Below, piece after piece: positions 1 through 64,000 of a stretch of DNA of 64,000 bases. Each line of letters begins with the position of its first letter. Within the stretch, counting starts at the first letter, position 1. The notes under the pieces were generated by a model. That model saw only the letters and a list, made by a program, of their open reading frames with translations, had not been told where the DNA came from and ran no database searches. A program made the translations under genes and the position numbers. The DNA is from an uncultured Methanosarcinaceae archaeon. GTDB lineage: Archaea; Halobacteriota; Methanosarcinia; Methanosarcinales; Methanosarcinaceae. The stretch spans positions 256,001 to 320,000 of the forward strand of contig CAWHXP010000007.1 in the NCBI GenBank assembly GCA_963833425.1, given 5' to 3'.

Positions 1-231
1 ACAAATACTGAATTGAAACAAGTTTCAATTGACTCTATTAACGGGAAAGGCCATATTGATCTTTTGGTAGAGAGAATCCCTATGATAACAGGAAGATTCC
101 TAGTGACAGTGGCAGTGCATACTCACGATCAAAAACCTTATGATTGGCATGATAAACAGTATTCATTTGATGTGATTCCAACCTGTAGAGATGCTGGAAT
201 TTTTGAGATACCTTGCAATTGGAAAATCTAA
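1..231 (+). CDS. C-terminal end of a polysaccharide ABC transporter ATP-binding protein (Wzt C-terminal carbohydrate-binding domain), 5'-truncated by the window
   Basis: Frame 1 is open from base 1. The pattern 'IPMITGRFLVTVAVH...YDWHDKQYSFDV...GIFEIPCNW' matches Wzt C-termini, and the gene precedes a methyltransferase/glycosyltransferase cluster. Confidence 0.75.
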   Translation, partial: TNTELKQVSIDSINGKGHIDLLVERIPMITGRFLVTVAVHTHDQKPYDWHDKQYSFDVIPTCRDAGIFEIPCNWKI

Positions 232-250
232 GTTCAGGACGTGAGATTTT

Positions 251-1690
251 ATGGATATATTAGAAATCAATTCAGATGAAGTTAATGTTGAGGAAATAAT
301 GAAAAAAATAAGAGAAAATATTCAAAAAAATGGGATTGAAGTCTATCCAAAAGAATTCTGTGAAATTCAAAATGACGCCATAATTAAAAAATATTACATT
401 TGTGATACTATCAAAAATGACTTAGAATATATTAATTCTAACTGGAATGTTCAAAATAACGACTATTTAATTAGCTCTCATCGGCCAGCTGTAGGTAAGT
501 TTCTAATCAAAGGTAGAGAGTTGGTTCATGGAGAAGTAAAACGTTATGTGAATCCAATTATGCAAAAACAAACTGTATTCAATGAAAGTACCGTCAATAT
601 ACTCAATAATGTAGCAGATAATATTATTTTCCTTGACAATAAGGTAGAACAAATAACGCCAATTATTGATCATAAAATTAGACAACTAAAACCAGATATC
701 GATATCAAGTTAGAGCAAATAGCTCCAAATATTGATCTTAAAATTAGACAACTAAAACCGGATATCGATATCAATATAATGCAAATGAAATCAGATATCG
801 ATATCAAAATCGAGCAAATGAAATCAGATATCGATAACAGAATAAGAATGCAAATAAATTCTTTTATTTCTTCAATTAACTCTGATATTGAAAAAAAATC
901 TTGGTTAGCTAATTTAATTGATAAAAAAATATCTTCTCAGATAAATAATCTTGAAGTGGAAATTTCGGAGAATGAAGACTCAAAATCCTCTGAAGATAAA
1001 AATCTCGAATTAAACTACTTCGTATTTGAAGAACGATTCAGAGGATCGAGAGATGAGATCAAGCAGAGACAGCTTAAGTATTTGGATTATTTCAATGGTT
1101 GCAAAAATGTTATTGATGTTGGTTGTGGAAGAGGCGAATTTTTAGAGCTTTTGAGAGAAAACAATATTAAAGCACAGGGACTGGATATTGACATTAATAT
1201 GGTTAAATTTTGTGAGTCAAAAGAATTAAGAGTTAATATGATAGATGCAATTTCATTTCTTGATGAAGTCGAAGATGATAGCCTGGATGGAATATTCATT
1301 AATCAAGTGGTTGAGCATCTTAAGCCAGATTATTTGATTAAAATGCTCAATCTATGTTACCAAAAATTGATGTATGGTTATTTTATAATCATAGAAACTG
1401 TGAACCCCCTCTCATTTGTGTCATTAGTCAATTTCTATATCGATTTGTCTCATGTAAAGCCATTACATCCAGAAACAATGAAATTTCTACTTGAAATTGT
1501 AGGTTTTCGAGAGATTGAACTTAAGTTCTATTCGCCCATAGAAGATAAAATCCGCTTGCAAAAGATTCAATTAGATCAAGGGATGAGAGAACGAGAAAAA
1601 ATGCTTGTTGAAACTATTAACCGAAACATGGACATTTTAAATAATCAACTATATGGCCCTCAAGATTATACATTCTTTGGGAAAAAATAA
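251..1690 (+). CDS. Class I SAM-dependent methyltransferase with N-terminal coiled-coil/repeat region (probable glycan-capping methyltransferase)
   Basis: FEERFRGS motif, SAM motif VIDVGCGRGEF, QVVEHL, ETVNP...FYIDLSHVKPLHP, C-terminal YGPQDY. Confidence 0.85.
   Translation: MDILEINSDEVNVEEIMKKIRENIQKNGIEVYPKEFCEIQNDAIIKKYYICDTIKNDLEYINSNWNVQNNDYLISSHRPAVGKFLIKGRELVHGEVKRYVNPIMQKQTVFNESTVNILNNVADNIIFLDNKVEQITPIIDHKIRQLKPDIDIKLEQIAPNIDLKIRQLKPDIDINIMQMKSDIDIKIEQMKSDIDNRIRMQINSFISSINSDIEKKSWLANLIDKKISSQINNLEVEISENEDSKSSEDKNLELNYFVFEERFRGSRDEIKQRQLKYLDYFNGCKNVIDVGCGRGEFLELLRENNIKAQGLDIDINMVKFCESKELRVNMIDAISFLDEVEDDSLDGIFINQVVEHLKPDYLIKMLNLCYQKLMYGYFIIIETVNPLSFVSLVNFYIDLSHVKPLHPETMKFLLEIVGFREIELKFYSPIEDKIRLQKIQLDQGMREREKMLVETINRNMDILNNQLYGPQDYTFFGKK
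635..865 (+). repeat. About seven in-frame 33-bp (11-aa) tandem repeats
   Basis: DNKVEQITPII/DHKIRQLKPDI/DIKLEQIAPNI/DLKIRQLKPDI/DINIMQMKSDI/DIKIEQMKSDI/DNRIRMQINSF; 'gatatcgat' recurs in the DNA. Confidence 0.9.
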
Positions 1691-1958
1691 TTATCATAAA
1701 TCGTAAAAAAAGTTGAAATGAAATACATCTTGCTAAAAAATTATCTAATGCTTAATTTGTTCAACCAATTTCATGTGTTGCTGGTAATGAGTTGATATCA
1801 AAACTTATTTCTGAATTGATTTAATGATTCGAATCTCGATTTGCCATCCAAAACACTAGATTCAAAGAGGAAATTTTGAGTTTTGGATTGGCTCAATGAA
1901 TATATCTTCAATTGCATTTTAGTGCTTAAAGTTGTAGTGAGCTATTGAGTGATAATTT

Positions 1959-4900
1959 ATGCATATACTCATGTGTAATGAAAGGTTTCTTTTCCGATTT
2001 GGTGCAGATAGAGTAAATTTAATTTTAGGAAAGGGGCTGAAGGATCTAGGCCATATAGTGTCTTTTATGGCAAATAAATATGATAAAAATGTCGTAGAAT
2101 CTATTTCGTCCCAAATTATCGAAATTCCTGCTTTAACAGACGACTACCTAGATTCAAATGAGTATACTGTTAAATGGTTAGAGCAAAATTGGAATAAACA
2201 TTTCAATACCAATAGTAAGCCAGATGTTGTTTTAATTAATGGATGGCCTTTTTTTTCAGCCATTCGTTTTTTTAATAAAGTAGGAATTAAAACGATTTTC
2301 ATAGATTATGGTGCAGTTCCTCTTGAGGGTTTTTCTGGTGGGGCCAAAATTGTTCAGGAAAAACTGCGTCTATTGAGAAAAATGTTTCTGCCAGATGCGT
2401 CTCTTATTATTGGCATAAGCCAATTTATAGTTGATTCCCAAAGTAAAATTGACGTAGAGAATAGAGTGCCGACAAAAGTAATTCTATTGGGTGCAGACCA
2501 CATGAGAATGAAAGTTTGGGACTCTGAGGATCTACTTTTATCTAAATCTTCTGAATATAAGGCTAATCTCCTTGAGTCATTAAAATCCAAGGGGAAAAAA
2601 ATTATATTAAATTTAGGTCGATGGGAACCCGGTAGTTACAAAAATTCAGACGTTTCCTTTGATGTAATGCGCCAAATAATTAAGTTTTTCCCAAATTGTG
2701 TTTTACTTATTCTTGCTAATTCTAAAGATGTTGAGATTCCCACTGATTTGAAAAAATCTATCCTTCCAATTGGTTTTCCTGATGACGAAGAGTTAATAAA
2801 AATAATGGAAGAAGCTGATATAGGGATTTCACTTTCTCTTTGGGAAGGGTTTAATTTGCCAATCGCAGAGATGCAAATTCTTGGTCGACCTGTTCTCGCT
2901 TTTAATATAGGTGCACATCCTGAAGTTATTATTCATCCGTGGTATTTATGCAAAAATAATTATGAAATGGTTGATAAAGCCTGTGATATTTTAAGGGGTA
3001 AGGGATTAGATGTCGATATAAAAAGAGATTCATTGAATAAATTTATGAATTATTTTAAGTGGGAACGGGTAATTCGTGAATATAACATGCTTTTGGAAGA
3101 ATTGATTTCAGAAAATGATACACATGCACAAGAAAAAATCTCCTTAATAATCGATGTAACAAATGCTGCCAGAGACCCTGCAAACTCTGGTGTCATACGT
3201 GTAACTCGCAGATTAAGCCGCGAATTCCAAAAATATTTAGATCCAATTTTTGTGATTTGGAATCAACAAGATAATTGTTATGTATTCCCCACAATAGAAG
3301 AATTTCAAACTTTAGGACAGTTTAACGGTCCCTTATTATCTAATAAAAATAGAACATCACCTGCAGACCATAGAATTACCCTTAACGATTGTTTAGTTCA
3401 CCTTAATAATGAATCAACTAAATGGCTTATCTTTACCGAAACTCTTGACGAGTCATATGGGAAGCTAGTCCGCCGATATGCAAGGGCTCATGCCATTAAT
3501 TTAACAGCAATTTTTTATGATGCAATTCCATTATTGTTTACTGAATTTTGTAAAGATGAAGTAATCAGAAATAATCATGCCAGTTATATGATTGGACTTG
3601 CCGAATGCGACATTATTATCCCGATTTCAAATTATTCTTCTTCATGCTTGGATAATTTCTGGAAAGATCATAATATTAAAGGTTGTGTTTTGTCACCAAA
3701 TTTACTTCCTGGAGAATTTGGTGGTTTTGAAAGAACTCAAAACATTCAAGAATCAATACCAAGTAAAGTTAGTATCTTATGTGTATCTACATTAGAACCT
3801 CGAAAAAATCATAAAAAACTTATTGATGCCTGCCTTCAAATGCAAGAAAAACATCCTGAACTGGATTGGACTTTGACATTGGTCGGTAATCGCTATGCAG
3901 GTGCATTTGATATTGCAGATCACGTTCAGAACATTTCAAAGCAAAATCCCAGAATAACGTGGTTAGGAGTTGTTGATGATGCTACACTGCATGAGCTTTA
4001 TAAAGAAGCTACGTTCACAGTATATCCCTCAATAATCGAAGGTTTTGGTATGCCTATTTTGGAAAGTATTTGGCATGGGAAACCCTGTATCTGTTATCAG
4101 GAGGGCGTAATGTCAGAGATCGCAGCCGAAGGCGGCTGCCTGACTACCGATGTATTAGATGAGAATAAGTTATCCTATGACATATATCGATTAGCTATTG
4201 ATAAAGAATTATTGCTTAAATTATCAAAAGAAGCAGTTGTACGAAAGATTAAGACATGGGAGGATTATGCACGCAGCTTCCTACATATTCTTCAATCGCA
4301 TAACCCAATTATGAAGTCTACTATAACTCAAAATCAGTGTATTGCATCACAAAATAACCGAAACTTGGAAGATGTTCTTTATCCAGAATGCTTATGCAAA
4401 AATTGGCAAATGAATCATTCGGAGAGATTAGTTCTGACAGCGCTACTGTCACGTTTGAAACCTCTATGTAGTATCGAAGTCGGGACTTACGGAGGGGGGT
4501 GTTTATCCCTTATCTCACGATATTCGAAAATGGTTTTTTCCCTTGATATTGATCCAAGATTACCTGATAAATTTAGTAATTTGAGAAATATAACTTTTTT
4601 GATTGGACCTTACTCAGTTACGTTGTCTAGATTGCTACAGGAATTGGCTGCTGAAAATATCCCAATTGAGTTTGTTCTCATTGACGTAGATCATACCGCT
4701 GAAGGGATCAAAGATGCTATAGATTGTTTACTCAGTTATATTCCTCAAAAACCACTTTTTGTAGTCCTTTATGGTAGTTTCAACCCAGAATGTCGCCAAA
4801 GAATATTAGAAACAAATTGGGAGAAATCTCTCTATATACATTATTTAGACGTTGATTTTGTACTCGGTAGATTAGTTGAGAATGAAAAAACTCCTCATGG

Positions 4901-5018
4901 AGAAATGCGAGGAGGATTGTTGTTAGCATATTTGAAGCCTGACAGGCGCAGTCTCAAGCTGGAAATAAATCAAACTGGCAAGGAAATATATGAAAAAGTT
5001 AGTCAATATTTAGAATAA
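1959..5018 (+). CDS. Multidomain glycosyltransferase: two GT4 (GT-B) modules plus a C-terminal methyltransferase-like domain
   Basis: Two EX7E motifs (SLWEGFNLPIAE; SIIEGFGMPILE), STLEPRKNH, C-terminal SIEVGTYGGG...IDVDHT. Confidence 0.85.
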   Translation: MHILMCNERFLFRFGADRVNLILGKGLKDLGHIVSFMANKYDKNVVESISSQIIEIPALTDDYLDSNEYTVKWLEQNWNKHFNTNSKPDVVLINGWPFFSAIRFFNKVGIKTIFIDYGAVPLEGFSGGAKIVQEKLRLLRKMFLPDASLIIGISQFIVDSQSKIDVENRVPTKVILLGADHMRMKVWDSEDLLLSKSSEYKANLLESLKSKGKKIILNLGRWEPGSYKNSDVSFDVMRQIIKFFPNCVLLILANSKDVEIPTDLKKSILPIGFPDDEELIKIMEEADIGISLSLWEGFNLPIAEMQILGRPVLAFNIGAHPEVIIHPWYLCKNNYEMVDKACDILRGKGLDVDIKRDSLNKFMNYFKWERVIREYNMLLEELISENDTHAQEKISLIIDVTNAARDPANSGVIRVTRRLSREFQKYLDPIFVIWNQQDNCYVFPTIEEFQTLGQFNGPLLSNKNRTSPADHRITLNDCLVHLNNESTKWLIFTETLDESYGKLVRRYARAHAINLTAIFYDAIPLLFTEFCKDEVIRNNHASYMIGLAECDIIIPISNYSSSCLDNFWKDHNIKGCVLSPNLLPGEFGGFERTQNIQESIPSKVSILCVSTLEPRKNHKKLIDACLQMQEKHPELDWTLTLVGNRYAGAFDIADHVQNISKQNPRITWLGVVDDATLHELYKEATFTVYPSIIEGFGMPILESIWHGKPCICYQEGVMSEIAAEGGCLTTDVLDENKLSYDIYRLAIDKELLLKLSKEAVVRKIKTWEDYARSFLHILQSHNPIMKSTITQNQCIASQNNRNLEDVLYPECLCKNWQMNHSERLVLTALLSRLKPLCSIEVGTYGGGCLSLISRYSKMVFSLDIDPRLPDKFSNLRNITFLIGPYSVTLSRLLQELAAENIPIEFVLIDVDHTAEGIKDAIDCLLSYIPQKPLFVVLYGSFNPECRQRILETNWEKSLYIHYLDVDFVLGRLVENEKTPHGEMRGGLLLAYLKPDRRSLKLEINQTGKEIYEKVSQYLE

Positions 5019-5031
5019 TGGAGTCATTATA

Positions 5032-6684
5032 ATGAAAAGGCGAATAATTTTTTGTTGTAATGTATACCCCCCCAATTTTATTGGAGGAGCTGAGTTAATA
5101 GCTCATTCTCAGGCTTTAGAGTTGAAAAAAAATGGCCATGAAGTAATAGTTTTTACCGGCGATATTAGTGAATTTGGGAAGAGGCATTCAATAAGACGTG
5201 AAGTCTATGAAGGTTTGACAGTTTTTCGGATACGTCTTGTTTCGGAAGACTATGAACCAGAATATATCAATTTTTACCATGAAAAAGTGGAAAATTATTT
5301 TAAAGAGGTTATCAATAGTTTTTCTCCGGATGTTGTACATTTTCACAATATCATAGGTTTATCTCTCGGGTTAATTTCCATTGCAAAACAAAGGGGGATT
5401 AAAACGGTTTTAACTCTCCATGATAATTGGGGTTTTTGCTATAAAAATACAATCATTAAGAGTGAAGGTGAGATTTGCCAGAATTTTATGCGTTGTAGAG
5501 AATGCAAACCATATATTTCGGATGAGAACAACAAGAACATTCCCATGAGAATCCGGCAAGACTTTTTCAAATTAATCTTTAGAGATGTAGATGAATTTAT
5601 ATCTCCAAGTCAATACCTTGCAAGGAATTATCATTTGGCTGGTATACCTGAAGAGAAAATTCATGTAATATGGAATGGAATTGATGTCCAGAAATTTTCG
5701 AATTTTTTAAAAGTTCCTGATGACAAACGGATTAGATTTACTTACATCGGATATTTTGGCAAACATAAAGGTATCGATGTGCTACTTGACGCATTGTCAT
5801 ACCTTACCAATCCGAATTGTTTTTCTGTCAATCTTGTAGGTAAAGGAGAATTAATTGAGAATCTTAAGAATAAAGTTAAGGAAATGGAACTTGAAGATAT
5901 CGTTTCCTTTTGGGGTAGAATTGATGATATTGGTGATGCTTATCGTAAAACAGATGTACTCATTCTCCCATCTATTTGGCCTGAAAATCAGCCGGTAACA
6001 ATTACAGAAGCAATGGCAGCAAGACTTCCGGTTATTAGTTCGAATTTAGGTGGAGTCCCAGAACTCATTGAAGATGGGGAAACGGGATATCTTTTTGAAC
6101 CAGGAAATCCGAAAGATCTTGCTCAGAAAATGTCAGAGTTTTTGTTACATCCGGAAAAAATGAAAATATTTGGAGAAGTTGCATATAATAAAATTGTAAA
6201 TAATACTTTAGGGAATCAGGTTAAAAAAATAGTTGATATTTATGATCTAAAAAATTCTGAGTTGGAACTCCAATGCGATGACGAAATAGTTGTAGCATGT
6301 ATCGGCAAAAATTTTGATTCGAGATGTGCTCAAGCTATAACTTATTTTCTAAATAAAAACCCAGAATTAAATATCCGCTTTATAATGATCGAATGGCTCC
6401 AAGAAGATCAGTTGAAACTAGTGAAAATTTTATGGATAGTTGATCCACAGATTGATAAAAATGAGATATATATAGCTTTAAATAATAAATTTCCTATTCT
6501 CGTTCCAGCGTGGAATAACATTTTGAAAAATATCTGCATAAAAGGAAATTGTGGTCTGTATTACCGTGACGCTTGGGAGGCTGAAGAGTGTTTGGAATTT
6601 CTTGTAAACAATGACAGAGAGAGGAAAATATTAGGCCTAAATTGTTTTAAGTATTCTAACAAGGCAACTATTCAGCCTGGATAA
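5032..6684 (+). CDS. Glycosyltransferase family 4
   Basis: YPPNFIGGAE, PDVVHFHN, TLHD, PSIWPENQPVTITEAMA, GGVPELIEDGETG. Confidence 0.9.
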   Translation: MKRRIIFCCNVYPPNFIGGAELIAHSQALELKKNGHEVIVFTGDISEFGKRHSIRREVYEGLTVFRIRLVSEDYEPEYINFYHEKVENYFKEVINSFSPDVVHFHNIIGLSLGLISIAKQRGIKTVLTLHDNWGFCYKNTIIKSEGEICQNFMRCRECKPYISDENNKNIPMRIRQDFFKLIFRDVDEFISPSQYLARNYHLAGIPEEKIHVIWNGIDVQKFSNFLKVPDDKRIRFTYIGYFGKHKGIDVLLDALSYLTNPNCFSVNLVGKGELIENLKNKVKEMELEDIVSFWGRIDDIGDAYRKTDVLILPSIWPENQPVTITEAMAARLPVISSNLGGVPELIEDGETGYLFEPGNPKDLAQKMSEFLLHPEKMKIFGEVAYNKIVNNTLGNQVKKIVDIYDLKNSELELQCDDEIVVACIGKNFDSRCAQAITYFLNKNPELNIRFIMIEWLQEDQLKLVKILWIVDPQIDKNEIYIALNNKFPILVPAWNNILKNICIKGNCGLYYRDAWEAEECLEFLVNNDRERKILGLNCFKYSNKATIQPG

Positions 6685-7976
6685 AACACTATCAATAAAT
6701 ACTTTTTTTAAGATTAATTGGTAAATTTCAGTAATTTAATTTTGTTAACTATAGCTATTACTTTGTTTCTCTTTTTCCATTAGTTAGTAATTAGAAATAT
6801 TTATTACTTCAAAATCAATATAAATCGGCTGTTTTTGGTAGGTTGGATGGCTGCTTAAAGAGTTATTCGTTGGTCATCGGTTACGGAATTATTTCCTTCT
6901 TAATCCTACCTTTTTTGACTCCTATTACATTATATATTATTTCAACAATTCCTCGCAAAATCTTCCAATGTTTACGTGTGGATCTTATTCTTGATTTCTA
7001 TATACACTCATTTCACACATTGAGCTAATATAGCGAAGTGGGAATATATGAAATTCAACATTCTATAATTTCGGTTTTATCGAGTAAAGTCAACGCAGTA
7101 AATATCATTTCAAATATCGTGGAGATACATACCGATGTCGACATCGCGTGTATAGCAAACGCATCTGGTATTTGCTTTGTAATGTATTAGCTAAAAAACC
7201 AAGGAAAATTTGAGATCAGTTCAAATTAGCATTACAGATGCCACAGCTAAAAGTTCAGCAGATTTGTACTGCAGTGTAATTATTATAGTTAACAGCAATT
7301 GGAGTGTGGTTTAGTTAGACGCCCTCGTTCCAGTTGCAGTTGAATTATTCGAATTGAGAAACACCATAGTTTAAACTTAATGATCTGATAACTTTTTACT
7401 TATTTCTTTTCAGTTCCTTTAAGCTGATTTAGATAGGTTTTCTGCAAAGCTCAAAAATTATCTCTTCTTTTTACGACCTAAAGTTAAAGGGTTCTATACA
7501 GAATACTTTCATTCGATTCCTCAAGATTGGAAAATTTCAAGACCTCATTATGGTTGATCTATTTACGGGTGTGATTTACACCGAAGTTCTAATGTAAGTT
7601 TATAGCTTAGTAAAAATATAATTAAAGGATCAAATAGATTCCTTGATTCTTGTGCTTACCTCAAAATGGGGGAAATTAAGTTGCTTATAATATTTTCAAT
7701 GGTAAGAATAATTCTGATAGAGATCATATATTGTCGGTAGGAGTAATTTAATAAGTTTCTAGTTTAGTTTGGGCGTTGGTCGATAAAACAAGACTATGGA
7801 TATGAATTTTATTTAACTATCAAAATTAGAATTTTAATTATTTTTTATCTGTAAAATCTTAATTTTTCCGAATATTTGACCTTCATACACAAAAAGTCAA
7901 GGCAAAAAGTTTTTGATGACCTGAATACAGTATAAAATTAATTAATGTTAACACAAATACTAGTTGGAGATTTCCT

Positions 7977-8922
7977 ATGCCTACAAAGAATAATATACTT
8001 GTGACAGGTGGAGCCGGATTTATAGGGAGCCACTTGGTTGATCGCCTTATAGAAGAAGGAAACAGAATTACTATTTTTGATAATCTGAGTTCAGGAAAAA
8101 TTAAATTTATAGAGAAACATCTTGAAAACACTGATTTTACATTGATTAAAGGAGACATTCTTGACCATGAAAGGATAGAAAGAGCTTGCAAAGATATTGA
8201 CCTAGTTTATCATATAGCTGCGAATCCAGATGTCAGGCTTGGGACTTCAGATACTAAAATCCATTTCGATCAGAACATTTTAGCAACATACAATCTTCTG
8301 GAATCTATGAGAAAAAACGAAGTTAAAAAAGGTAGTATTTACCTCCACCTCTACAATTTATGGAGAGGCACAAATCATGCCAACTCCAGAGAATTACGGC
8401 CCCCTGATACCTATATCACTATATGGCGCTTCCAAACTTGCCTGTGAAGCTCTTATTACCGCATATTCTCATACTTTTGATATCCAAGCATGGATCTTCC
8501 GTTTTGCAAATATTGTCGGCTCTCGTAGCACTCATGGGATTATTGTTGATTTCATCCGAAAACTGCGAGAAAATCCTACCCAGCTGGAGATTTTGGGTGA
8601 CGGTAAGCAGGAAAAGTCCTATTTGCATGTATCAGAGTGCGTCAATTCGATATTGTTTGCAATAAAAAAAAGCAGAGAAGATGTAAATATTTTTAATATT
8701 GCCTCAGAAGATACCATCAGTGCTACAGAAATAGGAAAAATTATTGTGGAAGAAATGGATCTTTCTGATATTAAGTTTAACTACACTGGGGGGAGCAGGG
8801 GCTGGAGAGGTGATGTAACAAGGATGAGATTAGACATCGAAAAACTCAAGGCCATAGGATGGAAGCCTGCCTATACGTCAGAGAGGAGCGTGAGGGAAAC
8901 TGTAAGATCATTGATTACTTGA
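7977..8922 (+). CDS. NAD-dependent sugar epimerase/dehydratase, split by one frameshift in an A-run near 8325-8331
   Basis: TGGAGFIGS Rossmann motif and YGASK catalytic motif. The two ORFs join as VKKVVFTSTSTIYGEA after a 1-nt correction. Confidence 0.9.
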
Positions 8923-8959
8923 TATAGGTTCATATACTCCTGTAATCTCTAAAGTTATT

Positions 8960-9301
8960 GATTTCAATATATATCTTTATTACTTTTTTCTTCTTCATAT
9001 GACTTTAATAAGGTCAATAAATTCTACAAAATCTCGATAGTCTGTACCAATATACTCTTTCAACAAAATCAGTACAAGAAGCTGATGCTGGGTATTAACG
9101 TGTTTTTAATGCTTGCTGGAATGAAGCTTCAGTCTCGAAGACTGAACTGTTTCAAGGCTGTTATCAACAAATTTAATGTACTTATTAAACTTCAATATTG
9201 AATGTTCCTTCATTTTTAGCAGAGAAATAAGAAGAGTATTCTAATGGAGCAATCATAATAATGTAGTGTGAAAGTTCAATTTAGAGCATTTTTACAGAGC
9301 C
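8960..9301 (-). mobile_element. Truncated copy (left end and transposase 5' part) of the ISH1-group IS5-family element at 55134-57269
   Basis: Near-identical to about 56970-57269 (shared 'aaatcagtacaagaagctgatgctgggtat' and 'ttcagtctcgaagactgaactgtttcaaggct'); ends in the same terminus 'tacagagcc'. Left boundary approximate. Confidence 0.85.
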
Positions 9302-9804
9302 CATATTTTCACGATTTATGACATGATTGAAACTTTATTGTTGGTGGGTCAATAGGTTGTCAGCCAAAAAATAAAATATTGCTTTATCAGGACAATAAAA
9401 ATATTTTACAACCTAGATTATTGTTTTAGTAAGTATGATATTTGTTGATAATTGTTGGCTATTCTTCAAAATTATTAGAAAACATAAATAATATTTAACA
9501 GTAGTTCAGCTTTCAAATTCTTCATGCGAAAATAATTTATCTATGAATCTATTGTAAAAACTGTAAATTTCAAACGCTAATTCTTTTTAAATGTTCCGTA
9601 CTGAAATATATCTAATTCAGAAATTATAATATTGTATATTTAATATAATTTTATTGTTCGATGTTAAAATATTTTTTGTCGAAAAAACTTTTATTCAGAA
9701 ATTAATTTTCTTATAATAAATTTAAAATAATCAAGATGCTTATTAAAGTTGTGTTCACTGCCGTTTGAAAATACATTTAGTTAGATCGTGCATTGCTGTT
9801 TAAA

Positions 9805-9894
9805 GAGGATTTCTATAAGCACATAAATTTAGTGAGCTGCCGATATGCTGGTATTTAAAAAAACTCGTAGAAATTAGAGTTTATTGGAGTCCTC
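9805..9894. mobile_element. ~90-bp MITE with IS5-like TIRs
   Basis: Ends gaggatttctataagc ... gtttattggagtcctc are imperfect inverted repeats similar to the IS5 TIR gagaatttcgataa. Confidence 0.65.
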
Positions 9895-10081
9895 TTAATT
9901 GAACAAAAGTTAGACAGGTAAAACTAAGCTAGATGTTGGTAAAGAGGTAATAGATGAAAGTAAATAACTAAATTATTAATATGTTAGACAGAAAAAATTG
10001 AAATAACTAAGAAACTATAATACTTATTGTAGTTCACTAAACTTTGTGAACACATTTAGTTTGTTCGAATAGTATTAGATT

Positions 10082-10168
10082 GAGGATTTCAATATAAATC
10101 CAAATTTTGACAGCTGTCTATACACCATTATAGACACTCAAAGAAAGTAGAGATTCATAGAAATCCTC
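10082..10168. mobile_element. 87-bp MITE, inverted relative to the 9805-9894 copy
   Basis: Ends gaggatttcaat ... atagaaatcctc; aligns by eye to the reverse complement of 9805-9894. Confidence 0.65.
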
Positions 10169-10315
10169 CAAAAATGAAAAGTTAGACAGAGATAACAAAC
10201 TAGACAGAAATCAGTATCAAAATTTTTGGAATTAATAGAATAGACATCAATCAACTGATTTTTGAAGAGTTAGCAAAAAGCAAATTCGTATTAAAAATAA
10301 ACGGAGGAAAATAAT

Positions 10316-10699
10316 ATGTTAAAAATTAGTATGAAAAAGGCACTAGCTATTTTGCTGATAGTTCTTGTAGTAGGAACGTTGGCAGCTGTGGCTGTTGATG
10401 GAAGTAGAGGCGGTCGTGGCGGAGGTCGTGGCGGAGGTCACTTTGGCGGCCGAGGCGGCTGGGGCGGCTGGGGCGGCTGGGGCGGCTACGGCGGCTACGG
10501 AGGCTGGGGCGTCGGATATCCAGTTGTTGGTTATGGCGCTTGCGGTCTTGGACTAGGTACATGCGGTCTTGGCTATGGCGTCTACGGCGGCTGGCCCTCC
10601 TGGGGCTGGGGCAACGGCGGCTGGGGCTGGGGCAACGGCGGCTGGGGCGGTCGAGGCTGGTATGGCGGACGTGGCGGACGTGGCGGACGTGGACGTTAA
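10316..10699 (+). CDS. Secreted or membrane-anchored glycine-rich low-complexity protein (RGG, GGW, GGY repeats)
   Basis: RBS ggagg upstream; signal-like N-terminus MKKALAILLIVLVVGTLAAVAVD; T-rich tract downstream; GC-rich codon island in AT-rich DNA. Confidence 0.85.
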   Translation: MLKISMKKALAILLIVLVVGTLAAVAVDGSRGGRGGGRGGGHFGGRGGWGGWGGWGGYGGYGGWGVGYPVVGYGACGLGLGTCGLGYGVYGGWPSWGWGNGGWGWGNGGWGGRGWYGGRGGRGGRGR

Positions 10700-12503
10700 A
10701 CCTCGCAATCATTAACAAACAATATCGTGAAACCAGAATAAATGAATCGATGCTCATGCATCACCATAAATTAATTTCTTTTTTTATTTTTTTCGATGTT
10801 AATTTCTTTTTAAGACTCTACCTGGATGAGATGATACTCTCAAAACTAACTATAGTAGAAATTTATCGCATGAATGCCATAAAAAATTATGTAGAAGTCC
10901 GATGATTTCTTATTACAAATAGTTAATATGAATATTTCTAAAAAATACTAAATTGGATGAAAAAAGTGTGTCTGAAGCTTATTCAAACGCTTGTGAGTTT
11001 ATTTCAGAACACGAAGTAGTTCTTAAAATTCCCGGTTAAATTTGGGAACTGCTACGAACATTCGTCTTCGTGAGATATCATTAGGACAAAACCGAGCATG
11101 CTCCTAAAGTGCAATTATCTAATTTCCATAGGACCAAGAGCAAATGACGTTTTTTTACTTTACCTTAAGAATGAAAAAGATCGAGCTGAATATCCACAAA
11201 TGATCTGTCCGCGTATCGAGGTAATTTAGTTAGCCAAGCAATAGCCCTTTACCTTGATTTTATAGTGCTCTCTAAATGGTTGAATACTAGATTCGCATAA
11301 TCTAAAATTGTTAATTAACTTATTCTTGCAGACGTTGCAATTTATTTAGTCGAATACCTCATACTTGCTTCTGGAAGAAAACTTCTCAGATAAATGATAT
11401 CAACCATTTAATCTATATTTTAAACTACCTCTGTACCATAAAAATGAGACTACGGAATGCGAATCGCTATACTTACAAAATTAGATATCATACGTTTTAT
11501 GGAAAAGTTTGTTTCGGACAATAATAGAATCAATTATATCAATGATAAAGGGTACTGTTTTGAGTCTGATTCAATCTGTACTGATGTCGAACATTTACAC
11601 TTTTAATTGTTGCCGAGCCAAAATAGATTCCTTAAAGATTTTTTTTTTTAAGATACAAAAATTTTGAAAACTACTAGGGACTAAAATCCAGTGATTTTTG
11701 GACTGATGAACTGGACCACTGAATCTGCAGGAGAAAGTGTTTTTCAATCAAGCTTGATATTGATACTACAATGCTTCAATTATGAGATATTTTAAAAAGA
11801 TCATATCAACTCAAATCTAGTAATTTTTTCAGTTTTACACAATCAAGTGATTTCGGTTGCATCAGACGAGCTAAAAGTAGTGTACCAGTGAGCTTCAATG
11901 TAAGCTTTAGAAAACCTTTTTAAAAAAGAGATCCAGAGCAAACTTTGAGAACAAATTCCAACCTGATGATGTGATAATTTCCAATTCATTAACATTATTA
12001 AATGCCACAGATAGTTGTTTTTCTACAATCAGGATGATGTTTTTCAAAGATTGCTATACCCCCTAAAATTCATTTTCTGTTCTTTCTTTTATAGAATTTA
12101 TGATATTGGTTCAAAATTAAGGGCAAGAAGGGCTGTAGTTCAAATCAGATATTTCAGACAGTTTAGGCTTAAAGTAGCATAAATTTTCTACTTAAACTAC
12201 ACAATTAATATGAACAATTCCATTTTCATGTTCTATAGTTATTTCTCTTGTATCTGGTTATTTTCAGCTAGATCATGTTATGAGTACCCATATATTTTAA
12301 TATACCATTTGAGTATTGTAAAAAAATCATTCGAAACAATGAATTACAAATTTTACTTGTTTCCTAAGAACCTTTTTTATAGGCTGGATGATGAAGATTG
12401 ATAGAATATCTAGGATCCGAATGTTAACTTTTTTGATAGTCTGAAAAGCCAGAAAATCAGAATCAATTAGTAAATTTGAAAAACCCAGGAAAAAAGAATA
12501 AAA

Positions 12504-13478
12504 ATGAATGCGAAGGTTATAGGGCTTGATATTGGAGGAGCGAATACTAAGCTGGCATCCTCGAATGGAACTCTAATAGAATTGCACTACCTACCGCTCT
12601 GGAAAAATATCAGGCTCTCAGAAGTCTTGAAGGAAATCGCATATCGATTACAACCAGAAAAAGTTGCCGTTGTTATGACAGGAGAACTTGCGGACTGTTT
12701 TGAAAATAAAGACCAAGGTATTATCTTTATAAAGGAAGCTGTTGATTCAGCATTTGGATCTCAAAAAGTTTCGTATATAAATTGCATGGGCAGAATTCAG
12801 GGTGAAACTGACAAACTAACAGATCTTGCTGCTGCTAACTGGGTGGCTTCAGTTGTACTAGTGGGAGCAGAGTTTGGAGACTGCATTTTTGTAGACGTAG
12901 GAAGTACCACAAGTGATATTATTCCAATAATCGCCAGGGAACACAGAGCAGGCATAACTGACATTGAACGCCTGATGCGGAGTGAACTTGTATATACAGG
13001 CGCACTCAGAACAAACATTGCTACACTTATTGAAAAAGTGAAAATTGAACAGAGACTGTGCAGAATTGCTTCAGAGTTCTTTGCGACAACCGCAGATGTT
13101 TATGTCTTGCTTGGGGAAATCAATGAAAATATTTACACATGCGAAACTGCGGATGGAGCAGGAAGGAGCAAAACTGATGCTATGCGTAGGATTGCAAGGC
13201 TAGTCTGCGCAGATCTTTCAGAAATCCGAGAAAAAGATATATATGAAATCGCAAGACAAGTACAGGAAAAACAGATATTTACCCTGACTGAAGTGATTTA
13301 TGAAGTTGCAAAAAGAAATGGGCTTACGAGAATAGTAGCTGCAGGCATTGGGGAGTTTCTCATAAAAAAAGCTTCGGAAAGACTCGGTTTTGAATGCATT
13401 TTGGTTTCTGGATACTGGGATGAAAAAATATCAAGAGTTTTCCCTGCATACGCTGCTGCTAGGCTACTGGATAAATGA
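12504..13478 (+). CDS. mfnF: Hydantoinase/oxoprolinase-family H4MPT-linked C1 pathway protein; probable methanofuran biosynthesis enzyme MfnF
   Basis: GLDIGGANTK, VMTGELADCF, AAANW, DVGSTTSDIIP, LVYTGALRT, EFFATTAD, RRIARLVCAD, FPAYAAA. Confidence 0.8.
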   Translation: MNAKVIGLDIGGANTKLASSNGTLIELHYLPLWKNIRLSEVLKEIAYRLQPEKVAVVMTGELADCFENKDQGIIFIKEAVDSAFGSQKVSYINCMGRIQGETDKLTDLAAANWVASVVLVGAEFGDCIFVDVGSTTSDIIPIIAREHRAGITDIERLMRSELVYTGALRTNIATLIEKVKIEQRLCRIASEFFATTADVYVLLGEINENIYTCETADGAGRSKTDAMRRIARLVCADLSEIREKDIYEIARQVQEKQIFTLTEVIYEVAKRNGLTRIVAAGIGEFLIKKASERLGFECILVSGYWDEKISRVFPAYAAARLLDK

Positions 13479-13513
13479 AATCTCAGTTTTGAAGTAGATA
13501 AAGGAATATCATA

Positions 13514-14225
13514 GAAAATTTCGGTAACCTTCCATGTACTTGAGCATTGTAGAGTTTAAATTTCTTAACATTAATTTAGACCAATGAAAAATCTTACCAT
13601 TTTATTCGTAGAAAAAAATAAAAATGGATTCAGTCATTTAGAGACAAAATTGCTGGAATTTATTCCTTCTTGATTTTAAATGCTTTAGTATCATTTTCGG
13701 GTCCACATATTTCAACTAAAGTGTTCAATAGGCAGACCTTAAACTTATGTCATAATTATGCATAAAATTGCTTTTTTACAGCATTTGCATGGTTTTCAGG
13801 CTTGGAACCTGAGAGAATTTAATGAAGAATTTCTTTTAAAAATTTCTTGGTTTTCCTGATTGCATACCAGACAGTACCACACTCGATCATTAAGAAAAAA
13901 AATTATTGGTAATTGCAAAGGAAAAAATATGGAGACAGTTTATAAAGCTAACATAATCGCTTTTGTTCGAAAATAAAAAAAGAATGATTCAGAAAGCTAC
14001 TTTTAGACATCCAGATCTGGGCATTCAAAAAAGGATAAAACTCAAGAAAACAACGCAAAAAAAGGAGAACATAGGCCTAAAACTAGATAAAAAAGATCTT
14101 GAGTCACATTGGATATAAATTTCGTAGTAAGTGATCAGGGATTATGAGCTAATCAGAAGACATTCAAAGCATGAAAATTCTTGTCGTTAGTATTCAAGAG
14201 TGATTCTGAAGATATTGTGTACAGT
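13514..14225 (+). mobile_element. Heavily decayed copy of the IS5-subgroup element found at 55431-56563
   Basis: Left end gaaaatttcggtaaccttccatgtacttgagcat resembles that element's end. Relics of PDSTT, MIQ.ATF...D.GH and DYELIRR ('gattatgagctaatcagaaga'). Confidence 0.7.
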
Positions 14226-14664
14226 TTTAGTTTATAATTTCTATCAATTGATGACCTTGGAAATAAAATAAGTATTTTGGAGATGCGTAAAATATTTTTA
14301 AACTCAAAAATAATAAACCATAAAAGAACAAATAAAATCAAATACGAAATTAGCGAAAAAGATTTGGACACGTTTCGTTTTCCCTCTGAACATTACTAGG
14401 GTTCAATAGGGTTTTCAGCTGGAGACATTCCCGAACAGATTTTCTACAATAAACTGTTTGTCTGGAGATTTCCACTGGAGCTCAAATTTTGTAAACTTAA
14501 ATCTTGTATCAAAAAATTTCTTGCATTTTAAGCATGTTCCTAAATGCAAAAAACTTACATTTTCTTAATAATTCAGCCGCAAAAATGCTGATAAGTACAT
14601 GATGCGCGAAAAATAACTACCATTAGCCTTGCATAAACACTCTCTCAACAGTCATCAATGGTCA

Positions 14665-15174
14665 TTAACGATTATTCCTGCAGCGAATGATCTCATAGTT
14701 TACTTTTCCCCTGTCTACACATTCCCTTACAAGCTTTTCCCTTTTGGAAAGAGTGTCGATTTTTCCTGATTTGACCTCAATAAAAACAATTTTATTCATT
14801 TCTCCCTCGGAAAGGCCATCAAAGACTATGAAGTCCACTGGGGTACCGAGAAAGCGTGCATCTTTAGGGTTGTACTCGAATTCAGGGAAGTAAGGAATAA
14901 GGTGTTCAGTAACCTTGCCCCTTATTACAGCCTCGCTTTTCTTTACCGCATCCAGGCGAATCTTTTTCTCCTCATCAATTTTCCATTTTCGAAAGAGGGT
15001 GTCAGCTTTTTCAGAGACCTGGCGATTCATTTCCCTCTCCTGCCAAAATTCATGCAAATCTCTGGCACGAGACTCGACCGAACCCTTTAGCTGGATATAT
15101 TTCAGGAGCAGGTAAACTGCAAAAAGGGCAAGAAAAATGATAAGTGTTGAATTCATCCAGTTGTTCATGGCCAT
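14665..15174 (-). CDS. Membrane-anchored Holliday junction resolvase-like endonuclease (Endonuc_Holl family)
   Basis: N-terminal TM segment; S.AVIRGKVTEHLIPY, DARFLGTPVDFIVFDG, FIEVKSG (PD-(D/E)XK). Confidence 0.85.
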   Translation of the reverse strand: MAMNNWMNSTLIIFLALFAVYLLLKYIQLKGSVESRARDLHEFWQEREMNRQVSEKADTLFRKWKIDEEKKIRLDAVKKSEAVIRGKVTEHLIPYFPEFEYNPKDARFLGTPVDFIVFDGLSEGEMNKIVFIEVKSGKIDTLSKREKLVRECVDRGKVNYEIIRCRNNR

Positions 15175-15317
15175 TCTCAGAAAGGGATTATATTTTTACT
15201 GTACTTAGAAAAGTAACTCCCAGTAATTGTATTAGCTATAGTTCAGAATGACTATACTTATTCTTTTTTATTTTTTCGCAATAGTTCACAAGAAAAAAAC
15301 TTCATCCAAAAATCTCA

Positions 15318-15405
15318 GAATACTTCTATAAACCCCTGAATTTCGCCGTATGCTTATTTAATATGTATAACAATTTGTGAAAATCAGTGGTTTATCGAAA
15401 AATTC
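15318..15405. mobile_element. 88-bp MITE
   Basis: Ends gaatacttctataaacc ... ggtttatcgaaaaattc; the interior resembles 46393-46482 (atgctta..., tgaaaatc..ggtttatcgaaa). Confidence 0.6.
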
Positions 15406-16178
15406 GTTGATCCTCTTATTCGTAATCGCCTATAGAAAATTGAACATTACCATTTACTGAAGTAGAACTTTTTCATGAGATAAGCTTACTTCAAGAGTGG
15501 AGTTTTTCTGAATGTATATTAATCTGCGGATGAATTCCCAGATGAGTGATTTTCGTCCGCCTCGCTGATGCGTGTCTAGGACAGAAATATTTCGTCTTAG
15601 AGTTGAAAGATTTAAGCTTCACGAAGTTAAATTGCATATAAGCATGTCGAAATCTCTACAGAATTGACCATGTAAAGTTCACGAAGCGCTAATTACTTCA
15701 ATATCTATCCGAAAAATATGGCATGTGTGTAGAAGATATTATAATTAGCAAAAATATTTTTTTGCAAAATTCTATGAAAAATCGTATCTATAGAAATATA
15801 TTTATAAAGTATTTTTAAAAAATGAATCGTAAGCCAAATGGCATTCCGAAAAATTTCCAAATCAAGGAAAATCTCAATGGAAATTAGTGAAAATTAAATG
15901 CTATGTTTTTTGATCTCTAGACATACCGCCTTGTAACTTTTAGCCCCTACATAAAAGTTCGATGAATTCACATCATTTTGAAAATATGTACAATAGCAAT
16001 TGTAAATATATGAAATTTTACTGCGGAAAGTGAGGTGAAAATAAGCATTCAATATTAACCTTAGATTTCAGTCCACATGAACGAACTAAAATAGTGAAGC
16101 AAAATTGAATGCTACTGAGACGCAATTTGGGGTTACAGAGAGAAATCTTTGCATTTATATATTTCTTCCAATCGATTC

Positions 16179-18443
16179 TCAATAGTTTTTAGCTGTTTCG
16201 ACTGCATCACTGCAGGAAACCTGCCAATTCTTAATCTTCCGTACACTTATATTTATAATTTTTGCAAGCTCAAAGGCGTCAGCCTTTATCAGGGCTTCTA
16301 CGCTTTTTATTCCTGCTTCCTCGAGTTTCTCTGCAGTAACTTTACCCACACCTTCAATGTCTTTAATTGACTTCGGCCTATCCTTTTTGGGCTGCATAGC
16401 CTTTTCTTCCTGCTGTGTCTTTTTCCATTCAATGAAATTACACTGTGGACAACCCAGGTCCCAGGCACGCTTTCCTGCGTTGATTATGCGGATATGGTGC
16501 ATTTCGTGTATCCCACAGAATTTATCTGTAACAATAATTTGACCGCTCTTAGGGAGGGGGAGAGAGAATGTACAGTTTGGATAGTTGCTACAGCCTATGA
16601 AACGGCTCCCTCTCTTAGAACGGCGGATCATGAGTTCGCTTCCGCATAAAGAGCAATTACCGATAATCTTGTCTTCCCTCAAGCCTGCTTGAAGGGATTC
16701 TACAATCTTATCGCGGTTTTTATCAAGTTCAAAAAATACCTTCTTCAGCATCTCTCGAGATTCTTCAAGTACAGTAATTTCTTTGATCTTGCCCTCTGCA
16801 ATCTTATCCATATTTTCTTCGAGTAACTTTGTCATATCCGGTTTTGTTATTGTCGGGGAGTATTTTTCAAGGGTATCCACTACGGCAAAAGAGGTGTTTG
16901 TGGGTTGCACGGGATTTCCGTGGATATATGCCCTTGAATAAAGTTTGTTTATAATCTCATGCCTTGTTGCCTTTGTCCCAAGTCCCAATTCTTCCATTAT
17001 GTTTATAAGTCTTCCCTGGCCGTAACGGCCTGGTGGTTGGGTTTCTTTATCAAGAATCTCTTTTTTTATTACTTTCAGGATTTCTCCTTCATGGAGCTCT
17101 GGGAAAACTCTGTCTTCAGGAACGTTGTACGGGTAGTACCATCTCCAGCCAGGATCAACCAGACGTGCTCCTTTTACCCTGAATTCTTCCTCATCTATAT
17201 CAATATTCAAACTCATTGTTTCCCATTCACTTTGTCCAGCAAATGTTGCAAAAAAACGCCTGACCACCAGTTCGTATACGTTCCATTCTTCCTCTTTCAG
17301 GTCAGCCTCTTTTGCAAGGGAAGCAGGAAAAATGGGAGGGTGGTCAGTAGTTTCCTTTTTTCCTTTCATAGGAATAAGTTCGACTTTCTCAAGAAGGGCA
17401 TTTGCATACTTTCCAAAAGATCCATCTTTGAAAATTTCAATCTGTGCCCTTAGATCCAGAGTGTCGGGATAAACCGTGTTATCTGTCCTGGGATATGAAA
17501 TGTAACCATTTGTATAAAGAGATTCAGCTACGCGCATAGCTTTTACAGGGCTGAGCCCGATTGAGTTTGCTGCATTGATAAAACCTGTGGTATTAAATGG
17601 AATGGGAGCTGGGTCAGTTTTTTTCCCTTTTTCAATCTGCGTTAATTTTGCTTTTTCTCCAAGTTTCTTGAACACCTTAGCTGCTTCCTTGTTGTCCAGG
17701 AAGCGACGAGTTGAATGCTGGGCAGAAAAAATTCCCCCTTTTGAGCATTCAAATTCTGCATGGATCTCCCAGTAAGGAATAGGAACAAATATATTCCGTT
17801 CCTTTTCCTTATCAACTATAAGAGATAGGGTAGGGGACTGTACTCTCCCCACGGAGAGAAACATTTTCCCAAGCCTACCTGCGGCAATGGAAATGTAACG
17901 GGTAAGGGCCGCTCCCCATACAAGATCAATAACCTGTCTGGAGTGACCCGCATCAGCGAGATTGAAATCAAGATCAGTAGGATTTGAAAATGAAGCGACT
18001 ATTGCTTTAGGGGTTATCGCACTGTAACGGACCCGATCAAAAGGAACATAAGGATTTACTTTTTTTATGATATTGAGGGCTTCGGCTCCTATCAGTTCTC
18101 CTTCTCGGTCGTAGTCAGTGGCAATTGTAACTCTACTTGCCTCTTTTCCCAAAGTTCTAAGAGCTGTTATGATTTTCCGGTTAATAGGAATTGTTATAAT
18201 TTTGGCATCTATAAGGGCTTTAGAATCTACTTTCTGCCAGTTGTTATATTCACTTGGAAAATCGATGCCTACAATATGGCCCGAAAGCCCTATAACTATT
18301 ATCTCTTGCTCGTTATCATCAGAGTCGATCTCATACCTATATACGTCCACTCCGCTGACTCTATCCTTCGTTGGATTTTTTGGAGCCAGAATCGCAGCTA
18401 TCCTCCTTGCTGCTATATTTTTCTCAGTTACAATAAGATACAT
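16179..18443 (-). CDS. topA: DNA topoisomerase I (type IA) with C-terminal zinc ribbons and HhH domain
   Basis: TOPRIM (VTEK, ATDYDREGELIG), SVGRVQSP, catalytic GYISYPRTD, GLGTKATRHEII. Confidence 0.97.
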   Translation of the reverse strand: MYLIVTEKNIAARRIAAILAPKNPTKDRVSGVDVYRYEIDSDDNEQEIIVIGLSGHIVGIDFPSEYNNWQKVDSKALIDAKIITIPINRKIITALRTLGKEASRVTIATDYDREGELIGAEALNIIKKVNPYVPFDRVRYSAITPKAIVASFSNPTDLDFNLADAGHSRQVIDLVWGAALTRYISIAAGRLGKMFLSVGRVQSPTLSLIVDKEKERNIFVPIPYWEIHAEFECSKGGIFSAQHSTRRFLDNKEAAKVFKKLGEKAKLTQIEKGKKTDPAPIPFNTTGFINAANSIGLSPVKAMRVAESLYTNGYISYPRTDNTVYPDTLDLRAQIEIFKDGSFGKYANALLEKVELIPMKGKKETTDHPPIFPASLAKEADLKEEEWNVYELVVRRFFATFAGQSEWETMSLNIDIDEEEFRVKGARLVDPGWRWYYPYNVPEDRVFPELHEGEILKVIKKEILDKETQPPGRYGQGRLINIMEELGLGTKATRHEIINKLYSRAYIHGNPVQPTNTSFAVVDTLEKYSPTITKPDMTKLLEENMDKIAEGKIKEITVLEESREMLKKVFFELDKNRDKIVESLQAGLREDKIIGNCSLCGSELMIRRSKRGSRFIGCSNYPNCTFSLPLPKSGQIIVTDKFCGIHEMHHIRIINAGKRAWDLGCPQCNFIEWKKTQQEEKAMQPKKDRPKSIKDIEGVGKVTAEKLEEAGIKSVEALIKADAFELAKIINISVRKIKNWQVSCSDAVETAKNY

Positions 18444-18833
18444 TTAGATCTCCGTTGTAATAAGGTGCATTATAAAATTCCAATCAAAGTTTTTTAAATT
18501 TGACTGAGGAATACAAGAGCACTTCAAATTCCTACCACCTTTAATTCATATCTTGACTTTTATTCCTTGAAGTTTCTTTTTATGATATAAATTTTTGGAT
18601 CAAAATCGAAAATAAACTGTCATCCGTAATTAAAATTAGATCCAAGTATCTTTGGCCTGCACTTTTTTCTCTCTTGATAACAGCCTATAGAGGATCATCA
18701 ATAAGCATCCAATTTTCATATCCATTTGCGTGCCATTTAAAGTATAATTAAAAATTCGTCGGAATCCACTCATTCAGTTTATTTCATAATCGTTCGATCT
18801 ACCTGGAAACAATTTCTACAGTTTATTGGGCGC

Positions 18834-18906
18834 CTTAGCCCGAATAGCTTTCTGCGTACCACCTAATTCAAAAATTATTACAGATTTCCCCTACATTCGG
18901 GCTAAG
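18834..18906. repeat. 73-bp element bounded by a perfect 12-bp inverted repeat
   Basis: cttagcccgaat (18834-18845) and attcgggctaag (18895-18906). Confidence 0.7.
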
Positions 18907-19003
18907 AAGTTTTCTAAGAGTCCATAATCCTATTAAATATAATTAACACATCAAAAATTTGAATAAGAGCTTCTATGGAGCATAACCATTCCGCTGAGGA
19001 CCA

Positions 19004-20090
19004 GAGAAAATTTTGATGAACTCCGATGCATTTGAATATTGGTTAATTAAAATCTCTTAACAATAATTATTATTTATGAAAAATTTTGCTTATTTTATGA
19101 TTAAAGAAGAATAAAAATGTTTCCAGTCAGTTGGAGAATAACTTGCTGATATTGAGTTCTTAATTTATTGTAAATCCACTTGTATCATTTTTGAATCTAC
19201 ATATTTTAGCAAAACAGCCCCCTGAGGCGGACTTGAAGATGAATTAATGGTACGTTATAAGTGCTCTTTTTATATCTGCAGTATGGTCTTTCAGGCATTG
19301 AACTTAGGAAACAGTTTGTTACTTGTATTTCATGATTTTCCTGAGCACATACTAGAAATTACCGCAGTCTGATCATTCAGAAAAGATTAATTTGTAACTT
19401 CAAAGAAGAAATATGGTGACAGATGCAAAGCCACCTTGAAGGCTTTGGTTTGAAAATAAAAACGTAAATAATTCTGAATTCTATTTTTACCAATTTAGAT
19501 CCTAAAAATACAAGTACGGATAACATTTGTAAGATGAAGCAAAAACAAAAAGAAGAAGATATGGAACTTATATCGTAAAGGGTTGTACGTCACATTTGAA
19601 TACAAACTGCATAGCTTAGGACTCAGGAATTATGAGCTGATAAGAAGATTCTAAACAACGACCATATAACTTATGATTAGATTAAGCGTAAACGAGTATT
19701 TTTCGGGAATAGTGATAAATTTAAAAACAAAAAGATCAACTCAAAAAGAGATAATGAGAATCGGATTTATAAAGTTACTAAAACGGTATTTAAAGCAGGA
19801 AAAGTCCTTGATACTACTGTTCAAAGAGTGGATGTGAATATGTTGTGTGCAATTTTGCCTCTATTATCTCTATCAGTTGACGACCTTCCAGATAAAAGGA
19901 GTATTTTAATGATGGAGGAAGCTATCTTTAAAATCAAAGAATACTAGACAAGAAAAAATAAAAATAAGATCAAATACAAAAATTAGCAAGAAAGATTTAG
20001 ACAGGATTCAAGCGAAGTAAAAAAAATGATGATAAATTGGAATATTCTTGAACATATCTTGAGAGGATCCCGAAAAATTTATGATTTCCA
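19004..20090 (+). mobile_element. Near full-length, decayed IS5-subgroup element, homologous to 55431-56563
   Basis: Left end gagaaaattttgatgaactcc; relics of DEAKT.R, YKLH, YELIRR and FKAGKV..TTV.RV ('tttaaagcaggaaaagtccttgatactactgttcaaagagt'). Right boundary approximate. Confidence 0.75.
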
Positions 20091-20789
20091 TGAGTCATTT
20101 ATGCACTATAATATACGATATTCCACAAATTTGCTTAGATACAGAATTGTTTGCGCATTTGTCCGCTCCCCTCCATCGAGAGTAGATCAATTTTTGAGCT
20201 ACTTACATATCTAGAGAACATACGGCATTTTTGTGTGCATTTGTGAAGAGTGGGCGCTATAAGCGTATGACGAAATGTAGAATTTCACCAAAAACCCTCT
20301 CGAGTTTATAGATCTCAATCTAGCTCCGAACGCTAGATTTCTGTCATGATTAAATTTAATCATAATTTAGGGGTAATCCGAATAGAACATTATATAATTT
20401 CTCAATTCAGTCTGTTACTAGGTTAATAATGTCACAATTGATTACAAGTTTTATATTTAATGAAATGCATTGTTGTTTTTGCCGTATCTTTCTTTAAGGG
20501 CTATATTGCCTTGATTTTTCATTTTATATTAGTATAATTTATTCCAGCAACAAAACTTTGAAAAACCAAACTTTATAAATAATTTTTAACCTCTCTCAAA
20601 TAACAATATTCTTCTAAAATTTATCAAAATATATATTTAATTAAGGATCCTACATTATTATTAAATCGCAAAATTGATTTGCATCAAGAAATAACAGCTA
20701 TGCATTCATGCACAAAGAAGTACATGAGCAAGGAAACAAGTAAATAAGGAAATTGTTTAAATAGAATTCAAGATTTCAAGGAATCGTTT

Positions 20790-21311
20790 ATGAATTCTAC
20801 AAGTCATGGGTATATTCCCCTTTACATCTATCATGCCGGGCAATGTAACCCAAAAAAGTGCACAGGACTAAAAATGGCTCGCTTTAACCTTGCTCACCTG
20901 TATAATCGGATTTCAAGGACCCCCAAGTCAGCGATTATATTGGATCCAATTTCAGAAAAAGCTATTTCACCTGCCGATCATTTCAGAAAAGGAATTGTCG
21001 TACTTGACTGTTCATGGAAAGAAGTGGAACGTATTTTTCCTGAACTTGGGAAGCTGAACTTAGAGCATAGGGCTCTTCCATACCTACTTGCTAGCAATCC
21101 CGTGAACTTCGGAAGACCCTTCAAACTTAACTCTGCAGAGGCCTTAGCAGCAGCTCTTTATATACTAGGCTACAAAGAGCAGGCCGAAAAAATCCTATCC
21201 AAATTTAACTGGGGGCACTGTTTCATTGAGCTGAATAAGGAGCCTCTTGAAGAATATGCAACTGCAAAAAACAGTACTGAAATTGTGGAAATCCAGAGCC
21301 ATTACATCTAA
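20790..21311 (+). CDS. tsr3: 16S rRNA aminocarboxypropyltransferase Tsr3 (DUF367)
   Basis: [49 protein letters not shown]. Confidence 0.93.
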
Positions 21312-22488
21312 AGATCCTCAAATCCCTAAACACTGGAAAAGTTTCACTACGAAAACAGGCTCTTTTTGTAGATACTGAAATAATGAATGATAGTTAATGC
21401 GGGATCCTTGGGGTAAAATTTTCATGAAGTGAAGATTAGTAGATGTCAAGTTAATCACTTATTACAGCCATAAAGGAAATAGAAAGCAGTCAGAGAATCA
21501 TTTATTGGATTAATCAGGTGAATTCGTTATTCATACCTGATAAACAAGTTATCAAAAAAGTACCATAAAAGAAGCATAAATAGACCATCAGAAATGTATT
21601 TTAAATGTCAACTTTAATAATGTATTCATAACATGTAGTTTTCTTGGAACGATGACAAAGGCCACTATCAACTTGGTCCAAAAATTACTCATATTCACAT
21701 CCATAATTCTCATTACCTTGCATATTATAGACTATTTTTTGACTTTCCTCAATTGACCTATTTTTATCTTTGGTAAACCTAAATTTATTATTTTTGTTTA
21801 ATTTCCTTAATCCTTCGGTCTCTTAATAGTATATTTTTATGGTTAACTCAATTATAACCCATCAGTACAAAATACATTAAAAATAGTAATTGTACGATCA
21901 CAAAAATCCTGCTGCAACCATGGAAAGATAGCTTCATCCTTGTCATCTACTCACTGTGTATAGTTATAGACAACTTTACATCGCTATGCAACGAAATAAT
22001 ATTCAAAGATTCATTCGGTATGTTACATTAGCACATTTGGTTTTGGTTCACACTAGTCTACTAAGTGAAGATATATTAACTTAATATATAATTTAAATCA
22101 AATATGATATAAAGATCAAAACTATATGTACACCTAAGGTGTGAGGGAAAAAATTTTATTAACTAGAAAAATATAAATATTGCAACAAAGTAAAAAACGT
22201 ACTATTAATTTATGCACACATCCTTTATTTATATTTTTTGATGAATTTGTCTAATATTATTTTATTCAAATTCGATCTAAAAGGAAATTATAAATTAAGG
22301 AGTATTTCGATCAACACCTAATTATGTCACATACTTATTAACAACGTATAAATTAATCTTTGAAACAAGAGACATATCGAAATTCTCTAAGGCATCCATT
22401 ATTCAAAAGTTTACGCACATGTTCATTCAAAGCGATTTACTTTCTATGATAATACCAGTGTTTATTAATCACTCAAAGATACGCATTC

Positions 22489-23832
22489 ATGGCAGAAATA
22501 CTATATAGTGCGACTTACAAGCTCTTTGATTATATGCAAAATTCGGAAATTACCCCCCTAATACTTAGCCATCAAACTTTTTTTCAGAACCCATTCGATT
22601 TAGTCCCAAGGATGTCTTTCTCGCCCTACCTGGAAACGAATGAAATTATATTTATCTCTGGCCCCCTATATGCAGGCAAAACGTCTATCCTTAGACAAAT
22701 TGCCAGTAACCTGCAGGGCTCGAAAATTTATATTGATTTTGAAGATAGCAAGATTAAGGAATTGGGATCCGAAAGTTTTCAAGTCATTGAAGAAATTGCA
22801 ACTGAAATTCACGGAAGAAAATCATCGAGAAATGAAGCAGGACATATCTATTATTTTCTTGATGAGATATATAATATCCTAGGATGGGAAAGTTGGATTG
22901 ATGGACTCAACAAGCAAGGGGCAAAAATTTTCATAACATCTTCTTGCTCACGTTTAAAAGAACAGGAATTTTCGATGAGGTTTAAAGGCAGAAGTAAGAT
23001 TATGAGGCTTTTTCCATTTTCATTTAAAGAATACATTCTCTTGAGAGATGCCAAAATACCAGGGTCTAAATTTCTTACAGCTTCTCAAAGCGATGAAATA
23101 TTGTGCATGTTTTTACAATATTTTGAAAATGGCGGTTTCCCAGCTGTGATCAAAAATAACGATTTTCAGCTCTGCCAAAAATATTTTGAAGATATCCTGC
23201 AAAAAGAAGCAGTAAAAGGTTGTGATTCTAAGGTCGTAAGTGGATTAAAAAGGCTTTCTACATTTTTGATATCAAACACTGCTTCTGAATGCCTTCTGGA
23301 AACTTTAAAAAAAGAGAGTGGAATTGAGGACAAGGAAATTATATGCAACTATTTAGATTTTCTGGAAGATAATTTTTTGCTGTATCGCATCCCGAAGCTC
23401 ACTCCTCTTTCTAAAAGCAGCTCGGAAATGGCTGCTCAATGTAAAGTTTACGCATCTGATACTGGTTTCTTTAAAGCAGTTTGCCCGAACTACCCAGACA
23501 ACCTTGGGCTAAGATTTGAGAACCTTGTGTATCTCGAATTGATCAGGCAGGAAAAACAGATTTTCTATTCAAGGAACATGAATGAATGTGATTTCCTCAT
23601 TAAGGAAAAAGATAGTGAAAAAATTTCGGCAGCAATTCAAACCTCGATACATTTAGGAAGCCCGGTAATCCGAGAAAGAGCAATATTTGGACTTATGGAA
23701 GCTATGGTAGATTACGGGCTTGAAGAAGGACTGATTTTAACTATGGACGACGAAGAAGTCCTGTTCATTGAAGGCAAAGATGAAAAGAAAAAAGTAATAG
23801 TTAAATCTGTATGGAAGTGGATGCTGGAATAA
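22489..23832 (+). CDS. AAA_14-family ATPase with C-terminal DUF4143 (PD-(D/E)XK-like) domain
   Basis: GPLYAGKTS, YFLDEI, LFPFSFKEY, GGFP, KVYASDTGF, FENLVYLEL, ECDF. Confidence 0.85.
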   Translation: MAEILYSATYKLFDYMQNSEITPLILSHQTFFQNPFDLVPRMSFSPYLETNEIIFISGPLYAGKTSILRQIASNLQGSKIYIDFEDSKIKELGSESFQVIEEIATEIHGRKSSRNEAGHIYYFLDEIYNILGWESWIDGLNKQGAKIFITSSCSRLKEQEFSMRFKGRSKIMRLFPFSFKEYILLRDAKIPGSKFLTASQSDEILCMFLQYFENGGFPAVIKNNDFQLCQKYFEDILQKEAVKGCDSKVVSGLKRLSTFLISNTASECLLETLKKESGIEDKEIICNYLDFLEDNFLLYRIPKLTPLSKSSSEMAAQCKVYASDTGFFKAVCPNYPDNLGLRFENLVYLELIRQEKQIFYSRNMNECDFLIKEKDSEKISAAIQTSIHLGSPVIRERAIFGLMEAMVDYGLEEGLILTMDDEEVLFIEGKDEKKKVIVKSVWKWMLE

Positions 23833-24430
23833 CAAGTCCGAGTTCCACACATCACCGACTGACTCAGATACTCAGTAAAATTCCGTTCATTTTTCAGATT
23901 ATTACAGAAAAATAAAATTTAATAATAACTTTCTTTATTTTAGAATATTTTTTCCAAGTTTAGTTGATGGAGAATTAAATCTATTCAGTTAAAATTACTC
24001 TGAATACATCGTATCAACCCTTTCTGACATGTAGCCATATTGGCTTTGACAGTTGAGTAAAATTAAGTACCTTCTCTTGCTATTTGGTCGAATGAACACA
24101 AGAATAAAAACGCTTCTTCTACTATTTCTATCACGAATAAATGCACCCCTATCAACGTAGCCTTGCGATTTTATGTTTCGTTTTCACAAAAATTACATGA
24201 TTTTACAAAATTTCATCTAACTAATCTCAAATTTGCCAACCCTTCCCCAAAAACCTTTAAGAATATTAGTGATCTGATTTTGTTCTTTGATATCCCAAAG
24301 ATTAGAGTGGGTTAAGTTGTATTAATCCTTGTAAGTCCTTAAATTGCAGCAAATGTATATTGGATTACTTGGGGGAATTTATTATAAATGCTTCTACAGA
24401 GCTTTAAGCTCTATTAATATTTTAAACTTA

Positions 24431-24478
24431 TATACTAAAAAATATACTAAAAAATATACTAAAAAATATACTAAAAAA
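24431..24478 (+). repeat. Four perfect copies of a 12-bp unit (tatactaaaaaa)
   Basis: Directly visible, about 245 bp upstream of the PGF-pre-PGF gene. Confidence 0.95.
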
Positions 24479-24722
24479 AGTCAAAAAATAGTTTATTTGA
24501 GACATATATAATTTATATCCTACGAATTTGCAACGCTTAATTTTTTTAGAGCCTGTTACAAAAAAATCGGAATTAAGCTTCTGGAATGAAATTTTTACTT
24601 TTGAACTATGAGAATAAATCATAAAGAATGGGATAACCCATCGGAACTCCAGCAAATCAAAACTACTGTAGAACAGAAAAGTTTAAAGATTATTAGAAAG
24701 TTATGAGTACTAAGATTTTTTT

Positions 24723-26489
24723 ATGAATTATAAACAAGACAAAATAAGGAAAAAAGAAATGAGAAACACAAAATTTTGTTCTCCAATAGCCTTTGTTTTC
24801 GTTTTTATTTTATTATCACCTACGATATTGGCAAGTAGCACGGACTCTAAATTTCCTCAAATAATTGTTCAAAAACAATCAGGATTTCCAACTGATGATT
24901 TCAGCGCCAATGTTAGTAATGGAAATGATCGCTTTTCTGAACAATTTAACAACATCTCACAAAATATAACCCAAGAGAATCGAGACTTCTGGGACGGGAA
25001 TACTTCTATTGATCAAAATCAAAAGAATGTCTTTCCTACAAAAGATAATCATACCGTTAATCTGAAAGTAAATGATGAAATAGATAAAGTCTCAAAAAAT
25101 CTAGAAACAAATGTGAATAAATTACCACATAAAGATGAAGTCCTTTCTGTGACAAATTTTCCCGACAATGTTAGTGATGGCTATGCTCATCTTTCGTTCC
25201 CGCCTAAAGACCTTTTACAAAATGCGACATTAAGAAGCTGGGACTTTAATAATGACGAAACTACTGATTCAAGTGATAAGAGACCAGTTTATTTAAACAA
25301 AACCCCAAACAATACCTTTAACCTTACAGAGATAAATGCAAACGGTGCAAATTCAAAACTATCTGCAATAACAGTTTTTAATCATGTTGACCCAGGGCTT
25401 CCTATAGCTAAATTTCGCGCAAATGTCACTAGCGGCAATGCTCCTCTTTCTGTGCAGTTTATCGATCTCTCACAAAACATAACCTTGAGACACTGGAACT
25501 TTGGTGACGGAAATTATTCTATAGATCAGAATCCAAAGCATACCTATTCTGCAACAGGTAATTATACCGTTAATCTAACAGTAAATAATGATAAAGGCAC
25601 AAATTCCAAAATTCTAGAAATAATTGTTCACAAGGTACCCAATAACGATAAAATTCTTCCTGTGGTAAACATTTCATCAAATGTTACTCGCGGATATGCT
25701 CCTCTTGAAGTGAGCAATGCAAATGGAATTCCCTCAAAAACTTCTACTATAACAGTGCCGAATCATCTCAGCACTGGGAGCAGTAGCAGAAGCATCATTA
25801 GTGAAAGCAGCCATCGTAGCGTTCAAACTGGTCATAGTGGAGATAGTGGAGCCAATGGCTCTACTGAGCCTCGAAGTAATATTTTGACTAAAGAAATTTC
25901 ACAGGCTTTCATTACTAGTGGAAACCCTACGAAGTTTAATTTCGTTAAGAACACTACTTCTGTCATATATGTGAGCTTTGATTCAAAGAAAACCACTGGC
26001 AAAACAACAAACATCATCGAGATGCTTAAAGAGAAATCTACCCTTGTTTCTGGGCTGCCGTCTGGAGAAATCTATAAATATTTCAATATATTGGTTGGGG
26101 ACAAAGGACTTGCAATTCAAAATAATATCGAAAATCCGGTCGTATGCTTCAAGGTAGAAAAATCGTGGATACAGGATAAAAATATAAATCAGTCTTCTAT
26201 AGCCCTGAACAGATACAGTGATAATAAATGGGATCAGCTCCCAACCAGCTCATCAGGAAAGGATGACAGGTATCTGTACTTCATAGCCAAAACCCCGGGA
26301 TTTTCTCCATTTGCAATAACAGGTAAGCTGAGAACAGAGGAATCTGTAACTGAAAAACAGAAATCTGAGCGAGAAGGAAGTACAAGCACTTCTGGGAAAG
26401 GAAACAGTAACATATCAGCACTCGGAATGATTTGTTTAATAGCATGTCTACTTGCTATATTCCTGTATAAAATAGATCAAAAGGAGTGA
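24723..26489 (+). CDS. Cell-surface protein with PKD domain(s) and PGF-pre-PGF domain
   Basis: Signal-like N-terminus; PKD motif APLSVQFIDLS..WNFGDG...NPKHTY...GNYTVNLTV; AKTPGFSPFAITG; C-terminal TM helix. Confidence 0.9.
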   Translation: MNYKQDKIRKKEMRNTKFCSPIAFVFVFILLSPTILASSTDSKFPQIIVQKQSGFPTDDFSANVSNGNDRFSEQFNNISQNITQENRDFWDGNTSIDQNQKNVFPTKDNHTVNLKVNDEIDKVSKNLETNVNKLPHKDEVLSVTNFPDNVSDGYAHLSFPPKDLLQNATLRSWDFNNDETTDSSDKRPVYLNKTPNNTFNLTEINANGANSKLSAITVFNHVDPGLPIAKFRANVTSGNAPLSVQFIDLSQNITLRHWNFGDGNYSIDQNPKHTYSATGNYTVNLTVNNDKGTNSKILEIIVHKVPNNDKILPVVNISSNVTRGYAPLEVSNANGIPSKTSTITVPNHLSTGSSSRSIISESSHRSVQTGHSGDSGANGSTEPRSNILTKEISQAFITSGNPTKFNFVKNTTSVIYVSFDSKKTTGKTTNIIEMLKEKSTLVSGLPSGEIYKYFNILVGDKGLAIQNNIENPVVCFKVEKSWIQDKNINQSSIALNRYSDNKWDQLPTSSSGKDDRYLYFIAKTPGFSPFAITGKLRTEESVTEKQKSEREGSTSTSGKGNSNISALGMICLIACLLAIFLYKIDQKE

Positions 26490-26720
26490 ATTTAGAACAT
26501 ATGAATTAGATACGATTGTATTGATTAGTTATTTCAATCATCCTCAGATATTAGAGAAGTATCATATCTTATTTAATATTACACGATTAATAAATAATAT
26601 AACTTATAATGAGTTCTAGTTAGCAAATAGACAACCAAATTCTATATTTGTGTGCACGTGCACGATCTCGGATCTTTTTTATATTTTTGGGAAAAATATA
26701 CACCTGTGTCGTAAACTATC

Positions 26721-26806
26721 GAGGGTTTCTATAAGCTCAGATTTTAACAAATCTTTTACATGTCATTTAAAGCTGAAACGAAATTTAGGAATTTATCTAA
26801 GTCCCC
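26721..26806. mobile_element. 86-bp MITE
   Basis: Ends gagggtttctataagctc ... gaatttatctaagtcccc; same length class and TIR consensus as the other copies. Confidence 0.55.
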
Positions 26807-26945
26807 AATAATTTTATGAGGCTAAAAGAAGCGAAGCCATTTTATGAAAAATCAAAATTTCCGTTATACACCCTGCCACAAGCAACCTAGCATGTTCGAT
26901 CCACAGCTTTGTGCATAAATTGAATATAAAAAATCAAATATCTTA

Positions 26946-27050
26946 GAGAATTTCGATAAACTCCTATGCATTTGAGTATTGGATATTTTAATCACTTAAC
27001 AATAATTATTATTAGTGAAAGCTTTTACTGATTCTGTTCTTAAAGAATAA
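26946..27050 (+). mobile_element. Isolated left end of the IS5-subgroup element
   Basis: gagaatttcgataaactcc...gtgaaagcttttactgattctgttcttaaag matches the transposase start region at 56563 downward and at 19004 onward. Confidence 0.75.
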
Positions 27051-27970
27051 CAATCCTCTTATCCCTAACCAACAGGTGGCTTTCCTGCCTTTTATGATGT
27101 CTTAAGAAACTAAAATCATTTATTACGACAGATTGACTGCAACTAGTTTATTTTCTTTGAAGAAGTATCTTGTAATCTCAAGTGTATTTTTGCCAAGATT
27201 CACTTTTCAGGCTCTTTTCCTCTGAAGATCAAGAGGACATCATAATCTGCAGGATTCACATCTTAAACGCAAGATCAGCATTAATTTTGCATCCAGTTTT
27301 TCTGTTGTAGGGCCTCCCTGCAGAGAGCCTGAAACGTGCTTAGCAGTACATATCTTTTCCCTTACTTACGGCGGGATACAGACATTGTTCATGGAAACAG
27401 GATCCTATATTAGAGAATTAATAGCTCCAATACTTACAGAAACGAACAGAGCTTTACGCTATACATAAGACTGTGTAGGCTTCACTTCCCTCTTGCCCCC
27501 CACCAGATAGCATCCGATGCTTCCGCTAATTTGCCTGTGTGCAAGCTCTTTTTGAGGATAACTTGTGAAGTCCAGGTATCTTACTCACTCAATCGACAGG
27601 CTTTTAGACCTTTTTTAAAATTAAGTTTAATTCTATAATTAAGCTAAAACATTCCACTAGCAATTTATTTCAATAATCAAAATACATGCAATATCTCATG
27701 TTATAGATACCATAATTTGTGTCTTTAAGTTCCATTTTGAATAGTACAAAGGTAGATTAAAAATATAAATCCGTTCTTTAATAGTAGTTATTTGGAATTT
27801 TTCATCCCACAGCAAGCTGTGTTGTATTCGGCTAGAAAAAAATTATTATAGATTGACTGAAAAGAGTAGCTACTACTCAAAATAAATACATTTTTCCTAA
27901 TCTACATTTAATTACGTCTAAAACATCATCATATAAATGTATGGCATTTCCAAACAAACCTCAAACCGAT

Positions 27971-28258
27971 TTATACATGACCTGATGCTGCATTCCGTAG
28001 GCATGTTTCCCAGTCTTCTGGATGCTCTGTATTGTCACACTGCCACTCAAATTCACGCCTTGCAAGCTTGATAGTTGCTCTTGCCCTCTTGAGTGGAACT
28101 AATTCTGCACTATCATCGTATAACACATTTAAGCAGCTTACAACATCGACAATAAAACCTTCTAAACTTTCTGGTGGTATAGATTCGTTCTTTGCATGTG
28201 TTTCTGCACACCTAGCGAGATATTCTGCAAGTACACTGATCAGTTTTGCATCATGCAT
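27971..28258 (-). CDS. Hypothetical protein (95 aa)
   Basis: ATG preceded by RBS-like aggagtgg; globular composition; no recognisable motif. Confidence 0.55.
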   Translation of the reverse strand: MHDAKLISVLAEYLARCAETHAKNESIPPESLEGFIVDVVSCLNVLYDDSAELVPLKRARATIKLARREFEWQCDNTEHPEDWETCLRNAASGHV

Positions 28259-29349
28259 GGTTCCACTCCTTTGTGTGACAAATGTGAAATCTACTTTGTC
28301 ACACGGGACTTTAGATTCGGATGATCATAACTATACAATATTTATTAATATTCAACCATTGGCCCTTAATCCAACCCAAGAAACCTGTTAATCACCATTT
28401 TCCGACTATAAAAATCGGAAAAGCTGATCAAGCTAACATATGTGCGTCTGTAACTCCCTTTAAGTCTTAGTTTACAAAGGATGGCGCATGATATATCCTT
28501 TAAGTATTTTTTTTGTGATTTAAAGGTTTTCTGAATCTTTTAACTTGAAAAAAACTTAGAGATCTGTACTTCTGCTATGCTTAAGGGCTTTTACAGGTTG
28601 TTTTGCTATAATGTAAGTCCAACGTATGTTTACAACAATGAACTTTTAACCACTTTTTTGATCATAATTCCTCACTATGGATTCATAAAGACAAAAATTA
28701 ACTAGTTTTTCATACTATAGTCAAGCATTTCACAAACATATCCACCAATCAAACGATAAATGACCATTTGGTACAGAGAAGCTATTTCGGTAGTCAGCAA
28801 TAATAAATGATTTCTTTAGAAATACTCACATGCTCATATATAGAATCTTATTTTCCACGTTGTTTGAGTTTTTTGTGCAAACAAGTTTAGAAAGCCGGTT
28901 AATGAGCAATAAATCTTAAAATGAATATGAACCAGATAATGAGGCAAGCCCAAAATATAAAAGGATGTTTACTTTCAATAATCTTTCTATTTTTCCCTTT
29001 ATTTATGGAGTCTATTTTAGGTGATGTGAGCCAAAAGAGGAAACTAATCGTCTCATAAATCACCTACTAATTCGTGTCAGTAGAAAGTTATTTGGAGGAT
29101 CGAATAAATAAATATAAGGCTCTTCGATATTTAAAGTGGGAATTTAAAATTATTCCCCAAATGCGGCACAATAAATGTGATATTTGGAAAATCTTTATGA
29201 GCTAGAGTTTTAGCACTTGAGAACTTGTAAATTCAATATCTTAATTAAAATGCACAAAAATCACTAGATTTTTGAACTGCGTTGAGAGTTGAATAATCGC
29301 TGAACAAATAAAAGCCAAGAAACTAAGTTAGAAAATATTTTGAACATCA

Positions 29350-29612
29350 CATGGAAATAGCTGTAAGTAGAGAAATTACCCCTCAATTTACTGGAACAGT
29401 GATCATATTTGCCTTCGATAGGAAGAAGGATTGAGTGAACAAATTGCCCCTTCGATTCCAGTGTTCAGGTAATAAATGTAAAAGCCGAAATAACAATCTC
29501 TGGCAATAAAAATATTCTGGAGAAAGGGGATCTGATCATATTACCTGCCAGTGCCCCCCTGATGCGTTCGACGCGATTAAATGGTTCAAAACGATTCTAA
29601 TCATAATCTGTT
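29350..29612 (+). pseudogene. Degraded cupin-domain protein
   Basis: Across frameshifts it reads VSREIT...GTVIIFAFD..EGLSEQIAP.D..VQVI...AEITISGNKNILEKGDLIILPA..P.A. Confidence 0.7.
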
Positions 29613-30291
29613 TTTAATTTATTAACATACTCTCGGTATGTCGACACTGAATTGTGATAATTGCTAATGATAGAGCTTTTAAATGGTGTGTCATAATTGT
29701 ACCTATTTGTTTGGTTTACATATCGCAGGACTTTAGTCCATCATTAAACTTCGTTGTACAAATATTTCTATTGCTTGCATATATCGCGGAAGTTGAGCCA
29801 CACGTTAAACAACCTTAGATCTGATGTACATTTATCGCATGTTCAAATTTACATTTGGAATTCCCTTTTAAAAATAAGGTGACTTTTGCAGTAACTGAAA
29901 AAACTTCTGAATTTGCCATGGACACATGCTTAACAAAATCAATGATTTTGACTGAATCCCACAATTCTCCAAAAACTTCCGGCCAAATTAGCAAAAATAT
30001 CACAAAGTTGACATATTTTTCAACGAGATTTCATGAAAGATTGAAGAATTAATTCATGAACAGAGCAAAATTGGCACGAACCTAATTAATAAAAAATAAG
30101 TCTTTTTTGGGAGGGGGCGGAATGTAGTTCAAGAAATATCTGATCATTAATCTAACCTCTAATGTTTGCCTAACTCAGGCTCTAGGTATTGTTTAGTAAT
30201 GAAATAATTTTAGATCTTGTATCCCCATCTTCTCCCAATCAATATACAGAGCATCACCTATTTTCTCAAGCACATCTGCACCAGTGAGCAT

Positions 30292-31040
30292 TTAGAACGT
30301 TGCGTGAATTGAGAACCATTTTTAAAGCAACCGCAGGAAACAAAATAATAACGACTGACTATTTCGCAGATTGAACCGCGAATTTTAGCTCAGGTATCAA
30401 AAGATGCCGAATATTTATCTTGGCATACAAAGAAAATAGAGACCTACACAAGCTTACAGCTTCCAAAATAGTCAAGAAACCGATGGATGAAGTCGATATG
30501 AAAGATAGTAGCATAGCCAAAACCGTAAATTTTGGTATAGTTTATGGCATGGATGCTCTTGATTTGCAAAAAAAGCTCCAAGCAGCAGGAACTGAAGTTA
30601 CAGAAAATGAAGCAAAAGAAATAATCGAACAGTACTTTAAGGCCTATCCTGGCGTTGCTAAATATCTAAGAGATGTCAGTATACAAGGGTTGAAAAATTT
30701 AGAAGTAAGAAGCCTTTCTGGAAGATTGATAAAATTTGAATCTTTGAGAACTAAAACAGAGCGAAGTAATATTAGACGGGAATCAAAAAATCTTCCTATT
30801 CAGTCACTGTGTACTGACATGATTAAAATAGCAATGACAAATATTTTTCGGCAGCTTGAACCTAAAAGTGTGAAATTCATAAATACTGTTCATGATGAAC
30901 TTGTTTTTGAATGCGCAGAAGCCCAGGCCGATGAAGTGAAAAATATCGTAAAAGAAGAGATGGAAAAAGCCGGATCACTATTTTTAAAAGATCTTCCATG
31001 TATCGCAGAATTCAAAGTAAGTGATACTTGGGAAAAATGA
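30292..31040 (+). pseudogene. polA: C-terminal (palm/fingers) fragment of a family A DNA polymerase
   Basis: Motif A D-Y-S-Q-I-E-P-R-I-L-A upstream of the called ORF (about 30356-30390, across an indel); motif B AKTVNFGIVYG; N.PIQS..TDMIKIAM; motif C VHDELVFE. The N-terminal part is absent. Confidence 0.9.
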
Positions 31041-31098
31041 ATTATTCCTTTCTATTTTTTTTCTTGTACCTTATCTGGATATGGTTTATAGCTTTCAC

Positions 31099-32400
31099 CT
31101 AATCTGGCAAAACACTAGCAGCTGATGACCGGATAAGATGGATTAGGTGGATAAGGTGAAATTAGACACAAAACAATATTCAACATTCTAAAGTTATTTT
31201 TGGGAAGATAGTTCTTGTTTTACAGAATACAAAAATATAACCATGTTACAGACAATGTGGGAAAAGTTATGATCAAAATTATCTGGATTTCATGAAGCTA
31301 AGTTAATAAAACGAAACTTTTTGATGATAAAGATGATATTTCCAAATCCGAAGCCACTTTCACTGTCAAAGCTACCTGCTGTAGCTTCACTGCCCAAGCT
31401 TCAGCTATCTATTCCGCTTTATCGTCCGTACCCGCAACTATGTTACCACCGACATATCGGGTAATATTTTTACCGCTCATTTCTGTCCATTATTAACAGT
31501 ATCTTTGTTTGGGATCGAATATGAGCCAGCTGACTTGCCGATTTTGGATAGAGCAAGTCCTTTATTGTACCAGGCTTCTGAATTCTTCGGGTTAATTTCA
31601 ATTGCTTTGTCATATGCTATTATTGCTTCATCTGATTTATTCAAATTATATAGAGCAGCTCCTTTACCGTTCCAAGCATATGAATACTGTGGGTTAATTT
31701 CAATTGCTTTGTCATAAGCTGTTATAGCTTCATCGAATTTATTCAGATTATATAGAGCTATGCCTTTGCTGTTCCAAGAATATGAATCCTACATCGCACA
31801 TGTGATACTCACTAGAGTTAAAAGCGCCAGTATAGTAATTCCTAAAACCGTTATAATGATATGCAGTCTTCTTGCATTATCATAAGTCGCTTTTTTCATA
31901 TTCCGTCTCCTGATATTTAGTTATATAATAATGATGAGAAATAACTAGTAAAACAAGGATTGATAATACTTCACTCTGCAAAGAAAACTTTCTACTGAAA
32001 AATTAAATTTTATTTATTAAAATCGTCTTACCAGGATTTAGTTGTTCAATTTATATAATTCTTGATATTATCATCAGAACAAAAGCATTTTGAATCACAA
32101 AAAACCATTCTAAAAAAAGCTGTTAAACTGAATTCCGATACAAGTCTAAAGCTATGTTAGAAGGTAGAACGCAGCTGTCTAAAAACACTGCCAGTTGATT
32201 ATTGAATAAGGTATATTAGGTGGATAATTTGGAATAAGACACAAAATGATGCTCAGCATTTCTAAGGTTAGTTTTGGAAATAGATTTCTTGTTTAACACA
32301 ATACAAAAATGACCTTATCCACTTAATTCACCTTATCCGGGGGTCAACTGCTAATGTTTTAGCAAATTAGTCGAAAACAGGGACCTTATCCACCTAATCC
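31099..32400. repeat. Iterated direct and inverted repeats built on ggattaggtggataagg / ccttatccacctaatcc
   Basis: 31099-31156 vs the reverse complement of 32313-32370 gives 47/58 matches by hand. 31140-31156 is the exact reverse complement of 32384-32400. About 31110-31240 is repeated directly at about 32180-32310. Confidence 0.85.
31477..31899 (-). CDS. Signal-peptide-bearing TPR protein (140 codons) with one in-frame TAG at codon 37; pseudogene or amber read-through
   Basis: RBS aggaga; MKKATYDNARRLHIIITVLGITILALLTLVSITCAM*DSYSWNSKGIALYNLNKFDEAITAYDKAIEINPQYSYAWNGKGAAL...; TAG at 31791-31789. Absent from the ORF track. Confidence 0.75.
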
Positions 32401-32786
32401 GAGAAATAGACACAAATCTTAGCAGAAATTTGCATGGTCCTATAGGAATACACGACGTAGATAGATAGATTATAGATATAGATATTTTATTTTTTATTAG
32501 TTTAGTAGTAGTTTCGACTCCTGTTTTCCTTTGGTTTCGCTGCCTTACCTGACTTACATCTTCTGTTACAATCACCTTCTTCCCAAATAATTCTCTATCT
32601 AAAAACCAGCTAGTTAATCCAAATTCTGTAATGATTACAACTTTTTATTACAAAATACCGTTAATTAAAAATAAAAAAATAGGTTTTAACTAAAACCTAT
32701 AAATTAATTACTGGCAACTGATATGATGCAGTTCTGTTTTCAGAATGTTATTGTGAATTCATCTTAAATGTTGTTACTTATAATAT

Positions 32787-33467
32787 CTAATATCCAGCAT
32801 CTGATCCTGGAAGGAACTGCATATCGTATCCGTCATTGTATTCATCATCATATTCAATATCTTGGGAAGTCGTACTTTTTGGTGCAAAGTTAATATGGTC
32901 TGTTCCGGTGTATTTCAAGTCTTTAATTCCGGGATAATATCCATGATTATATCCGTTTATAACTGCAACCGTATGTCCTTCTCGGTTTCCATTTAAATAA
33001 TGGTGTTTATCCTTTGATCCCCATTTTGGGCTCATAGCTAAGTCTACTGACTCAGTAGCTTCATTTTTCGGTTCTGTATTTGTGCTGACTGAGTCAGTAG
33101 TTTTCTTTTTGGCTTTCGTTTCTGTGCTGATTGACGTTGCAGTAATATATGCTGGCTTTGTAAGTGTATCGTTGCCATCAGGTCCCCATACATTCAATGT
33201 AACATTATAAATCCCAGGTTTTCCAAAATTATGATGAGTTGTTATATTTGAACCACTATAAGTCGTAGCTCCAGTCCCTATATTTTCAAATATCCAACGC
33301 CAAGAAGTGATGTTTCCAGTCACGTCACCAGTAAACCGTGTATGTAAAGGAATAGTTCCATTTGTAACGTTAACAGAAAAATCATTAATTTTCAAATTGC
33401 CTGCTGCTAGAACTGCTGGCATCAAAAGTAAAACCAATAAAACCATTAGTAAAAGATATTTTCTCAT
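32787..33467 (-). CDS. Secreted PKD-domain protein with Thr/Lys linker and Tyr/Gly/Asp-rich tail
   Basis: Signal peptide MRKYLLLMVLLVLLLMPAVLA; PKD ...SWRWIF...HNFGKPGIYNVTLNVWGPDGNDTLTKPAYI; RBS aggag. Confidence 0.85.
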   Translation of the reverse strand: MRKYLLLMVLLVLLLMPAVLAAGNLKINDFSVNVTNGTIPLHTRFTGDVTGNITSWRWIFENIGTGATTYSGSNITTHHNFGKPGIYNVTLNVWGPDGNDTLTKPAYITATSISTETKAKKKTTDSVSTNTEPKNEATESVDLAMSPKWGSKDKHHYLNGNREGHTVAVINGYNHGYYPGIKDLKYTGTDHINFAPKSTTSQDIEYDDEYNDGYDMQFLPGSDAGY

Positions 33468-33847
33468 ATCGAATTCTCCTTAGGACTAATGCACTTCAGG
33501 TGCAAAAAAACACTAGCCTATTAATCATAATTATTAAGGCCGAAATTGTTTGAAGTTTAGGCATATGATTTTGCAATGAATTGCGTAAGTCCTGCATTGA
33601 TCTGATCGTCTTGCCGGCGGACTGTCGGCAGGGAATTTTTAGATTAACAATCCAGTATATATATATATTTTTAGTTAAATAAAGAATTTGTATGAGTAAG
33701 AATCGCAAAATAACCTTTTTTAGTGGCTTAATTCTAGATATCATCTTTAAATTTACAGGATTGCAAAATATAATAGCATTGATTAAAGAATCAAAATCCA
33801 GTTTTTTATTAGTTAAGAGATCCAGCTAATCTTGAATGTCAAAAAGT

Positions 33848-33997
33848 TGATCTTGTTAGCTGCAGGTGAAGAGATGCCTGCAGCCCGAGAGTAGGTAGGC
33901 GATTAGGTACCAGAATACATATAAAACATAACTAAATTGAATTGTTATATATTTTTTGCATGTTTACTATATAGTACTAACCAAAACTAATTGCTAA
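33848..33997 (-). ncRNA. Non-coding module copy A: TATA box, leader, variable segment, GC hairpin (candidate sRNA or 5' leader)
   Basis: Stem gctgcagg 33859-33866 / cctgcagc 33877-33884; BRE/TATA-like caaaaaatatataa on the minus strand near 33945-33958; U-tract at 33841-33845. Confidence 0.5.
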
Positions 33998-34360
33998 GAC
34001 TATTCTATGGTACTGAGTTCATGAACTAGAAATGAGCGGAGTCTTTTCCCGCAAATCAATTTTTCTGTAGTATATATGTAGCTATGTTTTTTATGCGAAA
34101 TTATGTATAATAGAATAACTTCCATTGGAACATATACTATATATTTCAAAAGAAATTAAAAATAATGTAACAATATCAAGAACTTGCCTACAGTTACGAA
34201 AGTGAATAGGTTATGGTGTGACTCTCAGTCTGCTTTATACCCTGCATTAGTACCCACAGCAGACTTTTGCGGGCCCATAAATATAAAAAATATAATTTTG
34301 GGTGATTATACACTCAAATTCTAAAATTAGATTTTTCCTACATTGTTTTATTAATTTAGG

Positions 34361-34511
34361 TGATCTTGTTAGCTGCAGGTTTCCAGATGCCTGCAGCCTG
34401 CCGAAAGACTATCGCAAGGTACGAGAATACCTATAATATATAACTAGATTTAACTTAATATAAATTTTTTGTATATATTCCAAATAGTGCTTACTTAAAC
34501 TAATTAGTAAG
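34361..34511 (-). ncRNA. Non-coding module copy B
   Basis: tgatcttgttagctgcaggt is identical to copy A; stem 34372-34379 / 34390-34397; colinear with copy A through the TATA region. Confidence 0.5.
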
Positions 34512-34751
34512 CGAGTCAGGTTCTGGTGCCTTATATTAAGTCCATTTCACTAAGAGAAACAAAGCAAATAGTCCTATGAAGATGCCAAAAAATACATCGC
34601 CATTAATTACTTTAACCATAAAATGCACTGCTTGCTTCATCTTAATTTTGTCATCGAGCATGCAAACAACATCCACGGCATCTTCGAAAGCTATCAGTTA
34701 CTTAGTTTTTGATTAATTTGTGTGATAAGTCGATCTTATACGGCAAAAATT

Positions 34752-34895
34752 TGATTTTGCGGGCTGCGAAGGGAAATACCTACAGCCCGATCTGAGATCC
34801 GCTTGAATATACGGGGAAATTTATCAATTGTAATTAGATTTAGTTTATTATATATTTTTGTGTATATTTTATTCTAACTTAAACTCATTAGTATT
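34752..34895 (-). ncRNA. Non-coding module copy C (more diverged)
   Basis: tgattttgcgggctg...cagccc stem (34761-34766 / 34783-34788), similar spacing to a TATA-like caaaaatatataa, U-tract downstream on the minus strand. Confidence 0.45.
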
Positions 34896-35082
34896 AACAA
34901 TGCATGATCCGGATTTTTGATTGTCTTATTTTTCTTTCCCTACCATTTCGACCCTAGTTTTTCACTCGCCTAGTCTTTAATGTGGTACAGCGTTTTCCCA
35001 TAAGGAAAAAATAATTGCTCCGTTATGCTCCGTCGTTGATAGCGATTTTGCAAGCAATGCATGTTCTTGATTCATCTTTCAA

Positions 35083-36336
35083 TCATGGAAGAATTTTTAG
35101 GCGAACGTACGTTTGGCGAACCGCCTCTCGCATGCGTGGCAGCTCTAAGGCGAAGAAAACGCCACCAAACAGGGAAAAGAAGCCGTTCAGTTGGAAGGCA
35201 AGGGATGTGTCAAAGGTTGAACTTAAATAGCCTGTGAACAGGCTGCCGATGGGAGCCATTCCAATAAAGGCCAAAGTGTAGAAGCTCAGCACGCGGCCAC
35301 GCTTGTCTTCATCAGAAATTGTTTGCAGGAGTGTGTTACTTGCCGCCATCTGTACAATCATACCATAGCCAACTGTAGCTAAAAGAGCCGCGGATAACTC
35401 CATATGTGATGTCTGCGAAAGTCCAATAAGACCCAGTCCCATGATAATAGAACCCAAGGCGATCCATTTTCCCAACCCCAATACGCTTTTTCGTGTTGCA
35501 AGAAAAAGGGCCCCTGCTAAAGAGCCACAGCCAGTCGAAGCGCTCAACAAACCTAAAGTTGATGCATTGCCATGCAAGGTTCTAACTGTAAACTCAGGCA
35601 AAAGAACCACGTAAGAACTTCCTGCAATGCTGCCCAGAGCAGCCAGAAGCAGGATATTTCTTAAAGGCACGCATGTAACAACATGATGCACGCCTTCTCG
35701 CAAGCTGGTATGCAGGCTCTTGTGAGGGCTTTCCTTGATAGGGCGAGTAGGTAAGCGCATCGCCAACAAGGCTGCCAGAACGGCAAGATAAGTGATTCCG
35801 TTAGCCAGAAAACAAATGCTTGGGGATGTTACGGCCAGAAGAAGACCCGCCAAGGAAGGTCCAATCAGACGTGCGACATTGAACATCGATGAATTGAGGG
35901 CAATGGCATTCCCTAAATCTTCACGGCGAGAGATCATCTCCGGAGTAAATGTCTGCCGGGCAGTTATATCGAAAGCGTTCACAACTCCAAGAAAGAGGCT
36001 AAGAACGTAAACCTGCCATATGGCAATCGTTCCTGTCAGTCCCAAGAAAGCGAGCACAAAAGCCTGAACCATCGACAGAGTTTGGGTCAGAAGGATGACT
36101 TGCTGCCTGTTCCAACGATCTATCAAGACGCCAATGAAAGGTGACAACAGCAAGGAGGGAATACTGGCAAGGAACAAAACCAATCCCAACTTAAAGGAAG
36201 AGTTTGTCAATTGAAAAACAAGCCAGGACATGGCTATTTGCTGCATCCATGTGCCAATCAACGAAAAGCCTTGGCCGAAGAAGAACAAGCGAAAATTGCG
36301 GTTAGACAATGATCTCAACAGGGATTTTAGCCTCAT
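35083..36336 (-). CDS. MFS transporter (transmembrane secretion effector-like)
   Basis: About 12 hydrophobic segments; RNFRLFFFGQGFSLIGTWMQ, GVLIDRWNR, AIALNS..FN.ARLIGP, RGRVLSFY. Confidence 0.92.
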   Translation of the reverse strand: MRLKSLLRSLSNRNFRLFFFGQGFSLIGTWMQQIAMSWLVFQLTNSSFKLGLVLFLASIPSLLLSPFIGVLIDRWNRQQVILLTQTLSMVQAFVLAFLGLTGTIAIWQVYVLSLFLGVVNAFDITARQTFTPEMISRREDLGNAIALNSSMFNVARLIGPSLAGLLLAVTSPSICFLANGITYLAVLAALLAMRLPTRPIKESPHKSLHTSLREGVHHVVTCVPLRNILLLAALGSIAGSSYVVLLPEFTVRTLHGNASTLGLLSASTGCGSLAGALFLATRKSVLGLGKWIALGSIIMGLGLIGLSQTSHMELSAALLATVGYGMIVQMAASNTLLQTISDEDKRGRVLSFYTLAFIGMAPIGSLFTGYLSSTFDTSLAFQLNGFFSLFGGVFFALELPRMREAVRQTYVRLKILP

Positions 36337-37435
36337 AGGGATTTTCTCGACATATTTAATAGAGTAAAATGATATTGTTAAATTCTAAAGATAAAATAAA
36401 AAGATATTCCATGCCACAAATGCCTTCAAAATGGATAATGAAGCTGCCTTCCAATTTAGTGGGGCATACATATAGGGTGCTATGTATATTTGGCAATTAA
36501 AAGAGACAAAAAAAATCAAACGATTTAGTAGTCACCTCGAAAGATATCAATTCATTTATACCTATTTCAAATCAGGCTTTTCCGAAAGCATTGGACGGGT
36601 TAGAAAAATTAGGGGGTAAAACAACTATAAGACAACGAAATAAAAGTTCTGATGTAACTGTGTTATTTGACAATTGTCATGAAGAGTATCCCACTTTAAA
36701 AATCCACAATAAATTAGGAATCACGTATTTGAAATAAAAATAAAATGTTTTAGACATCGTAGTTAATCAATTTCCAAAAATATCGATTAGCAATTGGAGG
36801 ATAGATATTTCCTTGAAAAGATATAAATCTGGATTCACTTTTCCTGCGTGATCAGAAGCACAGTGGACAAGTCAAAACCAGCCTGGCTGGAACCTCTGTA
36901 CGCTAAAGAGAACGCATCTAATAGCTGTTCATTTTGCTGGACGGCACAGGATTTGGACAACTTGGATGCTATGGTAGCTCTACACATACACACAACCTTG
37001 ATAGTTTGGCCTCGTGAGGCCTTGCCTATCCAAATATGCATACCACTGCTCTGTGCTCTCTTAGTCTTTAGTACATGCTTACCGGCCACAAAACCATTGC
37101 CCGAATAACGTTGCCTGCATTACCGAAGACTCAACTGGCTTCCAGGCTATAATGGTTATATACCTTTTGAGAACTATTTTTTTGTCGGAGATACTTCTCC
37201 GCATTTTACAACACCTATGCAATCGGCAAGTGGCATCTGAAGCCTGCAGAACAGGACCGATGGACTTGGAGACTGGGTTTTGAATACTTCTACGATTTTT
37301 TAGGAGATGATACAAACAGTATTTTCCTGAACTGATTTGATATCGTTCCATAGCCTCTCCCAAAACTCAGAAGAGGGCTGCACCTTGAATAAGGACATAG
37401 TGAATGGACTATCCAGTTCATTGCTAACTCCAAGC

Positions 37436-37641
37436 AAATCGCACCAAACAAAACTTTTTATGTACTTCTGCCCAGGTGCCACGCAGGCTATTCATCATGT
37501 TCCTATGGAATGGGCAGATAAATACAAAGGTAAGTTCGATGATGTTTGAGGCGTTTATCGGGAGAAGACATTGCGCGGCAGAAAGAACTAGGCATTGTCC
37601 CAAAAGAAATCGAGCTCTCTAGCCATGATCCGGATGTCCCA
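37436..37641 (+). pseudogene. Internal fragment of an arylsulfatase
   Basis: [27 protein letters not shown]...YREKT.ARQKELGIVPK..ELS.HDPDVP across stops and frameshifts. Confidence 0.75.
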
Positions 37642-38400
37642 TTCCAAAATGCCGGCATTTGCAGCGTCCAGTGCTAAGATCAACTGATTAATACGCAACC
37701 CCATCTCCTTTTCTGCCCCTTTTCTTTTTTAGAGCCTGCAAAATTGCTGGAGTCATAGTTTCCAGATCTTTCTGTTGCTCGCAACTATAACCACCTTCAA
37801 GATTTGCAACCCAAGCATGCCAACTATATTCCTATCTAAGATGAGGGGTACGCCAAAAAATGAAGTGAGTTGGGGATGACCATGCAACATACCATACTTT
37901 CTAGATGTGATACTAGATCATTGGTAAATAAATTTTTCTCACTGTTAATGATATTCATACAAGCCATGAAGAATAAAACTTCCCTCAGGACGGCCGATTG
38001 CCAGTCTTGTCATACATCAGACACTGCCCCATCCCATGTCGCTGATCGCAATATCGTGCAGTAACTCGTCATCATCCACTAAATTAACGAAAACGAGCTA
38101 GTCTCCAGTTACTTCCAGCGCTACAGAAGAACACTCATTTCCCAGATCCTCTTTTGTATTATCTTGATCACAATGTTGAAGATCTTATTGATTCCTTCAA
38201 GAATAAGGTTGTGATGAGCATTCTTGCGACTTTAAGTTTATCCTTATAAGTTTAATCCACTCATTCTCGATACTTAAGACCTTATTGACTTTTTTCAGCT
38301 CAACTATCCTTCTTGGAGCCGGACCTCCAGTTCATCGCTCTTGAACGTTTAGAAATAGTTATAATTCCTCAATTCTACTTTAACAGACATCAACATATCT
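37629..38400 (-). pseudogene. Fragment of a GAF/PAS sensor histidine kinase
   Basis: Reads HNLILEGINKIF...LLHDIAISDMGW...HGHPQLTSFFGVPLILDRNIVGMLG.ANLEGGYSCEQQKDLE...LALDAANAGILEWD, with stops and indels. Confidence 0.75.
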
Positions 38401-38619
38401 ACACAGGTATAGATTCAGATTTTAAGTATTTTTGATTTTATGTCTATATTAAATTTGGAACTAAATTTTCTTATTTTTTTAGCAGCTTTCCCACTTAATT
38501 TTAACTTTTTGTGATTTTGTATCACCCAGTCATTACCCCACAGAAAGCAGCCAATAGCACTTAAGGTAAATTAGATCTATTAGTGCTTCTAGAAGCCAGC
38601 ATAAAGAAAGTAGCAAGAG

Positions 38620-38880
38620 AATATCAAAGTCAAAGATAATCAGATAGACATCAAAGATATTAATGAACTCCAACAAGTCGTAATAGACGATCTGAAAAAT
38701 TCAGATCCAAGCATTTTATGGCCAGATGATCATTAAGGACCAGCAGCTGCATACTAAGGACGAGCAGATAGAAAAGCTAAATAGAATGTGCACAAACAGG
38801 CTGTGAATATTCAAAGTTTAATCCAGAAAAATAGCAGGCTAAATATTAAGCTGCTTCAGGCTATTGCAGAAAAAAGTAAC
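38620..38880 (+). pseudogene. Remnant of a coiled-coil protein
   Basis: ELQQVVIDDLKN..., IKDQQLHTKDEQIEKLN..., HKQAVNIQSLIQKNSRLNIKLL across frameshifts. Confidence 0.35.
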
Positions 38881-39984
38881 TTCTTGCTAATATTTTAGTA
38901 AGCAATGCTACAAAGAAACTAAGATGGAATATGAAAAACAAAGTATATTGAGTAAACCGGTCTAATTTGGATGAGAAATTTAAACAATTTATGACTGTGA
39001 CCTACCCCAATTTGAACAAACTTCACTAGAATTTGTTTCTAATTTCACAGCGGACATGACGATTGTCTCAACTTTCTCGTTTTTATTCTTTGAGTAAACG
39101 TTATTTACCGATTAATAGCTCCCTATTATTAATGAAAAATATATTATTGGTAAAATTTTGTTATCATACTATGCATTCAAGGTTTAATATGTCGATGAGG
39201 ATGATTCAAGCTGTATCTATCACAGTTGATAGGGGCATTTTAACTTCACAAAGTAGTAAAACTTTTTCATAAATATAATGTAGAGATGTTAATTGTAACA
39301 ATCAGCAGCGTATCCAAAGGAGCCCGTCAAGACCTACATCATGAATTAACTTGCGATTTACTAAGATTAAAGAACCTTTTTGTCGTGTGCAAAAGTTATT
39401 GGGCAATTTTGAAAAAAAGTACTACCCCTATATAGGAGGATTAAATTTGGAATTTTACAAAACTTCCACTTATCGCCTAAATGATTAAATAAATCCGGTT
39501 GTAGGTTGAATAGCTACATAATTTTCATTTAATTTTTATCATTCGTGAGATAAATAGAGCAACTTTTTGGCTTTTTAACATAACGCATGTTTTACTAAAA
39601 ACTAATTATTTTTTGCAAAATCAATTAAAAATGTTCTATAATTTTGGCTGAAAATGAGAAAATGCATAAGTTTTATAACAAAAAAACATGTGTATCTTAT
39701 CCATAAGCGTAACAGTTTGCAAATCGTAGTTTCATTTTACAGTGCAAAGGTAGGTTAAAAAATAAATACCGTAGTTAATAGTAGATTTCAGGAAGTTTCC
39801 ATCTATATAGAAAGCTGCATTGTATTCAACTGAAATAATCCTTTAAGGTAAAATACCCCGCAAAAAAATAAGCATGCACAGCAAAAAATATTCACGTTCT
39901 AATTTGCAGGGAAGGGGGATTTTTCAAGAAAAATATTCGCAGAAAGAAATAATTAGAGAAGAAAATTACAACTAAGGAAGTATC

Positions 39985-40443
39985 ATGGAAACAAAATTGA
40001 TAATCGCAATTGCCCTTATCATTTCAGCTGTTTTACTGGCCGAAAAATTTTTTCAAGAAGTCAGCACTGAACAGTTCAGGGAAGGCAAATATATCCACAT
40101 TAACAGTGTTGAAATCGAGTTTAATAAAGCGAATGCGAATGTCAATGTAACATACCGCCTTAGCCCTTTCGCTGAAGCGTACATATTCCTGTTTGGGAGC
40201 AAGCACCTGGAACCCAAGATGCAAGAGATTTTTGCTGATTTCAGGGATGTAAAGATTCTTGAGATCGGAAGTAACCGTGCTTTACTTCTTGTGCCAAATA
40301 TTTCCCGGAAAAGTGACCAGTTTTACCTGCATGAATCCAGAAAATTCGATGTGCGGCCTGATATCCTTACATTGGTTTATCCTGATGGTGCAAGAAGGAA
40401 TATCATAAATACAAAATCTACCCCGAATACCTTCTATACATAG
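39985..40443 (+). CDS. Hypothetical protein with N-terminal membrane anchor
   Basis: 152-aa ORF, RBS-like aagga, hydrophobic N-terminus. Confidence 0.75.
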   Translation: METKLIIAIALIISAVLLAEKFFQEVSTEQFREGKYIHINSVEIEFNKANANVNVTYRLSPFAEAYIFLFGSKHLEPKMQEIFADFRDVKILEIGSNRALLLVPNISRKSDQFYLHESRKFDVRPDILTLVYPDGARRNIINTKSTPNTFYT

Positions 40444-41058
40444 GAAAGATTTGGCATAGCTTTAAATTACTTTTAATTAATCTAGCATCGTCTTTTCATC
40501 AATTTTGTTTTTCGTTTTAATTGTCTCCTAATTGACATAGCTGCAATTTATAGATTCTATCTCATTAATTTTATCTTAATCATATTTTTTATAAACATTT
40601 TTTTCCTTTCAGAATGACTGAATATACGAACTTGATCCGTTATTTGAATAGATGACAGAAAAAAATCTATATTTAACAACTATTTTAATTCTCCGAAATG
40701 CCCTCATTTATACAGATATAAAATTTTTTTACTCATTTGCTCATTATTATTCATTGAAAGTTAGATTGATTTTTAAGTTACTGTCATTCGGAAAAATGGA
40801 TTGAATTGTTGTCTACAGAAAGCGATGTATCCATTACATTGATTAATTTTCAAATAATTCTGTGAGCATCTTTTTTTCCAAAAATTCATTCTCCATTTTT
40901 AGTGCTCTGTGCTCTCGGCAAAATTTAAAAATATGTTCATTAAAGCTCAATTTGATTGTTTAGCAGCCGAATTCTTTTTGAAAAACCTATTGATTTAATT
41001 TTATTCATATTTCAGGAATATATATTTAACAAGAGAAACCCAATTTGCTTTGATAGCA

Positions 41059-42312
41059 ATGGGAAAATTCAAAATAAAATGTCTGAAGTGCGGAAAAGAA
41101 TATGGTCATCAGTACAGGCTCACTTGTGAGAATGATGACTCCATCTTGAGGGCGGAATATTTTGAAAAAATGCTGAATCTACGAAATCAGCCAGGTATGG
41201 GAAGGTTTCATTCCTGGCTTCCGATCCAGGAAGAGACTTACTACGGATGCAGGTCCCACTACCTACAAAAGTGAGGCTTTTGCAAAGGAACTCGGGCTTT
41301 TAAACCTTTACATAGGATTCAGTGGTTATTGGCCCGAAAAAGGATCTTTTATCAAAACCTGCAGTTTCAAAGAACTTGAAGCTTACCCTACCATGCAGTT
41401 TCTAAAAGAAAGCGGGGGAAAAGCTATAGTCCTTGCCTCCGCCGGAAATACTGGTAGGGCATTTGCTCACGTCTCGGTCTTAACAGGGGTAGAGGTCTAC
41501 ATAGTAGTGCCAAATTCTGGAATTTCACATTTGTGGCTGCCCGAAGAACCGAATCGAATCCGTTCATTTGATAGATATGAGCCCAGGGAACGACTACACT
41601 GACGCTATCAACCTTGCAGCAAGAATTGCACAACTGCCTGGATTGATCTCCGAAGGCGGCGCCAGAAATATCGCCCGAAGAGATGGGATGGGCACTGTGA
41701 TGCTGGATGCAGCAGTAACCATAGGAAAAATGCCTGATCACTATTTCCAGGCAGTAGGGAGCGGGACCGGGGGGATTTCGGCATGGGAAGCTTCCTTGCG
41801 CTTAAAGGCCGACGGGCGATTCGGGCAGAAACTTCCGAAAATTGCAGCTTGCTCAAAACCTTCCTTTTGTACCCATCTACAATGCCTGGCAGGCAAAAAG
41901 AAGGGAAATTATTTCTGAAATTGATATGAAGGATGCTAAGAAGCAGATAGAGGAAACTTATGCATCGGTCCTTACAAATCGGACTCCTCCTTATGGCATA
42001 AAAGGAGGACTATACGATGCACTTGTCGATACTGATGGGGTAATGTATGCAATAACCAGAGAAGAAGCCCTCGAGGCTAAGACCCTTTTCGAATCTCTGG
42101 AGGGAATTGACATACTGCCCCCATCGGCAGTTGCTGCAGCCTCCCTGTTAAAAGCAGTAAAAACCGGAAATGTTGGGCTGGAAGATATCATTCTCCTGAA
42201 TATTGCAGGTGGGGGTTACATACGGCTAAAAGAAGACTTCACACTTTTTCAGATCTCACCGGTAGCTCATGCCAAAAACCCAGATGTTCCCTTAGAATAT
42301 CTAAAAATTTGA
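41059..42312 (+). CDS. Cysteate synthase (PLP-dependent, coenzyme M biosynthesis), split by about three single-base frameshifts
   Basis: TCSFKELEA, ASAGNTGRAF, EGGARNIARRDGMGTV, YFQAVGSGTGGI, LLNIAGGG; directly upstream of comDE. Confidence 0.9.
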
Positions 42313-42401
42313 GTGTGGAGAACTATAGAACAAGCATCACATAATAAAGGAACAAGCCCTGTAAATAAAAGCTACAGAATATAAAAGAAAGCTGAAGAGG
42401 T

Positions 42402-43550
42402 ATGTGCGTGGTAAATCCCGAAGAAGAAGTTATAGCAATCATGAAAAAAGAAGATATTGACCTCGCTGCAACGTTGCCCTGTGACCGAATCAAGAATCTG
42501 CTTCCTCTGGTCTCAGAAAATTTTCCAGAAATCAGATTGACTAGGGAAGAAAATGGCGTGGGTATTTGTGCCGGGGCTTACCTTGCAGGGGGAAGACCCA
42601 TGATGCTGATCCAAAGTACAGGGCTTGGGAATATGATTAACGCTTTAGAATCCCTAAATGTAATATGCAAAATTCCATTACCTATACTTACTAGCTGGCG
42701 TGGAGTTTATGGAGAATATATTGAAGCGCAAGTTCCTCTGGGGGTTCACCTTCCAGCCATCCTCAAAGGAGCAGAGCTAGAATACACAATAATTGAAGAT
42801 GCTGAAGATATCTCCCTCCTTGAAAACGCGATTAAAGATGCCTTTGAAAATTTAAGGCCTCATATTGCCCTGATCTCACCTAAAGTATGGGAAGCTTCTG
42901 GCTGCTGCACCTGGGAAGCTAGCAGCATTCCAGAAAAACCAAAGATTATGGAAAGAACATGCAGATTTAACCTCAAGATGGAAAATATCAAGCCATTAAT
43001 GCTCAGGAACGAGGCGATTTGCGCAGTTGCCTCTCAACTTAGTGACGAAATTACAGTAACAAATCTCGGAATACCCTGTAAAGAACTTTATGCCTACAAA
43101 GACAGAAATCTCAATTTTTATATGTTTGGTTCAATGGGACTTGTTTCCTCGATAGGCCTTGGCCTTGCACTCCGCACAGAAAGGATTGTTGTAGTTTTTG
43201 ATGGGGATGGAAGCCTGTTGATGAATCCTAATGCCCTTCTTGAAGCTGCAAAAGAAGCCACTAAAAACTTGATAATTATTTGCCTTGATAATGGTTCATA
43301 TGGGTCCACAGGTTCGCAGGAAACATGTGCTATGCGTTATATAGACCTCGAAATTTTTGCAAAAGCATGCGGAATCCAAAATACGGCTAAGGTAAACAAT
43401 AAAGAAGGACTAATAGAGGTTTTCAAGAGGTTTCGTGTCATTCAAGAGCTTTCATTCATTCATGTAATCCTTAAGCCAGGAAACACAAAAGCTCCAAATA
43501 TCCCACTTAGTCCAGAGGAAGTTACAAAACGTTTTAAAAAGGCTTTGTAA
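42402..43550 (+). CDS. comDE: Fused sulfopyruvate decarboxylase alpha/beta (ComDE)
   Basis: TREENGVGICAGAYLAG, QSTGLGN, NFYMFGSMG, TPP motif DGDGSLLMN...DNGSYGSTGSQ. Confidence 0.93.
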   Translation: MCVVNPEEEVIAIMKKEDIDLAATLPCDRIKNLLPLVSENFPEIRLTREENGVGICAGAYLAGGRPMMLIQSTGLGNMINALESLNVICKIPLPILTSWRGVYGEYIEAQVPLGVHLPAILKGAELEYTIIEDAEDISLLENAIKDAFENLRPHIALISPKVWEASGCCTWEASSIPEKPKIMERTCRFNLKMENIKPLMLRNEAICAVASQLSDEITVTNLGIPCKELYAYKDRNLNFYMFGSMGLVSSIGLGLALRTERIVVVFDGDGSLLMNPNALLEAAKEATKNLIIICLDNGSYGSTGSQETCAMRYIDLEIFAKACGIQNTAKVNNKEGLIEVFKRFRVIQELSFIHVILKPGNTKAPNIPLSPEEVTKRFKKAL

Positions 43551-44185
43551 GCCGAAAAACTATGAATTTTTAAAATCAAAACTGTTATGAAACCTTGAAA
43601 GTAGAACACATCTTAATTATTGAAAATTCGAACCTAACTTTAACAATTGAGTAAAAATAAGTGCTTTTGTTTATATTATTCTTTCAAATAAATATAAACA
43701 CAACGCAAAGAAAATTTCATATACTTTCTAATAGAAATATATTCGTTTCTCTCATATCTATTTTTGTTTTTAATCCTGTTATGAAAAATCTAATTTTTGT
43801 GGGATTTTACGTAATCATGCAGGAATGGTTTGGGTATATAATTTTATAGATAGGCCTGGTGAGCGATTAGCTAATTGATAACTTCATCATCAATAAATAT
43901 GGCAAATGTTTAAGCAATGAAGAAATTCTCAATATCTTTATACCTTAAAAGATTTCATAAAAGAATCCCTTACCTAGCATTTGAAATCTTGGAGAGTGAT
44001 TAAAAGTCGACATTCTGCTATGTACACAAATGTAGAATTTGTTTGCCGATTTAACAACTCTAATTCATTTGAAGTTGAATTAATTTTGGAGCTACTGTCA
44101 TAATGGAACAACAGATGAATTCTTGCGTACATCTATGGACAAGTGGAGTAACTAATTATGGATTCTAATCAGGTATTGGAATTTA

Positions 44186-44656
44186 TTAAGATTCTGTTTT
44201 TTTTAAAAGTCTGCCATGCCTATCAATTTCTTCTTGTGCAATTCTTGTTGAAGAAATCGGAATTCCATCTTCAGCCATTACATATTCAACGTATATAATT
44301 TTCAGAGGTTCCCTTCCTTTTTCTTCTCTTATAAGATTGATTTTAAGGGCAACTGGATAAGTTTCGGGAGAGACAATTATATAATCAAAATCTTCTTCTA
44401 GAGTGGGACCGTAGGGATCATTCAGCCTTGTAACTTCATATGTGTCTTCAGGGAATCCAATTCCCATTAAATACTGCAGCAGCTGAGACCTCCGACTTTC
44501 ATAATTCTCGATGTTATGTACTTTTTGCAACATTTCGTCCGAGGTAAGCCCTATATGAACTTTTCCATCCCCTGCTATCTCAAATGATTTTTTAATTAAT
44601 TTGGCATGTCCATCATGAAGATACTGAAATGTACCACCAACTGCGACCTTTGGCAT
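44186..44656 (-). CDS. coaD: Phosphopantetheine adenylyltransferase (archaeal type)
   Basis: VAVGGTF..LHDGH, GLTSD, VSPET, ISSTRI. Confidence 0.92.
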   Translation of the reverse strand: MPKVAVGGTFQYLHDGHAKLIKKSFEIAGDGKVHIGLTSDEMLQKVHNIENYESRRSQLLQYLMGIGFPEDTYEVTRLNDPYGPTLEEDFDYIIVSPETYPVALKINLIREEKGREPLKIIYVEYVMAEDGIPISSTRIAQEEIDRHGRLLKKTES

Positions 44657-45213
44657 GATGGGTGATAATCCACTAAGTAAAAAGAAGTTTTGGTTTTTGT
44701 TACGGTTTTTTGAAAATATTCTCTATTTTTTGTATTTTCACAAATTTTCTGTGAATTCAAAGTTAAATTTTTGAGTACTTTGTGTGACGAAGTCTTATAA
44801 TTTAGAATTATTCCCTTTAATGACCTATTGAGGTTTATGATTTAACAGAAAATTAGGCACGATGACATTAATTTCCTCCTCTTGAAATTGCAAATATAAA
44901 AATAAGACATCTTATTTTACTTTTGACATTCTGTAGATGTGCACATAGGCATTTGCTTGCCTATTTTTCAAATGTTATTTATTGAAAGTTGGATTAATTT
45001 TGAAGCTATGTAAAATTGAAAAAGTACATGGCATTGTTGCGTCATTTAGAAGTAGGTTACTTCTTTTTGTTAGGTTTTTCGGACATTCCACTATTTTTCA
45101 CAGGCTCTCCATTAATACTTTCACTCTGGCTCCTCTAGTTATATATACATGCAAAACGAAGTGGAACAACCGTTATGCACCTTATATAAACTGTGCATCT
45201 AGGAGGATTTTTA

Positions 45214-46191
45214 ATGAGCGAAATATCACTCGAAGAGTTGCCCGGAGTTGGTCCCGCAACTGCAGAAAAACTCAAAGAAGCCGGATTTAATACAATTGAA
45301 GCAGTGGCTGTAGCTTCTCCATCTGAACTTGCAACAACAGTCGAAATCGGAGAATCGACTGCTGCAAAAATCATCAATGCTGCTAGGCAGGCAGCTGATA
45401 TCGGAGGTTTTGAGACCGGGGACTTAGTTCTTGAAAGGCGAAAATTGGTAGGCAAGTTGACCACAGGTTGTACGGAATTTGATGAAATGATGGGGGGTGG
45501 AATAGAAACCCAGGCTATCACCGAACTTTATGGAGAATTTGGTTCCGGAAAAACTCAGCTGGCTCACCAACTAGCAGTGAACGTTCAGATGGACAGAGAA
45601 CATGGTGGTCTAAGTGGTTCTGTTATCATAATAGATACTGAAAATACATTCAGGCCCGAAAGAATAACCCAGATGGTGAAAGGGATTTCCGAGAAGTACG
45701 GTATGGAACTTGACCCTGAAGAGTTCCTTCAGAATATTCATGTTGCCAGAGCATATAATTCCAATCACCAGATACTTCTTGTAGATTCCGCAACAGATCT
45801 AGCAAACGAACTCAAAGAAATTGGCAAACCTACCCGTCTGTTAATCGTCGACTCACTGATGGCTCATTTTAGGGCTGAATATGTCGGTAGGGGAACCCTT
45901 GCGGACAGACAACAGAAACTCAATAAGCACATGCATGGCTTGCTTCGCTTCGGTGACTTATTCAATGCCTGCGTAGTTGTAACAAACCAGGTCATGTCGA
46001 AGCCCGATACATTCTTTGGAGACCCCACAAGACCCATTGGAGGGCATATTGTGGGGCACACTGCAACCTTCAGGCTTTACCTAAGAAAATCCAAAGGAGA
46101 AAAAAGAATCGTACGTCTGGTCGACTCACCCAACCTTCCAGAAGGAGAAGCTGTTATCGCAGTCACTACAGCTGGACTGGCGGATCAATAA
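45214..46191 (+). CDS. radA: DNA repair and recombination protein RadA
   Basis: Hh[43 protein letters not shown]. The ATG at 45214 follows the RBS ggagg. Confidence 0.98.
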
Positions 46192-46392
46192 AAATTAGAA
46201 CCAGATTATATATCCTCATTGGTAGGGAAAATATTTTGTTTCCACCATCCAATCGTTTTTAATGAAATTTAGAGTTATATTTGTTTACATTGGCGGGACA
46301 ATTACTAGCGAGAAAAGGTAATTCCTGCTAGTGAACATCAAGAAAATATGCTTTTTAAAGTCTCAGTCGCTCTTGAACGAAAAGTATTCTAT

Positions 46393-46482
46393 GGAGAATT
46401 TTGATAAACTCTTAAGTTCTGTCAAATGCTTATAAATGTTATATGAATAATTCTTGAAAATCGAGGTTTATCGAAATCTTCC
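46393..46482. mobile_element. 90-bp MITE
   Basis: Ends ggagaattttgataaact ... ggtttatcgaaatcttcc, close to the TIRs of the IS at 55431-56563. Confidence 0.7.
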
Positions 46483-46831
46483 ATAATTCATCATTAATGT
46501 ATATCGAAGCATTCTTTTATGTTTCTATGCACGAAATGCAGCAATGTCGCAGATTTGCTGCAAATTTGACATCATAGTTTTTGTATACTTCATGCAATTA
46601 GATTCGTCATAATTGTTCTTTCATTACTTATGATTTATTTAGATGTGTGATTTTACAGAAAAATCTGGTACATTGCTCCGAATGTAAGTGTATATCTTTT
46701 TAGGTAGTAAGAGAATAAATAATCGGCAAATTTTCAGATATTTCGCATTTTGTTAGGATTATTTACAGTTTCATCGCAATATTTAACTACAAAAAGTTTC
46801 TATTTAATTCTGATAGGAGGGTTGTTAAGTA

Positions 46832-47005
46832 ATGAAATTATGGGAATATGATTCTCGCAGGATTCATGGTGTTCATCTGGCACAGCAGATGACAGATCTC
46901 GAAAGAATAGGAAACGAGGGTTGGGAGTTGGTTTTGATGAAAAACGATCTCGACGAAGATGGAGCAGTGACAGCAATTTTCAAAAGAGAAAAAGAAAGTG
47001 AGTAA
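46832..47005 (+). CDS. Small protein (57 aa), DUF4177-like
   Basis: RBS ggagg; MKLWEYDSRRIHGVHLAQQMTDLERIGNEGWELVLMKNDLDEDGAVTAIFKREKESE shows the WEY...G.EGWELV...FKR pattern. Below the ORF-track cutoff. Confidence 0.75.
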   Translation: MKLWEYDSRRIHGVHLAQQMTDLERIGNEGWELVLMKNDLDEDGAVTAIFKREKESE

Positions 47006-47249
47006 CTATATTCAATTGATCGCCTTTAAATTTTAAGATTCCTCAGCTCAAAAAGTTCCATCTTCTTAATATTTATTTCCCAAATAATTTTATGAGTGCA
47101 TTCTTAAATAGATAGACAGGTTAGTCGATAGACAAGGAATCAGTTATAAAGATTTTCTTTTTTTGAAATTCTCCTTTTTGGATCCTGTTTATGTTTTACA
47201 TCTCCTCATTTATAAGAGGATACTATATTATAATGGCAACTTGGCTTCA

Positions 47250-47930
47250 CATGTCTAATAAATTTCTTTCCCAATTTAAAAAATCTTTTTAATGTATTGT
47301 TTTTCTTTCTTGCTGATACTTTGGCGATCAGTATTAAAATTCATTTTGCTATTTTTGATCCCTTTTTGTGCTTATGTCATTGTAGAATTTATCCGCTGCT
47401 TGGTGTATATTCAGAACAACTTCAATCCACAAAAAGTTATTCATTAAGTTTGAATTACAAAAAATAGAGCCCTTCATAGGGTGATTTGGAATTTTTTCAT
47501 ATATAAAACTCTTTTTCCTCTTATACAGTTTCTATATTCCATTTTTTTCTTATTGGTAAGGTATTTGTTTGGCAGATTTGTATATTAGATCCATTTTTTA
47601 TTCCAGTTTTAGATTTCTTAGAATGCTGTGGAGATGGAAACTTTCGTGAGAATCGTTATCAACTAACTTATTTGCGTTTCAAGTCACCTTTGAACTTTGA
47701 AATTGTATTACGTTATTTAAACTATTGTATCCACAACATAATATATTATATGTTTTTTATGATGCATCAAAAAAATTTTGAGATATCTTTAAACGTGATG
47801 TCTGCCTCTTTTTCTTGTCGGACACTTTTTCACCCACGATAGCTGCTTTATTCTTCGATGAAATTCTTTAATTTTTCGTACTTTTTGGCTATATATTTTT
47901 TTCTTGGATTTAGCCATATCCAGATATTTG
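47250..47930 (-). mobile_element. Possible highly decayed DDE transposase remnant
   Basis: Only a K-W-N-I-E-T relic near 47525-47550 (cf. YxxRWxIE); boundaries uncertain. Confidence 0.25.
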
Positions 47931-48147
47931 TTAGCTAATATTTAGAAGGGGACTAAAGAGGCAAAAATACTATTTAAAAAGCAAATAAAGTGTTAACAAT
48001 ACAAAATATTATTAAACTCTAATATATTATACTAATCCGAAATTCATATTTCTGACATGAAAACCCAGAGTCTAATAACCTGAGATCAATACAACTCCAA
48101 TCCGACATCTGAATAATTCAAAATAATCAGACACAGGAGCAAATTTA

Positions 48148-49396
48148 ATGTATTCTCTGAAATGTATCGAATGCGGTGCAGAGTATTCCAAAGATGCAAT
48201 AATCTATACTTGCAGCAAATGTGACGGTCTGCTTGATGTTATTTATAATTATTCCTCAATCGAGATCGATATGGATAAACTAAAGACTGAATGCCCCTCA
48301 GTCTGGAAGTACGCAAAACTTCTTCCTGTAAAAAGAATGCCAGTAACTCTCAAAGAGGGAGGGACTCCTCTTTACAAATGCGACCGTCTTGCCGAAAAAA
48401 TAGGAATAAAAAAACTGTACGTAAAACACGAAGGTATGAATCCAACAGGCTCCTTCAAGGATAGGGGAATGACAGTCGGGGTTACGAAAGCACTTGAACT
48501 CGGAATGAAAACATTTGCTTGTGCGTCTACAGGGAATACCTCTGCAGCTCTTGCGATCTATGGGGCAAAAGCAGGCGTTCCTGTAGTTGTGCTGCTACCT
48601 GCAGGAAAAGTAGCTCTTGGAAAAATTGCACAGGCTTTGATGCACGGGGCAAAGGTCCTAAGCATCCGTGGGAACTTTGATGACGCACTCGCTCTTGTGC
48701 GTACTCTCTGCTACCAGGAAAATATCTACCTTTTAAACTCAATCAATCCTTATAGATTGGAAGGCCAAAAAACCATTGGTTTTGAGATTGCAGACCAGTT
48801 AGGTTTTAGGGTGCCTGACAGAGTTGTCCTTCCCGTAGGGAATGCAGGGAATATTACTGCTATTTATAAAGGCTTCAAGGAGTTTAAGATACTCGGTATA
48901 ACGAATTCTCTTCCGAAGATGACAGGAATTCAGGCAGAAGGCTCCTGTCCCAGTTGTAAAAGCTATAAAGAGTGGAGCTCCAGAGATAACTCCGGAAGGC
49001 AATCCTGAGACAATTGCAACAGCAATCAGGATAGGAAACCCTGTCAACTCCAAAAAAGCTCTCAGAGCAATACGGGAATCCGGTGGAACTGCAGAGTCAG
49101 TTACTGACGAAGAAATTCTCGCAGCCCAGAAGGATCTTGCAAGGCTTGAGGGGATCGGGGTCGAACCTGCGAGTGCAGCATCGGTCGCAGGACTTAGGAA
49201 ACTTGTTAAAATGGGCATAATAAACATAGATGAAACCGTGGTATGCATCACTACCGGACATCTTCTAAAAGATATATCTTCTGTTAGTGAGATTTGCGAG
49301 GAGCCTACTGTAGTGGATGCAAATATCGAATCTATCCGGGAAGCTATCCTTGGAAGGATGAGTAAAAAAGAAAACAATTTAGTGTCGTGTCCTTGA
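48148..49396 (+). CDS. thrC: Threonine synthase, with one frameshift near 48950
   Basis: EGMNPTGSFKDRG, ASTGNTS, PVGNAGN, then PETIATAIRIGNP, EPASAAS and TGHLLKD in the shifted frame. Confidence 0.93.
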
Positions 49397-49717
49397 GTCA
49401 TTGATCAAATCTGAAAAACGAGTAGCTCTCGTATTTATGGAAAAATGTAGATGAGTCTAGTGCTGGAGATTTTCAACAACTCATGGATGCGACACAAGTT
49501 GGATTATAAATTAAATTAGAGTGATACGAAGATGAATATTTACGTGCAGAATCTTAACAGTTAAGAAATTGGCGTAACAAGGCTCCAGTACCTGCAATCT
49601 ATAATATTTTTTAAGACCGCTTACTGGTTTCCTGTAATCGTTTTGACATGATTCATTATTATACTCTACATTTAGATTAAGTTCTTTTATCATAATTTTC
49701 GGTGGGTGTGAACACGA

Positions 49718-52625
49718 ATGGAGCATGACTATAAACCTCATGAGATTGAACAGAAATGGCAAAAAAATTGGACTGAAAGCCGAATTTTCCAGGCAGAACC
49801 GAATAAACGGGAAAAATTTTTCATAACTATCCCCTACCCTTACCTTAACGGAAATCTCCATGCTGGGCACACCAGGACTTTTACTATAGGGGACGTAGTA
49901 GCCCGGCATAAACGGATGCTAGGATATAATGTGCTTTACCCCATGGGCTTTCATGTAACCGGTACTCCAATCGTGGGACTTGCGGAACTAATTGCAAGCC
50001 GGGATCCCCAAACAATGGATGTCTACGAACATCTCCATGGAATTCCAAAAGATATTCTCCCTACCCTTGAAACGCCTGAAAATGTCGTTGATTACTTTAA
50101 ACATGAGGCTGAGAAAGCAATGCGCATGATAGGGTATTCTATTGATTGGAGACGGAAGTTCACAACCACGGACCCTACTTACAAAAAATTTATACAATGG
50201 CAATACATACGTCTTGCGGAAAAAAACCATAATAGTCAAAGGCTCTCACCCTTTAAAATGGTGTCCTCACGACAACAACCCTGTAGAAGACCACGACATA
50301 CTTCATGGGGAAGACGCCACTATCGTGGAATATACCCTCATCAAATTTAGATATAAAGACCTAGTCTTTCCTTGTGCAACCCTCAGGCCGGAAACAACTT
50401 ACGGAGTAACAAATCTCTGGGTCAATCCGAACGTGGATTACTTAAAAATCAGGGTTGAAAAAAACAGATGCGAAGAGTTCTGGGTTGTAAGCAGGGAAGC
50501 TTTCCGAAAATTAACCTTTACGGACAGGAAAGTCGAGTATATTGAGGATATACCTGCAAAATCCCTAGTAGGAATTAAACTCACAAATCCGATAACAGGA
50601 GATAAAATAATTTCCCTTCCTGCTTCTTTTGTCAGGCCTGAAAACGGAAGCGGAATCGTAATGAGTGTGCCTGCACATGCGCCCTTTGACTACTTGGCAC
50701 TTCGTGACCTTTATGATGTTGATTTGCGTGATTATGGAATAACCGAAGACTTGAAAGAGATCAAACTGACTTTCCCTTATAAAAGTACCTGAATTTGGAG
50801 AATTCCCGGCAAAAGAAATCGTAGAAAGTATGGGAATAACAAGTCAGAGTGATAAAAGAGCTGATGAAGCCACGAAGATTGTATACAGGAGAGAATTCCA
50901 TGGTGGAATACTCAAAAAGATCACTGGAAAATACGAAGGATGTTCAGTCTCGAAGATCAAGGATATCCTTACTAGGGACTTAATCAGTTCGGATGCAGGA
51001 GAACTATTTTATGAACTCAGTGAGCCAGTGGTTTGTCGCTGCGGTACACCATGTGTCGTAAATATGGTAAAAGGCCAGTGGTTCCTTAATTATTCAGATC
51101 CTGAATGGAAATCGAAAGTTTATAAATGCCTTAGCAAGATGCGGATTATTCCTGAAGAGTATAGGGTTGAGTTTGAAAACAAGGTTGATTGGCTAAAGGA
51201 CAAAGCATGCGCTCGCAAAAAAGGCCTTGGAACCCGTCTGCCTCTTGATAAGGAATGGCTAATCGAGTCCCTAGGGGATTCGACAATTTACATGAGTTAT
51301 TACATAATTGCCAAATTCATAGAGAAAGGCGACCTGGCTCTGGAGCAGCTTACCCTTTCTTTCTTTGACTACATACTGCTCGGAAAAGGTAATAATGCAG
51401 CTGTTTCTGCAGAAACTGGTATTGAGTCAGGGATCCTGGAAGAAATCCGCAGCGATTTTACCTACTGGTATCCTGTGGACTTACGTTCTTCCGGGAAGGA
51501 TCTTGTTCCGAACCATCTTCTTTTCTTCCTCTTCCACCATGTAGCCCTTTTTGGGGAAGAAAGCTGGCCCAAGGCTCTTGCTGTAAATGGATTTGTTTCC
51601 CTTGAGGGGCAAAAAATGAGCAAATCCAAAGGGCCGATCCTCACTATGGAAAGTGCAGTAAGAGATTACGGTGCTGACATAACAAGAATGTACATACTTT
51701 CCACAGCTGAACAGACTCAGGATGCAGACTGGCATAAGACAGGAATCGAATCCACCAGAAGGCAGATGGATAGGTTTTACTCCTTTGCAGAAGATGTTAT
51801 AGAGAGTGGAAAACGTGGCTACATAAGCTCTGAGCTCAAGCAGATTGATCGCTGGATGCTTTCGCGGATACAGGGCTACATCCATAAAACAAATATTGCC
51901 CTTGACTCCATCCAGACAAGGGAAGCCATCCAGAATTCTTTCTTCTTGCTCATAAACGATGTAAAGTGGTACCAAAGGAGAGGGGGAGAGAATCTGCTAT
52001 ACTATGTGCTTGATAATTGGGTCAGGCTCCTAGCTCCCTTTATCCCACATATTTGTGAAGAAATTTGGGAGGCTATGGGACATGAAGATCCTGTTTCCCT
52101 TGTACAGTACCCTCTCTATAATGAAGATCTAATGAACGATGGCGCAGAACTCATTGAAGAAATAATTAAAGATACTTCTGGATGACATTGAAGAAATAAT
52201 ACGAGTAACAAAAATGACTCCTCAGAAAGTCCACCTCTATACAGCGCCTGCCTGGAAAGTATCAGTCATAAAAAAATATATATGTGAAATTAACCTAAAA
52301 GCTTCTATTGAGGCAGGTACTTTTATTAAAACCCTTATGGTAAATCCTGAACTAAGAGTATTTGGAAAAGAAATTCCAAAGTTAGTCCAAAAGATTATTA
52401 CCGAGTTCAAAAGCGGAGGTGCAGAAAGATATGAGATTTTTGATGGTCTTGGTTTAGATGAACAGGACCTTCTGAAAGAGTCAGCTTCCTTCCTGGAAAA
52501 AGAAATAGGCTGTCCCTGTTGAGATTCACAGTGCAGATTCTCCAGCTTATGACCCTGAAAAGAAGTCCAGGTTTGCAGAGCCTCTTAGGCCTGCTATTTA
52601 CATTGAAGGAAGAAATGGAGAGTAA
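49718..52625 (+). CDS. leuS: Leucine--tRNA ligase (archaeal type), split by about four single-base frameshifts
   Basis: PYPYLNGNLHAGH, ATLRPET, SVPAHAPFD, GKDLVPNHL, KMSKS, C-terminal AEPLRPAIYIE. Confidence 0.95.
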
Positions 52626-53413
52626 AAGAAGCCATTTATGCTTCTTGGCATTTTCTTCCTCTTTTATACTATTTTGATGCTTTAGTTCTAAATCATTTCT
52701 CTATTTTACATTGGAAACAGTAGTCTCGAATTGCTGTAGTTTCGAAGACTACTCTGGTATTTTTTCCAATTTTTCCTCAATGGTTCACAAGAGAAAACTT
52801 CATCTATCCGATATTCTGCAGATGTACATAGATATAGAATTCATTTGCTTATTTATCCACCATTGTTCATTGAAAACTAGATTAATTTTTAAGCTACTGT
52901 CATATTGAGGGAATAGATGGTATTCTTGTGCACATTTGCATAAAGTGAATTTTCTCCTTAAGGTTTTTCAATTTTCTGTCTTCTTCAAGTGAGATTTATG
53001 TTCTTTATTTTTCTTAAGAGAATGTTTATCTATAAGAGACGTGTTCACATAAGGCAACCTCTTATGTTTACTCTGCATATGGGAGTTACCTCAATCAAGG
53101 CTCGAAATAGGAATAATTCTAAAATTATATTGATTTTTCAGGAAATAAAGGAATATGCAATCTTGAAATACAGGTCCATAGACTCTTGAGCATCTTATAA
53201 GGAATCGGAAAATTCATCATTATTTCCCACTTTCTACGGCTCAAAGAATTCAAAAACAGAAAATAATAAAAATTTTAAGATTCAGGATGAATACTCTCAC
53301 TTTAAAAAATGTTTACTTTAAACGTAATTACTTATGTACAAGCTTATAGTCTGATTGGTAAAGCTTATGTCCGAATATTCTTGTAATTAATCTTGTAATC
53401 TCAGAGGGAAAAA

Positions 53414-54373
53414 ATGGATTTTCAAGCTTCTGCTAAAAAACTTACAACTTCAGTCAAAAGTGCAAAAATAGTCCCGAATATGACTGTAGATGAGCTTGTA
53501 ACTGAATACGGTGGTTGTGCCTTTGGAGCAGGCAGGCTGGCTGAGGCTGTGGACATATATTATGAGATGCTGGCTTCCGAAAAAACGACTAAATTTTTTG
53601 GACTTGCAGGTGCCATGACTCCTGCAGGCATGAGAATAATCATTGCGGATCTCATACGGGATGGACACATCGATGTCCTTGTAACTACTGGAGCTAATAT
53701 GGTTCATGATACAGTTGAAGCTCTGGGTCTTCACCACTATAAGGATACAGATTGTTCAAACGATATCCAGCTGAGACATGAATGTATAAACAGAATTTAT
53801 GATGTATATCTTCCTGACCAGCATTTTGCCGATCTTGAGGAGTTTTTGCAAAGAGTTTATGCCGGGCTTCCGGAGGAAAAGCTCTCTATCCGGCAAGTCC
53901 TTACAGAAATAGGGAATAACTTGGATGACGACTCTTCCATCCTGAAAATCGCAGCAGAGATGGATGTTCCGATTTATTGCCCTGCTCTTCAGGACTCTGT
54001 GATGGGGCTTCAAGCATGGTTGTACAGGGAAGGAAATCCTCTGCATGTAGACGCATTTGCTGATATGCACGAATACATGGAAACATGCTATGAGGCTGAA
54101 AGTGCTGGTGTGATGTTGCTAGGGGGTGGAGTTCCAAAAAACTATATTCTCCAGTCCATGCTTGTGACTCCTAAGTCTTTTGACTATGCAATTCAACTTA
54201 CAATGGATCACCCGGAAACAGGTGGCTTGAGTGGAGCAACTCTTGACGAAGCCAAGTCTTGGGGAAAGGTAGGAGAAAATGCGAAATCAGTGACGGTATA
54301 CGCAGATGCAACTATCACTCTTCCGATCATTGTCGCAGCTGTGCGGACTCGTCTTGTAAAAGATGTGATTTAA
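53414..54373 (+). CDS. dys: Deoxyhypusine synthase
   Basis: [47 protein letters not shown]. Confidence 0.95.
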
Positions 54374-55037
54374 TGGAAAAGAATACGTGTATAATTCTTG
54401 CTCTGGACGTACTCGAGAGGGAAGAAGCACTGAGAATTGCGGAAGATGTTCAGGAATTTGTAGATGGAATAAAAGTAGGTTATCCCCTAGTACTTGCTAC
54501 AGGGCTTGGAATTATCAGGGAACTTGCCAATTTTGCTCCTGTAATTGCAGATTTCAAGGTTGCAGACATCCCAAACACCAATCGCCTGATCTGTGAGCAG
54601 GTTTTTGAAGCAGGAGCAAATGCAATTATTGTTCAGGGTTTTACTGGGAGAGACAGCCTTGATGCCTGCATTGAAGTAGCTTCTGAGTATGGAAAAGATG
54701 TTTTTGTTGTAACCGAAATGAGCCATCCGGGTGGAGCCGAATTTCTGCAGCCTGCGCAGAAATAATCGCAAAGATGGCCGCTGAAGCAGGGGCTTTCGGG
54801 CTTGTTGCCCCTGCCACCAGGCCTGAAAGGGTAAAAAAGCTACGAAATATTATTGGAGACGAACTTGCTATTATAGCCCCGGGAGTGGGGGCTCAGGGAG
54901 GGACAGCATCTAAAGCGATTTCTGCAGGAGCAGACTGGGTAATTGTAGGAAGGATTGTCTATAGGGCAGAATCACCAAAAAAGGCTATTTGCGAGATTGT
55001 TAAGGAAATTGATACTGAGCTTAAAGGAGATAGCTAA
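54373..55037 (+). CDS. pyrF: Orotidine 5'-phosphate decarboxylase, with one frameshift near 54760
   Basis: [45 protein letters not shown]. Confidence 0.95.
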
Positions 55038-55133
55038 AGAATACTTTTCTGAAATGTATTTCTTATTAAGATTTTGATAAATCCATAAATTTAGCTATAT
55101 GCTTATTAATGGTATACACATAACTCGTAAATC

Positions 55134-57269
55134 GGATCTGTAGAAATCCTTAATTTGATGCAAATTGTCTCTATAACTTTTTTGTTTATATTGTATACTA
55201 TTAATTTAATTTTAATCTCTTTTACTTGATAACGGAATTTCCTTGCCCTAAGTGTCTCTCGTAATTTTCTTTTAACTACAAAAAACATCTTCTCTGTTAT
55301 ATTTCTTTGATTACATTTGATTTTGTCAAAGACCAGGTTCAATTGCTTTCTGTATTTTCCACTTATTTTCTTCCTTTTTCTCTCTCTTACAGGTATAATT
55401 AAATCTGCTTTGATTTCTTCTCTAATTATAGAGAATTTCAATAAACTTCGGATTTTATTTCTTAGCAGTAATTTCTCATATCTTCCCATCAATTTCTCTA
55501 TTTAATTCCTCTTTTTGGCTTTACTTTATTCTCAATTCTTTGATTTTAAAGATAGCTTCCGCTATCTTCAATATACTTTTTTTATTTTCAATTTCCTCAA
55601 TTGATGGAGATTATAACAAAAAGCCGTACACAACATTTTTAGATTTACTCTTTTAACAGTAGTAACAAAAACTCTTCCTGCTTTGAAAATTTCTTTAGTT
55701 ACTGAATTGATTCTTTCCCGTTGAACTCTTTTTGAGCTAATTTTCTTATTTCTGAATATATCCTTTATTCCCAGCGTATGTCCTTTGACTGCTCTTTTCA
55801 TTGTTGCATTATACCCTTTAGTTTTTGCTCCAAAGTATCCTCTGTCCTTATAAACCACTTCATTTTCCTCTGTCAAATCTACATACGAATCATGTACTGA
55901 CGCAGTTGTTGTTTGAATCTTCTGATCAGCTCATAATCTCTGTCTATTATATTATGAAGCTTATATCCAAAGTGAGACTTACCTCCCTTCTTTGTCCATG
56001 TTCCGTCTCTGTTTCTTCTTGTTTTTGCCTCATCTCTCTCCTTTTGCATGTCCTGAATCTGAATGGATAAAAGTAGCATCCTGAATCATTCCCTGCTTTA
56101 TCTGTAAACCCAGAGCATCAAGTTGGCTTTGCAACTTTCCCTATATTTTCTTTGAAATTCTCGATAATTCTCTCCCTAAATAGCCATACAGTAGTACTGT
56201 AAGGTACGTATTCCGGAAATCCAAGGAATTTCCTAAAAGAAATTCGATCTATACACTGTTTCTCAAGTTCAAAATCAGAGAGACCATGCCATTGTTGTAA
56301 AACAAGCATTTTGAATATCACAATGACATTAGTTTCAGGTATCCCTCCTGAAACGGTTTTGTTAATATACATAGACTAAAGAATAATACGAAACGTTTTC
56401 CAATCAATTAAGGAAGCAATTTCAGAAAGCTTATCTCCAACAGATTCAAGAAGTTTATACTATTTTTAAGAGCAAAATCAGTAAGAGTTTTCATGAATAT
56501 ACATAAATATTGACAAATTTAAAGCCAACCATGCTCAAGAGCAGGGAGGTTATCGAAATTCTCTATAGAATGTATTTTTTCTGAATCGTATCCTTATCCA
56601 TTACATAACAATCAGACTTTCTCATCTTATTTGATTGCCTTATCAGAGCACTTGCATGTTTGATTTCATGGTCTATTTTTTGGCTAATTTTCCATCCCAA
56701 TATTACCTTTTTACTTGTATCTACTGATATTGAAGTTCTCAGGAAGCTTCTTCGAAGCTTCTCTGTTCTTCTGGAATAATAATTATAACTTGCATATGAA
56801 CTCGTAAATCCTGTTGCATCAATCGCTGCAACAGAGGCATTTTCTCGATATGAGTAAAACAACTTTAGAATCCTTGACAGAAGAAGGTTAAACAGAGAGG
56901 AAGGAATCCTAGTTATAAACTTTTGAAGGGTAATGAGATGTGGAATCTTATCAAGAGCAAATTTTTCTTTTATATCCTCATAAAATCAATGAGTTCTACA
57001 AAATCTTGATAGGCTATACTAATATACCCTTTCAATAAAATCAGTACAAGAAGCTGATGCTGGGTATAAACATATTTTGAATACTTGCAGGAATAAAACT
57101 TCAGTCTCGAAGACTGAACTGTTTCAAGGCTAGTATCAACAAATTTAATGTACTTATTAAATTTTAATATTGAATATTCCTTCATTTTTAGTGAAAAAAT
57201 AAGAAAATATTAGAACGGAATAGTTATAATATAGTGTAAAAGTCCAGTTTGGAGCATTTCTACAGAGCC
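55134..57269 (-). mobile_element. IS5-family ISH1-group element (~1.0 kb without its insert), interrupted by a second IS
   Basis: TIRs ggatctgtagaaat / atttctacagagcc; 8-bp TSD cgtaaatc at 55126-55133 and 57270-57277; transposase motifs YTQHQL and AIDATGF. Confidence 0.92.
55431..56563 (-). mobile_element. IS5-subgroup element (1133 bp) nested in the ISH1-group transposase; its own transposase is disrupted
   Basis: TIRs gagaatttcaataaac / ggttatcgaaattctc; 4-bp TSD tata (55427-55430, 56564-56567); motifs LQQWHGLSD, DRISFRKFLG, FGYKLH, DRGY. Confidence 0.92.
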
Positions 57270-57336
57270 CGTAAATCAGATGTTTATCAAAATATCTTTA
57301 TATTAACCATTTGTTATTTGAATATAAATCAGATGC

Positions 57337-58120
57337 CTATGATGAAAAATTTAGCTGATTTTATGATGAACCCTATGAGTTCTGAGGCATCAAAATCGAG
57401 TGTCACATAAATTAAATATTAAGAAAACCACGAGTAGAATATTTAAACTAGTGAATGCTGAAAACTTCCTAAAGTCTGAAGAGCTTTCAGGATGTAATCT
57501 GGAAATTTTGAGAAAGTATTTCAGATATTTGAGGCATGAAGGGAATAGAGAAAGAACCGCTTTAAACCATATGGAGAATATGATATGGATATCGAAGGCG
57601 ATTCATGAGTGCAATTTGGGAAAACTTACATAGGATGATCTGTATCTCTTTTTTGATGCTTTAGAAAACTATACTTACACAGATAGGGCAAGTAAGGTAA
57701 AGAAATATTTTAATCCAACAAAGGAAACTCGAAAAGTATCTTTTAGGAAGTTCTTAAAATGGAACAAGAATTACGAGCTTCATGAAAAAATAAAATGCAA
57801 ACGACTCAAAGGACAGAAGCTTCCTAAAGACATCGAGTGTAAAGAAGATATTGTAAAAATGACTGAAGCAGGCGGCAATAGTCTGGATAGAGCCATTATA
57901 GCTTGTTTTTACGAGTCTGGCGCCAGAAGAGGAGAACAACTGGCTGTTAGCTCAAAAACATAGAGCTTGATGAATATGGGACTGTGATTACATTCCCGGA
58001 AGGTAAGACCGGAGCTCTGAGAGTTAGATTGATTTTCTCTGCTCCATACTACGGGAATGGATAGATGATCACCCCAGAAAGGATGACAGAGATGCACCTT
58101 TATGGTGCACATTGGAAAAA
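57337..58120 (+). pseudogene. Truncated tyrosine recombinase/integrase (C-terminal catalytic HxxR...Y region missing)
   Basis: Read through TAG 57631-57633 and two indels: RAIIACFYESGARRGE, EGKTGA.RVRLIFS.PY..EWIDDHP...DAPLWCTLEK; then an abrupt switch to the GRE gene. Start position approximate. Confidence 0.85.
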
Positions 58121-58130
58121 AGGGATCGCT

Positions 58131-60623
58131 ATGGAATGTGCTATAAAAGAAATACTGAGGGGTTCTACACCGCGCGTGCAGGAACTCTTAAAAGAACTCT
58201 TAAATAAGGCATTTTCAGATAGATCTTCTGAATGGTTTAAGGATAGTATGTTTCCTCCGGTTGGAAATGAAAATCTTTCTGTAATTGAAAGACGCGCCAT
58301 AAGCTTCAAAATAATGCTTGAGGCAATGGCTTCAAAAGAGAACTCAAAAACTACAAATACATACAGAATAAAAGAAAATGAACTTATTGTAGGAAACCTT
58401 CCAATGGGTTCTGTAGGCTTTGGAAAAGTTTATCCTCAGTACCTTACAGAGGAAGAAAGAAGACTTATCTCTGTAGCCAACAGGGATATGCAGTCTACAT
58501 TCGGTCATAATATACCTGATCATAAAAGGGTATTGGATAAAGGTATCAACTGGATAATCCAGCATTGCAAAGAGAAAATAAATGAAACAAAAAAATGGTA
58601 CTGAAACCAGTGAAACTAGAAAGAATAAAAAACTCGAATTTTACAAGTCAGTTATTATTTGCGGCGAGGCACTCATAAATTATGCAAAAGCATTTGCTGA
58701 CCTTGCAGACAGCTATGCTGATACGGAAAAAGATGCTTCAAGACAAACAGAACTAAAAGAAATTGCTAGGATATGCAGAAGAGTGCCTGCAAATCCCGCC
58801 GAAACATTCCATGAGGCAATACAAAGCGTTTATTTTGTACATCTGGCACTACATAGTACATTGGATTATATATCTCTTGGAAGGCTTGACCAGACACTTG
58901 ATCCATATCTTCAGAAGGACTTAAAAAAAGGTACAATTTCGGAAAGTAAAGGTTTAGAACTCTACGAATGCCTTCTTATAAAATGTGCTGAAAGAATGAA
59001 CACAAACCCCGAATACTTCTTAAAATATGATCACTCTTCATTTGGAGGAGTATTTGGAGACAGCCCCGTATTCCTTGATCAGATAGCATCTGCAAATAAT
59101 TTTCTTCAGAATATTGCATTAGGCGGTCTTACAAAGGACGGAAAGGATGCATCAAATTTGAGTACTATTTTTACTATTTTAATACTGAAGGCATCCGGCA
59201 ATCTGGGTCTTCCAACTCCTATAATAAATATCAGACTAAATAAAAAAAGTTCTTCAGAAATCATAAATGAAACAGTAAGGTCACTGAGGCATGGCAGAAA
59301 CGGTATGCCTGCTGTGTTCAATGATGACATAATAGTAGATGGGTTAAGCAAAAATGGAATACCTATAGAAGAATGCCGCGACTATGGGGTTGACGGATGC
59401 TGGGAGCCTATTTTGAACGCTAAATGTGACTGGGTTTTCGGAATGGTAAACTTTCTTACAATACTCGAATGCAGTTTGAATTCAGGCTGTACCTTCAGTA
59501 TTGATTCAAGTTTGTTAAGAGGTGGAAAAGCCAGTTATATAACAAAAAGTCCAGCAGAAATAACGAAGTTTGATGAACTCCTGGAAAATGTGAGAACTCA
59601 CATTCAGTTCTTTGTTGACAAAACTGCTCTCCAGGCCTATTCATTTTATAGCGTAGAGGGCTCTGTTAATCCGACCCCTTTTTATCTTCACTTCTTGGAG
59701 GCTGCCTTGAAAAAGGAATGGATAAGACATGGGGCGGTACACAATATCACATTTCCGGTCTTCTTGCTGTTGCAATGCCTAACTGTGCAAATGCCCTTGC
59801 AAATATAAAGAAATTTGTATTTGAGCAAAAGAAATATACACTGCCTCAAGTTGTCGATGCTCTGAAAAATAATTTCAACGGCTATGAAGAAATGAAAAAT
59901 GCCTTCTGGAACGATAGTAACAAATTTGGAAATAACGTTAAAGAAGTTGATGCAATAATGAAGCAATTATTGGACTTCTCATATAATGCAGGGCTTAAAG
60001 CAAAAAAACTAGGTGATGAAACTTTTATATTAAATCCGAAAAAAGACTTTAAAAGAATTGAAAGCAACCGGACTATCTGCCATTATGAAGGTCAGTCAAT
60101 GCATAAAAAATACGGTGATGATTTTAATATGATATTCAATTTGGGCTGCGGTACATTCGGTCAGTACACCCTGATGGGCAAGAGTGTAGGAGCTTCGGCT
60201 GACGGCAGATGCAGTGGCAAGCCTGTTGCAGCAAATTTCTCACCTGTAACCGGAACTATGAAAAATGGGATAGGAAATGCCCTTGCTTCATTGAAGAATT
60301 TGGAATTGGGCAGATTCCCGGCAGGTGTTGCTGTTGACTATTGTATTGATGATACTAATGGCGAAAATGACGATGCTTATTTTGAGAACATTGTAAGAGA
60401 ATTCATAGAAGAAAACGGTAGTATCATGACTTTGACTTTTGCAAATACAGATGAACTGAAAAACGTATTCCAGATGTGTGAAGGAGTCCGAAATAAATTC
60501 CTTTCTTCGGAAGCATTGCGTCCGTATTCGCATATAGCAGTCAGAGTCGGAGGTTTTAACGCGCCATTTATAACAATACCAAAAGAGCAGCAATGTACAT
60601 ACTTAAACAGGATTACTAAATAA
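58131..60623 (+). CDS. Glycyl radical enzyme (~830 aa) of unknown substrate, split by two homopolymer frameshifts (~58590, ~59680)
   Basis: ELIVG, RVPANPAETFHEAIQ, SLGRLDQ, QNIALGG, Cys loop DGCWEP (about 59392-59409), ASADGR, Gly loop VRVGGF (about 60540-60557). Confidence 0.9.
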
Positions 60624-60638
60624 TATTATAAGCTTTAT

Positions 60639-61548
60639 ATGAGTAATTGGTAATACGAAATACTTTGATATTTTATGGAACTCTACGAAAGATGGCCCTG
60701 GTACCAGGGTTGTCCTTTTTTTACAGGGCTGCTCATTGCGTTGTGAATGGTGTCATTCTCCGCATTCTCAGCCCAAAGATGCTCCTGTGCTTTTTTATAG
60801 AGAGTACTGCACAAGCTGCGGCATATGCCAGGCTGTCTGTAAGGCAGGTTGCATCAGCTCCAATCAAAAGGGTTATACTTTTGACAGAACCGCATGCACA
60901 AGGTGCGGCAAATGTGTGCTGAATTGTAGTCAGGAAGCTCTGGTATATAATTTACGAGAAGATACACCTAAAGATATTTTTGATAAAATTATGCCTCAGC
61001 TAAAGCTCTTGAGAAACTTCGGAGGTGTTACCTTATCAGGCGGAGAACCCATGCTACAGTATATTGAAGCTCAAGAACTATTAAAGCTGTGCAAAAAAGC
61101 GGGCGTCCATACTGCAGTCGAAACTTCCGGATCCGTAGACTTAAAATGCTTTGAGGAACTGATTGAATATGTTGATTGTTGGCTTTTTGGTTTAAAACAG
61201 ACGGATGTTGATAAGTGCCACGCCATGACAGGTGCAGACTTTAATAGCATAAGGGAAAATCTATCATTTCTTGCTGGTAATGTGCCTTCTAAAATTATAA
61301 TAAGAACTCCAATAATTACAGGGTTTACCGATGACATTTGTAACATTCACGGAATATCTGAAATAATGTTGTCATATGGTTTGAACACTATAGAGCTGCT
61401 TCCATACAACCCTTATACTGGACATTATTACTTGGCAATGGGTAAAGGCTTTGATGAGCAAAAATTCGAAATTCTTGATCAGAATAGACATCAGGATATT
61501 GTGAAAATTTTTGAAGGCAAGGGGATTAGAGGGAAGTTGCTTATATAA
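60639..61548 (+). CDS. Glycyl radical activating enzyme (radical SAM) with 2x[4Fe-4S] ferredoxin insertion
   Basis: Upstream in-frame extension gives DGPGTRVVLFLQGCSLRCEWC (CX3CX2C); CTSCGICQAVC and CTRCGKCVLNC; GGVTLSGGEP, ETSG, ELLPY. The ATG at 60639 needs a 1-nt correction. Confidence 0.92.
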
Positions 61549-61590
61549 AATTGCTAAGGAGTATTAATTTAAAAATTGGAGGTAATTAAG

Positions 61591-61934
61591 ATGAGAGAAC
61601 TAATAAAAAATTTCAAAGCCATCTGGAATAAATAAATGAAAGCATTCCCTGGTCTAGACAGGCACCCATGATACAAATTAGTCTTTTTATTGCTGTAGCT
61701 GGTTTAAATAACAAAATATATGCAATGGGCAGAGAATTCACCTATCAGGACATTACAAGCCGTTTGGAAATTGTAGATCCCATTTCTGGAGTAGGGACCG
61801 CAAAAGCTCCTATGCCTACAGCAAGGACAATGCGTGCAGCAAGTGCAGCAAATGGTAAGATATTTGCGGATCCAAAAATAGCTTTTGTTGGTGAGCTTTG
61901 GAATGAAGAGGCTAAATTGAAACTGAGGGGATAG
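61591..61934 (+). pseudogene. Truncated kelch-repeat protein
   Basis: RBS ggaggt; WSRQAPM...AVAGLNNKIYAMG...EIVDP...TAKAPMPTART..ASAANGKIF, about 1.5-2 kelch blades, then unrelated sequence. Confidence 0.65.
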
Positions 61935-62369
61935 GTACTCTTTCCATGTAATTAAAAACTATTTGATAATCAAGGGGTACTAGAGAAAAAAGAGTTCTAA
62001 GATAATTAAAATATTTAATTTTGAACAATTTTATATTAAACAGGCAAATGGAAAAAAACCCGTTGCTTGCAGAAAAGTGTGACACCTTAACGTTGATTTT
62101 GTTAAAAATATTAAGTATTAATATATTGTTAATGAAATGCAGTATTAATAATATGAATAAGCATAATTTAGTGGTTATAAGTCTCGATCAAAATTTGCTT
62201 TTATTCATCTACAAATAATTTTACGTTGAGTGCTTTGTTGCCTAAAATTTACTTTATAGGTTCTCCAGAATTTGCTTTTTTTAAATCACAAACTTTATTA
62301 ATATAAACGCAATTTAATTTGTTTTAATTTAAATAATATTTACTTGATTTGATATTTCTCGGTGATCCT

Positions 62370-63077
62370 ATGCATATAATGGAAGGCTTTTTACCGATAT
62401 TTTGGTGTTTAGTGTGGTTTGCAGCATCAATACCAATGATCGCATTTGGTGTTTACAAACTGAACAAGTTAGTAAAAGAAAAACGCGAGATATTACCTGT
62501 CCTCGCTGTCGCAGGTGCATTTATCTTCGTACTTTCCTCCCTAAAAATGCCTTCCGTTACAGGAAGCTGTTCCCACCCTACAGGAACAGGTGTAGGTGCA
62601 ATCATTTTTGGGCCTGCGATTACTGCAGTTCTGGGGACTATTGTGCTGATATTCCAAGCTTTATTCCTTGCCCATGGAGGGCTTACGACTCTTGGAGCAA
62701 ATGTATTTTCCATGGGCATCGTTGGTCCTATGGTGTCATACCTAATTTATAAAGCCGGAATGAAAGCCAAAATTAACTTTTATTTTATTGTTTTTCTGGC
62801 TGCAGCTTTCGGAGACTGGGCTACTTATATTACAACTTCTACGGAACTTGCCTTGGCATTTCCTGCAGGAGGACTCCTTAATTATATGGGTTTCCTCAGT
62901 TCATTCAGCAAATTTCTTGCAATCTTCGCAATTACTCAGGTACCCCTGGCAATCGTCGAAGGCGCAGTTAGTGCCCTACTATTCAAATACGTGATTGAAG
63001 TCAAGAGTGATATCCTTGTTGAAATGAAAGTATTGAACGAATCTTTAGTTCGCAAACTCAGGGGGCTTTCTTCATGA
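62370..63077 (+). CDS. cbiM: Cobalt ECF transporter S component CbiM
   Basis: MHIMEGFLP N-terminus, GSCSHPTG, AHGGLTTLGAN, TQVPLAIVEG. Confidence 0.95.
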   Translation: MHIMEGFLPIFWCLVWFAASIPMIAFGVYKLNKLVKEKREILPVLAVAGAFIFVLSSLKMPSVTGSCSHPTGTGVGAIIFGPAITAVLGTIVLIFQALFLAHGGLTTLGANVFSMGIVGPMVSYLIYKAGMKAKINFYFIVFLAAAFGDWATYITTSTELALAFPAGGLLNYMGFLSSFSKFLAIFAITQVPLAIVEGAVSALLFKYVIEVKSDILVEMKVLNESLVRKLRGLSS

Positions 63078-63418
63078 GCAGAAAACTTGAATTTATTGTG
63101 ATTGCTATAATTCTGATTTTTGCAGCTCAGTTCTTTTATACGTCTTCTACCACACATGCAGACTATAGAGGAGCTGATGACAAACCTGCAGATGTTATTG
63201 ATCAAATTACAGGTGGGGCTTACAAACCCATTGCAAAACCTATCTGGAGACCGCCAAGTAATGAAATCGAAAGTCTGCTTTTTGGCCTTCAGGCAGCTAC
63301 CGGCGCAATAATTATCGGTTACTTCCTTGGGTATTATAGAGCAAAAAATCGTTTTGAAAGCGATTTCGGTATCCAAAGGGACAAAAAGCTGCAAAGGGAC
63401 GAAGAAATTCAAACATAA
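63074..63418 (+). CDS. cbiN: Cobalt transport protein CbiN
   Basis: GADD, PPSNEIESLLFGLQAATGA.IIGY; overlaps the cbiM stop. Confidence 0.92.
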   Translation: MSRKLEFIVIAIILIFAAQFFYTSSTTHADYRGADDKPADVIDQITGGAYKPIAKPIWRPPSNEIESLLFGLQAATGAIIIGYFLGYYRAKNRFESDFGIQRDKKLQRDEEIQT

Positions 63419-63445
63419 TAGATTATCCTTAATATTTAGCCTTTA

Positions 63446-63533
63446 GAGGATTCAAAAAATCCTAAATTTTGGTCGATTATTTGTAAAGAGCATCCATTTA
63501 ATTTATTGAGCTCAGAGATTTATCGAAATACAC
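63446..63533. mobile_element. 88-bp MITE between cbiN and cbiQ
   Basis: Ends gaggattcaaaaaatcc ... gagatttatcgaaatacac; same size and TIR class, more diverged. Confidence 0.5.
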
Positions 63534-63612
63534 TTTAATTTTTAGTTGGCTAAGCTCAATTGAAACAGCGAATAATTTTTTAATTTTCATCCATTTATCC
63601 GCAGGTTTCCCA

Positions 63613-64000
63613 ATGAACAATATTCTTGACGACTATGCTCTTATTAGCCCTCTAAGGCACCGAAACAACTGGTTGAAACTGGCAATAGTTTTCTTCGGAT
63701 TAATTGTAGGAGTCTCATGTACATCACCTATCACTCCTGTATTCATAGCTCTCTGTATGAGTTTTACGACAATTGCTTTTGGGAGGGTGTCTCCTAGACT
63801 CTATTCCAAACTTTTACTTGCGCCTATGGGCTTTGCAGCTACTGGTATCCTTATAATTGCTTTTTTCTCAGGTTCGGGACAGGAGCTGTTATCCTTCAAA
63901 CTTATAGGTCATCCTTTTTCGATAAAGGCAGATGGACTTGAGCTTGCTCTTCTAGTCCTTTCTAGGTCCTTAAGTGGGATGTGTTGCCTTTACTTCCTTG
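63613..64000 (+). CDS. cbiQ: Cobalt ECF transporter T component CbiQ (3'-truncated by the window)
   Basis: MNNILDDYALISPLRHRNNWLKL..., hydrophobic segments, RSLSGMCCLYFL; follows cbiMN. Confidence 0.88.
   Translation, partial: MNNILDDYALISPLRHRNNWLKLAIVFFGLIVGVSCTSPITPVFIALCMSFTTIAFGRVSPRLYSKLLLAPMGFAATGILIIAFFSGSGQELLSFKLIGHPFSIKADGLELALLVLSRSLSGMCCLYFL

Follow-up and report, generated by a model that had tools for sequence, protein, structure and literature searches.

A glycyl radical enzyme (GRE) gene followed by its activase gene, in the chromosome of an archaeon, raises the question of what this enzyme is, how it came to lie there and whether it could still work. The pair lies in a 64,000-nt stretch of contig CAWHXP010000007.1 (positions 256,001-320,000, forward strand; assembly GCA_963833425.1), hereafter called the window, whose own positions are used throughout. 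GREs perform chemically hard anaerobic reactions, and a GRE with its activase is a textbook pair. The host is Methanosarcina, a methanogen as originally predicted, and its topoisomerase shares 85% identity with proteins labelled Methanosarcina. This genus is known for its narrow substrate range, which the GRE copy, if functional, would extend by a catabolic radical enzyme. With moderate confidence, we favour a joint reading in which a piece of a foreign operon sits in the Methanosarcina chromosome, its GRE and activase are most likely intact, the breaks in their reading frames are assembly errors, and the GRE belongs to an eliminase-like clade.

The observation behind the original prediction, a full-length GRE of ~830 aa next to an activase with all motifs, was confirmed, and each motif was found where it had been placed (Table 1). 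The GRE is spread over three frames (58131-58589, 58594-59676 and 59679-60620), and two ATGs in the same frame, 58131 and 58065, are alternative start candidates; when the two breaks are bridged with X, all 830 codons are free of in-frame stops. The C-X-E pair is kept as C-W-E (59398-59406) and is invariant in the family. As had been noted, X is Trp and an Asp precedes it, two residues upstream of the Cys; all 20 relatives aligned share the D, G, C, W and E of the Cys loop and the V, R, G and G of the Gly loop, and VRVGGF aligns with VRVAGY of glycerol dehydratase. The window GRE retains 101 of 102 family-invariant columns, the sole miss being the X at a break, and four of 79 near-invariant positions are altered. 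A 9-base tandem duplication at 59164-59181 (+) adds three residues (IFT) relative to two relatives, P0001 and P0002, next to nearly invariant positions.

Table 1 Features of the GRE cassette and its borders, in window positions
Feature	Position	Strand	Remarks
IS transposase gene fragments (DUF772, DDE_Tnp_1)	55571-56985	-	Pfam; between pyrF and integrase remnant
XerD-like tyrosine integrase remnant, Methanosarcina	57439-58120	+	left cassette edge; tblastn with P0326
GRE gene	58131-60623	+	830 codons, PFL-like; stop TAA 60621-60623
Frame break 1	58589-58595	+	A7 run, one base too many
Cys loop GVDGCWEP	59386-59409	+	Cys codon 59398-59400, Glu codon 59404-59406
Frame break 2	59675-59683	+	CCCC TTTTT (C4T5) run, one base missing
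Gly loop VRVGGF	60540-60557	+	second Gly 60552-60554 aligns with radical Gly of glycerol dehydratase
GRE-activating radical SAM enzyme	60643-61548	+	frame open from 60643; TIGR02494 match
Activase CX3CX2C motif CSLRCEWC	60730-60753	+	
Activase first CX2CX2CX3C motif CTSCGICQAVC	60808-60840	+	
Activase second CX2CX2CX3C motif CTRCGKCVLNC	60895-60927	+	
Kelch-repeat gene remnant	61591-61934	+	~residues 1-106 of 320; frame change near 61630; right edge

The three pieces of the GRE score 26, 273.5 and 80.8 bits against the Pfam PFL-like model (PF02901; cut-off 24.3), and P0001, the closest intact relative, scores 420 bits. At the sequence level the C-terminal domain is divergent: Pfam Gly_radical (PF01228) found no match at E up to 1 in the window C-terminal piece or in P0001, and it is absent from the precomputed domains of the 120 relatives listed. 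An AlphaFold2 model of P0001 (mean pLDDT 84.8, pTM 0.88) matched more than 30 GRE entries in the PDB with Foldseek (query TM 0.73-0.78), so that the overall fold is predicted to be GRE-like, as judged on the P0001 model and not on the window protein. Every curated subfamily model nevertheless stayed under its cut-off on P0001, namely TIGR01774 (PFL2/glycerol dehydratase subfamily; 300 bits versus 678) and the equivalogs CutC (TIGR04394; 268 versus 1050), HypD (258 versus 1100), HpfG (257 versus 1000) and HpsG (243 versus 1000), and the window pieces scored below P0001; the original failure to match a characterised GRE is thereby borne out. So is the statement that the enzyme is not pyruvate formate-lyase (PFL), which we ruled out because the loop reads G-C-W-E with no adjacent Cys-Cys pair and P0001 reaches 43 bits on TIGR01255 (PFL), versus a cut-off of 994.

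The closest known systems are the diol dehydratases, glycerol dehydratase (Clostridium butyricum, 1r8w) and propanediol dehydratase (5i2g, 9rco), which provide both the top PDB sequence match (E = 3.3e-72) and, for the P0001 model, the best fold match (query TM 0.75-0.77); together with CutC they align to this model over its full length (TM 0.75-0.78, 21-25% identity). The clade shares with the diol dehydratases the C-x-E Cys loop, the R-V-x-G-aromatic Gly loop, a His aligned with glycerol dehydratase His164 and a long activase with two extra clusters. It differs from them in overall sequence (22-25% identity), in having Trp in place of Val at X, in the Asp preceding G-C, in the Phe found where glycerol dehydratase has Asp447, in its TIGR01774 score and in its C-terminal 200 residues, which align poorly with glycerol dehydratase (second stretch 7.7 bits). 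We take His164 and Asp447 of glycerol dehydratase to be substrate-binding residues of diol dehydratases; with numbering counted along the alignment, they align in P0001 with the family-invariant His130 and the nearly invariant Phe437, respectively. CutC, the GRE of greatest relevance to a methylotrophic methanogen, is the second sequence match (5fau, 9f3w; E = 1.2e-70, query TM 0.76-0.78) and also a CXE eliminase, but its TIGR04394 score indicates that the window GRE is not CutC, and the 61 loci of the clade show no microcompartment or choline-related neighbours. YbiW/PflD (8id7, 8id0, 8yjo), anhydro-sugar-phosphate GRE dehydratases solved with phosphorylated sugar-alcohol ligands according to their entry titles, are farther away (E = 2.4e-37 to 2.8e-46, query TM 0.73) and set a precedent for a GRE acting on phosphoesters. 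The PFL2 of Archaeoglobus fulgidus (2f3o; E = 2.1e-57), an archaeal dehydratase-like GRE whose entry title assigns no substrate, shows 22% identity and belongs to another clade; in our tree, the window GRE is nearest to sequences from bacteria-labelled records and not to other archaeal ones.

The ferredoxin-type activase of the original prediction is not unusual and proved to be an ordinary member of NCBIfam TIGR02494 (ORF 60643-61545; 231 bits, cut-off 174) with all three cluster motifs intact. Its start is the uncertain part. No ATG, GTG or TTG occurs in its frame between the stop TGA 60640-60642 and TTG 60736, which falls within the CX3CX2C motif, and ACG 60655-60657 occupies the place of the start ATG in the activase of L001, a locus in a Bacillota-labelled MAG that holds the nearest GRE relative (~80% amino-acid identity). 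An ATG is present at 60639 in another frame, so a single-base assembly error could mask the true start; the ACG-for-ATG exchange is a substitution and thus differs from the indel-type errors behind the other breaks.

The cassette is bordered by truncated genes. It starts 10 bases past an integrase remnant in which residues 1-228 of 397 are distributed over three frames, one of them interrupted by a TAG (57631-57633), while the C-terminal 169 residues are missing; in the protein search a 109-aa piece of it shares 87% identity with a site-specific integrase of Methanosarcina, and Pfam and PHROGs gave weak integrase matches (E = 0.011 and 0.0029). An 84-aa piece of the nearby IS transposase clusters with 54-182-aa fragments from other large contigs. 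DNA homology to L001 extends over 58154-61867 at 75.7% identity. L001 also has a DUF2278-LTD gene, which the cassette lacks, and a Kelch gene, most of which is likewise missing there; integrase sequence stands in place of the GGAGG ribosome-binding site of L001.

Are the genes broken in the organism or in the assembly? The GRE breaks are most likely assembly errors, not decay, because leucyl-tRNA synthetase (LeuRS) is split in the same window and whole in close relatives: it lies in five pieces (four breaks in 2.9 kb) that are 89-96% identical to P0245 (967 aa; 90% cluster), and relatives at at least 90% identity carry it whole. Threonine synthase is reduced to a 286-aa fragment with an out-of-frame tail, versus up to 405 aa in its cluster, and pyrF, a second PALP enzyme and an epimerase are split as well. 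Nine breaks per ~24 kb of recognisable genes predict ~1.3 in the 3.4-kb cassette, where two to three are seen, and homopolymer indels of the same kind occur within and beyond the segment. The original view that indels need correcting is thus borne out by LeuRS and threonine synthase, and the organism itself most likely carries both cassette genes intact. Programmed frameshifting was rejected, as the breaks run in opposite directions and in differing contexts and like breaks occur in unrelated housekeeping genes.

The alternative that survives best, which we hold to be unlikely without dismissing it, is that an old or aborted transfer left behind a non-functional cassette now in decay, in which at least some lesions are real and neither protein is made. 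Several observations speak for this reading or sit badly with the favoured one. Both ends are cut amid IS and integrase debris, the cassette lacks its own promoter and ribosome-binding region, and the operon partners of its closest relative are missing. The activase start went from ATG to ACG by substitution, a start at TTG 60736 would lose the first Cys of CX3CX2C, and the GRE contains the 9-base duplication and the four near-invariant changes. The cassette is also a singleton among ~15 billion proteins, which leaves its upkeep by selection in the lineage without support. The coding sequences argue against decay: the break density does not exceed that of LeuRS, a gene that cannot be dead, the invariant residues are retained without an in-frame stop, and dN/dS versus L001 is low (0.05-0.09 for the GRE, 0.15 for the activase). 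Furthermore, the end branch of the window GRE in the tree (0.13) is not longer than that of L001 (0.14), and the window activase holds a Cys in its second ferredoxin motif that the L001 activase is without.

If both proteins are made, a mechanism can be derived from family membership. The [4Fe-4S] cluster bound by the CX3CX2C motif of the activase would, with S-adenosylmethionine, abstract hydrogen from VRVGGF at its second Gly, and the resulting glycyl radical would oxidise the DGCWE Cys, giving a thiyl radical. The latter would remove a hydrogen from the carbinol carbon of a hydroxylated substrate, the Glu of C-W-E would accept the hydroxyl proton, and a neighbouring leaving group would be lost in a 1,2-elimination, so that a carbonyl product, probably an aldehyde, would leave the GRE. 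GRE eliminases include glycerol and propanediol dehydratase, CutC, HypD and IslA. From motif and fold, we infer that the enzyme is an eliminase; the missed TIGR01774 cut-off and the lack of a PF01228 match speak against that class. Within the original wording of a radical eliminase or decarboxylase, the CXE motif, together with the top matches by structure, favours the first term and makes the second less likely.

Alternatively, the protein could be an active GRE of another kind, for instance a decarboxylase or a GRE with other chemistry that has a Glu two residues after the Cys. We regard this as improbable, even though every eliminase model cut-off is missed, Phe stands at the position of glycerol dehydratase Asp447, and the models for indoleacetate decarboxylase and 4-hydroxyphenylacetate decarboxylase gave partial matches on P0001 (201 and 156 bits, respectively). 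A bulky Trp in the Cys loop points the same way, and we know of no characterised eliminase with this feature. The top sequence and fold matches, by contrast, are dehydratases and CutC, and the family has an invariant His in alignment with His164 of glycerol dehydratase. Decarboxylases and X-succinate synthases among the GREs carry a small-subunit gene, whereas clustering of the neighbours (ORFs of at least 70 aa) revealed no recurrent gene of this type near the GRE. An aldehyde:ferredoxin oxidoreductase beside the GRE in eight of 61 loci fits an aldehyde product, and CXE is given as the hallmark of GRE eliminases in PMC8473560.

As to its origin, the cassette appears to have been acquired horizontally, as originally proposed: the GRE pieces and the Kelch remnant form clusters of size 1, the nearest relative is Bacillota-labelled, and an integrase remnant forms the border. 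The flanking genes belong to larger clusters (cbiM 96, ThrC 51, LeuRS 38, DHS 20 and cbiN 9). In the tree the window GRE groups with L001 and P0002 (support 100), its identity to P0001 is 79-81%, and among the matches listed no full-length GRE relative exceeds 81%. The inserted piece, roughly 3.7 kb with the GRE, the activase and the start of the Kelch gene, would derive from a foreign and probably bacterial operon and lie among mobile-element debris in the Methanosarcina chromosome. In base composition, GC3 and codon usage the cassette is indistinguishable from host genes and from L001, so that these measures are uninformative on its origin or residence time; neither Rfam (gathering thresholds) nor ARAGORN found an RNA gene in the window, which therefore offers no visible tRNA attachment site. 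An assembly chimera or contaminant, with bacterial DNA misjoined to a Methanosarcina contig, would suit the singleton status, the Bacillota-labelled nearest relative and the visibly error-prone assembly, but is very improbable, since the segment lies well inside a contig of 355,583 bases, is flanked by genes of Methanosarcina type (upstream the integrase remnant, pyrF, DHS and LeuRS; downstream cbiM and cbiN), ends on both sides within truncated genes, like recombination scars, shares its homopolymer indel type with its surroundings and, at 75.7% DNA identity and dS > 1, is too diverged to have been copied from the bacterial contig sampled.

The GRE belongs to a populous, unnamed and unstudied subfamily, defined by sequence through its invariant D-G-C-W-E and R-V-G-G. 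A protein search found 326 full-length relatives, and a genome-contig scan, which missed the window's own genome though the window encodes both search patterns, found 61 loci with record titles from nine phyla. ESM Atlas returned generic GRE clusters only, and full-text literature searches yielded nothing on the D-G-C-W-E clade, in a coverage that mostly leaves out subscription journals, where a published characterisation may exist. To our knowledge, every GRE clade newly assigned to date has brought a new pathway to light, and this one is widespread, with a distinctive invariant active-site loop and a reaction yet to be assigned. Since the window copy is stripped, possibly inactive and known from a low-accuracy assembly, it is a weak starting point, and an intact bacterial relative would be the better experimental entry.

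The gene neighbourhoods of the clade provide a testable lead, namely the breakdown of phosphoesters or nucleic acids with subsequent oxidation of an aldehyde. A phosphoesterase or nuclease lies within two genes of the GRE in 38 of 61 loci, and these kinds together with aldehyde:ferredoxin oxidoreductase account for 44 of 192 near ORFs versus 2 of 139 distal ORFs scanned. These neighbours suggest a substrate linked with phosphoester or nucleic-acid breakdown, to which the YbiW/PflD precedent fits. Nothing observed favours the release of a methylamine or of a sulfur or nitrogen source. The original interpretation thus stands in part: a GRE other than PFL, horizontal transfer and indels hold up, whereas this kind of release does not.

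As a more specific proposal, doubtful as it is, the D-G-C-W-E clade might catalyse an undescribed GRE reaction, in which an organophosphorus compound or one derived from a phosphoester, such as a hydroxy-phosphonate, a phosphorylated polyol or a nucleic-acid breakdown product, would undergo radical elimination. A neighbouring HAD, PLD, metallophosphatase or nucleotidase protein would free the phosphate, the aldehyde:ferredoxin oxidoreductase would oxidise the aldehyde product, and members of the clade would have entered methanogens at least twice. If true, the GRE could give methanogens a non-canonical source of phosphorus or reductant. Among individual neighbours, the DUF2278-LTD protein has no relative in the PDB, and a 347-aa HAD-like protein has a sole match, the structural-genomics entry 4ovy, which carries no functional assignment.

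Two adjoining genes encode a PFL-like glycyl radical enzyme (GRE) and, beginning 19 bases past its stop codon, a GRE-activating radical SAM enzyme (TIGR02494, 231 bits against a cut-off of 174), an ordinary architecture for such a system. All three ORF pieces of the GRE match Pfam PF02901, and a tblastn search with P0001 (831 aa), the full-length protein closest to it, aligns residues 2-831 across three frames with 79-81% identity. Once located in the window sequence, every motif and coordinate in the original prediction of this pair proved right. In L001, the closest related locus, on a contig from a Bacillota-labelled MAG, the activase (L001 3747-4640) has a second ferredoxin-like motif that is one Cys short (CVRRGECVLNC); that of the window is complete, with all four Cys (CTRCGKCVLNC).

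Coordinates of the GRE-activase genes, their lesions and other features of the window
Feature	Position	Strand	Basis or remark
NAD-dependent epimerase, 2 pieces	7920-8919		split between frames
PALP enzyme (second one), 3 pieces	41177-42309		split between frames
Threonine synthase, 2 pieces	48148-49393		split between frames
LeuRS, 5 pieces	49718-52622		split between frames
pyrF, 2 pieces	54247-55034		split between frames
IS transposase fragments, farther upstream of cassette	55571-56985	-	Pfam matches
XerD-like integrase remnant, residues 1-228 of 397-aa Methanosarcina protein, three frames	57439-58120		catalytic C-terminal 169 residues missing
GRE and activase, adjoining	58131-61548	+	Pfam, NCBIfam, tblastn
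GRE frame break 1: A7 run, one base extra	58589-58595	+	P0001 comparison
9-base tandem duplication, three extra residues vs P0001 and P0002 (near relatives)	59164-59181	+	alignment
Cys loop GVDGCWEP	59386-59409	+	GRE motif
GRE frame break 2: CCCC TTTTT run, one base short	59675-59683	+	P0001 comparison
Gly loop VRVGGF	60540-60557	+	GRE motif
Radical SAM motif CSLRCEWC	60730-60753	+	activase
Two CX2CX2CX3C motifs	60808-60840, 60895-60927	+	activase

In the PDB, B12-independent glycerol dehydratase (E = 3.3e-72) and CutC (E = 1.2e-70) rank highest by sequence, and P0001 as modelled with AlphaFold2 (mean pLDDT 84.8) resembles dehydratases and CutC along its whole length (query TM 0.75-0.78, 21-25% identity). 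The Cys loop has the C-X-E motif typical of eliminases, with Trp at position X and Asp ahead of G-C, and 20/20 relatives share its D, G, C, W and E. Glycerol dehydratase His164 and Asp447, which we take to be substrate-binding residues of diol dehydratases, align with an invariant His and with a Phe, respectively. The family scores below every curated subfamily cut-off (TIGR01774, 300 vs 678; CutC, 268 vs 1050; HypD, 258 vs 1100), in keeping with the earlier statement that no characterised GRE matches, and shows no match to the Pfam Gly_radical domain. A PFL identity was rejected (43 bits against a PFL cut-off of 994). The GRE is thus a predicted eliminase-type enzyme outside all named subfamilies, in a previously unstudied clade whose active-site loop is distinctive.

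A genome scan yielded 61 GRE loci with record titles across nine phyla, 55-56 of them with an activase gene. Within two genes of the GRE-activase pair, 38/61 encode a phosphoesterase or nuclease, namely a 347-aa HAD-like protein (21 loci), 5'-nucleotidase/2',3'-cyclic phosphodiesterase, PLD-like protein, metallophosphatase, alkaline phosphatase, XendoU or non-specific endonuclease, and 8/61 an aldehyde:ferredoxin oxidoreductase; a DUF2278 cluster occurs at four loci, in three of them within two genes outside the pair. Phosphoesterases and nucleases make up 44/192 near ORFs (scanned from 196 of at least 100 aa, four being unscanned) vs 2/139 distal ORFs (a scanned random sample of 361), counts that are not independent events because related loci share synteny. 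Since phosphoesterases of four unrelated folds are found at this position in different lineages, the context suggests that phosphoester hydrolysis, radical elimination and aldehyde oxidation are steps of one pathway; the proposed release of a methylamine or a sulfur or nitrogen source finds no support here. None of these neighbourhood partners is present in the window. Some distal control ORFs are also phosphate-related: a phosphate-selective porin (L012 584-1696), an RNase T2 (L043 16014-17030) and an endonuclease/exonuclease/phosphatase family protein (L040 17506-18270).

The host of the window, on a contig of 355,583 bases, is by gene similarity Methanosarcina: its intact topoisomerase shares 85% identity with proteins that carry the Methanosarcina name and 98% with another protein. 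The GRE start codon lies 10 bases downstream of the integrase remnant. DNA homology to the 5.9-kb L001 contig spans 58154-61867 at 75.7% identity and takes in both GRE and activase together with the opening third of a Kelch-repeat gene, truncated in the window, which also lacks L001's upstream DUF2278-LTD gene and GGAGG ribosome-binding site. The cassette is therefore bounded by scars on both sides. Among ~15 billion proteins neither the GRE pieces nor the Kelch remnant cluster with any other sequence (cluster size 1; flanking genes: cbiM, 96; ThrC, 51; LeuRS, 38; DHS, 20; cbiN, 9), and full-length GRE relatives among the matches listed are at most 81% identical. In a FastTree phylogeny built from the window read-through, 56 GREs from the loci (780 aa or longer, shorter ones being left out) and 27 of 120 listed database matches, 84 rows in all, the window GRE groups with L001 and P0002 (support 100). 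Scarred edges, singleton clusters and this grouping make the predicted horizontal acquisition by Methanosarcina well supported. The L001-like, Bacillota-labelled donor is a weaker assignment, given that L001 is a short contig placed by binning; base composition and codon usage did not discriminate as to cassette origin. Methanogen loci L023 (Methanospirillum), L030 and L054 (both Methanosarcinales) branch apart as a clade of their own, across the family's main split from the window GRE, so that independence of the window acquisition from theirs is likewise well supported. All three are MAG contigs with activase-GRE pairs; in L054, the second gene downstream encodes an aldehyde:ferredoxin oxidoreductase.

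Indel correction, which the original prediction had advised, was indeed needed, as LeuRS and other housekeeping genes are split likewise. The LeuRS pieces are 89-96% identical to P0245, an intact protein of 967 aa from the same 90% cluster (n=38), and threonine synthase ends at 286 residues plus an out-of-frame tail, with cluster members (n=51) of up to 405 residues; both genes are unbroken in close relatives. Barring a second copy, a LeuRS broken four times would not be survivable, and frequent indel errors in the assembly are the simplest reading. By our own count, 9 breaks per ~24 kb of recognisable genes predict ~1.3 in the 3.4-kb cassette, where 2 to 3 are observed.

Two lesions are not typical indel errors, the 9-base duplication and an ACG codon (60655-60657) that aligns with the ATG of the L001 activase; the window activase frame is open from 60643 with no canonical start 5' of the radical SAM motif, and the ATG at 60639 is one frame off. 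We lean slightly towards a GRE and activase that are intact and probably active in their Methanosarcina host. That the cassette is instead a decaying remnant is possible but rather unlikely: the GRE retains 101/102 columns invariant across 20 relatives (the single miss is an X at a break), departs at 4/79 nearly invariant columns, contains no in-frame stop in its read-through, and shows low dN/dS against L001 (GRE 0.05-0.09, activase 0.15; dS 1.3-2.0) and no lengthening of its end branch. The GRE itself thus appears free of signs of decay. An assembly chimera is very improbable.

Several minor observations accompany these results. The integrase remnant has an in-frame TAG (57631-57633) in place of a Glu codon (GKLT*DD vs GKLTEDD in a relative); TAG can be decoded as pyrrolysine in Methanosarcina. 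The IS transposase fragments share 90% clusters with 54-182-aa fragments on other 250-640 kb contigs, so several copies of the element are apparently broken alike. Some GRE relatives (~1300 aa) carry a Dyp-type peroxidase fused at the N terminus, an odd joining of a haem peroxidase to an oxygen-sensitive radical enzyme: among six database proteins of the GRE clade (P0042-P0044 and P0047-P0049; ~1260-1308 aa), five have Dyp-type peroxidase families in precomputed Pfam, and P0042 scores 87 bits with TIGR01413, under the cut-off of 100.5. A full-text search, with most subscription journals outside it, found no literature pairing the two. Finally, a 221-aa ORF (30375-31037, +) corresponds to the C-terminal half of a family A DNA polymerase domain (PF00476, E = 3e-51); archaeal chromosomes do not usually carry such a sequence, which may have been left by a provirus or plasmid.
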